Shown: one piece after another, positions 1-18,409 of the stretch
How the letters are laid out: the number at the start of each line of letters is the position of its first letter
How positions within the stretch are numbered: position 1 is the stretch's first letter
NCBI GenBank assembly: GCA_964642815.1
Contig: CAZXSA010000086.1
Span: 1-18,409 of the forward strand
Direction: 5' to 3'
Source: an uncultured Planctomycetales bacterium
Lineage (GTDB): Bacteria; Planctomycetota; Phycisphaerae; UBA1845; PWPN01
DNA: 18,409 nt
The notes under the pieces: model-generated
What the model was told of the DNA's origin: nothing
Databases searched by the model: none
Seen by the model: the letters and a program-made list of their open reading frames with translations, nothing else
Made by a program: the position numbers and the translations under genes

Positions 1-411
1 CGGGTGCGGGCCGCCTCAGTTCTCTCAGAAGGAGGCAAGAGCATAAGGCCGATAGTCGGTTTTTTTGACAACTCGAGCATATCCCGGTTGCCATTATTTA
101 TAGATCGATACCCGACAATAATAAATATATCACAACATTCGATCAAAAGCAAGTAGAGATATGAACATTATTGTCGTGGCAAAGAACATCATTATTCTGT
201 TTTTCAGAATAATTAATGTATAGATATATTATATGAATAATTAGTTATATTGCAATGAGAATATGCCGACGCGTGTCGATTTCGTGTCGGAATTGCGTCA
301 GCAAGATTCGCAATATAACGACGAATTGCCTTGTCCAGCCGTGAATTGCTTTACTTGAGTGTCGCGTTAGATAACAATCCGGTCTTGTGGCGACCGTATT
401 TCGTTTAGGTC
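1..411. other. AT-rich non-coding leader upstream of purD (much lower GC than flanks)
   Basis: Dense A/T runs (e.g. 'ataataaatatatcacaac', 'tatagatatattatatgaataattagttatattg') in an otherwise GC-rich window. No ORF longer than 20 codons. Contains the inverted repeat at 191-213 and the mini-ORF at 161-223. Confidence 0.5.
191..213. repeat. Perfect 9-bp inverted repeat ATTATTCTG-ttttt-CAGAATAAT (hairpin or operator-like palindrome)
   Basis: Read directly: 'attattctg' (191-199), a 5-nt T loop, then 'cagaataat' (205-213). Confidence 0.6.
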
Positions 412-471
412 ATGGGCGGAGCGGGGAGCGATAGCTTAAAACTCCCGCCAAGGTCATTAAAACAGGGATTC

Positions 472-1746
472 ATGATGAAAGTATTATTAGTCGGCAGCGG
501 TGGTCGCGAACATGCAATCGCGTGGAAGCTTGCTCGTTCTTCGGGTTTGACCCGGATGTTTTTTGCGCCGGGTAACGCGGGGATGGCCGACCTTGGCGAT
601 TGCGTGCCGGTGCAGGCCGAGGATGTCGCCGCGGTGGTTCGTTTTGCCAAGCAGGAGAAAATGGATCTCGTGATCGTCGGGCCGGAGGATCCACTCTGTG
701 ACGGGATGGTGGACGCTCTGCAGGCCGCGGGTATCCGTGCGTTTGGACCTACGCAGGCCGCCGCCCGTCTGGAAGGGGACAAGGCTTTTGCCAAGGAAAT
801 GATGCGCCAGCGTTCGGTGCCGACCGGTGAAGCCCGCATATTTACGACCTTCCGCGATGCCAAGGCTTATGTGGCCAGTCGGGAAGGCGGCGTGGTGGTC
901 AAGGCCGCCGGTTTGGCCAAGGGCAAGGGCGTGGCGGTGTGCGATGACCCCGCCGACGCGATCCTGGCCTTGGAAAACATAATGGTTAAGCGCATCTACG
1001 GGACGGCCGGGGATAAAGTCGTCGTTGAGGAGAAACTCACCGGACCGGAAGTAAGCATTCTCGCCCTCGTTGACGGGCATACGATTTACGTGATGGACAG
1101 CGCTCAGGATCATAAGGCCATCGGCGAAGGCGACACCGGACCCAACACCGGCGGAATGGGGGCCTATTCGCCGACCCGATTAGTCAATGATCGATCCATG
1201 CACCAGATCGAATCGGAAATCCTCGTACCGATCATGGATGCCTTGCGCTCCGAGGGCGTGACGTATAAAGGTGTCTTGTATGCCGGACTGATGCTGACCG
1301 CGGCCGGCCCCAAGGTGCTTGAGTTTAATTGTCGATTCGGCGATCCGGAAATCCAACCTTTGTTGATGCGGTTGAAATCCGACCTGCTCGAGGTCTGCAT
1401 GGCCGTGGTCGAGGGCAAGCTGGATTCGATGACGCTCGAATGGGATCCACGCCCGGCCATCTGCGTGGTGATGGCCTCGGGTGGTTATCCCGGCGATTAC
1501 CAGAAAGGCAAACCGATTACCGGGCTGGCCGACGCCGGGGCGATGGAGGATGTAGTCGTCTTTCATGCGGGAACCAAGGCCCTTGGCAAGCAGGTCGTGA
1601 CCGCCGGTGGGCGGGTATTAGGCGTTACGGCCCTGGGCGACACGCTCGACGCCGCCGCCCGACGTTGCTACGCCGCGGTGGATAAGATTCATTTTGAAGG
1701 GGCCTATTGCCGCCGAGACATCGGCGCCAAGGCGATGAAGCCGTAG
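472..1746 (+). CDS. purD: Phosphoribosylamine--glycine ligase (GAR synthetase)
   Basis: 'MKVLLVGSGGREHAIAWKLA' is the canonical PurD N-terminus. ATP-grasp body follows (..GLAKGKGV.., ..EFNCRFGDPE..). The ORF track starts at 412, but the conserved PurD start is the ATG-ATG at 472 with a purine-rich stretch ('acaggga') 5-8 nt upstream. Confidence 0.9.
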   Translation: MMKVLLVGSGGREHAIAWKLARSSGLTRMFFAPGNAGMADLGDCVPVQAEDVAAVVRFAKQEKMDLVIVGPEDPLCDGMVDALQAAGIRAFGPTQAAARLEGDKAFAKEMMRQRSVPTGEARIFTTFRDAKAYVASREGGVVVKAAGLAKGKGVAVCDDPADAILALENIMVKRIYGTAGDKVVVEEKLTGPEVSILALVDGHTIYVMDSAQDHKAIGEGDTGPNTGGMGAYSPTRLVNDRSMHQIESEILVPIMDALRSEGVTYKGVLYAGLMLTAAGPKVLEFNCRFGDPEIQPLLMRLKSDLLEVCMAVVEGKLDSMTLEWDPRPAICVVMASGGYPGDYQKGKPITGLADAGAMEDVVVFHAGTKALGKQVVTAGGRVLGVTALGDTLDAAARRCYAAVDKIHFEGAYCRRDIGAKAMKP

Positions 1747-1897
1747 CCCGGATAATTCAACACGGAGACGCGGAGGTTGGCTTAAGTGATAAAGAACTGG
1801 AAAAGCTCCGACATCCGGCTTAAGGTAGCGGTATTCGTATCTGGATCAAACAATCAGACACTTGGCGACATAGGGGATCAATCAAAGGAGATACGGC

Positions 1898-3703
1898 ATG
1901 TGGCAATTAATCCTGAGTATCATTCTGGGAGTCGTGGGGGTAGCGCTGATCGTTCTCGGAGGCAAGTATCGTAAAGGCATCCATCAGATCGTGGATCACA
2001 ACCGCCGGATTAATCCGGTTTTGTATTTTGGATTGCCGCTTGGCGTGGTCTCGATTTTATTAGCGATTGTCCTGATTGTCTCCATTTCTTGCGTTTGGGT
2101 CGGTTCGGATGAGGTTGGCCATTTGACCCGTATTTACCTCGGCAAGTCGATGAAGCCGGGGCAGATTATCGCCTTTGAAGGGGAGAATGGACCGCAGGCT
2201 CGGGTGTTGGCTCCGGGGTTTCACTTTGAGTTCTTCATCCGCTTTACCCATAAGATCGACATGAGGAATCTGATTGAGGTTCAACCCGGCTACTGCGGGA
2301 AGCTATATGCCCGCGACGGTATTCCCCTGCGTGAAGAGCAGATTTTTGCCGACGAATGGCCGGCCGAGCAAATGGGCCAGATGCTTGATGCCACCTATTT
2401 TTTAAGTAATAAAGGCCAGAAAGGGCCGCAGTTGACCGTACTCAAACCGGGCAAGTACCGCCTGAACCTTTATTTGTGGGACGTCAATCCCAACGAGCGA
2501 GTCACCAATATCGAGCAGGGATTCGTCGGGGTGGTTAAATCCAACGCTCAACAGGTCCGGGATCAGAGCAGGACGGTCGATCCTTCACGAATCCCCCAGG
2601 GCACCAATCTGGTCGCCCAGCTTGTCCCCAAGGGCCATCGGGGAATCTGGGAGGAAACCCTGCCGCCTGGTCAGTATTACCTGAATACCGATGCGTTTAA
2701 TGTGACCCCTCTCGACACCAAGGTGCGCACGTGGACGTACGCGGGTGGTTTTACCCGGCGATATATCGATCTAAGCATCGATCAGGAGGGGGGCATTCAA
2801 CAAAAAGAACGAGTGGAGAAATTCGAGGTTCCTAAAAACGCCGTGGACATGGCCATTATCAATAAGATCGAGGGGTGGGAAGTCCCTCTCGATGTTCGCG
2901 TGCTGGTGCAGATCGAACCGCAGTTCGCCCCCTTCGTGGTGGCCTCGGTCGGCGGGATCGAGGAAGTTGAGACGAAGGTTTTGACTCCGACCATCCGAAG
3001 CGTGATTCGCAACGTATGCGGTGAGTTGGGCAAGGCCATGACGACGAGGGCTGACAGCAGTAAGGGCAAGGATGAGAAGATCGAGGAAAGCGTTAACTCG
3101 GTGCTCGACCTGATTGATAAGCGCGCCCAACTCGAGATCAAAGTCAAGGAACGAATCGCGCCGGAATGCCTCAAGGCCGGTTTCACCGTCAAGGAAGTGC
3201 GTTTCGGCGAGCCGGCGATCCCTCCCGAGCTGCTGGTGGCCCGCCTGCGACAGCAATTGGCTCAGCAGTTGAAGGAAACCTACAACCAGGAGCAGCAGGC
3301 CCAGATGCAGCGTATCCAGACCGAGAAGGCCCGGGCCGAGGCCGACCAGCAACCCATGCTGATCAAGGCGGAGATCGAAAAACAGGCGGCCGAGAAACGC
3401 AAGGAAACTCTCCGGCTGGAAGGCGAGGGCGAGAAAAACAAGCTGCTTGAAATCGCCGAGGGACAAAAGGCCCAGGTGGCCGTCCTGGGCGAGGAAAAAG
3501 TGTTGCAACTGGCCATGCTTGAGAAAATCCTCGAGGCGGCCCGGCAAAATCCCGAGATGGTCAAAGTACCTCATGTTCTGGTACAGGGAACCACCGGCGG
3601 TCTCGAGGGGGCGGCCGCCGTTCTGGGTAATAGCACCCTGACAACCGGTCTGCTGCAGAAAACCCTTGAGCCAAAGGGGGAAAACCCGAGGAAACAACCG
3701 TGA
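1898..3703 (+). CDS. SPFH/band-7 (prohibitin/HflKC/flotillin-like) membrane protein with a large internal insertion and a C-terminal coiled-coil
   Basis: Two N-terminal hydrophobic helices. SPFH start pattern 'VGSDEVGHLTRIYLGK...PGFHFEFFIRFTHKIDMRNLIEV'. SPFH end pattern 'AGFTVKEVRFGEPAIPPELLVARLRQQ'. Then an E/A/K/Q-rich coiled coil ('EKARAEADQQ...AEKRKETLRLEGEGEKNKLLEIAEGQKAQ'). AAGGAG RBS 7 nt before the ATG. Confidence 0.6.
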   Translation: MWQLILSIILGVVGVALIVLGGKYRKGIHQIVDHNRRINPVLYFGLPLGVVSILLAIVLIVSISCVWVGSDEVGHLTRIYLGKSMKPGQIIAFEGENGPQARVLAPGFHFEFFIRFTHKIDMRNLIEVQPGYCGKLYARDGIPLREEQIFADEWPAEQMGQMLDATYFLSNKGQKGPQLTVLKPGKYRLNLYLWDVNPNERVTNIEQGFVGVVKSNAQQVRDQSRTVDPSRIPQGTNLVAQLVPKGHRGIWEETLPPGQYYLNTDAFNVTPLDTKVRTWTYAGGFTRRYIDLSIDQEGGIQQKERVEKFEVPKNAVDMAIINKIEGWEVPLDVRVLVQIEPQFAPFVVASVGGIEEVETKVLTPTIRSVIRNVCGELGKAMTTRADSSKGKDEKIEESVNSVLDLIDKRAQLEIKVKERIAPECLKAGFTVKEVRFGEPAIPPELLVARLRQQLAQQLKETYNQEQQAQMQRIQTEKARAEADQQPMLIKAEIEKQAAEKRKETLRLEGEGEKNKLLEIAEGQKAQVAVLGEEKVLQLAMLEKILEAARQNPEMVKVPHVLVQGTTGGLEGAAAVLGNSTLTTGLLQKTLEPKGENPRKQP

Positions 3704-3780
3704 GCGACTCAGGAATAGGAATTAACGGGCGAAAAAGAGCCGATTTGCCCGAGGCATAAAAGAGGTATCGATGGGCTTGG

Positions 3781-5754
3781 ATGAGAGAGCCGGTAACGGT
3801 GTTGCCCATGAATTTCTTTGAAAGTCAGGATGTTGCTCGGAAGCAAACGGGGCGGCTGATTGTTTTATTCGCCCTGGCCGTTCTGGCCATCATGTGCATG
3901 GTCTATCTGGTCGTGGCCGGGGTGATTGTTTATCTCGGCGGACGCGAGTTCACCGCGGGTCGCCTGAATCTTTTTCATCCTCAGTTATTGGCTTATATCG
4001 GACTGGGCACCCTGACCATCGTGGGGCTGGGCAGCGTGTACAAAATCATCGAGCTACGTTCCGGCGGCGGCAAGGCGGTCGCCGAGGCGTTGGGCGGCCG
4101 ACTCGTCCTCTCGAACACCACCGTCCATGCCGAACGTCGATTGCTCAACGTGGTCGAGGAAATGGCAATCGCCTCCGGTACGCCCGTGCCTCCGGTATAT
4201 ATCCTGGAGGAGGATGGTATCAACGCCTTCGCCGCCGGCTATTCGCCGGCCGACGCGGTCGTGGCTGTCACCCGTGGTTGCGTCGAACAACTATCGCGGG
4301 ATGAATTGCAGGGTGTTGTCGCCCACGAGTTCAGTCACGTGTTCAACGGCGACATGCGTCTGAATATCCGCCTCATGGGTCTTTTGCACGGGATCCTCAT
4401 TATTGGAATGATCGGGTATTTTCTTCTGCGCTCGATAGGCAGCTCAACCCGGCATGCGCGGCGTTCCAGCCGTGGTAAAGGGGACGGCGGAATATTACTA
4501 GTTCTGGCCTTGGGAGCCGGACTGATGATCGTTGGTTACACAGGTACCTTTTTCGGTAAATTGATCAAGGCCGCGGTCAGCCGCCAGCGTGAATTTCTCG
4601 CCGATGCATCGGCCGTTCAGTTCACCCGCAATCCATCCGGGATCGCCGGGGCCTTGAAGCGGATCGGTGGATTCTCCCGGGGATCGCGACTGGAACACCC
4701 CAACGCCGAGCAGGCCAGCCACATGTTTTTCAGCCAGGGGTTTGCTACCTGGTTTGGTAACTTTTTCGCCACCCACCCGCCGCTGGCCGAACGAATTCGC
4801 CGGATCGAACCGGACTGGAGCGGAGAATTTGCCAAGGGTGAGCCGGCTCAAGCCAAGCCCGTCAAGCAAGATGCTTACGGGCAGGCGGTCCCGGCGGCTT
4901 TTGTCGGCGAGGCCAAGCCGGTCATCGGCCGTATTGGCCGACCCTCGGAGGCTCATATTCAATATGCCGGCCAGGTACTCAACGATTTGCCGGCACCGCT
5001 TGTTGCCGCGGCCCGCGACCCTTACAGCGTCCGAGCGGTTGTCTACGCTCTCCTGATTAACCGGCAGGCGGACATTCGTAACCATCAGATCGAATGGCTG
5101 GCCCAGTACGCCACCCCGGACGTGTATCAGACGACCTTGAAACTGCTCCCTTTGCTCGAGGGGCTGAAAAACAGCGACCGCCTGCCGCTGATTGATCTGA
5201 CCCTGCCGGCGTTGAAACAAATGTCGTCGGATCAGTACAAGGCGTTCAAGCGCAATTTCCTTGCCCTGGTCGAGGCGGACCGAAAAATCGAGTTGTTCGA
5301 GTGGATGCTGCAACGGCTGGTGCTGCGTAATCTGGAGGCTCATTTCACGCGCGGAGCCGCTCCGCCCCGGGCCATGTATTATGCCTTGCCGCGGCTGCGG
5401 GGCCATCTTGAGATCCTGCTCTCGTCCCTGGCCTATGTGGGGCAAAAAGATATTGAAAAGGCGAGGACTGCTTTTGAGGCCGGATTGGCATTCCTTGAAC
5501 TTACGGACATATCCCTGTGCCCCAAGGACCGCTGTGATCTGAAGGCCCTGGATACGGCCTTGGATGAGCTGGCCCGCTTATCGCCACCGCTCAAACTCAA
5601 GGTGCTCAAGGCCAGCGCGGCCTGTATCAATGCTGATAATCGCATCACCGACGCCGAAGCCGAGTTGTTCCGCGCCGCGGCGGACGCCTTGGGTTGCCCC
5701 GTACCTCCCCTGATCCCTAGCCACCCGGCGCATGGCGTGCGGAACGAGGCATGA
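3781..5754 (+). CDS. M48-family (HtpX-like) zinc metallopeptidase with a long C-terminal extension carrying TerB-like repeats
   Basis: N-terminal TM helices. 'NAFAAG...VAVTRGCVEQLSRDELQGVVAHEFSHVFNGDMRLN' holds the HExxH motif. A downstream 'REFLADASAVQF...THPPLAERIRRI' matches the third-ligand/M48 signature. C-terminal ~300 aa contain TerB-like helices ('..INADNRITDAEAELFRAAADALG'). Confidence 0.8.
   Translation: MREPVTVLPMNFFESQDVARKQTGRLIVLFALAVLAIMCMVYLVVAGVIVYLGGREFTAGRLNLFHPQLLAYIGLGTLTIVGLGSVYKIIELRSGGGKAVAEALGGRLVLSNTTVHAERRLLNVVEEMAIASGTPVPPVYILEEDGINAFAAGYSPADAVVAVTRGCVEQLSRDELQGVVAHEFSHVFNGDMRLNIRLMGLLHGILIIGMIGYFLLRSIGSSTRHARRSSRGKGDGGILLVLALGAGLMIVGYTGTFFGKLIKAAVSRQREFLADASAVQFTRNPSGIAGALKRIGGFSRGSRLEHPNAEQASHMFFSQGFATWFGNFFATHPPLAERIRRIEPDWSGEFAKGEPAQAKPVKQDAYGQAVPAAFVGEAKPVIGRIGRPSEAHIQYAGQVLNDLPAPLVAAARDPYSVRAVVYALLINRQADIRNHQIEWLAQYATPDVYQTTLKLLPLLEGLKNSDRLPLIDLTLPALKQMSSDQYKAFKRNFLALVEADRKIELFEWMLQRLVLRNLEAHFTRGAAPPRAMYYALPRLRGHLEILLSSLAYVGQKDIEKARTAFEAGLAFLELTDISLCPKDRCDLKALDTALDELARLSPPLKLKVLKASAACINADNRITDAEAELFRAAADALGCPVPPLIPSHPAHGVRNEA
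5540..5736 (+). repeat. Direct repeat copy A (3' end of the M48/TerB gene), ~94% identical to 7627-7810
   Basis: 'gaaggccctggatacggccttggatgagctggcccgcttatcgcc...gggttgccccgtacctccc' recurs at 7627-7810 with about 10 substitutions. Confidence 0.85.
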
Positions 5755-5759
5755 AGCAA

Positions 5760-5921
5760 GGGGATCGCATGATCAATGGTCGTGAAATAAAAGAACTGCG
5801 TCGATTTATTTCTACTTATTTCCTTGATTGACAGAGAATTACAAATAGTCTCCAATTATGTGCATCATAAGGCTCATAATTTGCCGATGGTCATAAAGGT
5901 CTATTTGGAAAGGGTTTACAA
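5760..5921 (+). promoter_or_regulatory. AT-rich putative promoter/operator region of the ATPase gene, with repeated TCATAA motifs and an ATTGACAGA direct repeat
   Basis: TCATAA at 5865, 5874 and 5891. ATTGACAGA at 5827-5835 and 5921-5929; the second copy contains the TTG start. The purine-rich stretch 'gaaaggg' ends 6 nt before the TTG. Confidence 0.35.
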
Positions 5922-7331
5922 TTGACAGATAACCATTTGGACACCCTTTTAGCTCCGTATAATCCCTGGTGGAAACTTGATAGCCAATGGGACGACGCCC
6001 TGCCCGATTATCAACGGCCGATTGTGGCCGAGGTGCTCGCCGACCTCCGCGACGTGCCCCAGATCATCTCCATTACTGGCCCCCGGCGAGTGGGCAAGAG
6101 TACCGCCGTCAAGCATGTCATCACCCACTTGATCAGCCGCCAGGCTATCGATCCGCGCCAAATCCTGTATTTCTCGTTTGATGATCCGGAACTGTTCGCG
6201 GATGAAACCCTGCAACGCCGGATTTTCGATCAACTGGTGGAACGCTTCGCGAGCCGCCCGCAACCCATCTATTTTTTTCTGGACGAAATCCAGCGCCTGC
6301 CGCGCTGGGAGCTGTACCTCAAAAAATCATATGACCTGAAACGTCCGATCCACTTTGTGGTCTCCGGCTCGGCCTCATCCCCGATATTTCGCAGCAGCCA
6401 GGAGACGCTCCTCGGCCGCATCAAGGACCGCCACCTGCTGCCTTTCAGCTTTCGCGAATACTGCCAGTATCGACTTCGTGGTCAGCCGGAGTTCGCATGT
6501 ATTCTCGCCGACCACGGCGGCCTCCGGCCGGCTCTGCTGGCCGGTGATGGCGCAGCGGCGGTAGATTGTGCCAATCGTTTACATGAAACCCTACGGCCCT
6601 TTCACCAGCAGATTACTCAGGCGGTGTTCGATTACTGCATGGAGGGCGGTTTCCCCGAGGTGTGGGCTCTCCCCGATCCTGTCCGCAAGATCGAATACCT
6701 CATGGAGCAGCAGGTACGCAAGGTGCTCTATGAGGATCTGATGATGCTGACCCAATACCGCAAGCCGGAAAACGTGCTGCGATTCTTCGTTTATCTGCTG
6801 GCCCACCCGGGCGTGGAAATCAATTCCACCAAGGTCTCTAAAGACATCGACGTGGAGCGGCGGGTGGTCGATGAAAATCTTCCACGCTTGGAATTGACCG
6901 ATCTGCTCCTGCGGCTCCAAAAATTCAGCCATCAGCCGCTGCGCGTGCGTAAAGGCAATATCAAGTGCTATCCTGTCGATCTGGCCTTGCGCAACGCCGT
7001 GTTGAAGACCTGGGGGATGCCCGATGCCGATGCCCTGGGGCTCTATGCGGAAAACTTGGTTATCCGCGAATTGAACGGTTGGCCGGAAAAGATCGAGATC
7101 AGCTACTTCCGCGAAAAAACGCGCGAGGTGGACTTCGTGTTTACCTATGCGGGCGACCGCCATTTGCCCATCGAGGTCAAGTCCCAGCCCCAGGAGGATA
7201 TCCCGCCCGGACTTAAGTATTTCATGAAGCGGTACAAGCTGCCGTTTGGATTGGTCGTCACGCGAGAAAAAACGGTCAGGTTCGAAGAGGTACTCTACCT
7301 GCCTTTGCGCTATTTTCTGCTGGGCGCATAG
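5922..7331 (+). CDS. COG1373-type AAA+ ATPase (AAA_14-like N-domain) with C-terminal DUF4143/PD-(D/E)xK-like nuclease motif
   Basis: Walker A 'ISITGPRRVGKST'. Walker B 'IYFFLDEIQRLP'. C-terminal 'EVDFVFTYAGDRHLPIEVKSQ' fits the D...(D/E)xK pattern. TTG start (5922-5924) with SD-like 'gaaaggg'. No in-frame ATG lies before the Walker A. Confidence 0.75.
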   Translation: MTDNHLDTLLAPYNPWWKLDSQWDDALPDYQRPIVAEVLADLRDVPQIISITGPRRVGKSTAVKHVITHLISRQAIDPRQILYFSFDDPELFADETLQRRIFDQLVERFASRPQPIYFFLDEIQRLPRWELYLKKSYDLKRPIHFVVSGSASSPIFRSSQETLLGRIKDRHLLPFSFREYCQYRLRGQPEFACILADHGGLRPALLAGDGAAAVDCANRLHETLRPFHQQITQAVFDYCMEGGFPEVWALPDPVRKIEYLMEQQVRKVLYEDLMMLTQYRKPENVLRFFVYLLAHPGVEINSTKVSKDIDVERRVVDENLPRLELTDLLLRLQKFSHQPLRVRKGNIKCYPVDLALRNAVLKTWGMPDADALGLYAENLVIRELNGWPEKIEISYFREKTREVDFVFTYAGDRHLPIEVKSQPQEDIPPGLKYFMKRYKLPFGLVVTREKTVRFEEVLYLPLRYFLLGA

Positions 7332-7443
7332 CAGAAGCCAGCTTGGTTCGCCGGTCTGAGCCGAAAAAACTCCGGCAATAACTCTCAACCGCCACAGCCC
7401 TCAGGCCGTGCCCTACCGGTAAGTAACGGGACGCAGTTCTTTT

Positions 7444-7606
7444 AATTGATCGTCAACTCGCCATTTTCGCGGGGCCAGAGTACCATGTGCCGGTCGTTGG
7501 GCATGATGCCGTAGGCGAGAATGCGCATGGGAAAGCGTTCGTGGGTCTGAGCCGGGGACGGTCTCGAAGGCCACATTATCGCCGGCCTTCTCGAAGAGCG
7601 GCAAAT
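7444..7606 (-). pseudogene. Frameshifted, doubly truncated HUH Y1 transposase remnant (IS200/RAYT-like)
   Basis: One minus-strand frame reads '..AQTHERFPMRILAYGIMPNDRHMVLWPRENGELTIN*'. Another reads 'LFEKAGDNVAFETV' just upstream. Together they resemble the RAYT/IS200 core ('..F.dd.D...FL..L.......R.l.AYclMPNH.HLl.....NL') with a frameshift between the two and a degenerate HUH triad. ORF-track ORF 7413..7604 covers part of it. Confidence 0.5.
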
Positions 7607-7625
7607 ATAGCCTTACCCATCTCCC

Positions 7626-7811
7626 ATGAAGGCCCTTGATACGGCCTTGGATGAGCTGGCCCGCTTATCGCCGCCGCTCAAATTCAAGGTGCTCAAGGCC
7701 AGTGCGGCCTGTATCAATGCTGATAATCGCATCACCGACACCGAAGCCGAGTTGTTCCGCGCCGTGGCGGATGCCTTAGGTTGCCCCGTCCCTCCCTTAC
7801 TTCCCGGCTAG
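7626..7811 (+). pseudogene. Orphan duplicate of the TerB-like C-terminus of the M48 peptidase gene (61-codon fragment)
   Basis: Translates to 'MKALDTALDELARLSPPLKFKVLKASAACINADNRITDTEAELFRAVADALGCPVPPLLPG'. This differs at 5 of 61 residues from the last ~60 aa of the 3781..5754 product. No SD. Stands alone. Confidence 0.6.
7627..7810 (+). repeat. Direct repeat copy B (partner of 5540-5736)
   Basis: Aligned by eye to copy A. About 10 mismatches over ~185 bp. Similarity ends after 'cctccc'. Confidence 0.85.
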
Positions 7812-8105
7812 GTTCAAAGCTGAAAAATAATCCGCGCCGACCAAGCGATTGTCCCCACGAAAAATCCCTACAGATGCCCCATTTTTCCTACTGATCGGCA
7901 AATTTTGCACAACTTTATTGGACCTACCAGGAAAGCCGGAAACCTCTACAGGACCAACCTCTACTGGGTCGATAGATAAGTGGGGATTATCGGACAGAAA
8001 ATTGTTCATTGTCGTTTTTTTAGGTCGAACGGGCCATGCAGGAAGCCGATAAGAATCCCGGTTGTTTTGAGAAAATGCGTAAACAGGTCAAACCGGGAAA
8101 AACTG

Positions 8106-9296
8106 ATGATGCCTAATAGAATGAAAAGTATAGATAAAATAATTTGTGCCACAGCTTCCCTGGCAGCCTTGTTTGTGGGTGGCGCTTGTCAGGCTCCACC
8201 GGAGCCTATCGTTGAGCCGGTGGTGGTTCAGGCTCCGCCACCGGAACCGAGCATGAATGTCACCGCCGATGCGCATTTAACCCTGTTCGGTGAGTTGCCG
8301 GAACGAACGCGTATCCCTTTCCGTCCGCAAGCATCCGCGCCAATGGCCCAGCATTCCTTCACCACCGAAGGGGCGGATTTCGACGTGGACCTTTCTCCTG
8401 ACGGAAAATGGATGGTGTATGCCTCCACCCGGAACACCGTGCAGCCGGATATCTATCTCAAGTCGGTTGACGGCCTCGCGGTCACTCAGTTGACCTCGGA
8501 CCCCGCCGCCGATGTCCAACCCTGCTTCAGCCCGGACGGCAAGAGCATCGCCTTCGCCAGTTATCGTTCGGGTAATTGGGATATATGGATGATTGGTTTG
8601 GAGGGGGGGCAGGCGACCCAGGTTACTTTCTCCCCGCATCATGAGATTCATCCTTCTTTCGCTCCCGATGGCCGGCGGTTGGTTTTCTGTATGTTCAACC
8701 AGCGGGCCGAGCAATGGGAAATTTGCACGTTGCAATTGGACCAACCCGGCTCGCAAAAAACGGTCGGGATCGGCCTGTTCCCCAAGTGGTCGCCGGTCGA
8801 GGACAGCATCGTTTATCAGAAGGCGCGGCAACGTGGCGGACGCTGGTTCAGCATCTGGCGCATGGACTTGGTCATGGGCGAGCCGCGTTTCCCGATCGAG
8901 CTGGCGGCCAGCGCCGAGATGGCCCTTATCCAGCCGAGTTGGAGCCCCGACGGGGCTTGGGTCACCTATGGGACGGCCATGCTGGGTAGCCCCGGGCAGC
9001 CACCGGAAGAGACGCTTAGCCCGGTGGCCTCGCGTGGCGACATTTGGATCATGCGAAGCGATGGCACCTCGAATATGTGCTTGACCGACGGGGCCAGTGC
9101 CCATTTTGGGCCGGCCTGGAGTTCCGATAATCGGGTTTATTTTACGAGCCTTCAGGGTGGGGTCGAAAATGTATGGTCCGTCAGACCTTCGTTTCAGGAA
9201 GGGTTGCAAGTGCATCAACCGACGAAGGATAGCGCAGCCCATATACCCAACCGTGGCGTAGGAACTCGAAATGAGCAGGGGGGGCAGGGCGGGTAA
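8106..9296 (+). CDS. PD40/TolB-like beta-propeller (WD40-like) lipoprotein
   Basis: Signal peptide 'MMPNRMKSIDKIICATASLAALFVGGAC'. Repeated PD40-type units ('DLSPDGKWMVYAS', 'PCFSPDGKSIAFAS', 'PSFAPDGRRLVF', 'PSWSPDGAWVTYG', 'PAWSSDNRVYFTS'). ATG-ATG at 8106 after 'ggga'. Confidence 0.8.
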   Translation: MMPNRMKSIDKIICATASLAALFVGGACQAPPEPIVEPVVVQAPPPEPSMNVTADAHLTLFGELPERTRIPFRPQASAPMAQHSFTTEGADFDVDLSPDGKWMVYASTRNTVQPDIYLKSVDGLAVTQLTSDPAADVQPCFSPDGKSIAFASYRSGNWDIWMIGLEGGQATQVTFSPHHEIHPSFAPDGRRLVFCMFNQRAEQWEICTLQLDQPGSQKTVGIGLFPKWSPVEDSIVYQKARQRGGRWFSIWRMDLVMGEPRFPIELAASAEMALIQPSWSPDGAWVTYGTAMLGSPGQPPEETLSPVASRGDIWIMRSDGTSNMCLTDGASAHFGPAWSSDNRVYFTSLQGGVENVWSVRPSFQEGLQVHQPTKDSAAHIPNRGVGTRNEQGGQGG

Positions 9297-9430
9297 ACAA
9301 ATGGAAATCAGGACTTCAGGTTCAAGGTGGTCCTGAAAGTAGACGAAGTTATTTCTGTCGTTCCGTCGCGAAGAACACCGGCGGGGCGATCCCGTGACGG
9401 AAAGAATTCGCCAACGGGCCGAGAAAAGGG

Positions 9431-10186
9431 ATGAGGCGTCGATCAAGGATGATCGGAGCGAAAAGACATATTACCGTTTGCATGACGAGCCTGCTCGTTT
9501 GTGGGTGGTTCGGCTGCTCGCATGGAGACGCGAATAAAGGAGCGCGGGGCGAGTTATATGTAACTCGACCGATCACGATGGCCGTGGCCCCGGCGCTGAA
9601 TCATAGCGGGAGCTCGGCATTCGACGAAATAAAAGTCGCGGACTTGATGGCCAGTGAATTAGGCGACGTCCGCGGGCTCCGGGTCATCGGAGTCAACCGG
9701 GTTCTGGCGGTCTTAGCGGAGCAAGGCGTTGACCAGATTTTATCACCCCAGCATGCCCTGGCCGTCTGCGAAAGACTGGGCGCGGATGTCATCCTGGTCT
9801 TTGCCATCACCGAATACGACCCCTATACGCCGGTCGTGGGCATGGCCGTCCAGTTATACGGCCACCGCTCCAGCGGGCCGATGTTGGATCCCGTGGCCAC
9901 CTCGCGAATGGCCCGGCCCTTCCCGGTCGACCCTGACCGGGAGGCAACTCGACCCTGGGGACAGATGCAACGCACGTTTAATGCCGCCCATGAGGCGGTT
10001 CGGGATGAAGTCGAGGATTACGCAAAGAACCACGGCGCGGACGAGGGGCCGTATCGCTGGCGGAAATATCTGGCCAGCCAGGAACTGTATGTACGGTTCT
10101 GTTGTCATGCCGCGGCCCGGGAGTTGATGGAGCAGTTGGAAGGGAATGGTAGTTCGGCCTTGGCTCAGGCCACCGCCGGTCAATAA
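9431..10186 (+). CDS. Putative lipoprotein with TolB-N/LpoB/CsgG-like alpha/beta domain pattern
   Basis: N-region 'MRRRSRMIGAKRH', then hydrophobic 'ITVCMTSLLVCGWFGCS' ending in a Cys. 'PITMAVAPALNHSG...ELGDVRGLRVIGVNRVLAVLAEQGVDQILSPQ..LGADVILVFAITEY' matches the periodic pattern of those domains. Confidence 0.5.
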   Translation: MRRRSRMIGAKRHITVCMTSLLVCGWFGCSHGDANKGARGELYVTRPITMAVAPALNHSGSSAFDEIKVADLMASELGDVRGLRVIGVNRVLAVLAEQGVDQILSPQHALAVCERLGADVILVFAITEYDPYTPVVGMAVQLYGHRSSGPMLDPVATSRMARPFPVDPDREATRPWGQMQRTFNAAHEAVRDEVEDYAKNHGADEGPYRWRKYLASQELYVRFCCHAAARELMEQLEGNGSSALAQATAGQ

Positions 10187-10195
10187 GGAGTATCA

Positions 10196-10405
10196 GTGAT
10201 GACTTTGCTTCGACAGCTCTCGTTGGTGAAAGGGGAACATCGGTATGTATTCCGTTACCCCGCGGGGCGGGAAGCGGATGTGGTGGCGGCCTTCGCGGAT
10301 TTAGCCGCCGATGTTGACCAGGGCTTCGATTGGTTCGATGCCGCGGTTTTGAGTTATCAGATGGGTCGTCGTCTCGAGATGGACCTCGAGGAAGTTAAAG
10401 CCTGA
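10196..10405 (+). CDS. Small hypothetical protein (69 aa), translationally coupled to the upstream lipoprotein gene
   Basis: Strong 'aaggag' RBS 5-8 nt before GTG(10196)/ATG(10199). Starts 10 bp after the previous stop. No recognisable motif. Confidence 0.45.
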   Translation: MMTLLRQLSLVKGEHRYVFRYPAGREADVVAAFADLAADVDQGFDWFDAAVLSYQMGRRLEMDLEEVKA

Positions 10406-10457
10406 AGGAGCGAAGGATCGGGGAGAAGAACCTGAGGTCTTTCGGTCTCGAGCCAGG

Positions 10458-11510
10458 TTGGAAATGGAAACTTTCGCCGCTGATGCTGGTAGTATTATGA
10501 ACGAGAACAAATTGATCGATGAATTTTTGAATTACCTCCGGTTCGAGCGGCATTTTTCGCCGCACACGGCCAAGTGTTACGCGGCCGACCTGAATCAGTT
10601 CTGCGAATTCATCGCGGAACACGGGGGTTCCGCGGGCGAGTTGCCCGGATCGTCGGGCGGTTTCAGTATGTCCGATGGCGGAGGCACGGCGGTAGCCGTC
10701 GCGCCACCGGCGACGGGCACATCCACGATGGCCGTGGTTTCCCGTGAGATACTGCTGGGCATCGAAACCGAGGACGTGCGCCGCTTCCTGGCGTTCCTGC
10801 GCGATCAGGAATACTCCAAGAGCACCACGGCCCGCAAGCTGGCCACCCTCCGCAGTTTCTTCAAGTTCTGTTTGAAACGCGGCTACGTGCCCAGCAATCC
10901 GCTGTCCCCCATTCGCACTCCCAAGCAGGACAAACGCCTGCCCAAATTCCTCGGCGAGGAAGAGGTGCGCAAACTTCTGGAAACCCCGGAAGTGAATACG
11001 CTACTCGGCGCCCGCGACCGGGCCATGCTCGAAACCATGTATTCCACCGGCGTGCGGGTCAGCGAGCTGGTCGATCTGAACATCGAGGATGTCGATTTTG
11101 TCGGCGAGGCTCTGCATATCCGCGGCAAGGGCAAGAAGGAAAGGGTGACACCGATTTCCCCGACCGCCCTGGCCTGGATCAAGCGGTACATGGAGTTGCG
11201 TCGGGCCGATGCCCGGGCGGCCGCGTTCGATCAGCAGGCCGTCTTTGTCAACAAGCACGGCCAGCGGCTCAGTACCCGCAGCGTACGTCGCAAGCTGGAC
11301 AAGTACCTGGCCATCGCCGGGTTGCCGCCGGATGTTTCGCCGCATACTCTGCGGCATAGTTTCGCCACCCACATGCTCAATCGCGGGGCCGATCTGCGCA
11401 GCGTCCAGGAGTTGCTCGGACACCAGTCGCTCTCGACCACGCAGATTTACACGCACTTGACCACCGAACGAATGAAGCAGGTCTACGATCAGGCCCATCC
11501 GCGAGCCTGA
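10458..11510 (+). CDS. Tyrosine site-specific recombinase, XerC/XerD family, with a low-complexity insertion in the N-terminal domain
   Basis: N-terminal core-binding domain 'LIDEFLNYLRFERHFSPHTAKCYAADLNQF'. Catalytic domain 'ARDRAMLETMYSTGVRVSELVDL...HIRGKGKKER...HTLRHSFATHMLNRGADLRSVQELLGHQSLSTTQIYTHLTTERMKQVYDQAHPRA' carries the R..HxxR..Y residues. The start may instead be Met 10497 ('MNENKLIDEF'). Confidence 0.9.
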   Translation: MEMETFAADAGSIMNENKLIDEFLNYLRFERHFSPHTAKCYAADLNQFCEFIAEHGGSAGELPGSSGGFSMSDGGGTAVAVAPPATGTSTMAVVSREILLGIETEDVRRFLAFLRDQEYSKSTTARKLATLRSFFKFCLKRGYVPSNPLSPIRTPKQDKRLPKFLGEEEVRKLLETPEVNTLLGARDRAMLETMYSTGVRVSELVDLNIEDVDFVGEALHIRGKGKKERVTPISPTALAWIKRYMELRRADARAAAFDQQAVFVNKHGQRLSTRSVRRKLDKYLAIAGLPPDVSPHTLRHSFATHMLNRGADLRSVQELLGHQSLSTTQIYTHLTTERMKQVYDQAHPRA

Positions 11511-11539
11511 GAACGGAATCATTATCGTTGACCGATACC

Positions 11540-11571
11540 GGGAGACACCGAGGGGTGTCTCCCTTTGTTTT
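11540..11571 (+). terminator. Rho-independent terminator after the recombinase gene
   Basis: Perfect 10-bp stem 'gggagacacc' / 'ggtgtctccc' with loop 'gagg', followed by 'tttgtttt'. Confidence 0.75.
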
Positions 11572-11703
11572 GGCTCCATGATTCGATTGAGCAAGTATGA
11601 GAACATGGTGGAATCATGATTATGGGTTGTCTTTTCGGCATTACTATTCGCCGTCCTTCGGTTTTCATTACTTTCCGGCAATCCCCAGAAGTTACCGACA
11701 TGG

Positions 11704-12738
11704 TCAGGGAGCAAGGGTCACTTTCATGCGCGCCAGGGTGTTGGGGCTGGTCAGATAGACATAATAAAGCCAGAAGCATTTTCCCGTTTCGGACTCGCCG
11801 TTGATCCCGACGAGACTGGGATAGAGCGTCAGTTTTGGAAAGGTTTGCGGCACCGGAATCAATTGTTCGTTTAATCGTTTCCAGTCTAAGCCATTATCGG
11901 AAACCTTGAGCACAAGGTGGCGGTTGGCCTCGCCTTTGAAGTCGGCATCGACGGCCAGCCATTTTTTCAGATAGGAATTCCATACCACGAAAGCGGCATA
12001 CCTCAGACCCCGCAGCGGGGTGCCGTTTCCCTCCATCGCCGGTACGGAGAAAGAGCCTTCAATATCGGCCGCATCCTTGCGTTTAAAACGCCTCCATGTG
12101 CCCGGAAGTCCTTTGTCATCAAAAGCGGACATGGCGAGATGCTCGCCGTCGGTTTGGCCGAAATACAGGAAAAGACCACCCGGCATGATGGTCAGGTGCG
12201 CGTCACCGGCATAATCTTTGCCGTTTTGGCCGGTGATGATTCTGTTGTTCGGATGATTTGGCTTTACCCAATTCTTACCACCGTCGTCCGAGTAGGCATA
12301 GCCAAGAGAGGCCCGATTTCGCGTTGCCAGGATGGGATTATCCCTGACTTCGCCATGATAATAGCCATGCAATCGGCCGGACGGATCCTCGTAGATTCCG
12401 TTCAGCCACGCGCCTAATTCATCCCAGTCCCCCTTCGCACCCATCACGAGCCCATCCATGTTCTCCCGATGGATGATCCGGGAACTGACCGCATCCGTCG
12501 TCCGACAGGTCTTGTCGCTGGGCAGAACTCCGTAAGTCTGCCCGCGCCATGAATAGGTGAAATAGGGGCTGTCGATCCAGAAATCCTTCGGCGCATAGAT
12601 GATTTCTTCGGGGCCCAGCACGCAAGTGTAGTTGTTATTACGCGAACTCGGCCCCGTACAAGCCGGGTTCATGAGTACAAGGGCCACGATAACCAACAAT
12701 CGTATGGAAAAGCATCCCGACCGACGGGCCATGCCCAT
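11704..12738 (-). CDS. Secreted BNR/Asp-box-containing protein (sialidase-like or glycoside-hydrolase-like beta-propeller, guess)
   Basis: Signal peptide 'MGMARRSGCFSIRLLVIVALVLMNPAC'. Asp-box-like 'YSDDGGKNW' and 'VSDNGLDWKR'. The ORF track extends to 12795 (GTG), but ATG 12738 precedes the signal peptide. Confidence 0.55.
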   Translation of the reverse strand: MGMARRSGCFSIRLLVIVALVLMNPACTGPSSRNNNYTCVLGPEEIIYAPKDFWIDSPYFTYSWRGQTYGVLPSDKTCRTTDAVSSRIIHRENMDGLVMGAKGDWDELGAWLNGIYEDPSGRLHGYYHGEVRDNPILATRNRASLGYAYSDDGGKNWVKPNHPNNRIITGQNGKDYAGDAHLTIMPGGLFLYFGQTDGEHLAMSAFDDKGLPGTWRRFKRKDAADIEGSFSVPAMEGNGTPLRGLRYAAFVVWNSYLKKWLAVDADFKGEANRHLVLKVSDNGLDWKRLNEQLIPVPQTFPKLTLYPSLVGINGESETGKCFWLYYVYLTSPNTLARMKVTLAP

Positions 12739-12832
12739 CGAAACAAAAACAAGGTGAATTTTGCCGCTAACGCCCATTTTTCGCTTTTCCAGCACCTCAT
12801 CGCCAACTGTCTGATACTTCCGCCTTCATGCT

Positions 12833-14203
12833 TTACTGACCAATCGGCTGATCCGATACCCCCAGTGACCAAGGTTCACGATAATGCTTGCTCACCCATT
12901 CGTTGGCTTGAGGATCGTCGATGACTTGCTCTTTTTCGGCGTCCCAGCGTATGGCGCGACCGGTACGCCAGGCGATGTTCATCAGGTGCCCGGGATTGCT
13001 CGAGTAGTGGCCGTCCTCGATGGTGCCGATGCCCTCCCGTTTTTCCATCCTCTGGAATAGATCGCGAAAACGGTCGGCGGTGGCCTTGAGTTGGTTCGGG
13101 CAGCCGTCGCCGCCGTCGGCCAGGGATCGCTCCTCAATGACTTTCTTGCCCTGGCGGGTTTCGGAATAAATTTCGTAACCTTCGCGACTAAGTACCATGG
13201 TACCGTTCGAGCCGTGAAAAGCCTTGCCGTGCTGGCGGTTTTCGATCAGGCGCATGTTCGCGCAACGGCAGGTGTAGGCCATCAGGAACCCCTTCTTCGC
13301 CACCGGCCCCGGACCGTACTCGCAGCAGCCATCGAAGGTGTCCGGCCAGTCCCAGTTGTCGTTCAGCACGAACTTGCGACCCGAAGCGCTGGCCGCGATG
13401 GGGGCGGTCACGCCCATCGCCCAATGCACGATGTCGTAGTGATGCACCGCCCAGTCCAATTGCCAGCCGCCGCCGTAATCAAAGAACCAGTAGTGATTAG
13501 CCAACCGATTCTTGTTGAATTTCACCGCCGGTGACGGTCCAACCCAGAAATCCCAGTCGAGCTCCGGTGGCGGATCGCTGTCCGGCGGGCAGCCCGCTCC
13601 GGGATAGTAATTCTCCACGTCCCAGACATGCACGTAGGAAATATCGCCCAGCCGGCCGGAGCGGACAATCTCCACTGCCTGCTGATACATGGGCCACATT
13701 CTCTGTTGGGTGCCGACCTGAATGATCCGGCCGTATTTCCTGGCCGCGTTGATCGCCGCCCGTCCTTCGTTGATCCGCGTGCCAACGGGTTTTTCGATGT
13801 AAACGTCCTTGCCCGCCCGGCAGGCGTCAATGGCCGGTAACACATGCCAGTGTCCGTTGGTGCAAACGATGACCGCATCGATTGACGGGTCTTCAAGCAT
13901 CTTGCGATAGTCATGATAAGTCCGCGGCTTGCCCTCGCAGACCTTATGTAGCGCCTCCAGCCGACTTTGATGAACGTCACAGATCGACGCCAGTTCCGCT
14001 TCCTTCGCCAACTGCGCGCGGATGATATTCTGCAACTGCATACCCCGCCCGCCGCAGCCGATCATCCCCAGCCGCACCTTGCCATTAACCCCGCTTTTCG
14101 GGGCGGCTACGGCCTGCATCGCCCTGGCTCCGATCAATCCTGCGCCGATGACCGTGGGGGTAACGGTTTCAAGGAATCCGCGTCGTGTAACTTTGTTACT
14201 CAT
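12833..14203 (-). CDS. Tat-exported Gfo/Idh/MocA-family NAD(P)-dependent oxidoreductase
   Basis: Twin-arginine motif 'MSNKVTRRGFLETV'. Rossmann 'VRLGMIGCGGRGMQ'. Typical Gfo/Idh/MocA N-domain and C-terminal domain. GGAGG 8 nt upstream of ATG 14203. The ORF-track start at 14329 is probably spurious. Confidence 0.85.
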   Translation of the reverse strand: MSNKVTRRGFLETVTPTVIGAGLIGARAMQAVAAPKSGVNGKVRLGMIGCGGRGMQLQNIIRAQLAKEAELASICDVHQSRLEALHKVCEGKPRTYHDYRKMLEDPSIDAVIVCTNGHWHVLPAIDACRAGKDVYIEKPVGTRINEGRAAINAARKYGRIIQVGTQQRMWPMYQQAVEIVRSGRLGDISYVHVWDVENYYPGAGCPPDSDPPPELDWDFWVGPSPAVKFNKNRLANHYWFFDYGGGWQLDWAVHHYDIVHWAMGVTAPIAASASGRKFVLNDNWDWPDTFDGCCEYGPGPVAKKGFLMAYTCRCANMRLIENRQHGKAFHGSNGTMVLSREGYEIYSETRQGKKVIEERSLADGGDGCPNQLKATADRFRDLFQRMEKREGIGTIEDGHYSSNPGHLMNIAWRTGRAIRWDAEKEQVIDDPQANEWVSKHYREPWSLGVSDQPIGQ

Positions 14204-14344
14204 TGTGCAACCTCCGAATGACTTCTTTGGGTCTGGTAATTGTTTCGATAATAAAATGAGACCATATCCTTGTTTTGCCCATGGGTAGGCTAACCCTTTC
14301 CGAATGTGCCCAAAGGAATTTGCAAACAAATACTGAATAGCGCA

Positions 14345-14680
14345 TTATTCGCGGAGAATCTGTTCCACCTGCTGTTTCAAAACGGGAAGCTTTTCCCGAA
14401 CAACATCCCAGAGTATGGTCGCATCAATGCCAAAATAGGCATGAATTAAAATATCGCGTAAACCAGCGATTTTCTTCCACTCCACTTCGACGTGTCGTTG
14501 CCGGACGGGCAGAGGAACTTTTTTTATGGCTTCGCCCACAATTTCGAGGTTACGAGCTACAGCATCAACCGTTTTCTCGTCCCGTATAAAAGTATCAAAC
14601 GTAATATTTTCGACATAGCGATCAATCTTTTCGATCGCATTAAGAACATCTTCCAGGTAAACGTTATAATCCCGAGGCAT
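14345..14680 (-). CDS. hepT: HepT-family (HEPN, DUF86) toxin of a HepT/MNT toxin-antitoxin pair
   Basis: 'MPRDYNVYLEDVLNAIEKI' N-terminus. Rx4HxY HEPN motif 'RDILIHAY'. 111 aa. Overlaps the upstream MNT gene by 17 nt. Confidence 0.85.
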   Translation of the reverse strand: MPRDYNVYLEDVLNAIEKIDRYVENITFDTFIRDEKTVDAVARNLEIVGEAIKKVPLPVRQRHVEVEWKKIAGLRDILIHAYFGIDATILWDVVREKLPVLKQQVEQILRE

Positions 14681-14963
14681 ATATCGTCTCGCCTAATATG
14701 GCTTCGCGGAGTCGCGGCTTGATGGAGTCGCTGATGACCAGATCAACAGGTCGGTCGAAAAGTCCTTCAAGAAACTCTTTCACTTCCATATAGGAATCGA
14801 AAGATTTACGCTCAAAATCCACTACGAAGTCGAGATCACTATCGTCCAGCGATTCTCCCCGAGCACATGACCCAAACAAACCCAATCGGCGAACTCCCAA
14901 TTGCCTCAGGTCTGTTTGATGGTCTTCCAGGGTTTTCAGAATTTCATCCCGGCCATACGGCAT
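14664..14963 (-). CDS. mntA: MNT-family minimal nucleotidyltransferase antitoxin
   Basis: 'GLFGSCARGESLDDSDLDFVV' is the GSx9-13DxD polymerase-beta NTase motif. 99 aa. GAGGATGA RBS. Confidence 0.85.
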   Translation of the reverse strand: MPYGRDEILKTLEDHQTDLRQLGVRRLGLFGSCARGESLDDSDLDFVVDFERKSFDSYMEVKEFLEGLFDRPVDLVISDSIKPRLREAILGETIYASGL

Positions 14964-15042
14964 CGCTCATCCTCGTCTGATCATTATAAATCAGGTCGGG
15001 CCGTCAATCCAGACCGGCCTTTGATTGTGCAAGAGGAGTCGG

Positions 15043-16242
15043 CTATTTCCCTTCAAGCCGGGCCTGGGCGGCGGCCATTTCCTCGGCGGTTGGCGCTCGG
15101 CCGGAGTTCATCATGTCGATGAAACAGTCGAACAGGTAGGTGGCATCGTGCGGACCGGGGCTGGCTTCCGGATGATATTGCACGGAGAAGATGGGCATGT
15201 CCCGATGCATGAAGCCCTCCAACGTGTGGTCGTTGAGGTTCTCGTGCGTGGGTACCCCGCCGACTTTACGCAGCGATTCGGTCTCGACGGCGAATCCATG
15301 ATTCTGGCTGGTGATTTCCACGCGCCGGGTGGCCAGGTTCATCACCGGCTGGTTGCCGCCGCGATGGCCGAACTTGAGCTTGTAAGTTTTGGCGCCCAAC
15401 GCCAAACTCAGTAGCTGATGCCCCAGGCAGATGCCGAAAATCGGCACCTTGCCGAGCAATCCGCGCAAGGCTTCGATGGCGTAATCCAGCGGTTCCGGAT
15501 CGCCCGGCCCGTTGCTGACGAAAACTCCATCCGGCTTCTGTTCCAGCATGGCCTCGGCCGGTGTGTTGGGCGGCACCACGGTAACATGGCACCCCGTTTC
15601 GACAAGATTACGCAGGATGTTCCGCTTGATGCCGCAGTCGATGGCCAATACGCGACGGCTGCTCCCGCCGCCATGCCGATGGGGCATGGCGAAGGAGCTT
15701 TCAAACCCACTGGTCCATTCCACGGCCTTCGCCGGAGCCACGCGCTGAACCATGTCCTGCCCGACCAATCCGGGCCAGGCCTGCGCGCGTGCGACAAGGG
15801 CGGCGTCATCGAGTATTTCGGTCGAGATCGAACCGCGCAAAGCGCCTTGGATCCGCAACTTTCGGGTGATTGCCCGCGTGTCAACGCCTTCGATGGCCAC
15901 TACGCCGTGTTGCTGGAGATAATCCTCCAGGGCGGCGGTCGCTCGGAAGTTGCTGCGCCTCCGGGCCAGTTCCTTGATAACAAACCCCTCGACCTGCGGT
16001 CCGCGCGATTCGATGTCCTCGATATTGATCCCATAGTTACCGATGAGCGGGTACGTCATGGTCACGATCTGGCCGACATAGGAGGGGTCGGTGAGGATTT
16101 CCTGGTAGCCGGCCATTGACGTATTGAAGCAGACTTCTCCGTCGTGCGTACCGTCCGCGCCGAAGGCCTCGCCGGTAAAGATTGTCCCGTCCTCCAGGGC
16201 CAGTTTGCATGGGCGATTGGGCATGAGTTTGGTTCTCGACAA
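15043..16242 (-). CDS. carA: Carbamoyl-phosphate synthase small (glutamine amidotransferase) subunit
   Basis: 'ALEDGTIFTGEAFGADGTHDGEVCFNTSMAGYQEILTDPSYVGQIVTMTYPLIGNYGIN' plus GATase domain 'IFGICLGHQLLSLALGAKTYKLKFGHRG'. Confidence 0.9.
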   Translation of the reverse strand: MSRTKLMPNRPCKLALEDGTIFTGEAFGADGTHDGEVCFNTSMAGYQEILTDPSYVGQIVTMTYPLIGNYGINIEDIESRGPQVEGFVIKELARRRSNFRATAALEDYLQQHGVVAIEGVDTRAITRKLRIQGALRGSISTEILDDAALVARAQAWPGLVGQDMVQRVAPAKAVEWTSGFESSFAMPHRHGGGSSRRVLAIDCGIKRNILRNLVETGCHVTVVPPNTPAEAMLEQKPDGVFVSNGPGDPEPLDYAIEALRGLLGKVPIFGICLGHQLLSLALGAKTYKLKFGHRGGNQPVMNLATRRVEITSQNHGFAVETESLRKVGGVPTHENLNDHTLEGFMHRDMPIFSVQYHPEASPGPHDATYLFDCFIDMMNSGRAPTAEEMAAAQARLEGK

Positions 16243-16319
16243 TAATGCAATATTTCCGGTTCCGCCATCTGGAAACCGCGGACTATTATATCACCGGATG
16301 AATATTTTGGCAGGGTGAA

Positions 16320-17057
16320 TCATATAACGCCCTCGAACAGAGCCGTGCCGATACGCACCATGGTTGCCCCCTCCTCGATGGCTACCTCGAAGTCGTTGCT
16401 CATGCCCATGCTCAACTCGCGGAATGCGGGGCCGACCACCTTCTCGTAACGCATATCCTCGAAAACCTCCCGCAAGCGGACAAAATAAGGGCGGGCCTTC
16501 TCGGGATCTTCCATCCACGGAGCCATGGCCATCAAACCGACGACCTTCAAGCCCGGCAGGTTTTCGATCGAACGGGCGAAATGCACCGCCGCCCCGACGG
16601 CGATCCCAAACTTGCTCTTTTCGTTGGCGATATTGACCTCGATCAGCGCGGGAACGATGCGGTTCAATTTCTCGGCTTCGACGCTGATTTCCTCGGCCAG
16701 GCGCAGGCTATCCAGCGAATGGATGGTATGCGCCCAAGGCAGCAGCATCCGCACCTTGTTCCGCTGGAGGTGTCCGATCATGTGCCAATTCGGATCGGGA
16801 GGCGCGTTTTCCGGTTCCAGCTTCCGCCGTCGGGAAAGGTGTTCGCAGATCATCCCGGCCCGTTTGATTAAGGCCTGTACCCGGCTTTCCCCGAAATCGA
16901 ACAAACCACTATCCATGGCACTGCGGATGATATCGACCTCTACCGTTTTGGTAACCGCGATGAGTTTGATATCCTCCAAACGCCGGCCGCTACGCGCGCA
17001 GGCCTGCTGCATTCGGTCCCGCACGCGTTTGAGATTGTCGGTCAGTTTTCTTCGCAT
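16320..17057 (-). CDS. yggS: YggS-family pyridoxal-phosphate homeostasis protein
   Basis: 'LIAVTKTVEVDIIRSAMDSGLFDFGESRVQ' (PLP-binding Lys), 'HMIGHLQRNKV', and ~245 aa length are typical of the YggS/PROSC family. Confidence 0.85.
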   Translation of the reverse strand: MRRKLTDNLKRVRDRMQQACARSGRRLEDIKLIAVTKTVEVDIIRSAMDSGLFDFGESRVQALIKRAGMICEHLSRRRKLEPENAPPDPNWHMIGHLQRNKVRMLLPWAHTIHSLDSLRLAEEISVEAEKLNRIVPALIEVNIANEKSKFGIAVGAAVHFARSIENLPGLKVVGLMAMAPWMEDPEKARPYFVRLREVFEDMRYEKVVGPAFRELSMGMSNDFEVAIEEGATMVRIGTALFEGVI

Positions 17058-17313
17058 ATCCGTTACTCTCTGCGGCCAAGCGTATTATATACGCCGAGAG
17101 GGATTTGTAACGGCCGCAACCTACGGAATTTATCGCCTAGTCACCGGCTGGCCGTCAAGTCACGCTCCCAAGCAGGTCCGTGACAGAAACGGCGGGATAG
17201 GATGGATTGGTTATCACCCCGAAGGAACGCCGGTCTGTAGCCACGCACCCCTCCCAAGCGGACGGAAGACCGACATATTGATTGAGGATCGTCATACCGG
17301 CAATATATTACCC

Positions 17314-17934
17314 ATGTTGACACTGGAAGACATTATCGTGGCCCCGCCCGGCGCGGGGGAGGTATTGGATTTTGCGGCCATGTTCGGCCGCGATGCCCCC
17401 GTGGAGCTGGAGATCGGGACGGGCAAGGGGGGGTTTCTGCTGAATCGGGCCCGGGCGATGCCCGAGCGGAATTTCCTCGGGCTGGAGTGGGCCAACCAGT
17501 ATTATCTTTACGCTGCCGATCGGTTCGTTCGGTGGGGGGTGAGCAATGTTCGCCTGATGCGTACGGATGCCCGTCATCTGGTCATCCATCACCTGCCGCT
17601 CGAGTCGGTTCGTATTCTGCATATTTACCATCCGGACCCCTGGCCTAAGAAACGGCATCATAAAAGGCGGCTATTTCAGCCTGAGTTCCTCGCCGCCGCC
17701 TCGCGTATCCTGGTTCCCGGTGGGCGGATTGCCGTGCAGACCGATCATGCCGAATATTTCGCCTGGATCCGCCGGGTCGTGGCCGAACACAAAGGCTTGT
17801 TGGAAATGCCTTTCGACTGCCCCGAGGCCGGCGTGACCGACGGTCGCGTGGCCACCAATTTCGAGGTCAAATACCTGCGCGAAGGCCGCCCGATCTACCA
17901 GATCGCCCTTATGAAAGCCGCTGCCTTATGTTAA
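17314..17934 (+). CDS. trmB: tRNA (guanine46-N7)-methyltransferase
   Basis: 'VELEIGTGKGGFLLNRARAMPERNFLGLE' (SAM-binding), 'LHIYHPDPWPKKRHHKRRL', 'GGRIAVQTDHAEYF'. The ORF track merges a non-coding N-terminal extension (16525-17313). Conserved TrmB starts at ATG 17314. Confidence 0.85.
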   Translation: MLTLEDIIVAPPGAGEVLDFAAMFGRDAPVELEIGTGKGGFLLNRARAMPERNFLGLEWANQYYLYAADRFVRWGVSNVRLMRTDARHLVIHHLPLESVRILHIYHPDPWPKKRHHKRRLFQPEFLAAASRILVPGGRIAVQTDHAEYFAWIRRVVAEHKGLLEMPFDCPEAGVTDGRVATNFEVKYLREGRPIYQIALMKAAALC

Positions 17935-18087
17935 TATGGGCCATGGAGAATCGGTGATCGGTTCCAAATTTATGGGTGTGGACACTGGTTTGTTGATGGC
18001 ACAACCAGTACCCTTGGCCGAGCGAAAAATGGCTTATCCCTCAGGACAAGTGGCTTAGGATGAATTTGCTTTTGACAGGAGGCTAAT

Positions 18088-18409
18088 ATGCAAAGGGTAT
18101 CCAAGGGAAAAAGCCCTTTCTATCCGGGTCAGCCTGTGCCTGTGGAGTTGTTTGTCGGTAGAACCGAACAAATCAATCGTATTATGGAGCGAGGCGTAGG
18201 GCAGGTGGAAAACGGCAAGCCCGTTGCTATCTATATCCAGGGAGAGTATGGCATCGGAAAAAGTTCCATTGCGAGTCTTGTTCAGTTTTTGGCTGAACGT
18301 AAACATGGCCTGCATTCTCTGTATGCCTCTCTCGGGGCTGTGGATAACGTGGACGATCTCGGGGCGGAGATACTGAAAGCGACCTTGAACTCCGGAGCTT
18401 TCGAACCCA
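18088..18409 (+). CDS. 5' part of a P-loop NTPase gene of AAA_16/STAND type, truncated by the window edge
   Basis: AGGAGG RBS 6 nt before ATG 18088. 'FVGRTEQINRIMERGVGQVENGKPVAIYIQGEYGIGKSSIASLV' combines the (L/F)vGRe.E... lead-in with a Walker A motif. Open to the end of the window, which is why it is absent from the ORF track. Lower-GC codon usage than the neighbours. Confidence 0.6.
   Translation, partial: MQRVSKGKSPFYPGQPVPVELFVGRTEQINRIMERGVGQVENGKPVAIYIQGEYGIGKSSIASLVQFLAERKHGLHSLYASLGAVDNVDDLGAEILKATLNSGAFEP

Follow-up and report, generated by a model that had tools for sequence, protein, structure and literature searches.

The 3′ end of an M48-family peptidase gene probably carries an insert of about 1.9 kb, and the two copies of the gene end that flank it, A and B, are then the two junctions of an insertion-duplication. 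We regard the arrangement as a real but fairly ordinary scar in a lineage-specific variable spot, and as a new example of known processes. The features are listed here in the coordinates of the window, by which we mean the whole stretch of 18,409 nucleotides that was analysed.

3781–5754, + strand: M48-family peptidase gene in its present form, 657 aa (Pfam Peptidase_M48, 9e-27)
5540–5720, + strand: repeat copy A, 3′ end of the working gene (repeat search, alignment, codon comparison)
about 5709–5718: junction J1 with M48 sequence
5719–5751, − strand: transposase codons 1–11, MPRSARHAPGG (minus-strand translation, homologue N-termini)
5752–5788, − strand: leader (about 36 nt) separating the transposase ATG from the upstream inverted repeat
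5789–5804: upstream inverted-repeat copy AAAAGAACTGCGTCGA, inside a local palindrome (5785–5811)
5805–5921: AT-rich spacer upstream of the ATPase gene, about 44% GC
5922–7331, + strand: AAA_14 + DUF4143 ATPase gene, 469 aa (Pfam, PADLOC)
7428–7444: downstream copy of the inverted repeat, GGGACGCAGTTCTTTT, abutting transposase codon 74
7445–7625, − strand: transposase codons ~19–74
7626/7627: junction J2, from the transposase remnant to copy B
7627–7807 (ORF 7626–7811), + strand: repeat copy B, putative displaced older 3′ end of the peptidase gene (ancestral tail, collinearity with L084)
7812–9296, + strand: original downstream DNA, an intergenic stretch of 42–52% GC and a PD40/TolB-like gene

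The two copies of the gene end

A repeat search of the window singled out 5540–5709 and 7627–7796, with 95% identity at a spacing of 2087 nt; the next repeat families are far shorter, at most 32 nt, with 66–79% identity. Alignment and a codon-by-codon comparison extended the repeat, in frame, to 5540–5720 and 7627–7807. Copies A and B differ at 9 positions over the first 170 nt (94.7% identity) and at 8 more in the final 12 nt, after which the similarity ends. The original prediction, made from the sequence and largely right, was of an insertion scar at the peptidase 3′ end that is not a short target-site duplication, and the 181-nt repeat with its two junctions bears this out. The recurrence at about 94% identity also stands, but the end proposed for copy A, at 5736, lies some 16 nt too far downstream.

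Copy B corresponds to an open reading frame of 61 codons, whose ATG is formed by the junction itself and whose stop lies 10 codons earlier than that of copy A. The codon comparison agrees with the prediction of an orphan carrying five amino acid differences, which apart from the start codon are L>F, A>T, A>V, I>L and S>G. About ten nucleotide changes had been proposed, half of them non-synonymous; this holds loosely, but the actual figures are 6 synonymous and 3 non-synonymous changes in the core and 10 and 5 in the whole repeat (Nei–Gojobori), with an omega of about 0.15. Polarisation with the closest relative, L083 (89% amino acid identity in M48), assigns the three core replacements to copy B and leaves copy A with none. 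Over 170 nt, copy A and the L083 gene share 91% identity, and at the positions that distinguish A from B no amino acid of copy A is derived with respect to L083. Replacements make up three of the six changes on copy B (P = 0.17 under neutrality). Copy B may be decaying, as had been suggested for one of the copies.

The tail codons of copy B group with those of two orphan gene ends, c2 and c3, in a second relative, L084, and the tail codons of copy A group with the relatives' gene copies. The tail of copy B, PPLLPG*, is an ancestral-type PPLLPGQ.. sequence closed by a CAG>TAG change. Among M48 orthologues the C-terminus reads ..PPLTKNAS in P0002 (89%), ..PPLIKNAS in P0003 (78%) and ..PPLLPGQxLx in distant orthologues. 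The final 12–13 codons of the peptidase in the window (..IPSHPAHGVRNEA*) are read from foreign DNA, namely the antisense of the stretch that holds transposase codons 1–11. Copy B runs into the DNA upstream of PD40 that L084 also has, and the stretch continuous with it is orthologous to L084:18224–21914 (84.5%). Judged by its tail and this collinearity, copy B appears to be the displaced older 3′ end of the M48 gene. Its core may have come from the ring described below, or may be native and have decayed in place; both fit the substitution data. Copies A and B are 93–95% identical to each other, whereas B is only 81% identical to its positional orthologue c3.

Two Logan contigs from other sequencing runs are 100% identical to the window, one over 5623–7667 (L001) and the other over 5623–7364 (L002), and both novel junctions are spanned by independent Logan contigs. 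Because independent contigs reproduce both junctions, we conclude that the arrangement is no assembly artefact. The ends of L001 and L002 fall where 31-mers become common to both copies. We note that similarity of the gene end to TerB is weak (E = 0.046, on the orphan copy), and that the PD40 gene is called as 396 aa from 8106, its longest ORF beginning at 7980.

An ATPase gene and a broken transposase unit

The ATPase gene predicted between the two copies was confirmed by Pfam (AAA_14, 2.9e-34; DUF4143, 8.3e-20). Its residues 30–422 match the PADLOC system PDC-S01 (best 9.6e-54), and we consider the protein a candidate single-gene phage-defence protein. As for PDC-S01, the cargo matches the models and lies in a variable spot, which holds toxin–antitoxin genes in a relative. 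However, PDC-S01 is itself no more than a candidate, and homologues turn up in many ordinary chromosomal settings: those 62–76% identical to the ATPase are found in several phyla, in unrelated surroundings without the repeat. The gene was not found in L083 or L084. An AT-rich promoter had also been proposed between the copies, but no sigma-70-like promoter was found on the + strand of 5805–5921.

The remnant at 7445–7625 had been read as a truncated, frameshifted IS200/RAYT-like transposase on the opposite strand. Family, truncation and strand are supported, by indirect evidence, but the 5′ end of the gene is also present, beside copy A. A Pfam scan gave no direct match for the transposase fragments of the window, and NCBIfam REP_Tyr_transpos gave E = 0.057 for the remnant. 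A 37-aa piece, on the other hand, has 116 matches at E ≤ 1e-3 among protein-cluster representatives, and all 10 of the longer matches scanned exceed the cut-off of Pfam Y1_Tnp (PF01797). When joined, the two pieces (5719–5751 and 7625–7445) align collinearly with residues 1–74 of the homologue P0183 (55% identity, E = 2e-22), and the 5-residue gap in this alignment falls exactly at the split, where about 7 codons are absent. Together, these matches, the homologues that pass the Y1_Tnp cut-off and the alignment of the joined pieces make homology to the Y1 family secure, although the domain is incomplete. In full-length relatives the score stays under the NCBIfam RAYT equivalog cut-off (65–73 bits vs 80). 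At the level of sequence, the comparison confirms the two pieces as one Y1 (RAYT/TIRYT-like) transposase gene broken once; the chance of two independent breaks within 21 nt of a gene of about 680 nt is about 6%.

Codons 1–11 resemble the N-termini of intact homologues (MPRKPRIAPGG, MPRKARNAPGG), and the leader segment is homologous to L084:16988–17025. The 7445–7625 piece contains a frameshift near 7555 and a decayed HUH motif (HWH to DRH), and everything past codon 74 has been deleted, including the catalytic tyrosine region. The remnant is dead. The intact HUH motif and catalytic tyrosine that would mark a complete unit are missing, and flanking by inverted repeats at characteristic distances is present; the downstream repeat has the correct orientation, but the deletion has fused it to codon 74. 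The insert does not fit an IS200/IS605 insertion sequence, with its intact TnpA, subterminal hairpins and short target that is not duplicated: the transposase is broken, the duplication is 181 nt long and the junctions lie inside an ORF.

The insert extends from about 5716 to 7626 and reads, on the + strand, transposase codons 11 to 1, leader, upstream repeat, spacer, ATPase gene, downstream repeat, and transposase codons 74 to 19. Since the missing 5′ end (5719–5804) adjoins copy A, the insert is best described as a circularly permuted transposase unit plus the ATPase gene. When closed into a ring, it gives one Y1 gene with an inverted repeat on either side, in the correct relative orientation, and the ATPase gene between the repeats on the far side.

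The inverted repeats around the ATPase gene are 17 nt long and belong to a widespread family, found in Planctomycetota-like and other environmental genomes, that forms REPIN-like doublets and flanks Y1 genes. The 19-mer AAAAGARCTGCGTCCCCTT matches at least 120 metagenome loci. Among the matches listed, 54 of 76 neighbouring repeat pairs are head-to-head, and the spacers are mostly 2–50 nt long, with a second group at 700–750 nt. In at least five metagenome loci, an inverted repeat pair with 700–750 nt between the repeats brackets a Y1_Tnp gene, and the Y1 genes beside metagenome repeats pass the Pfam Y1_Tnp cut-off. A Y1 gene lies beside the repeat in 14 of 120 motif-selected loci and in none of 80 control loci (Fisher P = 0.001). 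Intact units consist of the repeat, 31–64 nt, and then MPR(K/R)(P/A)R.APGG; in most of those from metagenomes the repeat stands 31–48 nt (up to 64) before the ATG, compared with 36 nt in the window. Within the 18–22 kb of each of the window, L083 and L084, copies of the repeat occur at this spot alone.

The site in related genomes

The lineage comparison covers three genomes only, namely the window, L083 and L084. L083 has 94 bp in place of the 1710 bp that hold the ATPase gene in the window, and has other DNA at the site, with a gene-free gap of 1.3 kb after M48 and no PD40 nearby. In L084 the cargo consists of toxin–antitoxin and other genes, without the ATPase. The idea that the ATPase gene is accessory cargo is thereby upheld.

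L084 contains three further partial M48 ends (c2, c4 and c3) bracketing this other cargo, among them a 70-nt direct repeat (91%) around a 4-kb insert. The c4 end is joined to the same transposase leader and repeat as in the window. A perfect 20-nt inverted pair (17026/18191) surrounds DUF6941–PemK, and L084:16905–17045 is a head-to-head doublet whose spacer holds a 62-nt M48 fragment; folding of this doublet gives a z of only −1.8. The orphan copies start at different alignment columns, which are 52 for copy B in the window, 117 for c2 and c4, and 150 for c3. Every orphan fragment in L084 sits 4–13 nt after a repeat copy.

The point at which the transposase is fused to the repeat (..GELT followed by IN*) is identical at L083:12005 and L084:11995. 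Both relatives share the transposase truncation of the window, but in them the remnant is placed directly after M48 and is followed by DUF433/DUF5615. The dS of M48 between the window and L083 is mosaic (0.17–1.3). L083 and L084 are 62–86% identical across M48, but identity rises to 82–96% in the last ~80 nt of the gene and the module that follows it, a step that indicates a recombination breakpoint in the M48 3′ end. Homologous recombination is evidently active at the locus, and its proposed role as the agent of the insertion is plausible.

The original prediction also described the cargo gene as recently acquired. For the ATPase gene this appears to be true relative to L083, but the scaffold seems to be older or horizontally shared, since the identical truncation, the inverted repeats and an orphan end beside PD40 are found in L083 and/or L084. 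An empty site, with M48 directly followed by PD40, had been proposed as something to look for in relatives and was not found in any genome examined. In the distant relatives examined, M48 does not adjoin PD40, and the block PD40–p251–68 aa–XerC is kept.

Origin of the insert

The simplest reading is that a circle recombined with the 3′ end of M48, by a homologous single crossover or by an illegitimate event. Direct copies of the homology segment and an insert that can be closed to a coherent ring, as looked for in a Campbell-type integration, are both found here. Carrying the transposase unit and the ATPase gene, the circle would have entered the chromosome by one recombination event within the final ~180 nt of M48. 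Most economically this would be a Campbell-type integration, in which a 180-nt piece of M48, already present in the broken transposase gene of the ring, paired with the chromosomal gene end in a single homologous crossover. An existing insertion would release such a ring each time its two direct repeats recombined, and the first ring would have had to arise by an illegitimate or template-switch event that duplicated about 183 nt of M48 and lost about 21 nt of the transposase gene. The peptidase would remain intact and acquire its new tail of 12–13 codons, the old gene end (copy B) would be left stranded and decaying before PD40, and the ATPase gene would be a passenger. The whole block could still be lost if A and B recombined. 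As neither junction lies at a repeat edge, the transposase presumably played no catalytic part. The circular form was not observed, and the ends of the Logan contigs are fully accounted for by the integrated form.

Several observations speak against integration of a ring in so simple a form. J1 and J2 lack clear microhomology, and J1 has 4–10 nt of unexplained filler. Because A and B are closer to each other than B is to c3, gene conversion or a younger independent event is required, and because the same truncation occurs at a different position in L083 and L084, the history must have more steps than a single event. The pattern of a repeat before each orphan in L084 hints at a repeat-dependent process, which the ring does not need.

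It is unlikely that the insert is a degraded site-specific integrative element (a prophage or island) whose attP brought the substitute 3′ end and whose integrase and most other parts were later deleted. The e14-like anatomy, with direct repeats of a gene 3′ end, an intact gene and mostly synonymous differences, would fit such an origin, and the tandem partial copies in L084 look like repeated integration at one att site. However, the variable regions of all three genomes lack an integrase, and the stretch from M48 to PD40 holds no phage or island gene in either the window or L084, nor does the L083 gap. The only tyrosine recombinase nearby is XerC (349.8 bits vs a cut-off of 335.15), which lies in the conserved housekeeping block, and this block carries no M48 fragment in distant relatives. 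The orphan left ends differ where a fixed crossover core would be expected, J2 lies inside the transposase ORF, the ends of the insert rebuild one gene, which an att model does not predict, and the M48 C-terminal fragment was found on no viral contig. It is slightly less probable still that the Y1 transposase and its repeats were active, with RAYT/TIRYT cleavage and joining moving M48 fragments and swapping cargo in a REPIN-like shuffling of cassettes. Repeats do border the cargo in both the window (5789, 7428) and L084 (17026/18191), the L084 orphans closely follow repeats, a doublet spacer contains an M48 fragment, and E. coli TnpA(REP), according to work cited in PMC6006769, cleaves and rejoins REP DNA. 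But J1 and J2 lie within the transposase coding sequence, away from the repeat edges, and the local transposase is dead, with its HUH motif decayed and its Tyr region deleted. Moreover, in metagenome loci L126 and L199 repeats stand on both sides of single genes beside the unit, which is ordinary REP-like intergenic behaviour, and REPtrons, according to PMC6006769, do not transpose as whole units.

We give a similarly low probability to linear DNA from a relative that entered by homology-facilitated illegitimate recombination, the donor already having M48, the transposase 5′ piece, the ATPase gene and the remnant in this order. One crossover in or to the left of M48 and one illegitimate join, J2 at M48 column 52, would suffice, so that a single new junction is needed in the recipient, and the mosaic dS and the M48 3′ breakpoint indicate frequent homologous exchange with relatives. 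This route nevertheless leaves the complementary transposase pieces (codons 1–11 and 19–74) as the ~6% coincidence, and shifts the origin of J1 to an unobserved donor. An assembly chimera of two strains is very improbable, as is a tandem duplication at the locus that later decayed: direct, in-frame repeats and the nonsense change and three replacements of copy B would suit them, but tandem duplication gives one novel junction where two are present, with copy B followed by different conserved DNA, and independent assemblies match both junctions at 100%. It is improbable that the Y1 transposase, its repeats and portable M48 3′-end fragments make the site a recurrent cassette-exchange platform, at which repeat-bounded rings with an M48 'handle' leave and re-enter the gene end across lineages, swapping defence and toxin–antitoxin cargo without an integrase. 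If so, it would be a recombinase-free, integron-like array tied to a REPtron, and a useful marker for small defence islets in the clade. An integron-like cassette array proper was rejected, as the recombinase scores 139.7 bits against the 265-bit cut-off for integron integrases and the repeat belongs to the Y1-associated family and is not attC.

The proposed integration of a ring into M48 has parallels in known systems. In e14, icd runs on into the element, at whose other end a C-terminal pseudogene, icdC, is found (PMC13626634); a hybrid gene can result when the two copies recombine (PMC13626634; Hill et al. 1989 as cited there). The M48 site resembles e14 and phage 21 at icd in its direct repeats of a gene 3′ end, its working end carried by the element and its stranded old end. 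It differs in that e14 has its own integrase and site-specific excision, whereas here there is a 1.9 kb insert with no integrase, junctions inside the transposase ORF and a new tail that is no faithful replacement. In ISCR1-linked complex class 1 integrons, direct and partly truncated copies of the 3′-CS enclose the cargo and a transposase gene of the HUH family (PMC3575428). Our insert likewise has cargo and an HUH gene between direct copies of a segment. The usual model, put forward by Toleman et al. in 2006, is reportedly that a circle with part of the conserved segment integrates by homologous recombination. ISCR1, however, is an intact IS91-like rolling-circle element that is thought to make the circle, whereas the transposase here is of the Y1 (IS200/RAYT) class, broken and inactive. 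REPtrons and TIRtrons share with the unit described here a Y1 HUH gene, inverted repeats at fixed distances and, across metagenomes, dispersed and head-to-head (REPIN-like) copies; the repeat in the window starts GGGGACGC, near the published TIRYT motif GGGGWSAS (PMC3733652). In contrast to them, our unit is circularly permuted, truncated and split around a duplicated fragment of a host gene. Decay of REPtron loci is known, and some E. coli strains have a toxin–antitoxin operon in place of the locus (PMC6006769).

The locus offers a clean natural case in which a small accessory gene, the candidate defence ATPase, has been fixed beside a conserved gene without an integrase, in an event that rewrites the C-terminal tail of the host gene and leaves a datable pseudogene. 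It also brings to light a widespread repeat family associated with RAYT/TIRYT-type Y1 genes. The view that such units do not move is touched by this locus, where one of them probably moved on a ring and was inactivated as it integrated. Finally, repeats of 94.7% identity break short-read assemblies, so that annotation pipelines would miscall both the 61-codon orphan and the split transposase.

The duplicated end of the peptidase gene

A repeat search of the window identified one outstanding direct repeat, 5540–5709 versus 7627–7796, with 95% identity and a spacing of 2087 nt; all other repeat families are at most 32 nt long. Alignment and codon comparison extended the copies in frame to 5540–5720 (copy A) and 7627–7807 (copy B), with nine differences in the first 170 nt and eight in the last 12 nt, and found no similarity on either side outside the repeat. 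The features concerned are as follows.

3781–5754, plus strand: M48 peptidase gene, 657 codons (Pfam, 9e-27); copy A is its end
5922–7331: AAA_14 + DUF4143 ATPase gene (profile match; PADLOC PDC-S01, 9.6e-54)
7428–7444: 17-nt motif copy GGGACGCAGTTCTTTT, abutting transposase codon 74, where the gene stops
7445–7555, minus strand: transposase remnant, its frame reading PAQTHERFPMRILAYGIMPNDRHMVLWPRENGELTIN*
7626–7811, plus strand: copy B reading frame, 61 codons, with an ATG made by the junction

Two Logan contigs, built independently from the reads of other sequencing runs, match the window at 100% identity over 5623–7667 (L001) and 5623–7364 (L002), and the end of L001 coincides exactly with the start of the 31-mers common to both copies. 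It is therefore clear that the arrangement is not an assembly chimera, and the original prediction that the 3′ end of the peptidase gene is duplicated is borne out.

The nearest relatives of the window M48 protein, found by protein search only, are two MAG proteins, P0002 (89% identity, locus L083) and P0003 (78%, locus L084, from a MAG named Phycisphaerales, Planctomycetota). The remaining homologues are at most 56% identical, and at most 53% among the matches listed in a scan of genome contigs with the window's M48 protein. Distant M48 orthologues have the C-terminus ..PPLLPGQxLx. One of three partial M48 3′ ends in L084, c3, retains PPLLPGQVLN*, while copy B reads PPLLPG*, CAG having become TAG, and both continue into the same DNA upstream of the PD40 gene. 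From this ancestral-type tail and shared upstream DNA, we conclude that copy B is the displaced earlier gene end. Over the last four codons, copy A clusters with the relatives' gene copies and copy B with the L084 orphans. The identity between A and B (93–95%) nevertheless exceeds that between B and c3, its orthologue by position (81%), and that between A and the L084 gene (82%); gene conversion, or a later event in the lineage of the window, would be needed to explain this.

About half of the changes between the copies had been thought non-synonymous, which does not hold overall: we counted 10 synonymous and 5 non-synonymous changes (dN/dS approximately 0.15; P = 9e-4 for so few replacements under neutrality). 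When the core is polarised with the L083 gene, copy A has three synonymous and no non-synonymous derived changes, and copy B three of each. These counts are as expected if copy A is the working one and constraint on copy B is relaxed, in line with the earlier suggestion that one copy is decaying, although the count for B is compatible with, and indistinguishable from, neutrality (P = 0.17).

The split transposase gene, its repeats and the ATPase gene

Direct scans of the transposase fragments yielded nothing usable (no match in Pfam; NCBIfam REP_Tyr_transpos, E = 0.057), and the remnant was identified through its homologues. When 1.84 billion representative proteins were searched exhaustively, 116 matched at E ≤ 1e-3, typically with 55–65% identity over residues ~42–74, and the 10 longer matches that were scanned all exceed the Pfam Y1_Tnp cut-off. 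The truncated, frameshifted IS200/RAYT-like remnant that had been predicted is thus confirmed, with the match to Y1/HUH profiles obtained through the homologues but not directly. Its HUH motif has decayed from HWH to DRH, and there is a frameshift near 7555. The point at which codon 74 is fused to the motif is identical in L083 and L084; the truncation follows the ATPase gene in the window but comes directly after the M48 gene in L083 and L084.

In intact units, the ATG lies 31–64 nt (mostly 31–48) after the repeat and opens the sequence MPR(K/R)(P/A)R.APGG.VYHVLNRAVARLPLF. On the minus strand of the window, 36 nt from the repeat copy at 5789–5804, an ATG opens MPRSARHAPGG, followed by a stop on entering the M48 antisense. 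This sequence and spacing place transposase codons 1–11, the leader and the upstream repeat directly after copy A. The antisense of this 5′ end supplies the novel tail of the peptidase, IPSHPAHGVRNEA*. Joined to 7625–7445, the 5′ piece is collinear with residues 1–74 of P0183, a full-length Y1 transposase homologue (55% identity, E = 2e-22), with a five-residue gap exactly at the join. The plus-strand order is M48 through copy A, transposase codons 11 to 1, leader, repeat, ATPase gene, repeat, transposase codons 74 to 19, M48 from copy B, and PD40. Judged from sequence, the two pieces evidently represent a single transposase gene with a single break; two breaks of separate origin would lie within 21 nt in a gene of 680 nt with a chance of approximately 6%.

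The motif copies at 5789–5804 and 7428–7444 are inverted and bracket the ATPase gene. The motif is essentially absent from 1.44 Mb of other loci, and the 19-mer AAAAGARCTGCGTCCCCTT occurs at no fewer than 120 loci in public metagenome contigs. Among the loci listed, neighbouring motif pairs are head-to-head in 54 of 76 cases, with spacers mostly of 2–50 nt and a second group of 700–750 nt. A Y1_Tnp gene is bracketed by an inverted motif pair at five of them, and lies right beside the motif at 14 of the 120 listed loci compared to 0 of 80 controls (P = 0.001). These motif-adjacent Y1 genes are above the Y1_Tnp cut-off of Pfam, and with the NCBIfam RAYT model they reach 65–73 bits, below its 80-bit cut-off. 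Published REPtrons and TIRtrons present the same picture (PMC3733652; PMC6006769), and here GGGGACGC corresponds to the GGGGWSAS motif of some published TIRYT repeats (PMC3733652). We note that in loci L089–L208 the repeat appears as AAAAGAGCTGCGTCCCCTT(TT) in at least 120 contigs, often as hairpin-forming doublets, and that several intact transposase units have the repeat followed by TCTTGAC or TCATTGAC, which resemble a −35 box.

Because the motif flanks Y1 genes in metagenomes, two other identities were dropped, namely the terminal repeats of a small transposon around the ATPase gene, and a dif/pdif-like Xer site, considered for its weak dyad symmetry and the nearby XerC. XerC itself belongs to a block that distant relatives share and that has no M48 fragments there. 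An attC-like fold was also rejected, as folding of the L084 doublet gave no significant result (z = −1.8).

On the basis of its PDC-S01 family match, the ATPase is a candidate single-gene defence protein. Homologues with 62–76% identity were found in several phyla, and in the four contexts inspected the ATPase is a lone gene amid housekeeping genes; the repeat is absent from all four, and we rejected the idea that the two travel together elsewhere. Many close homologues are on contigs of ~2 kb, and assemblies often break either side of the gene, which hints that it is frequently bordered by repeats or strain-variable DNA. An AT-rich promoter had been proposed ahead of this gene; the promoter and terminator scan gave nothing above shuffled expectation and no plus-strand promoter before it. 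An Rfam search of 5400–8100 found no family.

The variable region downstream of M48

DNA comparison showed the window to be collinear with L083 up to 5713. Window 5714–7423 (1710 nt, with the ATPase gene) occupies the place of 94 nt in L083, and 7424–7478 again has a match in L083 and L084, immediately after the M48 gene of each. Collinearity with L084:18224–21914 (PD40, a 251-aa gene and XerC), at 84.5% identity, begins at window position 7715. Between M48 and PD40, L084 instead carries DUF433/DUF5615, Flg_new_2 and DUF6941/PemK genes, separated by partial M48 3′ ends:

L084:12790–12899, partial M48 3′ end c2
L084:16926–16987, partial M48 3′ end c4
L084:18224–18319, partial M48 3′ end c3

Since the genes between M48 and PD40 differ, this spot constitutes a lineage-specific variable region. 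The empty site expected in relatives, with the peptidase abutting PD40, was not found: the 80 distant M48 loci compared show no M48–PD40 synteny, each lacking both a PD40 neighbour and a further copy of the gene end. Conservation of the block at window 7980–11510 (PD40/TolB-like, the 251-aa gene without family match, a 68-aa ORF and XerC) extends to three further loci, L229, L230 and L231, whose PD40 is 56–67% identical to that of the window (tblastn). None of the three has an M48 gene or fragment upstream of the block, so the M48–PD40 adjacency is specific to the window/L084 clade.

The variable region of L084 (11900–18330, ~6.4 kb) comprises two toxin-antitoxin-like modules (DUF433/DUF5615 and DUF6941-71aa-PemK) and the 1238-aa Flg_new_2 protein, interleaved with the three partial M48 ends and five motif copies. 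All five copies in L084 lie within this region; two of them form a perfect inverted pair of 20 nt that encloses the DUF6941–PemK genes. The c2 fragment is 87% identical to the alleles of the window and of L083, and less so (85%) to the gene of L084 itself. In L083:12160–12470, the DUF433 antitoxin-like gene is apparently frameshifted, carrying, compared with L084, an additional base close to its start, and the DUF5615 toxin-like gene ends after six codons at repeat-like sequence (..GAATAAGGGGTGAAACTCTATTAC), beyond which L083 loses synteny with the window and L084. A second presence/absence difference concerns a 601-aa SPFH/Band 7 gene between purD and M48 (window 1898–3703), which is found in L083 (94% amino acid identity) and is absent from L084, where purD directly precedes M48.

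Possible origin of the insert

If closed into a ring, the insert would form a normal transposase unit with the ATPase gene between its repeats. In the simplest history, such a ring would have recombined with M48 at its 3′ end. The M48 stretch of 181 nt found at both junctions allows two routes of entry. A ring whose broken transposase gene already contained this M48 fragment may have gone in by one homologous crossover of Campbell type; alternatively, an illegitimate or template-switch event may have duplicated ~183 nt of M48 and lost ~21 nt of the transposase gene. The latter would be needed at least once, and the former would afterwards spread the structure, because A × B recombination frees exactly such a ring. 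We infer all steps from the ring onward; neither a ring nor an empty site was seen in the assembled loci and contigs examined.

Homologous exchange at this locus is supported by three observations. The dS between the M48 genes of the window (3781–5754) and L083 (10001–11923) is mosaic, 0.17–1.3 along the gene (in 60-codon windows, 0.17–0.45 in some and about 1–1.3 in others), a sequence pattern that indicates repeated homologous recombination between related lineages. Identity between L083 and L084 is 62–86% across M48 and steps to 82–96% from the last ~80 nt through the non-coding downstream module. Finally, L084 has at least one further insertion-duplication, with 70-nt repeats at 91% around the Flg_new_2 segment, and at its c4 fragment M48 sequence meets the same transposase leader and repeat via GCCTCG microhomology. 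The original interpretation was largely right, and is refined by the split transposase gene, by the identity of the repeat family and by the evidence for recurrent exchange at this site within the lineage. A recombination breakpoint upstream of the repeat was rejected: the identity and dS profiles of the window against L083 are mosaic over the whole gene and do not mark this event.

An integrase-borne island of the e14/icd type would match the outer anatomy (PMC13626634), but none of the three genomes has an integrase in its variable region, the M48-end copies have different boundaries, and the recombinase close by is an XerC of housekeeping type, part of a block that distant relatives without M48 fragments also have. 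Nor did any viral contig match, by protein or DNA pattern, as a phage attP carrying the M48 end, with 16-mer matches near chance. Movement catalysed by the transposase is unlikely for the window event, as the left and right junctions (J1 and J2) both lie inside coding sequence and the enzyme of the window is no longer functional. With linear uptake and one illegitimate join, the complementary transposase halves would be a coincidence. A tandem duplication or artefact is excluded by the presence of two junctions and the agreement of the independent contigs; worked by hand, tandem-duplication and deletion-only histories each cost more steps than ring insertion.

Some features would rather fit a repeat-dependent process or a multi-step history: the high A–B identity, the shifted truncation, the repeat copy 4–13 nt before each L084 orphan, and the junctions, J1 and J2 being without clear microhomology, with a few filler bases at J1.

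By analogy, the structure would operate like a Campbell-type insertion-duplication. In nature it comes closest to the ISCR1-linked class 1 integrons with duplicated 3′-CS (PMC3575428) and to the icd/icdC pair around e14 (PMC13626634). The parts of the insert are those of a decayed RAYT/TIRYT unit, comparable to the E. coli REPtron locus, in whose place some strains have a toxin-antitoxin operon (PMC6006769). Known kinds of element suffice for the structure, and no new kind is required.

Elsewhere in the window, on the minus strand at 14345–14963, a HepT-like RNase gene (111 aa, Pfam 5e-31) overlaps by 17 nt that of an MNT-type nucleotidyltransferase (99 aa, 4.5e-14; PADLOC PDC-S09, 4.5e-29). 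This predicted HepT/MNT toxin-antitoxin pair is flanked by a GFO/IDH/MocA oxidoreductase gene and carA.
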